DNA from: Octopus sinensis
Taxonomy: Eukaryota
DNA: 64,000 bases
NCBI RefSeq assembly: GCF_006345805.1
Contig: NC_043005.1
Coordinates: 94,984,001 to 95,048,000 of the forward strand
Reading direction: 5' to 3'
Both the position numbers and the translations under genes were made by a program. Shown here piece after piece: positions 1 to 64,000 of this stretch (positions within the stretch are counted from its first letter, which is position 1; every line of letters begins with the position of its first letter). The notes below the pieces were generated by a model. It saw only the letters and a program-made list of their open reading frames with translations. It did not search any database and had not been told where the DNA came from.

Positions 1-899
1 ACATATATACATACACACATACGTACATACATACATATATGCATACCGACATTTACTTAAACACACGCACATACGATATATGTGTACGCGTAAGAGTGTT
101 TGCATTTACACACACATAGAAATGTGTATAAATATGTGTGTTTCTCTATATGTGTGAACGCATATATATTTGTCTACCTTTAATACACACGCTGGCAATG
201 ATTTTAGTGGAGGCTTGTTGATGGGTAGATGGCGGCGGGTATCATTTACTATCGCACCAACCTTTCGTCTTCTCTCTTCATAAGGGTAGGGAGCGAAATA
301 TGAACCGGAAACATTCCAGATACCCAAACGCAGAGTCACTCTAAGTAAGGATGAATATAATACCTTGGTAATTCACTTTTATAGTTTTTCTTTACCATTT
401 TTGGCTTTATTACCTTTACCTTATAAGTTTCAGCGAAATATGGGTAGATGTTTTTACATACCCCATTAACAATCTCATACTTCACCCTTTCGTTTATAAG
501 AAATAGGAGATATAATTGTATGTTTCATAAGTAGATTAAATAAAATTAAGACAAGTAAAGAAGTAATTAACGCTATACGTGAATAATTAAAACAGAAAAG
601 AAAATTAATTCTGAGAGAAAAGAAAACAACTTCTTTAACGTATACAGTATTACTACCGCGAAAATTTATTATTAAAGCAATATTTCGTGGCTGAATGAAC
701 AGCCTTGGCAATTGTTTTTCGTATTATATCAGACTTTCAGACTTTTGTATATTCATTCCAGTTTGGTCCGGTCTCTTTCCATCTGTTTCTCACTCGTTCT
801 CTCTTTCTCCCTCTTAAACACACATACACACATAAACATGTACACACACATACATATACATTTATATAAATATACATACATACACACACACACACAAAG

Positions 900-966
<67 letters not shown>

Positions 967-1000
967 GGAAAAATAAGAATAAACGTAAGTTCATGTTTAA

Positions 1001-1098
1001 GTTCCTACGCGAGTTTCACCATTATGGTTATGTTGGAACCCTAAGATGGTTGTTCCAAATGCATATAGATGACTAACTATAATGGATCCTCAGAGAAC
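1001..1098 (-). ncRNA. Type I hammerhead ribozyme with intact core and long stem II, in a PLE/retrozyme-like island
   Basis: Minus strand reads GTTCT-CTGAGGA-T-CCATTAT...TTGGAAC..GTTCCAA...ATAATGG-T-GAAA-C-TCGC-G-TA-GGAAC. Stem I GTTCT/GGAAC, core CUGAGGA+GAAA, GUA cleavage triplet (cut predicted between 1006 and 1005). The island abuts a (CA)n(TA)n tract. Confidence 0.85.
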
Positions 1099-1145
1099 AC
1101 TTTATTGTATCAACTAACAAAGACATTTTTCTTTAGCTTCTTTCA

Positions 1146-1350
1146 CCGGTTGTCAAGCGGTGATGGGGGAACAAACACAGACACAAAGTTACACGCACAC
1201 ATACAAATATATATGTATATGTATATATGCACGACTGGCTTCTTCGGGCTTCTGCCTACTAAATCCACTCACAATGCTAAAGTACAAGCCCATTTACCCG
1301 AGGTGCCACGCAGTGGGACTGAACCCCGAACCAAGTTTCTTACCACACAC
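1146..1350 (-). mobile_element. SINE family A, partial copy
   Basis: Matches the full copies at 21749-22147 and 44155-44576 (gtgccacgcagtgggactgaacc, aaatccactcaca, gttgtcaagc). Confidence 0.75.
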
Positions 1351-2849
1351 CCATATACATACATACATACATACATACATACATACATACATACATACAC
1401 ACATACATACATACATACACACATACATACATACATGCATACATGCATACTTATGTATGTATCATCAATTCTTTTTCAGATGATATTCTCAGGAATGCAA
1501 GCGCAATTTATTAAATGAATTTGTGTGTGTGTGTGTGCATGTAAACTTAGTTGCGTGTGCGTGATCTGGGCACACGTTTTCGTGCACTTACAGCCTTTCA
1601 GGGTATTCCATATATCATTGCAAGGTTAACACAGACAATAAATAGGAAACCTTTTAAAACTACTTAAACTTCTATTCACTGATCTCAAACGTTATTGAAA
1701 TGCTATTGCTGATATGGTGTAAAATGTACCATACAGAAGAAATTTATCTCCTAGCGAGTTCGCTATGCAATTTTTTATCTACAGTCGTAAACTTACTAAA
1801 TTTCATTCTACCCTAAAACAACTCTCTTCCTAATCGTTTTACTCTTAAGCAACTTTCAAATACCTTCCCTTACATAAATACCATTATATATTTTTTTTTT
1901 ATTTTCTCTCCTTTCATAAAGAAAATTTTCGGAAGAGATTTTTCACGAGTCAAAAATTTGTCTTTGTAAGATTTGGCAGTGCTAAATCCATCAAACAACA
2001 CAAAGAATGTTTTAAGAAATTTTATCCTAAGACCTGTTTTTAGACAAAATTTCCCAAGTGTTCCTTATTTTGAGATTATTTTCCCCTTAGGATCTCCTTA
2101 CTGTCTTCAAACGAAAACCTTCTTATGGAATATGCCATGCGTGTTTAAATCTTTCTACTATAGTCACAAGGCCTGAAATTTTGGTAGAAGGGGCTTGCCG
2201 ATTACATTGACCCCAGTACTTGACTAGTATTTCTACCAATGATCCTACCAATTCCTCGCCTGATCATGCATGTATAATAAAGTTATGAAAAAAAAAGAGA
2301 AATTGCTCAGAAATGCTCATGCGTATTAAATTAGCTTTTATATCACTATTTTTCACCGAGATTAATTTTGTCTTTGATCCTTACAGAGTCGATAAAACAG
2401 AGCCCCAATCCAACGTGGAGGAATTGGCTTAATTGTTAGAAGGTCAGCTGATATAACTTGCGGTGTCTGAGTTCTTTTGCACTCTGATAGAAACGCCTTC
2501 GGCGGCAGTGGTGCCAAGAGATATCGGGCTTTAAGTGGTAACCTTTACCTTGGGCAACATCAGTGACGCGTAGAGGAAAGATTTGCATGTGTGAGTAACT
2601 ACTAATCTTCATAAAAAAAACCTTGTCCAGGAATGTGCATAAGATGTAGTGATCGACATATGTCCCCTATGGTAACTGCTTTGGTAGTTTCTCGCATCCG
2701 AGAAAGTTCTGCAATTGTTTGCTGCATCACGTGCACAGATGACTTGTTAATAGTAATCAAACGTTTGTTCTGCACATTGGCCAATTCCCTCCACCAAATC
2801 AACATTGCTTGTACAAGTGCATGGTACCACACGTCAGATGTCGAAGTAG

Positions 2850-2971
2850 TTGCAGAGCAACTTGATATGAACTGTTTTGCTCAAGAATACAACGCTTCAC
2901 CTGGTCCGGGATTCGAAACCACGAACTCGTGATTGTGAGTGCAACACCCTAACCACTAGATTACGCGCTCC
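2850..2971 (-). mobile_element. tRNA-derived SINE head
   Basis: Minus strand has an A-box-like TAGTGGTTAGGG and a B-box GGTTTCGAATCC, followed by a ttgagcaaaac core-like segment. Confidence 0.6.
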
Positions 2972-5248
2972 AATATTTTTAATTTACACGCACACAACCT
3001 ACCCACTCATCAACACACACATATACACACACGTACATATATAAACACACACACAGCAGACATGCATAAACAAATATGTCACACTTACAGATTAAGAAAC
3101 GTTCACTAAGTAGACACTAGTGTCACCTAAGAAGATTTGTTTGTAAATATTGTTAAAATGCTTTGCGATATTTAGTTGATCCACCTTCTTTCCTTCAAAT
3201 ATCACCAATATTGACTTACGTCTTTCACACATTCTTGTCGATAAACGGAGGCCATCGCCGAATTTGTGACACTGTTTTAGAATTCATTAACATTGATTTC
3301 TTATACAGAGACAAAACTTCACAGTTGGAGGATGGATGTAATCGGATATAACGACCCCAGTTCTTCCAGCACTTGACTGGTATTTTATTTCATCGATCTT
3401 GAACGGATGAAAAGCAAAGTTGATTTCGACGAAGTTTGAACACAGAACATTAAGATCTACAACTAAATACCACGGCGCATTTTGCCCATCAATCTACCGA
3501 TTCTTCTTATCCATAAATACTGATTTTTAGCATAGGCAGGACTTTAGTTTAAAGGAGCTGTATAATCGATTATATCGATCTGATTAGTTGATTGGAACTT
3601 TATTGTACCATCCTCAAGCAGAAAGAGCAAAGTTTACCTCAGTGTGCTTTGAACTCAGGCCGTGAAAGAATTGATTTTATCCAATGCCCAATGTTGCTAA
3701 TTTATCCCACTTCCAAAATACTGAAAAGTTATCATGTAGGCACTGAAAGAAGATCTTGAGCTGTGCCCGCCCTGTTCTGACTAAACCGTTAAAAGAAAGA
3801 AAGTTCGAAATCGCAAGGCCACGGAGAAACTCTGTTGCTTTGTAGACCGGTAAAAATTGTTGATGCTGATGTTACAGTTATTGTTGACATCGTTGTTGTT
3901 TAACCAAACGCCAATCTTGTTTAAGCAAACCCACAATGAAATGCATTCCAGCTATGGCCATCCTGTAACTTTAGATATAACAGTCAAAACTCGATTCTAA
4001 AACCACACCAAACATTCATACAGCACCAGGAGAATATTTGATGTGGTTTTAGAGTCAAGTTTTGACTGCTATATCTAGCATGACGGTATCTTTTAGATAC
4101 CCTAATTATAATTTTAATAATAATTATTACTAATGAGCTTTTTATTCTCATGCTAGCCACTTGATATGATCGGTATTTTAAATAACGATCTTATCCTTAT
4201 ATATATATATATATACACACACACATTTTTCTTCCATAGACAAAGGGTAGATATGGCTGCTTTTTCTAGCAGGTCGAGAAACCAAATAAAAAACTCCTTT
4301 AGCTAATAGACTCAATACATTGTTGTTTAGCTATACCAATCAAGGCCATCTCATCTCTATGTATCATTTATTCATAAGGCGGCAGGTTGGGTGTGATTTA
4401 AGGTCTGAGGTAGATTTGGCAACTATTTCTAGCAAGTCGAAGGACCACGTAAGACGCTCCCTCGTCGGCTTGTAGTCATAATATGTAATATGGTAGATGC
4501 GATTTAGATAAACCACAGCACGTAGACAGAGGTCGACTTGATAAACAATCCGTATACGTCGTGACTGCTTAGGCACAGCTTGTAACATAGCAATGAGCCC
4601 TAAATTGTTTCGAATCGTTTCCCCTTTTTAGTTCTACACCTCTTGCCCAAATGATACCACCTCCCCACCGATCTACCCCTGTCCCTGTGTGTATTTTATA
4701 GCATTATCCTAAAGAGTGGGTCACAGAACGGTTGTTAACTCTAGAAGTTTCAAGAAAACAGTGTTAAAACACAAAAACTGTGTTATGATTACCTTCGCTG
4801 ACAACGTTCCTCCCTCTCCACCACCACCACCTCCGCCGCCGCCGCTTTACTTATTATCAGTACCAAACTTTAGGAACTACAGCTGTAAACATGTTATCTG
4901 GAAATATATATGCGCGCATGTCCTTGTGTGCGTATGTATATGTACGCGCAAGCGTGTGTGTGTGTACGTATGTAATATGTAAAAATACATTATGATGTGT
5001 GTGTGTGTAATATATTAATATATATATATATATATATATATATAAGAGTATGTATGCCGCTGACCAGATTGGAGCAATCTCAAGAATAATCAGCCGAAAT
5101 TGCGAGGATAATCTGGTGCTTGACCGAGGATAGAGGGCTTCGAATGACCCGTCCTTGTTTTCGTTGTATCGTCTATCTGGATGTTTTACTGTCCCTTTTT
5201 GTATCAACTAGCTATCCGGATGTTTTGCGTTCTTGTCCCATTTTGTAT

Positions 5249-5316
<68 letters not shown>

Positions 5317-5578
5317 TATATATATATATATATTATATATATAATAAGAGTAAATAATATCTTTAATGGTTTTTAAAAAAACCAACAATTATTTACTGGT
5401 AGATTTCGGCATGTAAATATAACCATTAAATAGTGGAAGAAAGCAAGCAAGGAAGGAAAATTTACGAATTCTATCGTCTATATAGGTTTAGCCTATGCTT
5501 GATTTCTTCCACTATTTCGATGTCGCCTGATCGGGAAATGGAGGTACGTAGCATTTGATAAATCTATTTTAGTGGAGG

Positions 5579-5633
5579 TTTACGCTGACGTATATATTTT
5601 ATTATATTCCTAATCTAGAAACGCGTTCGTAAA
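5579..5633 (+). ncRNA. Degenerate minimal hammerhead (A9 mutated) with palindromic stem III
   Basis: TTTACG-CTGACGT-...-GAAACGCGTT-CGTAAA. Stem I TTTACG/CGTAAA, AACGCGTT palindrome. The island 5345-5769 is bounded by (TA)n on both sides. Confidence 0.6.
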
Positions 5634-5766
5634 TGACCGTGAGACTTTGTTTTCGTTATATCTTCCTTCTGTTTTGCATAGTGGATTACAGGGATATGTC
5701 GTATGTGGAGTCTCATTTGTAGAAAATAGAAATAAACAGTCTTTGTCTGCTATTTCTAATTTTTTC

Positions 5767-5812
<46 letters not shown>

Positions 5813-5970
5813 GTGAATCTTAAATCGAAAGAAAAGCATAGTAGAGGCACTTGCAAGAGAGGCCATAGACCAACGTGTTTTAGGGTCTGCAGAAATGCTG
5901 TAAAGCTGAGCGCTTTATGGATGTGAGACCCAGAGTAACCCCACAGACCGGTCATCTCTCTCTATATATA

Positions 5971-6003
<33 letters not shown>

Positions 6004-6240
6004 CCCTATTTATCTCTCTCTCTCTTTATATGTATACATACATACATACATACATACATACATACATACATACATACTACATACATACATACATACATAC
6101 CCTTAGTAGTACGCCCATGCGCTGTATAGACCAATTTCCTTATTATTATTATTATTATTATTATATTATTATTGTTATTATTATTATTATTATTTTATTA
6201 TATTATTATTATTATTATTATTATATTATTATTATTATTC

Positions 6241-7820
6241 AGTAGTTTTATTTTTATAGAGTGCTTTCACTTCACTACCGAACGCAGCCCTGTGTGCCTT
6301 AGGTATGTGCTGTGATTTGTTGTGATGCTCTGATGGTTATTGTATGGAAAGTGCTCTGCGTAGGATGTGTGCAGTGCCTAGTAGTGCAATTTTCTGTATG
6401 TTATATGTGTTTGTAAGACCTGGTGTTTTTTTTATGTATTTGTCTGAATATTTTTTATCATGCCTAATGCACCTACTATGATAGGAATTGTTTCTGTTTT
6501 TAGATTCCACATTCTGGTTATCTCTATTTTCAGGTCTTTGTATTTTGAAAGTTTCTCCATTTCTTTTAGAGACACGTTGCCATCTGCCGGTATTGATACA
6601 TCAATTAGAAAGCATTTTTTTTCTTCATGAACTCTGACAACTATATCTGGTCTGTTGGCCTTAATTTCTCTATCTGTGTGTATTGGCATATCCCAGAGTA
6701 TGGTTGCTTTCTCGTTTTCTGTGTCCTTTTCTGGTGTGTGCCTATACCATCTTTTTTCTGTTGTTATTCCATAATGTTGGCATAGCTTCCAGTGTATGTA
6801 GGTTCCAACTCTGTCATGTCTGTGAATATATTCCTTCTTAGCCAGGACTGGGCAGCCAGAGATAATATGATTTATTGTTTCTTGTCCATCTTCACATATT
6901 CTGCAGTTACTTGTTATATTTCTTTTCATTACATGTTTTTGGTAATTTCTGGTGGGGAGGCTTTGGTCTTGTGCTGCAATTAAAAATCCCTCTGTCTCTG
7001 CTTTGAGTCCTGAGCTTCTCAACCATTGCTGGGATTTTTCTTTGTCTATTTCTTTTGCGTTTAGTTTAGTCCAGTATTTACCATGAAGGGGCTTTACTTG
7101 CCATCGTTTTATCATGGTTCGTTGCTGTTCTATTTTTAGTTTGGATTCATTTGTTTTATAGCTTTTTGTTGTTTCTTCTTCTTTTCTTCTTCTTCTTCTT
7201 CTTCTTCTTCTTCTTCTTCTCTTCTTTTCTTCTTTCTTCTTCTTCTTCTTCTTCTTCTTCATTTTATTAGGTGGTATGATTTCTTGTTTGTATTTGTCAG
7301 CTTCCTTAAATACTGAGAACAGTTTTTTGTTTTGCTCGTGTTTTGCCGCTATTTGTATCAGCTTTCCTTCCTTCTGAAGTAGATATTTTTGCAGTCCTAT
7401 GGTGGTTATTTTATAGTAGTTTTCCAGCTGTATAAGGCCTCTACCACCTTCTATACGTTGTATATATAGTCTTTCTATGTCAGATTTTGAGTGATGCATC
7501 CTAGATCCTGTCATTATTTTCCTTGTTTTCCTATCTATTTTGGTCAGTTCATTTAGTGTCCAGTTAAGGGGACAGCTAAAGTGTTAATACCTATTATCTT
7601 GTTTTTAGCATTGAGCTCTGTTTTTAGTATTGATCTAACTCGTCTATAATATTCTTTTTTTATTTTCTCTTTCATTTGTGTGTGTTGTGTCTTATCTAGT
7701 TCATGGATTCCTAAGTATTTGTAAGTTTGGCTTTGGTCTAATTCTTTTATTTCATTGGTTTTATCTAGTGTGATGTTGTTACTCTTGACTAGTTTTCCTC
7801 TTTTCATGGTTACTTTGGGG

Positions 7821-7821
<1 letters not shown>
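6241..7821 (-). mobile_element. 5'-truncated R4/Dong-clade non-LTR retrotransposon (RT C-terminus, CCHC knuckle, restriction-like endonuclease), frameshifted
   Basis: ORF pieces YKYLGI, RLYIQRIEGGRGL, CRICEDGQETINHIISGC, RHD, RPDIVV...LIDVSIP...KLSKY, and terminal ALLGTAHILRRALSIQ* (stop about 6337). Flanked on both sides by (TAA)n, the known Dong target. Confidence 0.92.
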
Positions 7822-7881
<60 letters not shown>

Positions 7882-7899
7882 TTCATGGTTACTTTGGCG

Positions 7900-7968
<69 letters not shown>

Positions 7969-8430
7969 ATGCATAAACACACATGCAGGTGTACATACTC
8001 ATATACATATATGCAGTCAATATTATATATTTTTTTTGAAAAATAAGTGACTATTTAATATTTAACATTTGAAATATTCGTTGCAATGAGCAGAGCGAAA
8101 GAGCTCCAGGAATAATAGGCAAACGAAGAACAACCATCCCGTGATGATATTCATTCAGCAGAACATTACAAACAAATCTCCCTTTCATGGTGTAATATTC
8201 AGATCATTTAGATTCTGAAGAATTAAACAAACACGGATATTCAAACAGCGAGCATTCAAACTAATAGACCAACCCATAGAATAATATAAACGCAAACATA
8301 ACACAAAATATACATCAGAGATTAAACCCCTTGAAAATATACAAACCTACATGTCACGTGTATGAAATGAAACAAATGCATACAATCAACAGAAAATATT
8401 AAAGCATTATCAAAAATCGCATTAAAAAAA

Positions 8431-8655
8431 GCCGTTAATAACACACGTATTTAGCTTTCTATTAAACATCCAGTGTCTCTGTTTGATCACATCCGTATTC
8501 GTTTGATATTTACTGTTTTAACAGTAACAGCCTTTAGTTTTAATAGTCATTGGTTAATATAGATCAGATCACGCGTGCGCCATTTTAAAATTACTGGCTG
8601 CACAAAACAGAGTGAAAGACAGATAATGAAAGAAAATATATGTGTGCAACAGAAA
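8431..8655 (+). repeat. About 225-bp direct duplicate of 11456-11682
   Basis: Near-identical from gccgttaataacac to gcaacagaaa, with a few substitutions and one 2-nt indel. Confidence 0.9.
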
Positions 8656-9789
8656 TGCTAATAATAAACTACAAAAACAAACGCAAAAATTAAAAACCTT
8701 ATCAAACAAAACCACAAACCTGTAAGCCCGCCATTAAGCTACTAATGAGCCATGGTTTACAAATACAATTGTAAACGAGCAAGTTATAAACTTCACAAAT
8801 AAGTTTGTTATATTTGACCGCACAACTGCAGTACATCGCACAGTCCAAACGAAATCTGATAAGAAAAAGTTGTTAAACATGGCAGTACCCCAGCACTGAA
8901 GGCGGAGCCTCAGCATGGCTGCGCTCTAATAATTGAAACAAGTAAAAGCAGATAAAAAAGCAATTCTATCAAAATACAGAATTTGTGGAAGTCATAAACA
9001 TGATAAACTCACAAGATGATCATAGTTTCTCCATCTTAGTAAAAATTTGTAAGTTCTTTATCTTTGTAAGAAGGCTTAAAAGCTATTTATGAACTAATTT
9101 CTCTTGGATTAATATTCATCCAAACCAAGAATTTGAAGGAGATGATATCAAAGAAGAATTAATCATTTTATAGGTAGCATAATAAATTGGTAAATATTAA
9201 AGGTCTCTTTGTAGTTATTCAAATTTTTACTGTTTTCATTCGTGAAGCGCGTAGTAAATTGGTCTGTATCAAAGCCACCGTTGTTCTCATTAAAAACCTA
9301 TATTCATAATTAACCATAAGATTAAAAGAAAGGTCATTGTTGAGGTCATTTTAATAAATTCATTACAATGATTAATTCTCCCTTTGGTGTCAATTCCTGC
9401 AAACTGTTGGTTAAGTTCAGTCGAGAGAAAGAACAAGATACTGTAACACCCATTACGAGGGACCACACACTTTATAAAGGTGCTATTTAACCATTATTAG
9501 TCAAAGGTCCTGTTCTAGTAATTTATTTCATGAAGCATCAGGGTCTTCAACGTAAAGAATTTCAGTGACATTACTACAACGTGTCTATGAGCTGAACAAA
9601 AAGGTTCTTTCTCTATTAAAATACGAATATGCGAAGTGAAAAAGTGGGGGTAAATATGCAGAATATCAAACAATGTTTTTTTTTTTGTTTTTGCTCCAAT
9701 CAAAAAAATGTTATTACAAAGTGGGTTAAAAATATTTATTCTTGGAGTGCAAAAGCAAATATTAAAGTTAAATGTTAAATTTCTGAATA

Positions 9790-10239
9790 CAAGCATACCT
9801 CAACTTACTCGGAAAACGACGTAAAACGAAAAACTTCTTTCAAAAATTTATTAGCCTATATCTGTTTTAATAAATAATTTCTACATATTTTGACAAGTAT
9901 TTTATTTTATTTTTCTATTTCAGTATTGATTTGTGCTTTTTCTTTTAAAGTTTTATGTATTGAAATGTTTGCTGAGACCGACGTAAGGTCGAAAAATCGA
10001 CTGAAGTAGACGTTTATTTCTCCATTTATAAGGTTGTCCCAAAAGTTCGTAGAAAGTCTTGGAAAATAATGGTCTTTATTAAGAGGAATAATTTTTGTTG
10101 TTTTTGTTAGTACTTGGCGAGTAAAAATTCAATTTTCGCAAGTGTTAACGAACTTTTGGGACAACCTAATATTTCTTTTAAAAACGACGTAAAGTCGGAA
10201 AAGACGTAACTCGAAACGACATAAGTTGAGGTATACCTG
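9790..10239. mobile_element. pogo/Tigger-like MITE
   Basis: TIRs CAAGCATACCTCAACTTA / TAAGTTGAGGTATACCTG, internal cgacgtaa subterminal motifs, TA on the left side. Confidence 0.7.
10029..10169. mobile_element. mariner-type MITE nested in the Tigger-like MITE
   Basis: TIRs AGGTTGTCCCAAAAGTTCGT / ACGAACTTTTGGGACAACCT, TA duplication at 10027-10028 and 10170-10171. Confidence 0.85.
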
Positions 10240-10340
10240 AACTTTCATCATTTAAATATTTACAATTTTTTTCCATGGGGTGTGCACGAATTAGTTTATG
10301 AATAATCTTCATCGAATTATTTTATAGACAGATAACAAGG

Positions 10341-10683
10341 CTTGGCGGATCTAAAGCGATTGTCTAAATCGATGAATTGTGCTTTTCACATAAAGCAAAT
10401 CACCATCGGTTACGTGCATCGCACAAACAACCTTGTTACCCAGAACTACAGTGCATAGAGGTAGATCAATAGAAGGTTTATGTGAACAGTGACAAAGAAC
10501 TTCCGATCAAGCAGAAGACGTTAAACCATTCTTTGCATTTCGTCGATGAAAGACACTGAGCTGCACACTCAAGCGATACATAGTGATAAGAGTAAAATCG
10601 AATCTCTTATTAAAGGATTACGTAACTGCAGATGAGGTTTTTGCACTCCTAGCTTCATGAGTATATGTGGTGTGAAAAATACT
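10341..10683 (+). pseudogene. Decayed Merlin/IS1595-family DDE transposase
   Basis: Translates in pieces to LGGSKAIV*IDELCFSHKANHHR, NHSLHFVD..ELHTQAIHS and S*LHEYMWCEKY, matching the Merlin motifs GG..VQIDES.F.HK, VNHS..FVD..G.HTQ.IES and YLDE.MWR. Confidence 0.75.
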
Positions 10684-12272
10684 CAAGTAGAAGAAGTTTC
10701 ATTCTTGGGCGCCATTGTGAAAAAATATATCTATAATAAATTAATAATGAATTTGCACGACATGATCATTCGGCCTACAAGAAATAGCTGTCTAAATCCT
10801 TCAAGTCACACTCCTACCGTCTTATGAAAAGAAACGTAGGATGATCATTCTGTACACTTCGTTGTTCCCTGTATACAAAAAAAAAGACGAGCAGATCGAG
10901 GTTGGAATGCTTGTGATTTAATATCTCTTCGATAAGAGCTGATTTAGGGTTAAATAACTACAACGGATCGCATAAAAGAGAATGAGAAAGAGAAGAAAAA
11001 GCGAGATAATGTTTGTGTATGCGTTTATATGTGCAAGGGAAAAAACAGAGATAGAAATATATAGAGAGAAAGGGAAAGAGAGAACAGTAAAGAATACTTC
11101 TGTAATCATAACTTCTGACCTAGCACATCTCGATAATATATTGTTAATGTGACCCGAGCAGAAGAATTCACTGTTAAATAAATGGATGTTGCTTGTTAAA
11201 TAGATATTCTAATTTCAACAATTGACGCTTGAATTTCTAACAGTTATAATGTCAGTAAAATATCAAGGTTACAAAAGAAAGAAAAAATAAAACAAGGGAA
11301 GAAACGCTCAACAAAAATAAAACAGTCGCAGCAGCCACAGTGGCCATAACAACAAGTATAAGTATAATAAAAAATAATGCACTCCATCATGGTGGTTATG
11401 TCATAATGGCGCCCACAATGAGATGTTTACTAAAGCGAATTTCAAAGAGCAAATTGCCGTTAATAACACACGTCTTTAGCTTTCTATCAAACATCCAGTG
11501 TCTCTGTTTGATCACATCCGTATTCGTTTGATATTTACTGTTTTAACGGTAACAGCCTTTAGTTTTAATAGTCATTGGTTAATATAGATCAGATCACGCG
11601 TGCGCCATTTTAAAATTACTGGCTGCACAAAACAGAGTGAAAGACAGATAATGAAAGAAAATATGTGCGTGTGCAACAGAAAGTAAGTGTGACAAAGTGA
11701 GAAAGGAAAGGGTATTAAACGCGTGCAATTAATATCTCCGAACATTTGCTTGTATATTATGATGCCAGTGAGGAAGTCTTGAGCCAACTAAGAAGCCTTC
11801 TACGCGGTCATTTAATCTGCGAGAAATAGCAGCCAATTTTCCCTCAACTCACATCTTCACCGTTACCAAATCACGATAGGACACATTAGATATACATGAT
11901 AATATTAGATAAACATACGGGAAGGTCACGAATAGAATGATTTCAGTTATATATTTACATGCGCGATCAGGTTTGATATGAAGTTAAGCAAAACAACGTA
12001 CTCTAATAAAGCATTTTAGCCTCAAAGCCCTGGGCTTAGTGCTTAGGGTGTTGGGCTCATGATCACAATGTCGTGAGTTCGATTCCTGGATCGAACAACA
12101 CTACTTCAAATCACACTGTCTCAGTCTCAGTTGTACTAGCCAAGTGCTGACGTACGAATATATGTTTTCATATGTGTATGTGTAAATATTATATACATAA
12201 CCCTTACATGCAGTTTTATCTATTTCGAGTTATACTGTTGAAAAATTATTTTACGTTCTTTCGAAGGTCTTC

Positions 12273-12623
12273 GAGCGAACGGTCTGCGTCCCAGAGCTCG
12301 CAAGATGGGAGAAGTCCGAAACGTGGTCCTTTGCTATTCGTAAGACCCGCAGGTCAACCCCCGACACCGAGAGCATCGACGGATGGATGAATGCGCATCC
12401 AGGCTCAGCGGTTGCGTAGGAAGTCGGGGACAAGAAACAGGAAGAAAGAGTGAAAGAAAGTTGGGGCGAAAGAGTACAACAGGGGTCACCACCACTCCCT
12501 GCCGGAGCCTCGTGGAGCTTTAGGTGTTTTCGCTCAACACACACAACGCCCGGTCTGGGAATCGAAACCGCGATCATCCGACGGCGAGTCCGCTGCCCTA
12601 ACCACTGGGCCATTGCGCCTCCA
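12273..12623 (-). mobile_element. SINE family C (tRNA head, GC-rich structured body), full copy
   Basis: Minus strand starts TGGAGGCGCAATGGCCCAGTGGTTAGG (A-box) ... GGTTTCGATTCC (B-box). The 3' half recurs at 53004-53173. Confidence 0.85.
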
Positions 12624-13176
12624 TCTGTTGGTGGGAGTGATGGTGGTGGTAATGGTGGTAGTGCTTTTATTGTTGTTCATGTTAGTGTGGTTATTGTTGA
12701 TTGTAGCGTTTTTGTTGGAGATGGTGTTGTTAGTGTTATCATTGATGTTGGTTCTGAAAGTGGAGTTGTTGTTGTTGTTGTTGAGTACGATGTTACTTGT
12801 CACTAAATAATCACCTGCTTCAGACACTCCCCCACCCACTAAGTTTGTTTATATTTTATTAGTATTATTTAGTCTTTTTTTTATCTTCGCCATGTTTTGT
12901 TTTGCTTTTTTTTTCTGTGACTACGTTCACAAAATTGTCAGTTTCAGCACGGACCCGAAGTCATGTGCATAAGCTTCACATGACATTTATATTTTAGTTA
13001 TAAGCAACAAATATGTGAGTGTACGCACGTATGTATATATGTGTATATGTGTGTGTATGTGTGCATGTATAAGTGTATATATATGAGTGTGTGTGTGTGT
13101 GTATTCATACATACATATACAAACATATATAATGTATGTATGTATACATGTATGTCTGTATGCATGTATGTCTCTC

Positions 13177-13242
<66 letters not shown>

Positions 13243-13875
13243 ACCTAAAGGCGTGTCTATAGAATAATTAACAATGGGAAATGTAACTTGGTCAACGAAA
13301 TATCATCGTTTCAGAGTGCAGTCCACACCACTTTCATTTCACTTCTATTGTGGTTTTCGGTTCAGTCCCAATGCGCAACACCTCGGACAAGAGTTTTCTA
13401 CTATAGCTTCGGACAAATAAATTTGGTAGGCGGAAACTATGTGGAAGCCCGTCGTATTTGTGTATGTGTCTGTCTTTTTTGTATTTCCCCCACCAACACT
13501 TAGCAGTTCAGCGAAAGAAACCGATGGAATAAATACCAGGCTTTAAAATAAGAACTGGAGCCGATTCTTTCGACTAAAACCCTCCAAGACAGTGCTCCAG
13601 TACGGCCGTAGTCCAATGACTGAAAGAAGTAAGAGATAACAGACAAAACTACATAAGTAAACAAGTCTTATTTCTCTGACTCTCAGGCTATAACCCCCCA
13701 ATAAGATATTTTCTTGGGTGGTGTATTGCACTTTTGTTCTAATTTTGAAATATTTATGTATAGAGGAGGGTGAAGCACTAAGTTTTGCCAACACGCACCC
13801 AAATACCTTACGAACATTTCGAAGCTTCGTCAAATATCATAACTTGCATGTATTTGCTCAATAAATAAATAAATC

Positions 13876-14498
13876 TCTTTTACTTGTTTCAGTCATGTTG
13901 ACTGCGGCTATGCTGGAGCACCGCCTTTTCAGGACTTATTCTTTGTAAGCCTAGTACTTATTCTATCGGTCTCTTATGCCGAACCGCTAAGTTATGGGAA
14001 CGTAAACATACCAGCATCGGTTGTCAAGTGATGTTGGGGGAACAAACACAGACACACACACACACACACACACATACATATATATATATACATATATTTC
14101 AGTCAACCCAAAATACAGATGAAGTATTTTGTAAGGCGCAGGAGTGGCTGTGTGGTAAATAGCTTGCTTACCGACCACATGGTTCCGGGTTCAGTCCCAC
14201 TGCATGGCACCTTGAAGACAAGTAGTGTCTTCTACTATAGCCTTGGGCCGACCAAAACCTTGTGAGTGGATCTGGTAGACGGAAACTGAAAGAAGCCCGA
14301 CGTATATATATATACATATACATATATACGTCGGGCTTCTTTCAGTTTCCGTCTACCAGATCCACTCACAAGGTTTTGGTCGGCCCAAGGCTATAGTAGA
14401 AGACACTACTTGTCTTCAAGGTGCCATGCAGTGGGACTGAACCCGGAACCATGTGGTCGGTAAGCAAGCTATTTACCACACAGCCACTCCTGCGCCTT
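13876..14498 (-). mobile_element. SINE family A copy interrupted by an inverted duplication of its own 5' half
   Basis: 3' half at 13876-14090, 5' half at 14327-14498, inverted copy at 14096-14303. Confidence 0.85.
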
Positions 14499-14535
14499 AC
14501 AAAATACTTCATCTGTATTTTGGGTTGACTGAAAT
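14096..14535. repeat. Perfect fold-back palindrome with arms of about 210 bp
   Basis: atttcagtcaacccaaaatacag...gcccgacg [TA-rich centre] cgtcgggc...ctgtattttgggttgactgaaat. The arms share private variants and non-SINE flank. Confidence 0.95.
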
Positions 14536-14627
14536 TTTAAAATCAGTGAAACTATTAAAACATGAAATTTCTCAGCGAACGAAGTAAACGTTAAATTTCG
14601 ATATTAATGTGGGCTGTTGAGTGATAT

Positions 14628-14860
14628 ATGTTTCTTTACTACCCACAAGGGGCTAAACACAGAAGGGACAAACAAGGACAGACAAACGGATTAAGTCGAT
14701 TACATCGACCCCAGTGCGTAGCTGGTACTTTATTTATCGACCCCGAAATGATGAAAGGCAAAGTCGACCTCGGCGGAATTTGAACTCAGAACGTAACGGC
14801 AGACGAAATACGGCTACGCATTTCGCCCGGCGTGCTAACGTTTCTGCTAGCTCGCCGCCT
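14628..14860 (-). mobile_element. SINE family B, full copy
   Basis: Minus strand AGGCGGCGAGCTAGCAGAAACGTTAGC...GAGTTCAAATTCC...GCCTTTCATC.TTTCGGGGTCGATAAA. Other copies near 20255, 27921, 35470-36228, 52392, 56385, 59525-60416 and 62415. The central motif resembles the Meta/MESC-type SINE core (from memory). Confidence 0.85.
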
Positions 14861-16451
14861 TTGGGCTGTTAAGCGACATATAACAAGGACTCGATACTGG
14901 CAGTAGAGTCAGATATATTATAAATGAAGAAGACGAAGAAAACCTTCAGAAATGGAAATGACATTTTTCAGTGAATGAAATGATAACGAAGAAATGAATA
15001 AACTATCATCAACCACTACCACCAGTAACAACTACAACAATAACACCAACAACAATTCTGTTGCAAAAAAATAAATGAGAAAAAATTGGGAAATTAATGA
15101 AACTTTTTTTTTTATATTTAAATAAAAGAATCTGGAATATCTGAATAAATGAAGATGTAGGTGGGGAATAAAAATAAATGAAGAAATGTGCGAAATGAAT
15201 GAAAAATGATGCGGTGATCATGTGTGGGGTTGTGGGGGGGTAGAAAATAATGAAATTCATGAGTGACTAAAAAAATTACATAAAATAAAAATAAATAAGT
15301 AAATACAAAAGAATTAGAGGTTTAGGGGCGGCGCCAAGCTGGAGTTAGGTGAAAAGTGGGGGTGTAAAATACGAAATTCTTTCGATGTGAAAAATAAAAA
15401 TAAATATATAAATAAAAAAAATAATAAAGTAAAAATGAAGAAGGAAAATTTCCTCAGAACAAACTGATAAAGATGAAAAGATTTATTTAAAGGGAGCTGC
15501 ACCACCGGAAATGCATCTTTGCTCTATTCTTTTTATAGTTATTTTATTTTATATATTTCAATTTTGTGAAGACTATTCATTTTTTGATGATTTTTTTTTT
15601 TAATGTATCGTTACTTATTTACTTCGTTCTTAAAAAAGAATACGAAAAAATCTATGTAAGGAAGGATAACGATTCTGCTATTTGGCAAATAGAAGCTTAT
15701 ATCTTAATTTTTATTTTTATTTTTTCTTTCTTTTTTTTGTTTGATTTTTCTATTCTCTCTCATTTCTTTTAATTGTATTGTTGTTGTTACTGTTTTTGTT
15801 GTTATCGTTGGTATATGTTACAGAAACACGATGCAGAAAAACATGGAAAGGTAGCCGGTGTCAGGAAATTTATATTATATAGATGTTGATGGTTGCACAG
15901 AGATACATAGAGAGGAGAAAGAAGAGACCGAAAACATGTGTACGTGTATATGTGTCTATGTGTGCGCGCTTCGTGCCGTGAGTGTATATGTCTTGTATTT
16001 GTGTGAGTGCGAATGTATATGTGTGTGTATGTGTATATGTGTTTTACACTGCCTGGTGAGAGTTACAGTTCTCGAAACGGAACATTCAATAGCCAAAGAC
16101 TAGCAACGAAATTACATGACACACATATTTCCGTTAAATCCTCTATAAGTTCACTCGTTCCGATTATTCATTGCCTTCATACAATTAGTGTCTTAACCTA
16201 AAATATTTTTTGAGCACTTTTGTTGAAAAATACCTCGTTAAGAATAATTAGGATGTACCTTGGGGAGTGCATATGTATGTATCTTGTAACCGAATATACA
16301 TATTTACATGTATATGTATTTTTGTGGAAGTATATATATAAGGAGGATACGACGACGAGGGTCCCAACTGATACGATCAACGGAACAGCTTGCTCGTGAA
16401 ATTAACGTGCAAGTGGCTGAGCACTCCACAGACACGTGTACCCTTAACATA

Positions 16452-16485
<34 letters not shown>

Positions 16486-16696
16486 CATACATATATATAT
16501 ATATACACACACGCGCACACATACATAGACTTAAAAAGGCTAGGGGAGAGAAAGAAATGAAGAGAGAAAGAACGTATGGGGTAAGGCATGAAAGAACGGA
16601 AGAAATTAAAAGAAGAAAAATAAATGAAAGAAGGGAAGTCGTAATGGAATGAGAGAAAGATACAGAGAATGAGAGACGAGTAACATATAGAAAGAA

Positions 16697-16744
<48 letters not shown>

Positions 16745-17209
16745 GAAATAAGGTTTCAAATGTTAGCACAGGGCCAGAAATTTTAGGGGAAGAGGTAAGA
16801 ATATCGACCCCAGTGTTCAACTGGTAATTATCCGAAAGGATTAAAGGCAAAGTTGACCTCGACGGAATTTGAAGGCAGAAAGTTAAAAGCCAGAAGAAAT
16901 TCCACGAAGAATTTTGCATGACGCCCTAATGATTCCGCCAATTATGTAACGAATATATATAGACAAGGCGTATAGAGAATGAAACAGAATAAGGGGAGGG
17001 AAGTAGGCGCAGACTTGGATGAAGGATATTAAGGAAGTCAGAAGGATTAGCAAATGTCTAAAACACTTTTTTTAATGTTGTAGCTGTTTAGCACCAAGTT
17101 GATCCAGATTAATTTTTTTATCAAACGTGTACCAACTGTGACCAACTCGTCATTTTATGTAAACCGGACCACGTTATCTAATGCCTTTTTTTATGTTATG
17201 AAGTGGTTT

Positions 17210-17669
17210 AATGTTTTCGACACCCCACCTTTATTTAGTTGTCTCCAACATAGTTCTCCATTTTCTTCTACATATCCTAATTTCCTCTTCAAAGCCACGA
17301 AATCTTCTAGAAATACCAGTCAAATCTCCCTCGGCTCACTTTCCGACTGTCTTAGAAATAGAACACGATAGATATAGCAGATATAGCGACGTTGGTTGCT
17401 AGTATAGCTGAGTAGGCCCGGGTTAGCCCTGATTGAGCAAACTTATAATCAAAGACACTCCAGTCGTGAGTATCCTGTCTTTTTCAAGGAACCATGGACG
17501 GCAATTTCTATCGTGTTCTATTTCTAAGACAGTCGGAAAGTGGGCCGAGGAAGATTTGACTGGTATTTCTAGAAGATTTCGTGGCTTTGAAGAGGAAATT
17601 AGGATATGTAGAAGAAAATGGAGAACTATGTTGGAGACAACTAAATAAAGGTGGGGTGTCGAAAACATT
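17210..17669. repeat. Inverted repeat (163-bp arms, 2 mismatches) of an RTE-like LINE 3' fragment
   Basis: Arms at 17210-17372 and 17507-17669. The right arm translates to KTVGKWAEEDL...GFEEEIRICRRKWRTMLE, reminiscent of an RTE ORF C-terminus. Confidence 0.8.
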
Positions 17670-18099
17670 GGCAACAGCGACAAAGGAGGAGATGGCATAA
17701 AAACGAAGATATGAAAATAAAGAAAGAAAGAAAGTTAAAATATTAAAATGATGACAGACAGAAAGATAAATGGTGGGGTGTACTTAACATGAGAATCAGA
17801 GAAGGAACGAAAGGATAAAAAGTGTAAAAGAAGCTGAAATATTCAGATGATGAGAGATAAAAGATAGATGAGGGACTTATTTTTACAAGGCTAGAGAGAG
17901 GGGCAAATGGGAGGACGATAGGCAGAGAATGAAAGAGGAGTAGTGGTGGTGGTGGTGTTGTGTGTGAAAGTGTAAGAAATAGGGAGATGACAGAAAAGCA
18001 AGAGGTAATAGAAAAGATAAAAAGATACAAAAAATGAAGAGTGAAAAGTGGCATGGCGAACACGGAGAGAGCGCGAAAGAGAGAAGGAAATGGGAATGT

Positions 18100-18176
<77 letters not shown>

Positions 18177-18940
18177 ATAATAATAATGTAAGATATATTG
18201 AGAGAGGAAAGAGAGGAATGAAAAGAATGAAAAACAATGGGACGAGAAAAACAGTGATACACAAAATTGAGCAAAAAGAAAGAAAAAGTAAAATACGGTG
18301 AGAAAATACAAAGAAATTTCAGAGAAAGAAGAGACCAAAAATGTAAACAGGTTTTTTTGTATACTTCCTTCAATATTTTTATGCTTTTTCGTTTCTTCTC
18401 ATTTTTTTCTTTCTTTTTTCTTCCTAAAAAGAACGAAAAAAGTGATTGATAATTCCATCGTTGAGTGAATAACGACTACATAAGATGGCAGACGATTGTC
18501 AAAAACTGTGGTCTCAGAATGTGAAAGGTTTTATAAGACCTTATAGTCTTTTCTGTTTGCTTGCTTTTGCTACTCTTCCTTCTCATCTTCTGAGAGGGAG
18601 GAAGGGAGGGGAGGAGGGAGAGAGAGACAGAGAGAGAGAAAGACAGACAGACTGAGACTGTTAGTGATAGAACATACATATATATATATATACTCTTTTA
18701 CTCTTTTACTTGTTTCAGTCATTCGAATTTTGATGTAGACCATCTTAATTTCCATCAACAGCTCTTAACGCCAAGAAAAACCGAGATCTCTATTAACTTT
18801 GTCTTTAGGTTCTAATTGCTAATAAGCTACCCTTTTTAATTTGTTGTTTACACTTTTACTGTTTTGGAAATCAGTGCATGTTTCAACGCTTTCTCTCATA
18901 AGACTAACAGAGGTAGTTGAGTTTAACCCTAGGCGTTAAG

Positions 18941-18996
18941 AGCTGCTGATGAAGATTAAGATGGTTGACATTAAAATCCAAAATCACGATCCGGCT
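18941..18996 (+). ncRNA. Decayed hammerhead (G12A), with an inverted partial copy at 18725-18773
   Basis: AGCTG-CTGATGA-AGATT...AATCC-AAAA-TCACGA-TC-CGGCT. Stem I AGCTG/CGGCT. The inverted copy keeps ...AATTCGAA, so the loss of G12 looks like CpG decay. Confidence 0.65.
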
Positions 18997-19201
18997 ATGT
19001 ACACTGGGGACTTACCTCCCCTCGTCAGTCACTTAAGATAGTGCGTTTGTAGCTTTGAGTTAATTTAACCCTTATCTTTAGCAAAGGATACTGTCACTAC
19101 TGTGACCTCTATTAATTTTGCCTTTAGGTTCTAATTGCTAATAAGCCACCCTTTTTATTTGTTACACACACACACATATATACATAAATATATGCACAAA
19201 G

Positions 19202-19249
<48 letters not shown>

Positions 19250-20115
19250 AGTATATATATATGTATGAGTGTGTGTGTGTACAAACACATAAGTATATAT
19301 ATGTGTGTATGTGTATATTTGTGTATATATGTGTATTTGTGAGTGTACAGATAGACAGACAATCAGGGTAACGGCGCAATAAAGCTAAAGTACAGTGGGG
19401 TTGACAAGGACAGAATACAGGGTGATGGCGACAACGACAACAGCGTCGACGAAGATGACAACATCGATAACGATGTTGATGATGATCGTGATGAGCAATA
19501 ACATCAAACAGCAACAACGAAGTAGAAACACATGTGTGGGGCTGTAAAGAAAGAGAGAAGGGTACAGAAGAAGAGGTGGATTTAGGGAATGTTGATTGTA
19601 CTGCAAGATAACTGAAAGCAAATCGTCTGTGAAAAAGAAAACATGTAAATGTGAAGCGATTGTCTTGGTACGGGAAGGGGAAATATATACCACAACTAGG
19701 ACTGTCACTTGCAATCCAGGATGAGTTGGTTGCATGGACTAATGCTTTCACTAATTATTTTAGGTGCCCGTGTAGTCGCGAATAGATGCAGACATCCTTT
19801 TTTTCTAATTCCTTTCACTTCTGATCCGGCAGAACATTCAGGGTGCGACAGGAGAAGGGAGGGAGATAGAGAGGGGAAGAGGGTGGGAGTGAAAGTGGAA
19901 GAGATGGAAGGAAGGAAAGAGGGAGATGGAGATAGAGAGGGCATTATCAACATTCTGTTCTGACCTTATTTGTCAGCCCTGAATAGATGAAAGGTAAAGT
20001 TGACACCGGTGGGATTTGAAACTCTGATCGCAGAGAGGTAGAACAAATATCGCAAAGTAATTTATCGTGTGCACTAATAACTCTGCCAATCGACTGTTTT
20101 ACATAATACGTACGT

Positions 20116-20147
<32 letters not shown>

Positions 20148-21690
20148 ATACACACACACACACACGTACGCATACATACAAACATACATGACTTACAAAT
20201 ATTATTTAATATTCAGCTAACTAAACGACCTGTCAATATTTTAAAGAAAATAAGGTGGCGGGTTGGTAGAATCGTTAGAACGCCAGGCAAAATGCTTTGC
20301 GGTATTTCGTCCGTTTTCACGTCCTGAGTTCAAATTTCGCCGAAGCCGACTTGCCTTTCGTCCTTTTGGAGTCGATAAAATAAGTACCAGATAAGCACCG
20401 GGGTCGATGTAATCGACTTGTCCCTCCCCCAAAGTTGCTTCCGCTGTGCCAAAACTTGAAATCAAGATTTTAAAGAAACATAGAGATAACGAAACTATCA
20501 TGTTGCTTCTGCTGAGCAAGTGGACAGGGAAACGGTCAGAGAAAGAGACACAGTACCAGTTACATTACTGGATATAACATACACAAGTATTACCAACGAA
20601 ATAATCTTAAAATTAAATAATACTCTCTGTGTAAAGTGGATGGGGTATTTCACATACCATATTATAGGATAAGTTCAATTTCTATTTCCTAACTTTAAGT
20701 TTCATCCTGGAACGAAGACATAAGTCTTCTTCGATAACATACGTACGTAGATATGACGGGCTTCTTTCAGTTTTTGTTTACCAGATCCACGCACAAGGCA
20801 TTGGTCGACCTGGGGCTATAGTTGAGGACACTTGCCAAAGTGCTTCACGTCGGAACCATGTAGTTGGGAAGCAAACTTCTCACTACACAGCTAAAAGGTG
20901 ACGGAAGCACTATGGTAAATATGTTATAGAAAACTGAATAATTGTAGTTTTGAGAGTCTCTCATATTGAGAAGCTCTCTCAAGACGAATACTGCGGTTTC
21001 AAGGTTTATATAGTGTACACACATACACACACGTACATATGTTTATAATTAAAGTTACGTCTGACGAAATGGGTTGGTTATTTTGTTCTATTATGTAATC
21101 TACTAATAAATATGCAATTCTCATGAAAATGTTTGTTACGTAATTGATGTCCACTTCATTCTTATTCATTTATATGTGTGTAAGTGTATATGTATGTGTG
21201 TGCATTGTATAACTTCATATTTATACATGCATATTTTGTATGAATGTATGCACATATGCATGTATATACGTCTGTATGTAGGTTTATTCTTTGAGCTTTG
21301 TTTAAGTTGGTCATACTGGTCGCGAACAAAATGACAACAGTCGTGTGTTTTAGTCAAGACTGTTCCATGGATGTATGATAACGTGCACTGTTGTGTGGAT
21401 AACTTTGCACTCGTATAACGCGTCTGCATGTCATTTGCATTACTATTTTGATTGTGTGAACATATATACGAGTGTCTGCGCAAGCGTGTGTGTGTATGTG
21501 TACATGCATGTGTGTCAGTGCATATGTATTTTAGTGTATATATGTATTATCCAGTGGAATAAATCTGATTTCAGACGAGGCGTAGTTGTCATAAAAGTCA
21601 CGCACCGCTAGATGTTCCAGTCTTTATTTCTGTGGTATGACATATTTGAGAAAGCGTACGTATATATGCGTACACGAGTGTGCCGTGTAT

Positions 21691-21748
<58 letters not shown>

Positions 21749-22147
21749 CTTTCACTCTTTTACTTGTTTCAGTCAGTTGACTGCGGCCATGCTGGAGCAC
21801 CGCCTTTAGTCGAGCAAATCGACCCAGGGACTTATTCTTTGTAAGCCCAGTACTTATTCTATCGGTCTTTTTTGCCGAACCGCTAAGTGACGGGGACGTA
21901 AACACACCAGCATCGGTTGTCAAGCAATGCTAGGGGGACAAACACAGACACACAAACACACACATACATATATATACATATATACGACAGGCTTCTTTCA
22001 GTTTCCGTCTACCAAATCCACTCACAAGGCATTGGTCGGCCCGGGGCTATAGCAGAAGACACTTGCCCAAGATGCCACGCAGTGGGACTGAACCCGGAAC
22101 CATGTGGTTGGTTAGCAAGCTACTTACCACACAGCCACTCCTGCGCC
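21749..22147 (-). mobile_element. SINE family A, full copy inserted in (TA)n
   Basis: tRNA-like head GGCGCAGGAGTGGCTGTGTGGTAAG...GGTTCAGTCCC, internal microsatellite, GTAAAAGA tail. Confidence 0.9.
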
Positions 22148-22231
<84 letters not shown>

Positions 22232-22260
22232 ATGCATGCATACATGTATACACACACACA

Positions 22261-22324
<64 letters not shown>

Positions 22325-22595
22325 TATATATATACATAAACACACGCACATATGTATGCATACGTGTGTAAAATATATGTTGTTTAACTGAAATTGTCTG
22401 TTATTAACTATCTGAGTTTTATGCATATTCATATACACATGTGCATGAGTATGAGTGTGTGTGTGTGTGAGTGTGTGTTTGTGTGTGTGCAGAAACTGTT
22501 ATTATTCATTCATGTATCAAGATGGGATTTTTCTATACACTGACTATATATCTCAAACTGTAATTCTTCAATATTTTATATCTATTATTTACAAC

Positions 22596-22707
<112 letters not shown>

Positions 22708-22739
22708 ACAGATAGATAGATGATAGATAGACGGATAAA

Positions 22740-22839
<100 letters not shown>

Positions 22840-22850
22840 CAGACAGACAT

Positions 22851-22975
<125 letters not shown>

Positions 22976-23544
22976 CACAAACACAGAGAAGGCAGGCAGT
23001 TTGACAGCGTAATTCAAAAAGAAAATGGTAATAAAGGGGAAAAGAGAGTAGTGAAGGTGAAGAAATGGATTGGAGTCTGGCTTGTTTGAATGAAAATGAA
23101 CATTTATAGTTGTCCCTTCATCAAACGATGTGTTTGTCATAACGTCTGGATGTTTTCTTATCCAGTTATGATATATAGTATTTCATTTATACACGGTGGA
23201 TTAATTCTTATTTCTTTCACATTCGATCGAGTGGACACCGTGGACTAATGAACATTCAGGCCAACCGTTTATATTTGTATATTGATTTTTGTGTGCGTCG
23301 GTGTATGTGTGTAAGTGCAGACACTCACAAATCAATAAACAGTTACACACATAACCCCCCCTCCATACATATATAAATACCCATCTGTATATACGAATAC
23401 CCTCTTTCATATCGACATACCACCTTGCCTTCTCCTCCCCACAGAACTGCATTTCCAATTGGCCCATATCACCCTCTTTCGACCACCTTTACTCATGCTT
23501 TTCTTTTTTTTTTATTATTCTACCACCTTTTCTCATTATTTTAT

Positions 23545-23579
23545 TTTTCTGAAAAAGACCAGCGTCCGAAACGTCAAGA
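23545..23579 (+). ncRNA. Decayed minimal hammerhead (G8A)
   Basis: TTTT-CTGAAAA-AGAC-CAGC-GTCC-GAAACGTC-AAGA. The downstream flank (GAATACATTTGTT...CGTCTTG) resembles that of the 42875 motif. Confidence 0.6.
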
Positions 23580-24013
23580 TTTTAAGCGATAAGCGAATAC
23601 ATTTGTTAAAGCTTGTCTCTCTCGTCTTGGTCTTCTTTTTGCGCTCGTTTCCAAATATGTACGCACACACACACATACACACACATATCATGGTATCACG
23701 TTATCCACCAGTGTATTGGATGTTGTTATGAATCGCTGGCCACAATGCCCTTCGCATCGTTTTAGCTCGATGGCCAGACGAACAGACCAACCTTCCCCCT
23801 GGTTGGACGTTTAGTTTGTCGTGGATTACCTATTTACAGTTAAGCGAACTGGAGTAACGTGAAAGGAAATGTTTTGCTAAATAACAAAACACGCAGCAGA
23901 TGTGGGAATCAAAACCACAAATTCACGATCGTGAGTGCAACACCCCTAGCCACTAAGCCGGATGCCTTCATACACATACACACACATACATACACGCACA
24001 AACATACATATAC

Positions 24014-24044
<31 letters not shown>

Positions 24045-24050
24045 TGTATG

Positions 24051-24096
<46 letters not shown>

Positions 24097-24125
24097 CGAG
24101 AAAGAAGCAACAAGAATGGATAGGT

Positions 24126-24216
24126 TTTTAGTACAATCGTTTCATACAAGGACAGGCTTTATTAAAAGTTGTAAAAATTACAGCATATAAACGTGTCCCG
24201 TACTCATCAGCTAAAA
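24126..24216 (-). ncRNA. Type I hammerhead ribozyme, intact (inverted twin of 24633-24723)
   Basis: Exact reverse complement of 24633-24723. Confidence 0.85.
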
Positions 24217-24632
24217 TACATGTGAGTTCTCTAGACATCCTAGTGGTTGAGGCTATACTCATGAAGTAATGTAGATAATTAAGTAACATAAACAGATTTC
24301 CAAAGTCCATTAAAGTTCTTTAAAGATGATGTACAGTCTTATCACAGATAAGATGTACAGTCTTATCACCTCGTTGTGATTAACAATGGATAAATTTGTC
24401 TTCTGTGAGTATGTAATCCCTCATCATATCTCTGGAAATTCATATGTGCTCTATGGATTAGGTCACCTTCTCTGTGATGCTATTAGAACTTTTTTAAAAT
24501 TCTGTGATAAGACTGTACATCATCTTTAAAGAACTTTAATGAACTTTGGAAATCTGTTTATGTTACTTAATTATCTACATTACTTCATGAGTATAGCCTC
24601 AACCACTAGGATGTCTAGAGAACTCACATGTA

Positions 24633-24723
24633 TTTTAGCTGATGAGTACGGGACACGTTTATATGCTGTAATTTTTACAACTTTTAATAAAGCCTGTCCT
24701 TGTATGAAACGATTGTACTAAAA
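24633..24723 (+). ncRNA. Type I hammerhead ribozyme with intact core and long stem II
   Basis: TTTTAG-CTGATGA-GTACGGGACA...TGTCCTTGTAT-GAAA-C-GATT-G-TA-CTAAAA. 6-bp stem I, about 10-bp stem II, GUA site (cut after 24717). Confidence 0.88.
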
Positions 24724-24874
24724 ACCTATCCATTCTTGTTGCTTCTTTCTCGCTTATAATCACCCCACATTACTGTATTGTTAAAACAGTATAGTTTTTT
24801 TTTTGGTGCATCTAAGTTAGGTACCATATTCAAGTAAATTCATTTAAATTAACTTGAATCTTTATTGCTTTTTG

Positions 24875-24964
<90 letters not shown>

Positions 24965-25688
24965 TTTACTTCAAACCTAACTTTAATTTCTTCTTGTGCT
25001 TCATTTTCTCTTGAAGCAGTTTTTTTTTTTTAATGCCTTATTTAAAATCAGGGTGGTGGGTTGTTGTCTATAAAATATATATATATGTATGTATATATAT
25101 ATATACATACACCAATGAACTTTGGTTGACTGCAGTATATTTCGTTTTATATATACTATCTTAGAATCCATACGAAACGACGGTATTCTTTTCTGCCCTC
25201 TTCAGTAATTCCTGATGTCTTTACTTCAAACCTAACTTTAATTTCTTCTTGTGCTTCATTTTCTCTTGAAGCAGTTTTTTTTTTTTTTTGCCCTTACTCT
25301 CATTTTCCTTTCACTGATTCACGTATTTCATTAGTTCTCTCTACCTCTCTTCTTTCCATCTCTCCTTCCTTACTCGCACTTTTTCTTTGTCTTTCACTAT
25401 TTCTTCTTTCCCTGTGTGCATTTCAGTGTCTGCCTGTCAGATTGCTGGATGACTTATGACACTCGTTCTTCTTCACACTCGGGGAATCACCCACCAACCA
25501 ATTTCTTTATGATATTTTAATCATTTATTTCACTTCGTTTCTCCCCTCTCAGCACACACACTGATTTCCCTTCCAACTAAACACAAAAGGTGAATGCACA
25601 GTCAAAGATTTTGACATATGACTTGAATAAGAAAATTACTGAGACAGTTGTTGAGTATGTATTACGCACGCATGCGTGCGTTTGTGCA

Positions 25689-25719
<31 letters not shown>

Positions 25720-26247
25720 CCACATGTATACATTTTAGAAATATACATTTAGGCTCGCTATTTAAATAGACCCATTGGTTAAACCTCTTCACTTCACTCA
25801 CCTGCTTCACTCACCTGCTAACCCACAATATCTACTGTAGCATATTCTTCTATTTATGAATATATTCTGTCCTTCCAAAAACATGTTTGTTTCATTTAAT
25901 GCCTTATTTAAAATCAGGGTGGTGGGTTGTTGTCTATAAAATATAAATATGAGTCCTACGATTTGAGGTAAACCATATAAAAGTCCTACGACAAAATATG
26001 CTTGAGAGCACCCCAACCCACCATATCTGAGGCCTTTTGCCTAAGTCAGAAATTAATAGCAATAATGCTAAATCAATGAAGGCATAAGATAATCTAAATT
26101 AGTTGGACGCTATGGTAGAGGTGATAGGGTTGTGGTGGTGGTGGTGGTGGTGGTGGCGCCGGCGGTGGTCGAGCAGTTGGAAACAATACCTCTTTTGGTG
26201 ATGTCATTAATGGAGGTGGTTAAGATTGCTTGTAAAGGTGGTGGAGG

Positions 26248-26278
<31 letters not shown>

Positions 26279-27126
26279 GCTGCTGCTGGTACCGGTGCTG
26301 GATGTGGTTCTAACGTAGTGGTGATTTTAGAAATCGTGGCAATTAATGGTTGCGATGGTGATTGTAGAGAAGACTTGTAGTGGTGGTGACGAAGGCGATG
26401 GCGAAAGTTATTGTAATAGTTGGGGTTATGGTGGGGATAGTGGTATAGCTAAGGATGGTGGTGGTGATGGGGATTGTGGTAACGGTTGTGTTGCTTGGGA
26501 GTGCTGGTGGTGGTGGTGGTGATGGGCGTGTTGTTTGTTACGGTAGAGTTTGTGTAGAGTGTGGACATTGTGTTAATGGTTGCTCTTATGGTTGTGGCAA
26601 TAGTTGCGATAGAGATCGTGGAGGGAAGTATCTGATATGTCCCTGTGGATGTTGTGAGTAGATGGATGGGTGAGTGGTTGAAATGACTGTTATTCGAGTT
26701 TCTATTCACAAAGATAAGGGCGGGAAAGGGGGAGTGAAGTATTTAATAGAAAATAAGGATCAGGAATGGGAATAAGGAATATAGTCATGTTATTGTATAA
26801 TTGTACATACATTAGTTCACACGCACACATGTATACTCCAAGTACACGTACAAACAGGCATACACACACGTATAGGTATAAACGCATACATGTATGCACA
26901 CGGGCACGTATAAAGATATGCGCACACATTCGCACACACACAAACATAGTCGCACACTCGGAAACATACAGATAAGTGTGCACGTATGTACACCAACACA
27001 TATACCCATGTACACATTATTATATCATTAGATACAAGTGCTTGAACACACACAGTCTTAATCATACTTCTTTTAAATCTGTTTTACACATCCACTCCAT
27101 GACACGGAAAACCTCTTTCTTTCTCA

Positions 27127-27159
<33 letters not shown>

Positions 27160-27624
27160 CCCTCTCTCGCTCTCTCCCTCTGTATCTCTCTCCTACATAT
27201 GCACAAGCATCGTCTTCCTTGTTGTTGCACGCAAACATTCACACACACACACATACTTTTTCTCCCACACACATATGCACTCAACTTTGTTCGTCTACAC
27301 ACACACGCACACACACACACATACACACACACATACATACATACACACACACTGCCTCTCTCTCCTTCATTCTCTCTCCCTTCTCTCTCTCATTCTTTTC
27401 CTCTGTCTCTCCCTTTCTCTCCTTCCACTCTGTCTATCACACCGCTACGTCATACCCAACACTCCCCCACCCCACCCCATGACCATGAAATCATTAATCA
27501 TCTTTTAAAACATGGAAACATGTGTGAGGGGAAACTATTCTCCGCCTCCTCACCCTTTTACTCTCCTTCCCCTTTCATCTCCCCTTCAACCTAACCACAT
27601 TTCAGGTCCACTACTCTCTATCCC

Positions 27625-27673
<49 letters not shown>

Positions 27674-27871
27674 ACACACACACACACACATCTCTCGTCA
27701 AACTACAAATCTTCTCCATTTTGCAATTTCAAGATTTCTCTAATTCGGTTAACATTTCTTAATGGATTGAAATTCTTTGATTGGTAGTATGCTTGTTGTT
27801 GCTGTTGTGGTGGTGGTTGTTACCATTATCATCATCATCATCATCATCATCATTTATTATTATTATTATTA

Positions 27872-27922
<51 letters not shown>

Positions 27923-29090
27923 GGCAGCGAGCTGGCACAATGGTTAGCACGCCGGGCAAAATCCTTAGCGGCATTTCGTACGTTTTCACGTTCTGAGTTC
28001 AAATTCTGCCGAGGTCGACATTGTCTTTCATCTTTTCTGGGTCGATAAAATAAGTACCGGTGGAATACTGAGGTCGAGTTTCTCGAACTTGCTGGCCTTG
28101 TGCCAAAATTTGAAACCATTATTATTATTATTATGGCGGCGAGCTTCATAACTTAAGCAAATACGGTGAAGTATATGCTTCACAGATGAGGTTCAATAAG
28201 AACGAAGCATGTCCAGCGGTGTTTTCCATTCTTGTTCAAGTAATTTTAGTAATAACAGTTATTAAGGTAATTCTATGAGCTTGAACAATTTGAATATTCA
28301 TTGTCATATGTCTTTCTGATATTTTATGATGATTCGAAGTTCAGCTCCAATCGGTTCCACTGAGATTTGACAATGTCTTACTTCGTATCGGGCATGCATG
28401 TGAATATTTGTATCATTTTGGATATGTATGTAAATGTGAGTATATTTGTGTATGTTATTATGAAAGTGTGCATGTATAAGGGTATACACGTGGAAGGAAG
28501 ATGTGTTTGAAGTAATGATATCTAAATTTATGTCTGTGCGTGTTTATATGCGCGCACGTGAGAGAGTGTGTATGTGTATATGTGATTGTGTATGCGTATG
28601 CGTGCCACCGAGTGGGTTTGTATGCGTATGTGTATATTTTCACCAGATGACATAACAAGGTAGTTACTGAGTCATTGACAGAAATTTGAGACCTCCACTA
28701 GTCTGACTTCTATTTGATACCCTAACCAGCCAAATTTCTCTGAAATCAAACCTTACCCTTTACCATTTATGCACACACAAATACACACACATACGTACAC
28801 GTACAAATACACATACACACACACACACACGCACACATTAATGTTTGTTTTATGTGAAGTTAGTTATATCTAAAATCAATTTAACATTAAACCGAAGGAT
28901 CACTGAATAGTTTTTAGGGCAAAAATTTATAAATTTTCACAAAGAAAATGCGGACAGTGACTTCGATGTTTCGACTTACTAGCCGTCAGAGAGCTAATAA
29001 GGCAAATGATTGTTATTATTACTATTATTAGAATTATTGATATTTCAAGATTGAAGTTACTCTTCACGAAGGTAAAGAAACAAGAATGCG

Positions 29091-29752
29091 ATTGTTATTG
29101 GTAATAAGTAGAGATTGACACTTTTTTTATTAAAATGAAAATGAAACCAATGAACAATATTTCGACACGCCGTGTGTCTTTTACAAATACAAAATATAAA
29201 ATGAAATTAATTCAAAGAGAGGAAACGCTGAAACATTCAAAATTAAATCGGAATAACTGCGTTTCTTTCCAAGTAAAATGACGTCATTAGTCTTCGGTCT
29301 TTCACAAAAGGTAGCAGATGGAAAGAAAGAATAAAAAAAAGAAAAGAATTGAAGGAAAAAAATTATTCAGTCAAAAAGTTTAGTATAAATATGGTGGAAT
29401 TCATCTGCCATTTTATTAATTCCTCCAGGCTGAGATATCAACAGCTCACAAATATTTCTATCCTTATAGGTTTTGAGGACTGAAAGTGCAGTGGAGTGGC
29501 AGTATTTTTTTTTTTTTGTTTTTGAGAATGCGCACCATCAGGTCCTCCTCAAATTTACACCTGTTTGATGTGAAATGCTCCGTAAGTTCCGTGGAACCAC
29601 TGACGTCATACCTATCAGCGTTTCCTATCTTTGAATTTAATTTCATTTTATATTTTGAACTTATAAAAGACACACAGTGTGTCGAAATATTGTTCATTCA
29701 TTTCATTTTCATTTTAATCAACAGAGTTAATCTCTATTTATTACCAATAACG
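29091..29752. mobile_element. Old inverted repeat (about 140-bp arms), each arm with a variant hammerhead-like motif
   Basis: Arms about 29091-29231 and 29615-29752. Motifs GAAC-TTATAAA-A-GACAC-ACAGT-GTGTC-GAAATATT-GTTC (29657-29695, +) and GTAT-TTGTAAA-A-GACAC-ACGGC-GTGTC-GAAATATT-GTTC (29152-29190, -). Confidence 0.6.
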
Positions 29753-29889
29753 AAAATCTGCGGTTTTGTTCTTACGTTAGAAACTGCAATTGTTAAATCA
29801 TTACAAAAAGATGGAAACCAAATTAGATTTTGTAAACTTCCATCCGGTTGTTTCATTAGTTGATGACTATACTGTTCTTCCCTCTCCAG

Positions 29890-29990
29890 ATCCTTGCGGA
29901 TTACGGGATGAAGATGGTGTGCAAGTACTCAATAGGATTAACAATATAGCACGTAAAAAGGTGGAAGAGTTTCTTACTGAGAAACAAACG
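29890..29990 (+). CDS. Putative internal coding exon of an unidentified host gene (DPCGLRDEDGVQVLNRINNIARKKVEEFLTEKQT)
   Basis: Polypyrimidine tract ttcttccctctccAG, open non-repetitive frame, donor ACG|GTCAGT. Enters in phase 1 and exits in phase 0. Confidence 0.65.
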
Positions 29991-30563
29991 GTCAGTCGCA
30001 AATGGGAACAGATGAGCAACATTTGGTTATCTTTTTGTTGAAATATACAATGCTGTGTGCTCGTATTGCCTCCTAAGCTTATGGCATTTTTATGGAGTTC
30101 CACATACTCCTATAAATAGGATGATGACAGTTGAATTGTCTATAGTCAAAGATTATGTGATTGGAATTAAATAACGACTGCGATAGCAACAGTAACAATC
30201 TGGAAAAGCGTTAAAGACATGGTGAGGAATTGAAGAGATTTATTGGACGATAATGAAAGGTGTGGATTGCTGTAAGGAAAACAAAGAAAGTGAGGTTAAG
30301 GGAAAAGGGAGCTTGGACGTGCTAACAGTGAGAAAAGGGAGGTAGCAAGGAAGGGTGATGAAGGGAAGTAGAGAGATTAATCAAGGGAAAGGCAGATAAA
30401 AAGAATTAGGAGGGCGGCAGAGAGAGGGAGAGAGAGAGAAGATGCAAGAGAGAAAGAGTTAATATTGAGAGAAAGGAAGTAGCGAGAGAGAAGCAAAGAG
30501 GTAAACGAGAGAGAGTAAAGAAGAGAGAAATACTCAGGGAAAAGAGCTTCAGAGAGAGAAAGG

Positions 30564-30600
<37 letters not shown>

Positions 30601-30726
30601 GAAGAGAGAGAGAGAGAAAGAGAGAGTGAGTGAGCGAATGAGGAGAAGCAACTCTGAGAAGAGAGAAGATAGTAATCAGAGAGAGCGAGTGTAGAAATAC
30701 GATGAAAGAGATATGTTTTTTTCCAG

Positions 30727-30798
30727 ATTTCTACGGCTGCAGAGGTGCTAGAAATGGATGACAGCCACAACGCAGTCATTTGGTTACATTTTATTCAG
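30727..30798 (+). CDS. Putative next coding exon (ISTAAEVLEMDDSHNAVIWLHFIQ), 3' end uncertain
   Basis: Acceptor tttttttccAG, phase-0 start compatible with the previous exon. The donor is after either 30782 (GTTACA) or 30798 (GTTTTA). Confidence 0.5.
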
Positions 30799-30889
30799 GT
30801 TTTATGAAATTATTTTTCTTTCGTTTATTTCTTCACTGGATGCGTGTACATGTGTATGTGTGTGTTTTTATTTGAGTTCTTGTTGGAGT

Positions 30890-31185
30890 ATTCGACTCAC
30901 AATCGTAAGGTAGTCATTTCGATTCCTGGTGACACGCTGTGTCCTTGAGCAAGACACTTTATTTCACGTTGCTCAAGTCAACTCAGCTGGCAAAAATGAG
31001 TTGTACCTGTATTTCAAAAGGCCAGCCTTGTCACAGTCTGTGTCACGCTGAATATCTTCCAAGAACTACGTTAAGGGTACACGTATCTGTGGAGTGCTCA
31101 GCCACTTGCGCATTAATTCCACGAACAAACAATTCCATTGGTCGGATCAAATGGAACCTTCGTCGTCGTAACTGACGGAGTGCCT
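30890..31185 (+). mobile_element. SINE family D
   Basis: B-box-like TTCGATTCC, GTGTCCTTGAGCAAGACACTT core, and a 3' part shared with 16347-16448 (-). Confidence 0.75.
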
Positions 31186-31669
31186 TTGTGTGTAATGATC
31201 TTTACTTTTTTTAGGTTGCTTTTGTCATGACGACTACGGCCACGCTGGAGCACCGCTTTCATATACATACGAATGCGTTCGTACTTGTGCTTGCGTATCG
31301 TATATATGGGCGATTGAGTAGTGTGACGCCGTGCTGGTGTGGGCGAGATGGTTATGGTTGTCTTTTGATATTATACCCTACATAATAACACATACACACA
31401 CATTAGACACACATACGCACATACTCACAAACACACACATTTACACGCAAGCATACAGAAAAAAAGAAATATTTAAAAAATATAAAAATTTATATATTGA
31501 AAGAGAGAAAATACTGTTAGGCCATTTATTGAGAATAAGTGTAAACAGAAAACTCATAACTAATGTGTGTTCGATGGAATACATACATACATACATACAT
31601 ACATACATACATACATACCCACGCACATATAAACATAGAACAAATGGATAGAGAAATGGTAGACATATG

Positions 31670-31785
<116 letters not shown>

Positions 31786-31812
31786 TATATGTATACATAT
31801 ATATATGTATAC

Positions 31813-31978
<166 letters not shown>

Positions 31979-34380
31979 CAGACAGATATATACACATAGA
32001 TATACGTCTCCTTTTTTTCCATTTTATTACATAACGAAACGCTTTAGTATTTTGCTTTGCTTTATTATACTTTTTTCCTTGGTAATTCCAATAGTAGCAG
32101 TAAATAACACCGCCTGACGTTCTATCTAGCTTTGATCTTTTGTGGTATTGGTTATTGCATACATCGATCACTTATTTCTAGGAGTACTAGTTGACTACCG
32201 TGAACATTTTTTAGTATTACTTGTTATACTCTGTGACTATTTGGACAATTTTTATAGAGGTAAAGTACATTTTGGTCTATGTATGTGTGTATTTATGCAC
32301 GTATGTATGCAAATACGTATGTATGCATGTATGTATGTATGTATGTATGTATGTATGTATGAATATTTGTATGTATGTATGTATGTATGTATGTATGCAT
32401 GCATGCATGCATGTACGTAAGTATGTATGTATGTTTGTATGTTTGTATGTATGTTTGTATGTTTGTATGTATGTATGCATGTATGTACGTATGTATGTAT
32501 GTATGTATGTATGCATGCATGTATGTACGTATGTATGTTTGTATGTATGTATGCATGTATGTACGTATGTATGTATGCATGCATCTATGTACGTATGTAT
32601 GTTTGTATGTATGTATGTATGAATGAATGTTTGTTCTCTTTCTCTTTAATTTTAGAGGAACGTTTGACCGGCCCCCTACTTGGTAGCAGGGTTGTGAAGG
32701 AAATATCTCCTTTTAACCATTATCCTTTAAACCTTAAGAAGGTCTTGTAATTTTTTATAGTCTCCGATATCGTGATCATTTGTGGCATATCAGTTAAGGA
32801 TTTGCATTCTCTCTCCGAAATCTCAATTTCAACCATACTTTGTATGTATGTATGTATGTATGTATTTAGGTAGGTACGTACGTGCGTGGGCAGGTAGATT
32901 TGATAGTAAATAGGTAGGTAGGTAGGTAGGTAGGTAGGTAGATACGTACATACGCACGGACGTATTGATGTCTGAATGGATGGAAATGTATATGTGTGCT
33001 TATGTATGCATGCATATATGTAAGTGAATTTGGTACACGGAAGTGTACGCTATCTATGTCAGTGCATAAGCTTACCTGTATTAACGGGTATTGTGTTCTA
33101 TCCCCGTTTCTTAAATATGCAACATATCATCTGTAAGAATTATTGTACAGCGGTACAAGAAGCAAGGTCACATCCAACATCGACTGCCAGGCAATGAAAG
33201 TGAACACTGCATAATATATTCATTCCAATCGACCATCCGATCAGTTCTATTGTCTACAAACCTTGCCATATTTCAAGACAGATTTTACAACGAAAATAAA
33301 AACCGAAGAAGAAAATGTAAAAACAGGGTTATTATTCAGAAAAGCCTATTTTATCAGTATCAATGGTAAATATTCTAAAAAATTAATGCAGGGACATCAA
33401 TGTAGAAGATTTACATATTGAGATTTAGTAAATATCTTGTCTTACGTATGTGTGATGGTGGAGGATCGTTGTTTTTCCATTTTCCATCACTGATTTTCAA
33501 AATGGCGGCATTTTGAAAGAACCATTTGTGCGTCTGATCGATAACTTTCCTTCCTATACAGAAAGTTATCAATTTCTCTTCATTGATTCAATCTTTAATG
33601 AAGGCGTGCGATCGCAAGATTGCGGTTTCGTTTACCGGACCGGATGGTGTGCTGCGTTCCTGAGCAAAAAATCTCCATTTCACGTTGCTCCTATTTACTC
33701 AGCTGTATATGTGCGACCTTGCGCCAGACTAGTGTCCCGTTCAGGGAGAATGTTCTGATTTCCGTCACTTATACGCCATAAAAACTTGGTAACTGGCTGT
33801 GAGTCCTTGAACTTGAGAAATAGCTTCATTTTCATTCTTTCTCTGTTTCTCTTTTGCCTCTTTTAATTCTCTTTTTCTACTTCTCTTTCTCGTCTTTTAC
33901 TTCCACCACCTACTACTACTACTACTACTACTACGTCGTCGCCGTCGTCAACGAACTTTGCTTCTGTGACCTTGTTTGATTGCATTCTATCTTCCTTTAA
34001 AACAAACGATTTTGTGTGCCGTTCTACCATCCAACCCTGCCCTCGTATCCTCTGTTTGTTTTTTTCAATCGCCTTCTTCTTCTTCAGAGCGGATGCTGTA
34101 TGTTGTCCATCACCACGACAAATCCAATCGCATAGCAACATCAACCACTCTTATAGGCTTCTTACAACACTTCTTTTCTTTTCCTATCTCACAATTAAAT
34201 CGAACCGAATATTAAACCATTTCTGGTCTACTGGTTTTAGAGAGCTCTGGGAGGCAACGCTAATGTCTCTGTTACACGGATAGGATAAAACATATTCTTT
34301 TATTCTGGCGTCTGTTCGTTAATCCGTCAATCCCTTTCCCATGTTCAAACTAATCACCTACTTGTCTTTCTAATTCATCA

Positions 34381-34463
<83 letters not shown>

Positions 34464-34712
34464 CTATCTGTCTATCTATTTATCTATCTCTGTAGTTTTT
34501 CATCGGTCTATTTCGTATTAATTTCCAAACACGCATACACACACATACACACACATACATGCACACTCACAAACGCATACACACATACACATAATACACA
34601 TACATGCCAATGTATAGCGATAGTGAAGGAGATGGATAGATGAAGAGAGGAGGGTTATTTTAGTGTGTGTGTTTGTATCTGTGTATGTATGTGTCTCTAT
34701 ATGTCTAAGTGT

Positions 34713-34763
<51 letters not shown>

Positions 34764-35340
34764 ACGCCTGTAGACGAGTATGTGATGTATTTGTTTGTGC
34801 CTATCTATCTAAGCGTGTCTGTCTTTGTGAGTGTATGCTTGTGTTTGTGTCTGTATGTGCGTGTGTATCAGTGTGAGTGTCAAAACAAAGCAGCTGTCTC
34901 ATTGAATGCAGTGTCTCGCGAGAACCTTTGGCATTCGAATTGGAACCAAGTTTCCAAGCTGAACTTTGCCAGCAGACGGCTACTGGGTCACACGTCACAT
35001 TGTCATGTTATATATAATATAAACGGTTTTTTAGCTTCACCTCTCGAGTTGACTCTTTCGCTGTTAATAGTGATACCTTATAAGCATGAAGCTCAACTCT
35101 TACAGGGGAGAGGAAATAGGCACACATATTTTTTTTGTGTTGCTTTTTTTGTGGTTCCTTTTTTCTTTGCGAAAGGGCAGTCGTCACTAAAGTAAAATTA
35201 TTTCAACTGACAACTGAAATATACTCATGAATTCTCAAATAATTTAGTTACGAATATAGGACTAATATTAATTAACGTAAACAGCATTAAGCCAGTTTAT
35301 TTTCCAGCAAATGATTTTGGACTGAAAGGGCAGCAAGAAA

Positions 35341-35406
<66 letters not shown>

Positions 35407-36256
35407 CATTGAATAACGCAGGGCTAAACAATTTACAGAATATAGCATTGGGAAAGAGAAGTGACAACAATAAAATAACAGTTCCAAACTTTGGCACGAG
35501 GATAAAAGGAGTGGACGACCTCGGTGCAATTTGAGCTCAGAACGTAATGACGAATGAAATGCTGGTAAGCATTTTGCCCGGCGTGCTAAGGAGTCCTCTA
35601 GTTGCCGTCTTGCAAAGCAACGAAATAATCATTCTACATTAGGTAGAAATTTTTAGAGAGGTTAATCGATTATATCGACTCCAGTGTTTAGCCTCGGCGA
35701 AATTTGAACTCCGAATGTAAAGACGGACGATGTGCCGCTAGGCATTTTGCCCAGCGTGATAACGATTCTGCCAACTCGCCGCCTTAGCAATAAAATAATC
35801 CTTTCTGCTATAGACACAAGACCATAAATTCTAGGGGAAGGGACTAGTCGATTACATCGACCCAGCGCATAACTGATTTTTAACTTATCACATCGACCCG
35901 TTTTTCACTGATATTTAATTTATCGAAGTCGAAAGGACGAAAAGCAAAGTCGACCTCGGCAGAATTTGAACTCAGAACGCAAAGACAGGCGAAATACCTA
36001 TTTCTTTACTACCCACGAGGGGCTAAACACAGAGGGGACAAACAAGGACAGACAAACGGATTAAGTCGATTATATCGACCCTAGTGCGTAACTGGTACTT
36101 AATTTATCGACCCCGAGAGGATGAAAGACAAAGTCGACCTCGGCGGAATTTAAACTCAGAACGTAACGGCAGACGAAATACCGCGAAGCATTTCGCCCAG
36201 CGTGCTACGTTTCTGCCAGCTCACAGCCTCAATAATAATAATAATAATAATAATAA

Positions 36257-36811
36257 TGCCCTGATGCAGTACCAGGCAGTGGCTCTCATGGCTTCTGATC
36301 TTAACTGATTGGAAGTGTTATCATGTACATTGTTTTGTCTTGGTATAAAAGATGGGCTACAGCAAATATTCTGCTCAATACCACAAATTTGCTTGTCAGT
36401 TGTTTGACCTTAACCAGTTGAGCATGTCCCTTAGTGGCTGACAATACGTGCATCTCTGATCACGAGCAGAAGTAGTGGGGGAGCATCATGGCCATGTGTT
36501 GAGAGGGATTCTTTGGAGTTTGAATAATTCACCTCTGGAAACATAGGTGTTTCGTTCAACATCCTAAAGCAGCCCTTATTCAGGGACCTTTTGAGCAGGA
36601 TGGGCTACTCAACCTGAAGAAAATTCTAACTGGGCCCCACCTGCAAGGTCATGTGCTGTTTATTTTGATATGAGATTACCATGTCGCGCACATATGGTTG
36701 TGATGCATGTGCCTGGTGTACCTTTATCAGACGGGTAGTCATGATGGGTATATTGGGCTTCGTATATTTTACCCCAGTGTCACTTTGATGGCATGAACTG
36801 CTCTCTCACTC
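36257..36811 (+). mobile_element. Non-coding retroelement (non-LTR 3' UTR or non-autonomous element) inserted in (AAT)n
   Basis: Complex sequence of about 555 bp bounded exactly by (AAT)n on both sides, with no ORF. Confidence 0.55.
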
Positions 36812-36855
<44 letters not shown>

Positions 36856-36904
36856 TGATGATGATGATGATGATAATAATAGTAATAATAATGGTTTCAA
36901 ATTA

Positions 36905-38147
36905 GACTTCTCAAAACAGAAAGGAGAACGCGAATTCGAAGACTACAGATCCAATCCATGACAGGAACTGTAAAAATCTGTAAAACTTACCAGAAATTTA
37001 TCATTTAAATATATATGTAACGGTAGAGGTTACCAATTGTAAGCGATGAAAGAATTGTTTTTGTAACGATACCTATTATGGTGCAACGTCGTGATCGCTA
37101 TTTTGTAACGGTTGGTTCTTGGGAAGGCTGCAATGCTCTTGTTCGGGGTCACCACTTGTAACGATTTAGTTTTAGTTGAAGTCGAGGGTCACCAATTGTA
37201 ACGGTTAAGGTTTTAATTAGTGTAGTTACCATTTGTAACGGGTAAGACTGAGTAGGTACACAATATTATGAAATGTCGGAGTCAGCAGTTGTAACGATAA
37301 AAATTTGTTATAACGCATGAAGTTTTAAGGAAATATTTATTTACCGTAACGCTACAATACCTTGCCTCGACGGGCAGGTTATGATAAATCCAAAAGCATG
37401 CGCAGTAAAGTTTGTGTTTGTGTTCTCTTCATTGTTTAGTAGTAATTACAGAGAGTGATAGAATGATGTCGTAAGAGAACAGAATTAGAGCTAGTGAGAG
37501 TTGTAGGGTTGTGGGACGTTGTCTCACAGTTGTTGACAGTAAACTTCATTTCTCCCTCTGACCAAGGTTCTAGCTGGTCAGTCATCACCGAAGTGATTGA
37601 ACTATCGTTTTGCTTGGGGTTTATGCTTTTATAACTATCCAGAAGGATAGGCGTATCGTTGAGAAAAACAGATGTAGTTGGTGGTCTTGGTATCTCTGTT
37701 CTGGTTTTTGGTAAAGTAGAAGAGGTTTATAAGGGTCAAGTGGTGAAGACATTATTTCAGCCTAGCTAAAGGCATCTGGAAAATGTAAAACTGTTGTCAG
37801 AGAAAAACCATTGTTCCACCGTGGGAAAAGCTCTGTTGCAGCGTTAATTTAAATTTGGCTATGGTGGATCGAATCCACTTCATGCCTGCAAGATCCTACA
37901 TATATATGAGCATGTCTAGATATGCAGCTATATGCATGAGAATGCATACATTAATAAAAAAAATACAAATTTGCACATATACATACATACATACATACAT
38001 ACATACATACATACATACATACATACATACATAGAAACAAAAATACCCTGTTGCTGATGTTGAAATTCCAGTGAAGGAGCCTTGAATCTAGGTTCGAAAC
38101 TAGCTCTTTCTCTATTGGCAAGAAATCTTGAAATGAAACTGAACAAT
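36905..38147 (+). mobile_element. 3' remnant of an RLE-type non-LTR element, interrupted by a solo LTR
   Basis: LLKTERRTRIRRLQIQSMTGTVKICKTYQKFII* resembles an RLE ORF terminus. The end aaatgaaactgaacaat resembles the Dong 3' end at 6241. Confidence 0.55.
37016..37900 (-). mobile_element. Solo LTR (885 bp) with an array of PBS/terminus units at one end
   Basis: TGTA...TACA termini and a TATA 4-bp target duplication (37012-37015, 37901-37904). Minus-strand TATAAAA at about 37630 and AATAAA at about 37340. Confidence 0.75.
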
Positions 38148-39274
38148 GACCCAGACAAGATGATTGTGTTGTGAACTTGAAACACCGAAAGAACAAACAA
38201 ATATTGTATGCTGTAGGTCTGTCTGAAGAATTAGATCTAAGCGATTGATGTTCGTGGTGACAAGCAACTCATCAATCGTGATCTTATTCTGTCCACAACA
38301 TGGCCTTTGGAGGTCATGAAAAAACTACGATAAAATACGTTACTATATTTTAATGTTCAGACAGCGAATTGATGGAATGGTGAGAGCGTTGGAAAGAATA
38401 TTTTGAAGTTTTTGTACGGATACTTTCCCTTTCTGGGTTCAAATATCGCCAGGATCAACTTTTATTTTTACCATTCGAGGACCGATGAGTACAGTGCTAG
38501 TCAAATTCTGGGGTTGATTTTCTCCCCACCTCCCTCTTTCTCTCTCTCCCACAAAGTTGTGCTGTGAAAAGGGTTAATCCAGCATGTTTATGTCACATCA
38601 GCTTCGCACACATAAACACACATATGAGTATATATTTGTGTGGTTGAGATGCTCGCTTTACAACCACACAATTTCGGGTACAATCCCACTGCGCAGCATC
38701 TTGGGTACTATTGTCCAGAACCGACCAATGCTTTGCATGCGAATTTCATAAACAGAAACTGTATGGAAGCCCGTCTTATATATGCATATATATGTATTAT
38801 GTTGTTATTGTTGTATTGATGTGAGGTACATATTAGAATTACAAAATTTTGAAAATATTGCTTCAGAGTTGTTATATAAGAAAACAGGAGTCTGGAAATT
38901 TTGGAAGCATTTTTATTCACCATTAGACATGTCTCATTTCCTAATAGGAATCATATCATTATTTGATTCTCTTTCTGAAGAATTTCTAATAAGAAATTTC
39001 TTGCATGTTTATCCAACATGTACAATTTCGTGATTCCTATTATCAAATAAAACATGTGTAATGGTGAATAAATAATATTAAAAAGTTTTCCAGATTCCTG
39101 TTTCGTTTTATATACACACACACACACATATATATACACACACACATACATATAAGTGCAAACAAGGGAGTCAGAGAAAGGCAGAATGCTACTTATATCT
39201 GAACACTACTACAGAAATATTCTTTTAAAAAAACTTTTCTTCTAATTTTTCTAAATTTAACTATTTAATCGTTA

Positions 39275-39312
39275 CAGTTGAAAAGGTCTCAAAATGACCG
39301 AAACCGGTACTG
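39275..39312 (+). ncRNA. Minimal hammerhead with a compensatory U3:A8 core
   Basis: CAG-TTGAAAA-GGTC-TCAAAAT-GACC-GAAA-CCGG-TA-CTG, with a palindromic ACCGGT stem III. The island 39154-39364 lies between microsatellites. Confidence 0.75.
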
Positions 39313-39361
39313 AAAGATTCACTATAAAATTATCTTAGCATTTTCTATTTTTGACTTGTTT

Positions 39362-39478
<117 letters not shown>

Positions 39479-39494
39479 TGAGTGTGTGTGTGTA

Positions 39495-40497
39495 TATATA
39501 TAAAACAATACTGGGAGGAAGAGAAGTGGAACGAAGCGACGAATCGAATCGACCCCGACGCGAATGCGCTGTCAGACAATAATGTAATAAATAAAATATA
39601 TGCATACATACAAACATATATGTACGTACCTACATCTACATGTATATATACATGCATATATAAATATATATACGTGAGTACAGGACACCGCAACTAGACG
39701 TAGAACTAAACGAAAAACGAAAACGGAGAAGCCATTTTTTACAACAAAAAAACAGAGACGAAACGAAAACGGGAAAAACATTTTTTACAACAGAAAACAA
39801 GACAAGGTACAGGACAAACCACACAAGGAAAAAGTCCCCAGTCATCAGCTGTCAATAGCTAACTCAAGCGTGTTTCGAAGGCAAGACAGGACACGACTCG
39901 TTAACTAGTCCTTCACTGCGAGAGAATTAAAATAAAATTGCCTCGCAGAGGGGCAAAAACAGACATGAAAAAATGTAACAAAAACAGGACGTAAAAACGA
40001 TACAAATAAAGCTGCAAAATTAAATACAAGATAAAAAAACATGTACAAGAAAATACAAAACGAGAAAGTAAAGAAGAAAATACAATACGTGAAATCAAAA
40101 GACAAGAAAACAAACGAGAAAAACAAAACGAAAAAGGCCTTTTTTCTGGCAAGACGGAGGATTGTTGTAGTAGCAGCGCAAGGGAACACGTGCTTTCAGC
40201 TTGAAAGCAGGGTGCAAAGGAAGTGGCCAGGAGTGACGAATAAGGAGGAAGAGAGAGAGATATATAGAGGAAGACAATCGGCAAGAGAGAGAAGGGGAAG
40301 AGTGAGCAGGAGAGAGAGCGGAGAAGGCAAAGCAAAGGGAGAGAATTTCGCGTCTTAATTATATATAAAATAATACTAGGAGGAAGAGAAGTGGAACGAA
40401 GCGACGAATCGAATCGACCCCAACGCGAATGTGCTGTCAGACAATAATGTAATAAATAAAATATATGCATACATACAAACATATATGTACGTACCTA
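39495..40497. mobile_element. Non-coding element with 138-bp terminal direct repeats (865-bp unit), embedded in microsatellites
   Basis: Repeats at 39495-39632 and 40360-40497, about 4 mismatches. Confidence 0.7.
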
Positions 40498-40826
40498 GCA
40501 CGCACACACACTCACATACACTTATATACAAATATGTATATGTGTGTGTGTGTTTATATATATATGTATATTAAGGCTGTTGACACCGTCCGATTGAATG
40601 TTACTACCAGGTATCGAACGATAATGATATCCGTGAGGCGGCTGATGATGAGCATGTGTTTGATCTGCTTGTTGGCTCTCATTCTTTTACATCTTGTATT
40701 CTCGTTGTTCTAAGTTATCCGCTATTCTTGTAGGGTTCCTGGTTTATGGTCGATTTCTTACTATATTGTACGACAATTGATATTACTGAGTGTTCATAGG
40801 GCTTCCAGTTATGGCCTGGGTAATAC

Positions 40827-40953
<127 letters not shown>

Positions 40954-41141
40954 AAGTGAGAGTCTCCTTATTTACCTAAAACTCTATTATTCTATTTATT
41001 CTTTTACCTATTTTATCACTGATTCCTTTGACCACTCCCCTAGGAATGATAGTTTGCGCCATGCCTACCCCAAAACGTCCCCCACCACCACCCCTTTAAA
41101 CCTGCCTAAATGTATAAATGCAAAAACTACTCTTGTCACCT

Positions 41142-41192
41142 AGCTTCCTGATGATTTCTTTTGAATGAAACAGTTCTAGTCCTGTAGAAGCT
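41142..41192 (+). ncRNA. Type I hammerhead ribozyme, intact core
   Basis: AGCTTC-CTGATGA-T-TTC-TTTT-GAA-T-GAAA-CAG-TTCTAGTC-CTG-TA-GAAGCT. All three stems form, GUA site (cut after 41186), AATAAA just downstream. The island 40954-41277 lies between (TA)n tracts. Confidence 0.88.
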
Positions 41193-41361
41193 CCTTCTAT
41201 AAAATAAATTAATTTACTCTGCTATGTATTGAGTACCTTATTTACTGTGGTTAACCCCGACTCAACCCGGGACCTACATATATATATATATATATATATT
41301 TAAATAATGAGGGAGATAAATTAATATTAATTTTAATATCAATTTAAAACCAGTAGTCCGG

Positions 41362-41402
<41 letters not shown>

Positions 41403-41406
<4 letters not shown>

Positions 41407-41817
41407 GCCATGCTGGAGTACCACCTTTAATCGAGCACATCGACCCTAGGACTTATTCTTTGTAAGCCTAGTACTTATTCCACTAGTCTCTTTTGCTGAA
41501 CTGCTAAGTTACGGAGACGTAAACACACCAGCATCGGTTGTCAAGTGATGTTGGGGACACACACACAGACACACAAACATACACACACACACACACACAT
41601 ATATGTATATATAATACATATATATGTGTGTGTGTGTGTGTGTTTGTGTGTCCGTGTGTGTCCCCCCAACATCACTTGACAACCGATGCTGGTGTGTTTA
41701 CGTCTCCGTAACTTAGCAGTTCAGCAAAAGAGACTAGTGGAATAAGTACTAGGCTTACAAAGAATAAGTCCTAGGGTCGATGTGCTCGATTAAAGGTGGT
41801 ACTCCAGCATGGCCACA
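41403..41817. repeat. Fold-back inverted duplication of a SINE A 3' half
   Basis: Arms share private variants (ggagtaccacc, gagcacatcgaccctagg, ccactagtctc) around a CA/TA/TG centre. Confidence 0.9.
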
Positions 41818-42382
41818 GTCAAATGACTGAAACAAGTAAAAGAGTAAACCTAAAGAGTAAAACCTAAAACCAATACATAGTGCCCCGATTACAAACATTA
41901 GTGCTTTATGACAGTGCTTTCCTCAATTTCGGCCATCCTATTTTCTGTCGAATGCTCCCCTTCCTTCCTCTCTACTTTTCTTTCCTTCTCTTCACCTTAC
42001 TCCTTCCTTTGCAGATCACCCTTTGTCTTCCCCTTTTCTCTATATCTCGCTTCCACCTTTCTCTCTTCTTTCTCTCACCCCCTACCCCATGCCTGTATCA
42101 TTCCTTCAGTATTCTGCTTCGCCATTATCAGAAATGGCTCTGAAGGAAGTAGCATTAATTTTTTTAGGTCGTTCAACTTTTCTCAACTGATCAATTGATC
42201 AGTTGAGCAAACCTATCAGTAACGAGCCTACAATGACTACTGGAAACAGCTCTAAGTCAAATTTACTTCAATAATAGAAAATATGTAATGACCATTACTT
42301 ATATCTTGTTTTATATACATATACATATATATATATATCATACTCATACACACGCACACATATATGTATGTATGTATGTATG

Positions 42383-42500
<118 letters not shown>

Positions 42501-42546
42501 TACATATATATGTATGTACGTACATATATATATATATGTTTGTACG

Positions 42547-42587
<41 letters not shown>

Positions 42588-42874
42588 ATAATACATTATC
42601 GGGATTTATAACTTCCTAAGAATATATAGTAATATAATAATACCGAGAAAAAATTGTGTGCGTGATGTAGAGTAATGTGTTGTGTATATGATTATAGATG
42701 TATGCACACACACACACACACACACATACACACACAAACATACATATATACATACATATATATATATATATATATAACGGGAAGCTTTATGAAAATAAAC
42801 AAAAGACGAAGGCAGGTGGAAAACAAACGAACAATTGTATTAGTATGGCGCTCAGGAAATATAAATAAAACAAG

Positions 42875-42912
42875 TCTTTAACGTTTCGAGCCTACGCTCT
42901 TCAACAGAAAGA
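42875..42912 (-). ncRNA. Minimal hammerhead variant (A6U, extra A after A9)
   Basis: TCTTT-CTGTTGA-A-GAGC-GTAG-GCTC-GAAACGTT-AAAGA. The island 42776-43322 lies between (TA)n tracts. Confidence 0.7.
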
Positions 42913-43149
42913 TACACAGAGAGAGAAAAACACAGAAAGAAGGAGAGAAAAAAAATGCGTGCAGTAGCTAACGAATCAACATGGCGATCTGATTTCGGCC
43001 AGAGGTCAAAGATCAAACATGAGACGCGAGAGCGAAATAAGGGGAGATAATAGGGTTGATAAATGGGTTGAGGGACCAGCTAAAAGTGCGTGGGAGGGGT
43101 CTGGATGTGTGTATGTATAGGGTTGGTGTATGTATTAGTATGTATAAGG

Positions 43150-43180
<31 letters not shown>

Positions 43181-43321
43181 TATTAGTGCGTAAGATTGGT
43201 CTGGACGTGCGTATGTATGGGGTTGGTGTATGTATTAGTATGTATTAGTATGTATTAGTACGTATTGGTATGTATAGGTGTGTGTGTGTGTGTGTGAGAG
43301 AGTATAAGTGCGTATAAGTGC

Positions 43322-43361
<40 letters not shown>

Positions 43362-43595
43362 GAAGAGATGTGTAATGCCTTTTTGGGAGGGGGAAGTATT
43401 ACAGATTTTTCTATGAATATTTTTTTTTCAATCAGTCATATTGATCTTTGTGTAGACACAATTTATCCAATCTAGTTATTTTGTTTTTGGTTATACCAAA
43501 TATATTTTGTATTTCACCCATGAGACATGGTTAGATCATACGATGTTCGCTCCTAATACGGATGCGTTTATGCATGTATGTATAAGTGTTAGTAC

Positions 43596-43630
<35 letters not shown>

Positions 43631-43699
43631 TGTATGTATGGAAGGATGTATATGTATATATGTGTGTAGGTGTGTATAAAATCATGTATGTATATATCT

Positions 43700-43770
<71 letters not shown>

Positions 43771-44114
43771 TGTGTGTGTGTGTGTGTCTGTGTGTGTGTA
43801 CATATGTGTGTTGTGTGTATAGCGAGAGACAGGGGAGAAAGAGAGAGAGGGAGAGAGAGAGAGAAGGAGAGAGAGTGGAATAACTGATAGGCAAGCAGCA
43901 TGAAACTGGACAAGAAAGATTAAGAAAGATACAATTATTCTTTTAACAGGATGTATTATGAAGCCTTGATTTACTGAAAGTGTCTTCTCTTCGAGAGAAG
44001 GTAAACAAACCCTAAGTGGCATTTGCGACCGACACTGAATGAAGGATGGTCGTCGGTTTATGGAATCAACCGTTGTTCAGAATTAACATGGCATCAAAGA
44101 GGAAAGGGTTGTTT

Positions 44115-44154
<40 letters not shown>

Positions 44155-44156
<2 letters not shown>

Positions 44157-44576
44157 CGCAGGAGTGGCTGTGTGGTAAGTAGCTTGCTTACCAACCACAT
44201 GGTTCTGGGTTCAGTCCCACTGCGTGGCACCTTGGGCAAGTGTCTTCTGCTATAGCCTCGGGCCGACCAAAGCCTTGTGAGTGGATTTGGTAGACGGAAA
44301 CAGAAAGAAGCCCGTCGTATATATGTATATATATATATGTGTGTACGTATGTGTTTGTGCGTCTGTGTTTGTCCCCCTAGCATTGCTTGACAACCGATGC
44401 TGGTGTGTTTATGTCCCCGTCACTTAGCGGTTCGGCAAAAGAGACCGATAGAATAAGTACTGGGCTTACAAAAGAATAAGTCCCGGGGTCGTGTGTTGCT
44501 CGACTAAAGGCGGTGCTCCAGCATGGCCGCAGTCAAAATGACTGAAACAAGTAAAAGAGTAAAAGAGTAAAAGAGT
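44155..44576 (+). mobile_element. SINE family A, full copy in (TA)n
   Basis: Same structure as 21749-22147, with a (GTAAAAGA)3 tail. Confidence 0.92.
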
Positions 44577-44639
44577 ATATATATACACACACACACACAC
44601 GCGCATACATTTTCATTTTTTGCCAATATACGAGAATAT

Positions 44640-44682
44640 CTATGAACACGTGTTTCTACCCCAATTGGCCTCATCAGCGCAG
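44640..44682 (-). ncRNA. Minimal hammerhead with intact core and palindromic stem III
   Basis: CTGCG-CTGATGA-GGCCAATTGGGGTA-GAAA-CACGTG-TT-CATAG. AACACGTGTT palindrome, stems I and II slightly decayed. Confidence 0.65.
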
Positions 44683-45799
44683 TAATTGTTCTTCCGTGTC
44701 TTATGTCAAACATAAAACTAAGACATGTACAAAAAGACTAAAGAAAATTTATCCTCTTGGTGTAATTCTATAAAGACAAACCTGAGCTGCGAGAAATACC
44801 TTGAAGTGTCCAGTGATATGAATATCTAACACGCACAGTGCTCTTTGTTGGACTTACTGTTCATATTCAGGATCCGCGTACATTATTCTAAGAACCGAAA
44901 GTGCATAGCTAAATGCATGGTTATTCGACTTCACAACCACAAGGTCAGGTTCGATTCCAGTATCGAGCAGCGCTTTGAGTCGTTGAGTGAAGCACTTCAT
45001 TTCCCGTTCAACCTGTCTACTCAAGTGAAAATAGTGCAGAGTAGGGCCTAATAGATAATTGGTCAAGAAATTTTCCTTACATTACATATCAACGGCCCTT
45101 CATGAGTATATATATATATTATCTTTTATCTTTAGATGTCATTCTACTGCAGTCGAGCTAGATCATTGCTTTGGAGAATCGATACTCATTTTATTTAAAG
45201 CCCGTTACTTATTCTATCGGACACTTTTTGCCGAACTGCTAAGTTACGGGGGCGTAAACACGCCAACACTGATTGCCAACCGATGGTAGAGAACAAGCAT
45301 ATACATACATACACACACACATTCACTCACTCACACACTCTCTCACACATACACACTCACACAAACACACACAGAGTCTTCAAAACTACATATGATGGAA
45401 TGGTGTACATTCATACAGACACAAATGTATATATACATGCATACACACATGGTGAATATGACAAGATATTTACCATACGATAACAAAGACAGTATTCAAA
45501 ATAGCTAAAAGCGAAATTATAAAATAAAAATGAAAATTTATACATATCATTTCCCTACTCAAGTTTTATTTGAATCATTCAGTTGCTATGTATGTATGTA
45601 TGTATGTATGTATGTATGTATGTATGTATGTATGTATGTATGTATGTATGTATGTATGCAGGCATGTGTGTATGTATGTCTGTTCGATCACAGCACCAAT
45701 AACAGTTAAGCTTCGTGCAATGGCCATACTCGATAACGAGGGGGCAGCCATCATGTGAGTGTGTGTGTCTGCATATACATGTCTATGTATATAAACGAC

Positions 45800-45858
<59 letters not shown>

Positions 45859-46255
45859 TTTTGTGACTACTTGCTTTACTACAAAGAATTACGACAGAAA
45901 TTAATACTACATCAAACAAGAACGATATGATATTAATTCATTATATTACAGAATATGATATTACATTATATTTCACTCACGCACACTCACACGCACACTC
46001 ACAGACATACTCACACACATACATACACTCACAGTTACACATACACCCTTATATATATATATGTGTGTGTGTGTATGCATGTATGCATATATGTATACAT
46101 ATGTTGGGCTGTCAAATAAATTCAGTTTTCTTATTTTTTAATTTTTACTTGGCACTCCATCATATATCTGAATAGAGGTAAAATTTATTCAAATGCCAAA
46201 GATGATAAACAAGATGACGAACACAGTTGCAAAAAATTATATATATATATATATG

Positions 46256-46356
<101 letters not shown>

Positions 46357-46439
46357 ATATATATATATATATATTTACATACATACATACAGACATATAT
46401 ATGTATATATATAGATATACAAACAAACATATATATACT

Positions 46440-46471
<32 letters not shown>

Positions 46472-46609
46472 TGTATGTATGTATGTATGTATATATATAT
46501 ATATATATATATATAGTAAATCCAAAAAAGGACAAACACAAAAAAAGAACAACGCGAAGACGTGGTACATGTAACGCATTAGCAGAACTCAGAGAAGGGA
46601 AGCAAGATG

Positions 46610-46645
46610 GTTTAAGGTTTCGAGCAGACGCTCTTCTTCGGAAAC
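46610..46645 (-). ncRNA. Minimal hammerhead variant (U4C, extra A after A9)
   Basis: GTTT-CCGAAGA-A-GAGC-GTCT-GCTC-GAAACCTT-AAAC. Same GAGC/GCTC stem II as 42875. The island follows (TA)n. Confidence 0.65.
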
Positions 46646-47895
46646 AGAGGAAAATCCAATAGAAGGGAAGATGGAGGAAGAAAATCGCCAACGATTCACA
46701 TGTGGTTACATTTTGAAATGACCGGAAGGGAATGGGTGAAGAAAAAGTTCTTTCTAAGACAGGAAAGTGTAAGAGAAGGTATGTGTGTGTATGTGCGGGC
46801 ATGTGCGTGCGCGCAAGTCTCTGTGTGTGTGTGTGTGTGTGCGTAATAGCATTTTTCTTGGACAATCAATAAGTTGAAAGGGTTAGTTTTAAGGTTAGTA
46901 TTAGGGTTAGTTTTAAGGTTATGGTTAGTTTTAGGGTTAGGGTTAGGTTTAGTTAGATGGTGTGCACTCGCTTTGCCTTCGCTCATTTTATGATGTGATA
47001 TACGACAGAAATAATTGTAAACTATAGAGCAAATATGTTTAAGACGTATACAAGTTTTGTTATTTTATTTTTGTCTTCATTTTACAGAGAAAATAAATTG
47101 TAGAACATATAATTCAGTGGCTATTTGGACCCTCGTATCATTAATAATACCTGACTGGCAAAAGCAAATTACCTGCCCTTGTATCGTCCGACATGTTTGT
47201 TTATATTTGCGAGTGCCCGTTTTCCGTTTGTTTTATTTCTTAGCATAAAATATTTAAAAATGCATAAATCTTTCTAATATTTTGCATACATCATTTATTT
47301 TGTATATATTTTCCATTTTCATAACTCTTTTTTAATTACTTTCTATTTTCTTGGAGAGGTGCGTTTTTAAAGAAGCGCCAAGAATCCAAAACAAATGCCA
47401 AATGGCTACAGAAATTTCCCTATTCCCCGGAATACCGAGAAATAAGTAGTCCAACGAAGCCTGCAATAACAATTTTCAACAATAATTCTCAACAACAGTT
47501 TACAACAAATAACAGAGTTTCAACAATAAAAGCGATAACTCACAGAGCACAAAGTAAACACGACCGAAGGCTTCAAACCGGAAGCAAGCTTCTTACCACG
47601 CAGTTATGCCTGCGCCTTTATCTAAAACCTTTTGCAAATATTTCTTGATAGAGTTGCATTAGTTGGAAACAGATTTTATTAGCAAGTGTTAACTATTTAA
47701 GAAATTTTCTTTTATTTAACAGAATATCACTAACCATTGTGGAAGAAGTTTCTATATAACATTTTGTGTCCAGTGTGAATTTTGTGTGTTAGCGCTTTCG
47801 TTTTTCAACTTTTCAAACGCACTAAGGGTAGTGACATTTTGTTAAGTGAAAGAAATTTTTAGATAATAACTTTTTAAAAAACCTTTTTCTAATTA

Positions 47896-49157
47896 CGAGG
47901 GGCGTTCAATAAGTAATGCCCCTGACCCACTTCCCATAGCAGTAGAGCAACGAAACTTGGCACAGTTATTAGTCTTTTTCTACATAGGAACCACCCAGAG
48001 TTACGCATTTCTCCCATCGTTTGATGCGGCTCTGGAGACCGTTTTTGTAGAAGAACCCAGCTTGGTCCTCCAACCTCAACGTGACTTCAGAAATCAAGGC
48101 TGCATCATCTGGGAAACGCTTTCCTTTCAAAAACAACTTCATGATTGGGAAGAGGTGAAAATCAGAGGGTGCAAGGTCATAGCCATACGCCGGTGCTTCT
48201 GATCTGGCGACAAGCGAGTTGTGGACCGGAGCGTTGTCCTGCAGGAGGAGGATGCCTTTGCTGATCTTGCCCCACCTCTTGATTTTGATAACTTCTCTTA
48301 ATTTCCTCAAAAGTGAAGCATAATAGGCTCCTGCAATTGTGGTACCCTTTGCCAGGAAATCTGTCATCACTACTCCGTCCTGGTCCCAGAAGACTGTGAG
48401 CATGACCTTGCCAGCGGAGGGCTGCACCCTTGCATTCTTTGGAGGGGGTGAGTCACGGTGCTTCCACTGCATTGACTGGGATTTGGTCTCTGGATCATCG
48501 TGATGGACCCAGGTTTCATCCTGTGTAATCAGTCTTTTGAAAAATTTTGACTCATCTTCTTGGCACATCTCCAAATTCACCCTCGAGCACTCGACGCGTT
48601 CTTGCTTCTGGAAAGGCGTGAGCAACCTGGGAATCCATCTGGTAGACACCTTTTGCATATGCAAATGGTCATGAATGATAGTTTCCACAGACCCGGTTCT
48701 AATCTTGACCTCATGGGCTATTTGGCGAATAGTTATGCGTCGATCTTCCAAAATGGCAGCCTCAACTTGACGGACAGATGCCTCATCAATGGCAGAAGGG
48801 GGCGACCAGATCAGGGAGCTGTTTCCACAGAGTTACGACCATGTTTGAATTCACGATGCCAGCGTTTTACAAGGTCATATGATGGGGCATCATCACCATA
48901 AGTTACTTTCAATTCATCAAAAGTCTCCCGTGGTGTGCGTCCTTTCAAATACAAAAACCGGATCACTGCTCGACACTCAACAGGCTCCATTTCACACTTG
49001 ACTCGGTTCAAACACCTGTAAATCAGAAACCACAATTAATTCAGAGCTGTAATTTGCCACTTACTCTATAGAGATATAAATGATTGCACATGCAAAATTT
49101 CAGCTAGATCAAACAACTGCAAGTGGGTCAGAGGCATTACTTATTGAACGTCCCTCG
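47896..49157 (-). mobile_element. Full-length mariner (DD34D, irritans-like) with an inactivated transposase
   Basis: 37-bp TIRs with 2 mismatches (CGAGGGGCGTTCAATAAGTAATGCCCCTGACCCACTT), TA duplication at 47894-47895 and 49158-49159. Motifs WIPRLL, QDETW, QDNAP, DLAPSDF. In-frame stop after SVETAP, a frameshift, and loss of the HPPYSP segment. Confidence 0.95.
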
Positions 49158-49343
49158 TATATATACGTGTGTATGGGAGCTGTATGTATGTGTGTGCGCA
49201 CGCGCGTGTATGTATCTGTCTGCCAGTCTGTTCCGGGCAGATATGTGCTGTGATGTAGAAAAACTCGGATTTGGGGACCGAAGGAGAAGTAAGTCCACTG
49301 GGAATAAGGGATCCTTGAACTTTGTCAAGGCATGCTTCTAGGA

Positions 49344-49681
49344 CAGGTTCTCAACCATTTTTTTTATATATGGACCCCTTTGATTATTATTGTATTTTGG
49401 TGGACCCCGTAGCCATTCGATGTTTCCAAATTAGTTTTATAGAAATTTCTTTCACAGTTCCTATTGTTTTTCATACATTAACTTGTGTAGGTTAAACTAT
49501 GTAAAATGTTTGAGAAAGAAACCCAGCTGTTTCTTCCAATATATACATCAAAGCCAAAATTATTTCAGTTTCCCTTGAAATACTATTGTGGTACCCCAAT
49601 CTACTATTTTGCTGCGTGGACCCCTCCAAAAATCTTTTATGGATCGTCAGGAGTCATATGGACCCTAGTTGAGAACCACTG
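49344..49681. mobile_element. hAT-Charlie/MER5-like MITE
   Basis: CAGGTTCTCAAC ... GTTGAGAACCACTG termini, internal ggacccc motifs, ctagga on both flanks. Confidence 0.7.
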
Positions 49682-50279
49682 CTAGGAGAAGGATAATTTG
49701 TATATAAAACCCGCAGTTCTACTGAGCGAGACATCTTGCACTTTGCTTGTCACTGGACTTCTTGGTATTGTTTTTGAGAGGCGTTGCACAAGCTGCACTC
49801 CACTCATCGAACATTGCTGACATTCAACGATGGTCATGCACGTCTAACGAGTAGACAATCATTATATGTATATCTCTGTTTGGCTTCGTCTCCAACCATT
49901 ACTTGGCAACCGGCGTTTACGACCCCGAAATCTAACACTTCAGCAAAAGAGAGCGACAAAACAAGTACCAAGTTTGAAAAATAAGTGACACGGTCGATTT
50001 CTTCGACTAAAACATTTCAAGTCTGTGCTCCAGCATGGCCTTAGTCCAATAAGTGAAACAAAAAGTATCTTTATCTTTTTTTCTTTTACTTGTTTCAGTC
50101 AGCTGACTGCGGCCATGCTAGAGTACCGCCTTCAAGAGTTTTAATTGAACAAATCGACTCAATGGCTTCCTTTTGTTAAGCATATTACTTATTCTATCAG
50201 CTTATTTTGCCAAACCGCTACGTTACGGGGACGTAAACTCACCAGCACTGGTTGTCAAGCGGTGATGGCGGACAAGCAC

Positions 50280-51688
50280 ACACATACATACATGCATACA
50301 TGCATACATACATACATACATACATACATACAAACCTACATACATACATGCATACATGCATGCATACATACATACATACATACATACATGCATGCATGCA
50401 TGCATACATACATACATATATGCATGCATGCATACATACATACATACATACATACATACATGCATACATACATGCATACATACATACATACATACATACA
50501 TGCATGCATGCATACATACATGCATGCATGCATGCATACATACATACATGCATGCATGCATGCATGCATGCATACATACATACATACATACATACATACA
50601 TACATACATACATGCATACATACATACATATATGCATGCATGCATGCATACATACATACATATATACATACATACATACATACATGCATACATACATGCA
50701 TACATACATACATACATACATACATACATACATACATGCATGCATGCATACATACATGCATGCATGCATGCATACATACATACATGCATGCATGCATGCA
50801 TGCATACATACATACATACATACATACATACATACATACATACATACATACATACATGCATGCATACATACATATATACATACATACATGCATGCATACA
50901 TACATACATGCATGCATACATACATACATACATACATACATACATACATGCAAGCATACATACATATATACATACATACATGCATACATACATACATACA
51001 TGCATGCATACATACATACATACATACATACATACATACATACATACATACATACATGCATGCATGCATGCATACATACATATATACATACATACATGCA
51101 TGCATACATACATACATGCATGCATACATACATACATACATACATACATACATACATACATACATACATACATACATACATACATACATACATGCATGCA
51201 AGCATACATACATATATACATACATACATACATGCATACATACATACATACATGCATGCATGCATACATACATACATACATACATACATACATACATACA
51301 TACATACATACATACATACATACATACATACATACATACATGCATGCATGCATACATACATATATACATACATACATACATACATACATACATACATACA
51401 TACATACATACATACATACATACATACATACATGCATGCATGCATGCATACATACATATATACATACATACATGCATGCATACATACATACATGCATACA
51501 TACATACATACATACATGCATGCATGCATACATACATATATACATACATACATGCAAGCATACATACATATATACATACATACATACATGCATACATACA
51601 TACATGCATGCATACATACATACATGCATGCATACATACATACATACATACATACATACATGCATACATACATACATACATACATACA

Positions 51689-51751
<63 letters not shown>

Positions 51752-51762
51752 TTACATACATT

Positions 51763-51791
<29 letters not shown>
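50280..51791. repeat. About 1.5-kb compound (TACA/TGCA)n microsatellite grown from the internal repeat of a SINE A
   Basis: Follows a SINE A 3' half (50083-50280, -) and generates the 450-575 aa artefactual ORFs. Confidence 0.95.
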
Positions 51792-51793
<2 letters not shown>

Positions 51794-51849
51794 TTCCATT
51801 AATTCCGACGTATACGTTCAGTATCAGAGCATTGTGGACTTGTTATTTC

Positions 51850-52310
51850 GAATAGCTTTTGGCGTGTTGTAGGGTCTACCAGATAAATCCATCGTGAAGG
51901 TCATACCCATTTCTTTATTTCGGCTATTCGCAAGCAGTTTTTCCTCGTGGTTTAATCAAAATAGAACGTATGGTTTACATTTACAAGACTGGAAGAACTG
52001 AAGACAGACTCTTTACTGTTCGACCAATCCCTCAACTTCTTCAAATTCCTCTTGGAGAGAAGAAAGCGAACAAGGAAATAGAAATGTTACACTTCAGTGA
52101 ATTTGCCAAAAGATCGTTGAGGAAAGTGGGGAATACCCGCTTGGATAGGCCTTTCACTGTCAGCATGTGCCTGTATCCGGAAAACATGAGTGGGAAGGGC
52201 TCTTGCACTTGGTATATATGTTAATCCTGGATACGTGGGATTCCTTGATCTTTTTCTAAGTTGCTATCTCCCTATTGGGACACCTCCGGTCCTACACAAC
52301 CCAAATCTGT
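51850..52310 (+). pseudogene. Possible decayed L1/Tx1-like ORF2 C-terminal fragment
   Basis: Pieces QSLNFFKFLLERR and EIEMLHFSEFAKR resemble Tx1-type C-termini (from memory, weak). Confidence 0.35.
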
Positions 52311-53003
52311 ATTTATATATTTACTTGTTAATTTTCTTTATCTCTATAGCCTTCGCCGTCGAGGCAGATAAAGGAATTATTATCATTACTATGGCGAGTT
52401 GGCAGAATCGTTACCACGTCGGGTAAAGTTCTTAGCGTTATCTCGTCCGTCTTTACGTTCTGAGTTCAAGTTCCGCCGAGGTCGACTTTGCCTTTCATCC
52501 TTTCGGGATCGATCAATTAAGTACCGGTCATACACTGTGGTCGATGCGATCGACTTATCCACTCCCCCCAAATTCAGGCCTTGTGCCTATAGTAGAAGGA
52601 GTTAATAATATTAATTTTACATGCAGTCGACAGAATAGCAGAATCGATAGAGATCAGTGACATTATTGTTCAGCTTGAAGGCCTTCTGTATGATGGTACT
52701 AGTATAAAAATATGGAGACCGCTAGAGATTTCTGGAAGAATGGAATTCTGGGGAAACGCGATTGAACAACATGGATGTGTTTCTTTTATTAATTTATTTT
52801 TATTTTTATAATCTGGGTTTTATAAGGTTAATGATACAGGGAAATATGGCGATATCGGATTCACTTGGCTTTGAAAATGTCTATAATGTGTTAGTTTGGA
52901 GAAGCAGAGGCTATCGTAGAAGAAGCAGAACAGACAGACAGAGGAGGATGCGTAACTTCCGGTTGTTGTTGTTCCTGTTGTTGCTGCTGTTGATGTTGCT
53001 GTT

Positions 53004-53173
53004 GAGCGAACGGTCTGCGTCCCAGAGCTCGCAAGATGGGAGAAGTCCAAAACGTGGTCCTTTGCTATTCGTAAGACCCGCAGAAGAGAAAGCAGGTCAA
53101 CCCCCAACACCGAGAGCATCGACGGATGGATGAATGCGCATCCAGGCTCAGCGGTTGCGTAGGAAGTCGGGGA
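53004..53173 (-). mobile_element. SINE family C, 3' half with (CAA/CAG)n tail
   Basis: Near-identical to 12273-12430 apart from a 12-nt insert. Confidence 0.85.
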
Positions 53174-54188
53174 TGCTGTTGCTGCTCTTGCGTTGTTGAT
53201 TTTATTGTTGTCGCTATTATTGGTGTGTTGTTGGTGTTTAACACTACACGAACTCTGATCGAGTGAACCAACTTATGAAAGACGTTTCAGATGTGACCAT
53301 CTCGTCGTTTGATACATCAGGACTACTTTGTCCTGTGTATCCTGTGACTCGTGCGGTGCAGAATGAATACAATATTCGTTCTGTACTGCGAGTCACCGGT
53401 GATAAAAGTGCTATAAATTAATGTGGTGAACTGGAACATATATATAGTGCAAGACTTTACAAAGTCGCATAATTTTATAACAAAATTAGAAAGTTGATGC
53501 AAAAGAAAATATGGCGCAAAATGCGCTTGGTAAGCAAGTATTAAAACAACAGAGCAGTGGTTCTCAAACGATGCACCACATGGGGTAACTACGTATACTG
53601 CGGACTTAAAGGCGTGGCTGTGTGGTAAGAAGCTTGCTTCCCAACCACATGGTTCCTGGTTCAGTCCCACTACAAATGGGGCGGCATTTCTGGGTCTACT
53701 TCATAAGCCTGTATAGGTTGTGTAAGCTCCGGAAATGGAGACGCAAAATAAAAGGTTGACCCGAAGGGTACACATTCGAGCTACGCTAGTAGCGTTGGCC
53801 CAAGTTTTGTTATTGAAAACGGTGAACTATGCGGAAGCCCGTCAGAGTACCTATAATTCAAAGAACCAGGTGCTATTAAGTTAGACGTGGCCTGGGCCAA
53901 CACTGGCCAAAACCTTTCTAAATTATTCTAAGTTACTGACTCATCGCTGATTCTATCGGAAGATTACGTTAATGGTACACGCATCTTTGGAATACTCAGC
54001 CATTTACACGCGAATTCAATGAGTAGGTAGTTCAGTTGATCGGGTAACTGAATGCTCATTGTCGAAAGCGACTGAGATCCATTTACTATGAAGTTTGAAG
54101 AAAACGTCGCATTCATGTCTATTGAGCTCTTACACACACACACACATTTTCTGTCTGTCTGTCTGTCTCCTCTCTCTCCCTCTTTCTT

Positions 54189-54243
<55 letters not shown>

Positions 54244-55051
54244 TCTCTCTCTCACTTTCTGCTACCATGTGGCTGCGTGTGTTCGCGTGTGTATTCAATA
54301 AACATACTACATACAATGAATGCCTACTGAAATTTACCGAGGGGAAAAAGGTACTTAACATTGCTGTCGCGTGGTTTACATGGAGCTAATTCGTTTAATC
54401 TCTCCCCCCCTCTCTCTCTCACACACACATACACACACCAACACATAGAAGTATATGTTTATGTATGTGCTTGTATGTATGAGTATTTCTCTCTCTCATT
54501 CTTTCTTTCGCCCTCTCTCTTCTCCTCTACTAGAGTGCGAGCGTGTGTGTGTGTGAGTGTGTGTATGTGTGTTGTACAGAAACACACACAGAACACACAT
54601 ATACGCACACCTATACATGTACATATAAATAGATGTATATGTGTCTATGTGTGTATTCGTATGTGTGCGCATAGGGGCATGTGTGTATAGTGCTTGTTTC
54701 TCTCTTTCTCTCCTCTCTGTCTCTCTCTCCCTCACGTTCGCTCTGTGTGTGCGTGCGTGTGTGTGTGTGTGTGTGTGTGTGCGTGTGTGTACAAGCAGTT
54801 CCGTCCATCCCGTCTTCAGACCTCTCTTTAACTTTCCCGCGCTCTCTTTCACACTTTCCTTCATATCATCCTTTCACTCGCTTCATCTTTGTTCTTCGCT
54901 CTTTCCTCCCTCGCCGACACACACACTTCTTCTTGCTCCCTTTACTTATCCTCCTACTTTCCCCTATTTTTCTCATTCTTCCCTCTTCTCTACCTTCATT
55001 CATCTTTATCTCTTTTCTTCTCTTTATCTCTCACTTTCTCTCTCTGTCTCT

Positions 55052-55085
<34 letters not shown>

Positions 55086-55549
55086 TTTCTCTTCTCCTGC
55101 TACTCATAGATGTCATCCAGTTTATCTTCACAAACGCTCCACTTACACTCCCTGCTATCCGTATACAGCTAGACAAACATACAAATTACACGCATACACA
55201 CACAGACGCACACATACACATTATTATACAAGTGTATATGTGTGTGTGTACGAACTTCCAAACATACACATACATTTGAGCACATTTACACAATTTTATA
55301 CCACTCACTGTAATTCAAACACACACACATATATACACATACATACATACATACATACATACATACATACATACATACATAGACACACACACACACACAC
55401 ACATCGAACACAATTTACATAATGTATATACATATGCATTAAAGTGTGTATTTATATATATATATATACATCTTAAACATGCACCTATATACATTTATAA
55501 ATATTTAAAAGAAACCATAAACAACTCCAAACCTACCTACGTAAACACA

Positions 55550-55602
<53 letters not shown>

Positions 55603-55860
55603 ACACACAAGTATTCCGTATACGCATATATATATATACGCTGGCTTGTACATATAGCGGAGTTCACCATTCCGCTGGACCACACTCGCTTCTAAACAAC
55701 CCTCACACACAGAACGGCGCCAAAACCTTAACATGGATCTTATAGTCAGGAATTTCTTTCGTCCGGTGAGATTTTAATATAGTATTGCCATTGACTTAAT
55801 CATAATTTCCATTATCACTAACTGTAGAAACTAATACTTATATTGTTTCAAAATAGAAAC

Positions 55861-55917
<57 letters not shown>

Positions 55918-56112
55918 GTTTATATATGTGTGCGTTGATGTTTTTTTTTATTTTTTTGTAAGCCTGTTAGCCACAAGATTGATGGATGAGATTATAATAT
56001 AATGTTAGAAATTAAATACTATTGGTACGCTTGTGCGTATATGTACATGTTTCATAGACACACGCACATACACACACACATGCATACATACATACATACG
56101 CACATATATATT

Positions 56113-56163
<51 letters not shown>

Positions 56164-57603
56164 CAAATTATACAACTATATATCCCAATGTAAGAGTTGT
56201 AAATACATTAAAAATACATTTTTTATGGTGTGCATGCCATTATCTTTTATTGGACTATCAAAAGTTGACAGTCTTCTCCAGAGTTTCTGCCTGGGTTTGG
56301 CTACTCACGACACTCATATACTGCCCAGCTACGGTTGAAACTCTGAGTACACACAATCAACTTTTGTTGTATAATAAATACATAAGGCAGCCAGTTGGCA
56401 GGATCTTTAGCACACCGGACTAAATATTTAGCGTCATTTCGTTCGTCTTTTACGTTCTGAATTTAAATTCCCTTAGGTCGATTTTGCCTTCATCCTTTTG
56501 GGGTCGATAAAATAACTGAAATTGCTGGCCTTGTGCCAACATTTGAAGCCGAAGCATTCTTTCGATATAACTTGACAAAGTCAAAACATTCCACTTCGAG
56601 TATTTCCGTGGGTTGTGGAGTATAGATATAACGAGATTATGCCAGCAATGTCTCATTTTAAAGTTGAAGAAAAAAAGCCTTGCATATTTGTTCTTACCTG
56701 TTTCGTTTGTGTATGTAAAATCCGCAAATTTCCAAGCAGAAAACAGAATCGAACTGTCATTTGCTTCCACGGAAATACCCGAAGTGAAATGTTTTGATTT
56801 TTGTCGAGTTATATCGAAAGAATGCCGAAGCCGAGATATATAATAAACACACACATGTATACGCACACACATACATATGCGCACTACATTGTTGGGTTTC
56901 GATCCAGAATATTCAGCTCAGCATTATTAATTTTTTTTTTTGTACTTTTTCTCCTCCTCCTGAACACAAAAACTTTTATACCTAATCAAAACATACTAAA
57001 TTTCTCGGGGTCAGTTAAGGAGTCTCTACGTGATCGCTTAAATAACAACCATATCTCCCTATTTCTTAAGAAGACAAGCACACATAAGATAATGTGGTCT
57101 CAGACACATTATTGTGTCTAAAAGAAAGATGTTACGGTCACGGCTGGAAGTCCTTTTCATGCATAGTTCTGCTGGAAGAGGATTGTCCTGGGACTAAACA
57201 ACAATAAATTCTTCCGAGAACATGTCCACGTTACGGTTTCAAGTCCGAGATCGGAATCGAGTACGTATTGTTCCTCGACAGTCTTTCAATGAATCGAGTA
57301 CACAATTCAATTTCGGTGTTAATTCCCATTTGAAAATGTTACTTCACTAACGCAGTTGAGAGAGGCATAAACGCCATCGCCTCACATTGTCATATATTCA
57401 ATGGGTGGTCTTTCGTCTAAGTATATAAAATGTCCGACAATAAAATGAATCTTTAATCTTTTACTGGTTTCAGTCATTGGACTGCGACCATACCAGAACA
57501 TCGATTTGGAAGGTTTTAGTCAAACTGAGTCCAGTACTTATTTTTAAAGACTAGCACTTATTTCTGTCGGTTTCTTATGTCGAACCTCAAACACACACAT
57601 GCA

Positions 57604-57676
<73 letters not shown>

Positions 57677-57723
57677 TTCTCTTTCTCTCTCTCCCTTTCT
57701 CTTTCTCTCTCTCCCTCTCTCTT

Positions 57724-57771
<48 letters not shown>

Positions 57772-58800
57772 CGAACTTCCATGCAGTTTCTGTCTACCAA
57801 ATTCACTCACAAAGTCTTAGTTGGCTCTGGGCTACAGTAGAAAACACTGTCCTAAAGTGTCACGCAGTGGGACTGAACCCGAAGCCACATGTTAAAAAAA
57901 AATTCTCTTCACCACACAGCCATGTCTGCTTCTATAGCATAAAGCTGACAGATTGTTCTTTACTTTTCCATTTTTTCTTAATTGAATAATACATATTTAA
58001 TGGCTGAATGTAGAAAACAAAACTCGTGTAACAATAGCGGAGGACTTCATCATTAATAATAAAGATCTGACTCAAAGGAATTGCCTGTCGATGAGATATT
58101 CACCAGATAACTCATGATATTGATTCTATAATTAAGTTTCTTGCAGCTGTCAAATTTCAACATTAATGTCTTATATAATGTTTTTTCGGCTTCGGGATTC
58201 TAAGCGGCCCTCACCCACCCCAAAAAATAACGAAAAAAATCATTCGAATTTTAGTGAAAAACAAAAATAATGATTATTCTTGCACTTCGAAAATGGTTTT
58301 ATAAGTGAAAAATCAATTTCAGTTTCATTCTATTGCCATACATTTTATACACCTAAAACGAAATATTGCCATCCACTGATGAGTTAGTTTGTTCAAAATC
58401 ATTGGTTTTCTTTGTTTTTTGTTTTGTTTTGTTTTTTTGCTTTGTTTGTTTATCGGTGCTGTCGTTCTTGCAGTGGTGCATGTAGTACAGTGGTAAAGCG
58501 TTATGTTTTCTGCCATTCGAGTCTGAAGGAATAACGGTTTCGATTCCTAGTTGGACGACTCCTCTTTTATTCTAATTATTGATTCAATATATTCATCTTT
58601 TCCTAGCAGACTCGGGAGAAAGTTTTAAAAATTCGCTTCTCAATCACGTAGATCTGGATTCGGTTACTCTGTGTGGTACCTTCTGCTATCGTTAAAATAA
58701 GCACAAGACTTTCAAATAAATACAGGGCCGATACGATTAGCTAAACCTTTGAAGGCGGTGCCCCAACATGGCCACAGTCCAGTGGCCAAAGCTAATAAAG

Positions 58801-58864
<64 letters not shown>

Positions 58865-59811
58865 TCACACACACACACACACACACATAAAACAAATTGT
58901 TTCTTTTTTAATATTGAACGCCAAACTATATGCTTTATTTATGTTGCTGCCGTCGGAAATATTAGACCGGGGTGAGGATGAGGGAGAAACAAAATCCGAA
59001 ATGGGCTCAGCTGGATTGCAATCGATCAGAACTGACCTAGGTCAAAATAACAACAATTGAATGAGTTATCATTGTCTCCTCTTAAATAGCACAAACCTTT
59101 ATATTTGGGATTACAAATTCTTGCTGTGATATGTTCGTTTATATTTTTGTCTCCTGATAATTAAATACGTTTTGCTTTATAATATTCTTTTTTATAATCC
59201 ACGTTAATCTTAATTCGGATAGATCCCCGATAATCCAGTATCGTTTAGATATATTCTCTAGTGGGATTTTGCTATCATTTTATTCATTTATTTTCATATC
59301 ATGTCATTCTCTGAACAACGGTCAAATCACAGGTTCACTCCACTACATCTCTGAATCGGGAGTGACAAGAGAGTGCCTATGCAACTCGGGCGGAATAAAT
59401 ACCGCAAGATGTATTTGTTCGAAAGGACCGATTTAAGGGTGTTCTCGTCGATCGGCGAAAGATATTCGCATTTTCATGGAAATCTCTTCCCATAAACTCT
59501 GTTATCAGTATTATTAGCAGCAGTAAAACCGCAAGCAAGCAGAATCATTTGCGCACCGAACAAAACACTTCGCTGTACTTCTTCCAGCTTTACGTCCTGT
59601 GTCCAAATTCTGCCGAGGTCGACCTTGTCTTTCATCCTTTCGGAGTCGATAAAATAAATACCAGTGAAGCACTGGGGTCTATAATCAGCTAGGCCCCTCC
59701 TCACCACGATTCAGGCCTTGTGCTTATAGTTGAAAGAATCAGTAGTAGTAGCGGTGGTGATGGTGGTGGTGTTGTAGTATTTTGGCGGTGGTATGATAGG
59801 ATTTATTCTTT

Positions 59812-60416
59812 TCTACAAGGCCCGAAATTTTGGAGGATGGAGTGCCAGTCGATTAGCTCGATCCTAGTGCGCAACTGGTACTTAATTTATCGACCCCGAA
59901 AGGATGACAGGCAAAGTCGACCTCGGCGGAATTTGAACTCAGATCGTAAAGACAGACGAAATACCGCTAAGCATTTCGCCCGGCGTGCTAACGTTTCTTA
60001 TTTTTTTTACTGCCCACAAGGGGCTAAACATAGAGGAGACAAACAAGGACAGACAAAGGGATTAAGTCGATTACATCGACCCCAGTACTCAACTGGTATT
60101 TACTTTATCGACCCCGAAAGTATGAAAGGCAAAATCGACCTCGGCGGAATTTGAACTCAAAACGTAACTGCAGACGAAATACCTATTTCTTTACTACCCA
60201 CAAGGGGCTAAATACAGAGAGGAGAAACAAGGACAGACAAACGGATTAAGTCGATTATATCGACCCCAGTGCGTAACTGGTACTTAATTTATCGACCCCG
60301 AAAGGATGAAAGGCAAAGCCGACCTCGGCGGAATTTGAACTCACAACGTAACAGCAGACGAAATACGGCTACGCATTTCGCCCGGCGTGCTAATGTTTCT
60401 GCCAGCTCGCCGCCTT
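59812..60416 (-). mobile_element. Head-to-tail multimer of SINE family B
   Basis: Three consecutive units containing gtcgacctcggcggaatttgaactc-like segments. Confidence 0.8.
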
Positions 60417-62889
60417 GCTGGTAGGATTTACTGCACGTCGAATAAATTGTTCCGGCCTATTACGTTCTGAGTTCAAATCCCGCTGATTTGATTTTGCCTT
60501 TCATCTCTCCACGGTCGATAAAATAAAATACCAAACAAGTAATGAAGGCGATATTATTGACCGATCCCTTCTCTCAAAATTACTGGATTTGTGCTTAAAT
60601 TAGGAATACATATTATTTCTTGGCGCCAGTCCAGTTTCGTATGAAGTATAAACAGTTTCAAATTGGGATGGAAATGTTTGGTTTTTCACCAAAAGAAACC
60701 CTTTTTTACACTTTCTCATCAGCTGTTCAACACGTCACTTTTGCTTGTTCACACCTTTTCCCTTTCAAAACTTAAATATAAATAATGAAATAACTGCGAT
60801 CATTCAACAATTTCGAAATAAAAAACATTTGTTGGAAATAGATAAATAACTTTTAAATATTTCTAAGAAAGATCGGAAGTTATGAAATAGTTTAAAAAAA
60901 GAAAAGGAAAACGGGGTTGGCTAGATCTGTTGACAAGATTCGTGAGAGTAGAAGAAAAAAGTGTGATAAAGGGAAACTGGATTGGCGTCCAAAGACGTTC
61001 CAACCTGACCATCCCATCTTTTTCTCTTTCTTCTTTCCAGATATTGAGTAGATTCCTCAAATTATATTATATATCCTTTATCTTGTATCTTTTACTTGTT
61101 TCAGTCATTGGACTGCAGTCATGCTGGAGCATCACCTTGAAGGGTTTACTCGAAATAGTTGACCCCAGCACTTACTTTTTAAGCTCGGTACTTATTCTAT
61201 CAGTATCATTTGTCGAGCCGCTAAGTTACAGAGCGGTAAACAAACCAACACCGGTTGTCAAGTGATGGTCAGGGGACAAACACAGATACCAAACACACAC
61301 ACACATCGAGCTGGTCGAGAGAACCCTCGCTGGTTCGTCTCTTACAGTCTTGGTTATTGTTTGTTTGGTGCTGTTGTTTAATCCCAAACCAGTCTTGATC
61401 TGGCAGATCGACGGTTAACTGCATTCCGGCAGTGAGTGGTTTGTTTTGAGAGAAAATTTGACTGTTATTTCTTGTGGGTCGAGTGACTGATTGTTGTTGG
61501 TGGTGTTTCACCCTATATCACTCCTGGCTGTGCAGACATATGATCAAAGACGTCCCAGCCATGACCAGCTCATAATTTTTTTCTCTCATTATGTAACACA
61601 CGAGTAACATGAGGGCTAATTTGGTGTCCTAAGTCTAGTTGGTCGAACGGCTGTGTAGAGGATTCCTCGTTACTCTAGTAGATGTTACTTGCCGAAGATG
61701 TCATGCGGCAGGACCGAACCCAAGACCTCATGATTGTGAAGCGAACTATTAACCATTAGACCATTCTGTGTATGTTATTTCTATGTAAAAAGACATATAT
61801 ATGTGTGTATAAACGCAAGTTGTTTCCATATAGAATGAAAATAAACATATATCGTGTACGTGTGGAATGACATTTCCATTCTTACAAAACTAAAGCAACG
61901 AACATGTCAAATTTTAGAAAAACGTTTTTCCGGATTTTCTTAAATAATGTCTAAAAGGCTTTACAAATGTGCTCTCTTCACATGATGGCCAGATACATAA
62001 ATAGAAGTGTACATTTCGTTTGCATTTGAAGTGTTTACAATCGCGATTTAAAACTTGTCTTGTGGGGTATTTATGAATTTAAGGAGGAAATTGTTTCTAA
62101 CAATTGTTGAACAGTTATTTATCGTTATTCCGGCTGTTTTTGCTCGATTCAATTTCCTAAATTTTGGTTTCAACCCTTTAGCATTTAAAATAATCATACT
62201 TGTCCCAAATATTCTATTCGTTTTATGCTCAAACTGGTCAGATTTGGCCCCTCTTACCTACCCTACCATGTCATTCTAAAAATAAACAATCATATTACTG
62301 AAATCTCGAAGCTACGAAATAATGCGTGATTAATACAAAACAATATGAATAAATAAGCATTAGGATTTGACAGAGAAATCTGAATGTTAAAGGATGTGAA
62401 CGTTAGAATGTTATAAGGCAGCAAACGGGCAGAATCGTTATTGCCGATTTTACGTTCTGAGTTCAAATTCCGCCGAGGTCGTCTTGCCTTTCGACGTCAA
62501 TAAAATAAGTACCAGTTGAACACTGAGGTCGATTTAACTGACAACGACCCTTCCGCATATTTCAGGCCATGTGCCTATAGTAGATGGTCGTATTAGGATG
62601 TTGCTGTTTTGCTATAAGTTGTGTTGTGAGCAAAATTACATTTTTCGTATCACATATGAGCGGATCAAGCGTGTGAAATGACAAGGGAAGTAATACGGAA
62701 AATTATCAAGCAATATTGCTTTGGATCTATTTTCGATGTGAACGATCCCGTCGCCAGCGATCTCGGGAAGACCCGTAAAGTATAATTAGTGTTTTTTTCG
62801 TATTTTTTCTTGTTTCCTTTTTGTTTGAGAAAATGTGTTGAGCCTGTTGTGAGTATGTTTCTGTCTATGTGTGCGTAAGTATGAGTGTA

Positions 62890-62920
<31 letters not shown>

Positions 62921-63342
62921 ACGTGAGTGAGTGTAAGAGACAGAGTGAGTTATAATTAAAACTATGCCATGATTTACCTGCTGTAAAATGATCGTATGCA
63001 TTTAATGATATAGTTTCACATACGAACACACTCACATGCATATGTGTACGCATACATACATACATACATACATACATACATACATACATACATACAAACA
63101 TACATACATGCATGCATGCATGCATACATACACACACACACACATACACACAAATACATACATACATATTCTGATATGTGTCAGCATATAGAAGGATTGC
63201 CGTTTAATCCCAAGATTAAAGAGACCAGTCGCACAAAAAAGAGCTAAATACGTTTTAGTACGTAGACTATATTTATTTATATTTTAAATATAAACCCCAC
63301 TACGATGCCAACATCTCAAATGTCTCCATCTATTTCAGGTGC

Positions 63343-63374
<32 letters not shown>

Positions 63375-63382
63375 ATATGCCT

Positions 63383-63420
63383 GCACCCGAGGAAAGTCGT
63401 GAGACTTGAAACGTTAGTCC
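63383..63420 (+). ncRNA. Minimal hammerhead variant (U4C) with weak stem I
   Basis: GCAC-CCGAGGA-AAGTC-GTGA-GACTT-GAAACGTTA-GTCC. 5-bp stem II with a GNRA loop, AACGTT palindrome, directly after a (TG)n tract. Confidence 0.55.
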
Positions 63421-63502
63421 CCCACCCACCCAGCGTAGGGTTTACATTATTTAAACTAAAAATGTATGTTTAGATAAAAAGAGAGAAAGAAAGAAAGAAG
63501 AG

Positions 63503-63615
<113 letters not shown>

Positions 63616-63851
63616 TGTTTCTTTATTGGCCACACAGGGCTGAACACAGAGGGGACAAAATACAAAGTAGAGCTTTTCTTTCTCACAGAAATGTCATAAT
63701 GTAAAAGGGGAAATAGATTAGGTCTATTCGTCGAAAGAAAAGCCTACGGAAAAGATAGATAAATAGATTGATCCACGAACCCATAGAAATAATCCTACAT
63801 GTCCATCTCTAATATTCTATTGTAATTTTAGTAATCTTTCTCATCTTTCTC

Positions 63852-63897
<46 letters not shown>

Positions 63898-64000
63898 TAC
63901 TTTCCTCTGATTTAGTTCCAATCTATCTCCAACTGTTCCTCTACTTCACCTCTCCGCACACACACACACACACACACTCTCTCTCTCTCTCTCTCTCTCT

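What the first reader, a model, noticed from the sequence alone, without database searches (positions are those of the whole stretch)
24091..24758. Young inverted pair of intact hammerheads pointing outward
Seen: 258-bp arms with one mismatch, each with a complete ribozyme and a stem II arm of about 60 nt. A transcript from either strand contains one sense ribozyme plus its antisense copy upstream. Inference: folding competition between a long dsRNA hairpin (ADAR/Dicer substrate, ribozyme off) and self-cleavage. This is the best candidate for recent activity.
Basis: partly seen in the sequence, partly recalled or inferred. Interest (0 to 1): 0.7.

Follow-up and report, generated by a model that had tools for sequence, protein, structure and literature searches.

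The report
Head-to-head Penelope retrotransposon insertion
The mirror-image pair of hammerhead ribozyme motifs is one ordinary short copy of a very young, abundant Penelope-like jumping gene, which lands in TA repeats mostly as two back-to-back arms that end at two different fixed points, likely because both cut ends of the target DNA start a copy.

Summary
Observation confirmed: 258-bp arms, one mismatch, a type I hammerhead in each, predicted cut 24717/24718. The locus (24091-24874) is a 5'-truncated, non-coding insertion of a 4.65-kb Penelope-like element with Hydra-clade protein motifs. A 34-mer of its ribozyme occurs 1,774 times in the genome. On the first 153 Mb of contig C1, 50 of 66 insertions are outward-pointing inverted pairs and none points inward, so the arrangement is the family's normal insertion product. 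It is in print for Penelope-like elements, opposite-strand hammerhead pairs included. Recent activity is supported for the family. A folding switch is not: the hairpin (-475 kcal/mol) buries a ribozyme fold of -10.5. One sharper result: 48 of 49 resolvable pairs have one arm ending at site A and the other at site B about 115 nt downstream, with either arm the longer. This likely reflects priming from both target ends at two template start sites. The scan noted this two-site rule before in non-coding repeats of this genome. No excess of copies starts at the ribozyme cut site. New family of a known kind.

The parts
24016..24094 (.). (TATG)n then (TA)n microsatellite, left half of the target site
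   Evidence: sequence; 50 of 50 A ends and 27 of 27 B ends caught by the motif search are followed by TA-rich runs
24091..24348 (-). Inverted 5'-truncated copy of the element's terminal repeat, ending at site A (no tail); carries the one private substitution at 24307
24126..24216 (-). Type I hammerhead motif, left copy; predicted cut 24132/24131
24349..24366 (.). Head-to-head junction: 18-nt insert; 24352-24369 repeats 24328-24345 and its last three bases (CAC) are also the first three of the right copy
   Evidence: sequence
24367..24874 (+). Direct 5'-truncated copy of the terminal repeat, ending at site B (with tail)
24633..24723 (+). Type I hammerhead motif, right copy: 6-bp stem I, 60-nt stem II, 2-bp stem III with self-complementary loop; predicted cut 24717/24718
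24759..24874 (+). Tail of about 115 nt between end sites A and B; in full units it is 5' leader and ends 54 nt before the ATG
24875..24961 (.). (TA)n microsatellite, right half of the target site
   Evidence: sequence

Best explanation
The locus is a short, non-coding, 5'-truncated insertion of a very young Penelope-like retrotransposon family, laid into a TA microsatellite as two head-to-head copies of its hammerhead-bearing end, likely because both ends of the cut target primed reverse transcription, one at each of two fixed start sites. Shown: family, copy number, coding parent, TA target, outward orientation, one A end plus one B end. Inferred: the element's GIY-YIG endonuclease cuts (TA)n; one 3' end primes at site B and the other at site A, each next to a short TA run in the RNA that could pair with the target; both cDNAs stop early and are joined head to head by microhomology or short templated fill-in; the template is not ended at the ribozyme cut site (uncut tandem RNA, or a re-ligated circle). 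The two ribozymes are passengers. In a read-through transcript the upstream antisense arm would pair with the second arm before its ribozyme is made, so the ribozyme would be off.
For: Copies: 40 of 42 scored hits identical over 255 nt, the window's own among them; 1,774 exact 34-mer matches, control 0. [quoted passage not shown] Architecture: of 66 loci on C1 1-153.5 Mb, 50 inverted outward, 0 inward, 16 of one orientation; 48 of 49 resolvable pairs have one A and one B end, 1 has A at both ends, 1 runs out of the fetched region. Two further pairs (L145, L147) and one with a very short arm (L118) are also A+B. A arm longer in 18, B arm longer in 16, within 10 nt in 14 of 48. Junctions show 1-10 nt overlaps or inserts, several visibly templated; symmetric junctions sit on short palindromes. 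Similar joints with inserts appear in contigs of runs X15 and X16. Print: inverted truncated copies and a one-sided tail are typical of these elements (PMC8557442); in vitro a Penelope-like protein cuts and extends both strands and starts at two internal sites that bound the tail (PMC11167929).
Against: No tree against named clade members was built. Pfam gives only a weak RT hit (E=0.0087, below cut-off) and nothing relevant for the full protein. None of the 20 long loci fetched held a complete uninterrupted ORF of the window's exact subfamily; the 947-aa copy belongs to the 92%-identical subfamily and starts at an inversion junction. The two-end priming step rests on genomic patterns only. 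10 of 48 pairs break within 1 nt of each other (0.4 expected), which also fits fold-back. The 66 loci come from one contig and were chosen by a motif spanning the ribozyme.
Confidence: 0.9

Rival explanations
1. Same element, but the second arm arises by self-priming or fold-back of the first cDNA (or on an antisense template), as proposed for rotifer Penelopes.
For: 10 of 48 pairs share the same break within 1 nt, against 0.4 in shuffles; palindromic centres; break points correlate (Spearman 0.48); hypothesis in PMC3846280 (passages).
Against: Fold-back from a cDNA begun at B can only give an A arm that is shorter or equal, yet the A arm is longer in 18 of 48; fold-back from A cannot supply the tail (inference). 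Two like-polarity cDNA ends can anneal at equal positions only on a palindrome, which also explains part of the equal breaks.
Confidence: 0.25
2. The pair is a selected RNA switch or dsRNA trigger (ADAR/Dicer substrate against self-cleavage) of the host.
For: A transcript through the locus would form a 258-bp duplex. Hundreds of such palindromes are expected genome-wide (extrapolated).
Against: Hairpin outweighs the ribozyme fold by over 400 kcal/mol; the arrangement is the default insertion product; the locus is too young to show selection; no host exon was identified at the site.
Confidence: 0.04
3. A stand-alone non-coding retrozyme (tandem 150-1000 nt unit, circular RNA).
For: Type I hammerhead with short palindromic stem III; one locus (L038) has two ends in a 622-nt direct tandem.
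Against: Copies extend for variable lengths into an RT-endonuclease ORF at 90-99% identity; no fixed short monomer.
Confidence: 0.03
4. Long-read palindrome artefact of the assembly.
For: Near-perfect palindromes are a known long-read artefact (own knowledge); no contig listed spans this exact junction.
Against: An artefact would mirror the flank too; here the arms end at two different fixed sites, sit in TA runs and have locus-specific junctions, and contigs of other runs hold such joints.
Confidence: 0.02

Closest known systems
Hydra clade of C-terminal EN+ Penelope-like elements (Craig et al. 2021, PMC8557442), including Hydra-1_Obim of Octopus bimaculoides and Penelope-13_HM
   Same: RWK, DKT, CxCx5C linker, CxxC and CxH around the conserved E and N, no CCHH pair inside GIY-YIG, (TA)n target, hammerhead near the 3' end; Penelope-13_HM is listed with an inverted 5'-truncated copy.
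   Different: Unit 4.65 kb against mostly under 3 kb; two Asn-rich inserts and a 1.5-kb 3' region; tail about 115 nt against 30-40; 60-nt stem II; the hammerhead listed for Hydra-1_Obim is a different sequence by eye, so this is another family.
PAc, Poseidon element of Anolis carolinensis (Frangieh et al. 2024, PMC11167929)
   Same: Two ends bounding a tail; AT-rich target; uncut RNA appears to be the template.
   Different: Here ribozyme and both ends lie upstream of the ATG (in PAc they overlap or follow it), and both ends sit next to a short TA run that could pair with the target, whereas PAc starts at a site not homologous to the cut DNA.
Metazoan PLE hammerheads (Cervera and de la Pena 2014, PMC4209133)
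   Same: Type I motif in the terminal repeat, short palindromic stem III, long stem II; the paper reports dual motifs 100-700 bp apart on opposite strands.
   Different: Stem II is much longer (60 nt) and begins with G-U rather than G-C.
Adineta vaga Penelope elements (Arkhipova et al. 2013, PMC3846280)
   Same: Head-to-head inverted repeats, palindromic junctions, optional tail, Asn-rich inserts in the ORF.
   Different: Low copy there; explained there by self-priming, which the arm-length symmetry here fits poorly.

Membership tests
EN+ Penelope-like element | Single ORF with RT and GIY-YIG endonuclease | tested here: met
   947-aa and 1105-aa natural ORFs with RT motifs (FDI, PMGS, YRDD, FLD) and IY..YIG..R..E..N; weak RVT_1; Atlas neighbours carry RVT_1 and PF26215
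EN+ Penelope-like element | Partial tandems forming pseudo-LTRs, 5' truncation, inverted 5' copy | tested here: met
   L059, L071, L076, L099, L142; 50 of 66 inverted
EN+ Penelope-like element | Tail at one end only | tested here: met
   48 of 49 pairs; length about 115 nt, longer than the 30-40 nt in print
EN+ Penelope-like element | Hammerhead motif in the terminal repeat | tested here: met
Hydra clade | RWK, DKT, CxCx5C, CxxC and CxH, no CCHH | tested here: met
   IRWKT, ADKTG, CKCRIKSKC, CQLC, CVH in P0001; conserved columns in alignment A1
Hydra clade | (TA)n insertion preference | tested here: met
Hydra clade | Generally short (<3 kb); typical rather than defining | tested here: not met
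   4,650-nt unit; extra length is Asn-rich inserts and 3' region
Hydra clade | RT tree placement with named Hydra members | not tested
Type I hammerhead ribozyme | Core CUGANGA, GAAA, NUH and three helices | tested here: met
   90 of 90 cells paired and two compensatory stem I pairs against a sister family, one event in two rows
Type I hammerhead ribozyme | Self-cleavage | not testable with these tools
   monomer fold has ensemble probability 5e-5; needs an assay
Non-LTR retrozyme | Non-coding fixed monomer in tandem, no autonomous body | tested here: not met
   copies run into the coding unit

The most novel reading that the evidence does not exclude
In an autonomous, currently spreading Hydra-clade element nearly every head-to-head insertion uses each of two start sites exactly once, which would mean that a protein dimer primes reverse transcription from both ends of a double-strand cut with a fixed division of labour, making two-ended priming the normal integration route of Penelope-like elements and the source of hundreds of new genomic palindromes.
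Probability: 0.5. Interest if true: 0.55.

Novelty: new member of a known kind. Interest (0 to 1): 0.3.

Why it matters
As reported, it is ordinary: the pair is the textbook footprint of a Penelope-like insertion. Its value is as a test bed. How these elements form inverted copies and one-sided tails is listed as open in PMC8557442. A young, high-copy family with its own enzyme and a 48-of-49 end rule gives a sharp prediction for an in vitro assay. The many fresh palindromes could also supply dsRNA in an animal with heavy RNA editing, but that is untested.

Tried and rejected
Rfam found no hammerhead. Pfam on full proteins and PDB sequence search gave nothing useful. Test for ribozyme-cut templates: the motif just 3' of the cut occurs 1,848 times against 1,774 for the motif spanning it; none of the three extra C1 loci starts at the cut; pairs with both arms ending within about 12 nt of the cut number 6, against 7 and 2 at two control anchors. 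Two joints near the cut in run X15 prompted this test and are explained by the GTAC palindrome. Expression: no RNA holder listed on record; contigs of guessed-RNA runs cover the element in pieces and often end in TA runs, so they show no element transcript, strand, intron or cut end. An empty allele could not be tested because contigs break at the microsatellites. No host exon identified around the site. Sequence look-up in earlier findings gave nothing. A first count of flanks had a faulty pattern and was redone. Searches for a printed two-ended priming model found none in the held library; subscription papers, such as Arkhipova 2006, were not searchable.

Full report
OBSERVATION. The inverted repeat is real: arms 24091-24348 and 24501-24758, 258 nt, 152 nt apart, with one mismatch. 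The left arm carries the private base: all 71 motif hits in the C1 loci have the right arm's letter. A descriptor scan of the whole window found two hammerheads, one per arm. Rfam finds no hammerhead family here.

THE LOCUS IS ONE COPY OF A YOUNG REPEAT. The right arm matches 40 scored places at 100% over 255 nt, the window's own included, out of 737 candidates of which 40 were scored. A 34-mer across the ribozyme's 3' half occurs 864 + 910 = 1,774 times, control 0. Of the 30 loci fetched, 25 continue past the arm into a shared tail and 5 go straight into (TA)n. The right-hand copy is therefore 24367-24874 and the insertion about 780 bp between two TA runs. Among 50 C1 copies covering 24367-24758, 4 are at least 99% identical to the window, 23 at 97-99% and 23 below 97%, so there are at least two subfamilies (loop GAUU and GAUC).

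THE PARENT. Longer copies extend upstream into a 1.5-kb non-coding region and then an ORF. A protein search found many copies; I fetched 20 long ones. L060 reads 947 aa without a stop and a sister family 1,105 aa. L076 is a partial tandem with a period of 4,650 nt; its tail ends 54 nt before the ATG and the ribozyme core lies about 290 nt before it. [quoted passage not shown] Profile support is weak: RVT_1 at E=0.0087 on a fragment, nothing relevant on the whole protein, no PDB match; Atlas neighbours carry RVT_1 and PF26215. Two Asn-rich inserts are absent from the homologues; such inserts are described in rotifer Penelopes (PMC3846280, passages). The supplement of PMC8557442 lists Hydra-1_Obim (2,507 bp) with a different hammerhead (rows seen), so this is another family. 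None of the 20 long loci had a complete open ORF of the window's exact subfamily; frameshifts may be real or assembly indels. The host is probably an octopus (a label and earlier notes; inference). A repeat survey of O. vulgaris counts 336 recently active Penelope-like insertions (PMC13282606, passages).

THE OUTWARD PAIR IS THE NORMAL PRODUCT. The first 100 motif matches (C1, 1-153.5 Mb) fall into 66 loci; 31 are minus-then-plus pairs and none plus-then-minus, median spacing 664 nt against 570 here. I fetched all 66 and mapped them on a natural copy: 50 are inverted outward, 16 have one orientation, none is inward. This is in print: an inverted 5'-truncated copy and a tail at one end (PMC8557442), dual hammerheads 100-700 bp apart on opposite strands (PMC4209133, parts 1-2 of 4 read), head-to-head repeats with palindromic junctions (PMC3846280).

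THE END RULE. Arms end at one of two sites, A (24758) or B (24874). Of 49 resolvable C1 pairs, 48 have one A and one B, and 1 (L099, which passes through a full unit) has two A; L112 runs out of the region. The window, L118, L145 and L147 are also A+B. Single-orientation loci end at A in 11 and at B in 5, L118 among the 5. The A arm is longer in 18, the B arm in 16, and 14 of 48 break within 10 nt of each other (1.5 expected; 10 within 1 nt, 0.4 expected). Junctions have short overlaps or inserts; the window's insert repeats 18 adjacent bases. Motif-caught ends are followed by TA-rich runs in 50 of 50 (A) and 27 of 27 (B) cases, and in the template both sites are followed by a short TA run.

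MECHANISM. Frangieh et al. showed in vitro that a Poseidon protein cuts and extends both strands, starts at two internal sites that bound the tail, is predicted to be a dimer and does not need ribozyme cleavage (PMC11167929, parts 1-2 of 4 read); they do not discuss inverted copies. The simplest reading here is that both target ends prime, one at A and one at B, and that the two truncated cDNAs are joined head to head. This predicts outward orientation, one end of each kind and either arm longer, all seen. Fold-back explains equal breaks but not the 18 longer A arms. I put about 0.6 on two-ended priming as the main route; it is inferred, not shown. Both sites lie 3' of the ribozyme cut and copies do not pile up at the cut, so the template is uncut or re-ligated RNA. 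I found no printed statement of this model, within the limits of the library. Earlier notes of this scan report the same two-site rule for non-coding repeats of this genome; I saw them after and did not check their loci.

THE RIBOZYME. It looks maintained in the family: against a sister family all 90 cells pair and two stem I pairs change on both sides, though this is one event among six related rows. As a monomer it is weak in silico (fold -10.5 kcal/mol, probability 5e-5), and its loop is self-complementary (duplex -5.8; -10.0 for GAUC), which fits the dimer model for such motifs (PMC4209133). An antisense copy cannot be a dimer partner. In a read-through transcript the duplex is -414 to -498 kcal/mol and covers every ribozyme base, so there is no real competition. 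Transcription of this locus is not shown.

VERDICT. Observation confirmed, interpretation partly supported. The locus is a dead-on-arrival fragment of an active Hydra-clade Penelope-like family: a new member of a known kind. Interest 0.3, carried by the end rule rather than by the ribozyme pair. The preprint 10.64898/2026.07.22.740005 (part 1 of 5 read) served only for the retrozyme definition; its supplements are closed.

Noticed in passing
L077:7787 and L078:8123, 2667: Sister Hydra-clade family (68% protein identity, 1,105-aa frame) with a covarying hammerhead of the same design.
   Followed up: partly
L074:530, 1124, 1725 (-) and 2578 (+): A different hammerhead in a roughly 600-nt tandem with an inverted copy, retrozyme-like, next to a copy of this element.
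   Followed up: no
L069:2060 (+) and L061:1246 (-): Two further unrelated hammerhead motifs near copies of this element.
   Followed up: no
L032:3445-9116: Near-perfect 5.6-kb palindrome of this family, one A end and one B end.
   Followed up: partly
L143:5105-7072 and L038:5713-6977: Internally deleted tandem derivative (most of the ORF missing) and a 622-nt direct tandem of the end; possible starts of non-autonomous retrozyme-like units.
   Followed up: no
L034 about 8560-8760: Long pyrimidine tract ending in CAG in the element's 3' region, about 530 nt before the ribozyme; could be a 3' splice site.
   Followed up: no
window 24960-25037 / 25215-25292 and 25019-25084 / 25885-25950: Two short local duplications (97% and 94%) in the right flank, starting at the end of the TA run.
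   Followed up: no
window 26110-26600 (-): Thr/Pro-rich low-complexity reading frames, partly covered by contigs of run X10; possibly a mucin-like exon.
   Followed up: no
window 47969-48832 (-) and 6432-7583 (-): A mariner-type transposase fragment and a LINE reverse transcriptase C-terminal fragment (labels from recall, not searched).
   Followed up: no

Follow-up and report, generated by a model that had tools for sequence, protein, structure and literature searches.

An array of att and tRNA-Trp PBS modules at the U5 end of a non-coding octopus LTR retrotransposon, with integration ends at several of its modules

The U5 end of an LTR in the genome of Octopus sinensis stacks about six copies of a module composed of the element's own att (CGTTACA) and a tRNA-Trp PBS, and copies of the same family end at five different att modules, which are real integration ends. 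An LTR retrotransposon normally has one PBS and one LTR end, both at fixed positions. The LTR under study lies in a stretch of 64,000 nucleotides (NC_043005.1, positions 94,984,001 to 95,048,000 of the forward strand), hereafter referred to as the window, and all coordinates are counted from its first letter. According to the reading we favor, the array extends across the LTR/leader border of a non-coding element, and the ends of individual copies are probably set by alternative priming by the reverse transcriptase (RT) of a helper.

The feature at 37016-37900 is a solo LTR (885 bp) of a dead, non-coding LTR retrotransposon family of about 3 kb, with its sense on the minus strand. Family copies align to 37016-37900, and the termini read TGTAG...CGTTACA in sense, so that TG...CA ends are present. 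The host site is a TA run within another high-copy repeat, and the TATA flanks on either side of the LTR are of low complexity. Contigs from four DNA runs bridge 37012 to 37900 without the element (within the surrounding high-copy repeat), which fixes the borders of the window copy. The depth of DNA contigs changes in steps across the array, and these steps are not taken as copy numbers. Family alignments, flanking TATA, and these empty-site contigs thus agree with the initial annotation, which took 37016 for the true element end. The high-copy repeat split by the LTR occupies 36890-37015 and 37901-38150, many family copies are located in TA/CA/TG microsatellites, and an abundant SINE-like repeat with an (AAT)n end is present in several nested copies at 35500-36230. 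The locus holds no tRNA gene and no long coding ORF.

In two-LTR copies a purine tract (PPT) adjoins the LTR end homologous to 37900, which identifies the minus strand as the sense strand. On this strand a predicted TATA box (TATAAA, 37628..37633) is kept in 58 of 79 aligned copies and a predicted poly(A) signal (AATAAA, 37336..37341) in 67 of 75. The array of modules, at 37016..37315 of the same strand, is located 3' of AATAAA in sense and faces the interior in two-LTR copies. Given the sense strand, the placement of AATAAA and TATAAA makes the array the U5, and the region had indeed been taken from the start for the U5 end of an LTR. Genome-wide (2.72 Gb), a search with the array as query yielded 668 candidates and one with the LTR core 1676, of which 40 each were scored; the number of LTR copies thus corresponds to at least 1676 candidates.

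Exact TGTAACG occurs seven times in the array (37016, 37062, 37104, 37157, 37197, 37234, and 37290) and only 10 times in the whole window on both strands. In 2000 dinucleotide shuffles of 37016-37351 this motif has a mean count of 0.09 and a maximum of 2 vs 7 observed, while for junctions of a PBS-like word and att the mean is 0.001 and the maximum 1 vs 5 observed. The initial annotation had counted about 8-10 copies of TGTAACG or its variants over 37016..37351. Seven exact copies stand; the array, however, ends near 37315 rather than 37351, and no copy was seen to end at the variant sites 37309 and 37345. PBS-like words were confirmed at 37143-37154 (exact), 37181, 37276, 37029, and 37225, but units B1, B2, and H have no PBS. 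The 3' end of tRNA-Trp had been given correctly: the genome's own tRNA-Trp(CCA) genes with CCA added are complementary to the PBS-like words, and 37143-37154 matches them at 12 of 12 positions. These genes amount to 49 pattern matches, and ARAGORN identified tRNA-Trp in 2 of the 6 loci fetched. About 19 tRNA-Trp-like gene ends are clustered at G000:C6:69.58-70.14 Mb. Both the matches to the genome's tRNA-Trp and the shuffle test bear out the proposal that the array units are junctions of att and a tRNA-Trp PBS.

All units are read on the minus strand and are named A to H from the end of the LTR inward. Unit A (37016..37037, 22 nt), which forms the end of the window copy, consists of a degenerate PBS (9/12) fused to the terminal att and resembles a shortened unit F. 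It has only 7 matches in the genome, which marks the window copy as a rare long form. Units B1 and B2 (37038..37081) are att-like starts without a PBS, with mean PBS matches of 2.9 and 4.1 of 12, respectively. Unit C (37082..37103) carries a decayed 15-nt Trp PBS, which matches at 8/12 positions here and better in other copies. An origin of unit C from a CGT microhomology jump that created an att was considered and rejected, since CGT belongs to the PBS and an older subfamily has no att at this place. Unit D (37104..37156) combines the exact 12-nt Trp PBS (37154-37143) with a leader-derived spacer and att. The next three units have att copies used as ends and PBS sites of differing quality, namely a 9-nt match with a 1-nt bulge in unit E (37157..37196), a weak site (7/12) in unit F (37197..37233), and a 10/12 match in unit G (37234..37289). 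Unit H (37290..37315) contains the innermost att, which is rarely an end (one exact TSD, in L130, and the 3' LTR of L072).

As for the ends of other family copies, these were tiled with single real units as references, and the 4 bases before the outermost unit were compared with the 4 bases after the opposite LTR end. An exact 4-bp TSD is present at 22 of 51 automatically tiled ends, a set that includes mis-tiled 5' LTRs, counted as misses, and leaves out four duplicate loci, inner 3'-LTR ends, X-starting arrays, and loci without a found end. Without simple TA/CA flanks the value is 18 of 37 vs a mean of 1.1 and a maximum of 6 in 10000 shuffles, and TSD lengths of 3, 5, and 6 give 1, 0, and 0 exact matches, respectively. 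The exact TSDs are distributed among units E, G, F, H, and A (9, 6, 5, 1, and 1, respectively, the last being the window copy), and within the sample the att of unit E (37157) serves as the end most often. Since 4-bp TSDs are found at five different modules, the att copies can be regarded as genuine sites of integration. The five A-ended copies with both ends have TSDs with 0-1 mismatch, four of them with a 1-base mismatch, and the TSDs of L012 and L028 are possibly coincidences with family sequence. A second sample, drawn by pattern (the first 30 of 182 junction matches, judged by eye), added 6 family LTRs in which both ends were present; 3 of these have exact TSDs, two of them at further short units.

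These ends also bear on whether the array might be nothing more than a diverged minisatellite that has no connection with retrotransposition. In favor of such a repeat, homology exists among the spacers of D, X, and Y, and modules are locally duplicated. However, the array is absent from Tandem Repeats Finder rows among those listed, unit lengths vary from 19 to 56, tRNA complementarity stays at a fixed 2-3 nt from att, and TSDs fall at unit borders. The minisatellite reading is refuted by the TSD test, and we consider it almost certainly wrong.

The spacers had been described as unique, and the array as superficially CRISPR-like. Across the family the spacers are not all unique, as the one in D shows homology with two leader units, X (p 0.001) and Y (p 0.005). 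No significant homology was detected among the remaining spacer pairs tested, and comparison of the spacers with coding relatives and the rest of the window gave no match. The notion of foreign, CRISPR-like spacers has to be abandoned: they derive from the element's own leader/U5, as indicated by the D/X/Y homology and the likeness of A to a shortened F.

Long arrays from 17 copies resolve into 16 tilings, all 17 having one relative module order. Modules are both lost and duplicated, with D present three times in L073 and Y twice in L101. Non-canonical joins adjoin unit borders in 30 of 44 cases, which is partly built into the tiling, since it begins only at att-like places. Mean PBS quality (of 12) is highest for D (10.9), followed by G (9.2), X (9.1), E (8.7), C (8.4), and F (6.6), and thus peaks at mid-array. 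The tree built from 53 U3 cores is star-like and weakly supported, and U3 and U5 recombine; on this tree the end class changes 29 times vs 33.0 in shuffled data and a minimum of 6 (as low in 5 of 200 shuffles). The E class alone requires 13 changes vs 13.2 shuffled, and no single class is clustered. Branch lengths of this tree are not read as ages, because L106-L134 were picked for likeness to the window.

The array had been proposed to be an ordered, polar record of serial capture. In the strict form of this proposal modules were added singly at the outer end of the LTR, H being the oldest and A the newest, and the end classes represent successive subfamilies. Such growth would agree with the relative order kept in 17 of 17 arrays, with the PBS plus leader-type sequence inside the LTRs of L183 and L207, and with the single PBS of coding relatives. 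It is contradicted, however, by the PBS quality peak, by the loss and duplication of modules (L073 and L101), and by the number of end-class changes on the star-like, weakly supported U3 tree. In addition, the array continues into the leader, and outer modules are present in the own leader of short-ended copies. Strict serial capture as the sole process is therefore largely refuted, and we regard it as unlikely; the idea of a polar record falls with it. Growth of the LTR by capture of its own PBS junction, in contrast, does apply to some LTRs, such as L183 with an 18-nt tRNA copy in its 3' LTR.

Two-LTR copies consist of an LTR, about 1.5 kb of internal sequence, and a second LTR. With a total length of 2.5-3.9 kb (n = 6) they stay below 4 kb, the size of a TRIM-type non-autonomous element. 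Full elements have two direct LTRs, a PBS after the 5' LTR, and a PPT before the 3' LTR, and the PBS they use is that of tRNA-Trp, as expected in the initial annotation. No match was obtained by tblastn (E 0.01) with 8 protein pieces of coding relatives against 17 family internal regions, and three copies with internal sequence had no gag-pol in the 10 kb beyond them. Identity between paired LTRs is 93.4-97.0% (5 copies), and the family therefore looks old and inactive. No RNA data set was listed as containing the LTR, and contigs of four runs guessed to be RNA cover family copies and carry no strand, start, or level information.

The array of these two-LTR copies spans the border between LTR and leader: an inner module forms the end of the 3' LTR, and additional PBS copies lie in the leader. 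For 5 of 9 copies (L072, L076, L088, L097, and L179) the 3' LTR end corresponds to an att of the 5' array that is directly followed by a PBS-like site, with at least one additional PBS-like site left in the leader; the match of the 3' end to the 5' array is weak in L088, and that of L101 is approximate. Three of the 9 (L083, L100, and L183) have a 3' end without a counterpart in their own 5' array and are probably recombinants. Outer TSDs are mostly unclear, with 1 of 6 seen (L100, simple TATA). The extension of the array into the leader means that the LTR end shifts inward as well as outward. Arrays with other spacers occur in more divergent subfamilies (L098, L100, L200, and L207). Divergent LTRs with their own att and PBS arrays and different spacers, including other 22-nt units, were seen in L195, L200, and L207. 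L178 and L180 are two-LTR derivatives of very small size that have lost most of the 5' LTR and the leader. A tRNA-Arg-like site before L025 is a single sighting, matched from recall.

Coding relatives of the family contain RT, RNase H, and integrase domains (Pfam), and two of them, L185 and L186, have a CHCC gag motif; the array family itself encodes no gag. TGTAGTG...CGTTACA ends, a Trp PBS, and a 4-bp TSD are common to both, which makes these CsRn1-like Ty3/gypsy elements likely helpers that would mobilize the array family in trans. The CsRn1 clade of Ty3/gypsy (CsRn1, PwRn1, AgCR) is described as having a tRNA-Trp PBS, a 4-bp TSD, TGT...ACA ends, and a CHCC gag (PMC2582038), and as well represented in cephalopods (PMC6238403). 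The array family also has the tRNA-Trp PBS and the 4-bp TSD, both marks of this clade, as well as TGT...ACA ends, with CHCC found in its octopus coding relatives. It differs from the clade in being non-coding and in the number of its PBS copies, which reaches about seven where the clade has one. Similarly, ta-TRIM of taeniids, with lennie as helper, is described as an LTR-noncoding-LTR element below 4 kb with a PBS, a PPT, and many solo LTRs, and its helper was deduced from common ends, PBS, and TSD length (PMC4558846). The octopus family differs from ta-TRIM in having LTRs of about 600-900 bp, an element length of about 3 kb, multiple att-PBS modules, and a variable LTR end. Judged by these resemblances, the array family appears to work as a TRIM-size non-autonomous element served by CsRn1-like helpers.

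Engineered retroviral vectors with two PBSs were reportedly shown by Voronin and Pathak in 2004 to initiate at more than one PBS per RNA. In contrast to these vectors, the octopus array is natural and has an att before each PBS, so that each initiation could yield an integrable end. A tRNA-like sequence is also said to have been found inside Candida LTRs. Drosophila gypsy likewise has more than one PBS (two tRNA-Lys sites), but its second site is described as located at the 3' end, dispensable, and without alternative LTR ends (PMC1635307). The main text of a paper on Octopus vulgaris repeats (PMC13282606) does not mention a PBS, and its supplements and library may hold the array family. Within the reach of our literature search, which lay outside subscription papers, Repbase, and Dfam, no description of a natural att and PBS array was found.

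Copies of the tRNA itself are present at several junctions. In L183 a perfect 18-nt copy of tRNA-Trp is flanked by att on both sides within the 3' LTR; no other exact att-PBS(15+ nt)-att unit exists in the genome. L212:1470-1520, at the outer end of a family LTR, holds a 24-nt tRNA-Trp copy with one mismatch, which reaches past the usual 18-nt stop. Among 68 junctions of att and a long PBS, 30 were inspected by eye; 29 belong to other families and have a single PBS, and 1 comes from the array-bearing family. This value and the single exact unit indicate that correction of the PBS by tRNA is rare in the array family.

As for the coding relatives, a 10-nt PBS is the common form among them. In one coding family (that of L184; L136, L144, L164, and L202-L215) 8 of 17 PBSs are 10 nt long and 9 of 17 are tRNA-matched over 18-20 nt. 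The two PBS forms of this family are equally spaced and provide a natural record of how the PBS is corrected by its primer. In L140 and L149 the 18-nt end landed wrongly on AT/GAT microhomology deep in pol, and in L161 att is duplicated and the U5 end doubled through an inverted switch. These three copies, together with the PBS forms of the coding family, indicate that the RT acting here copies 18 nt of tRNA-Trp and misjumps at the junction. L137, L140, L149, and L161 are internally deleted or inverted elements with a misplaced 18-nt tRNA copy, L140 being a mini-element (LTR-PBS-pol tail-PPT-LTR). A second group with a perfect Trp PBS comprises L135 and L139-L163 (19 loci, clustered by U5). 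In many of its copies an internal non-coding stretch of about 500 bp is common to the group and the array family (75-90%) and is a candidate shared packaging signal.

We infer that the modules arose through errors at the PBS junction, and that the end of a copy depends on which of the alternative PBSs is primed. The helper RT would prime at any adequate PBS, and the att just upstream would become the new LTR end. With an 18-nt tRNA copy at its end that mismatches the short genomic PBS, the plus strand would land out of register, and such a landing on another PBS or on 2-3-nt microhomology might create a new module. Alternatively, template switching between repeats may build modules and also delete or duplicate them, deletions and duplications of this origin being established for retroviruses (PMC3187697). 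The window copy would then be a rare long variant with all modules A-H copied into the LTR.

A counterpoint to multi-site priming is provided by the H ends (L072 and L130), which follow a PBS mismatched at the third base and thus a poor primer site. They would be accounted for if a single PBS were used and integrase or a host nuclease later cut the cDNA at an internal att, which would also explain the rarity of tRNA-corrected PBS copies. These two observations leave room for trimming, and alternative ends could arise at internal att sites in this manner. However, in two-LTR arrays the commonest ends E, F, and G sit just upstream of the best PBS copies, and the prevalence of the 10-nt PBS in coding relatives speaks against later cutting as well. 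Moreover, retroviral integrases trim about 2 nt and not tens of bases. As the general source of the ends, later cutting seems improbable.

Alternative priming is compatible with a further possibility, namely that the extra PBSs are selected, either as traps that compete with the helper for its tRNA-Trp primer or, as had been suggested initially, as decoys for 3' tRNA fragments. Arrays that differ in their spacers are present in several subfamilies (L098, L100, L200, and L207) despite the tendency of RT to delete direct repeats (PMC3187697), and other families have a single PBS at 29 of the 30 long-PBS junctions judged by eye. Most extra PBSs, however, are degenerate, and relaxed constraint on a non-coding leader suffices to explain them, which leaves selection doubtful. 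A broader suggestion, which we put forward tentatively, is that of a multi-primer leader: a non-coding retrotransposon might have evolved and kept a ladder of att and PBS cassettes because any of several tRNA-Trp sites then yields an integration-competent genome. This would raise the element's share of the helper's primer or protect it from silencing by tRNA fragments, and each cycle would set the LTR border anew.

The element is dead, and no host function is indicated. In practice, LTR annotation tools will divide one such family into several LTR lengths. The hundreds to thousands of genomic copies record which natural primer and att sites were used, and they form a fossil record of the degree of shortening or mismatch that is tolerated in a PBS, of errors of plus-strand transfer, and of the lengthening and shortening of U5.
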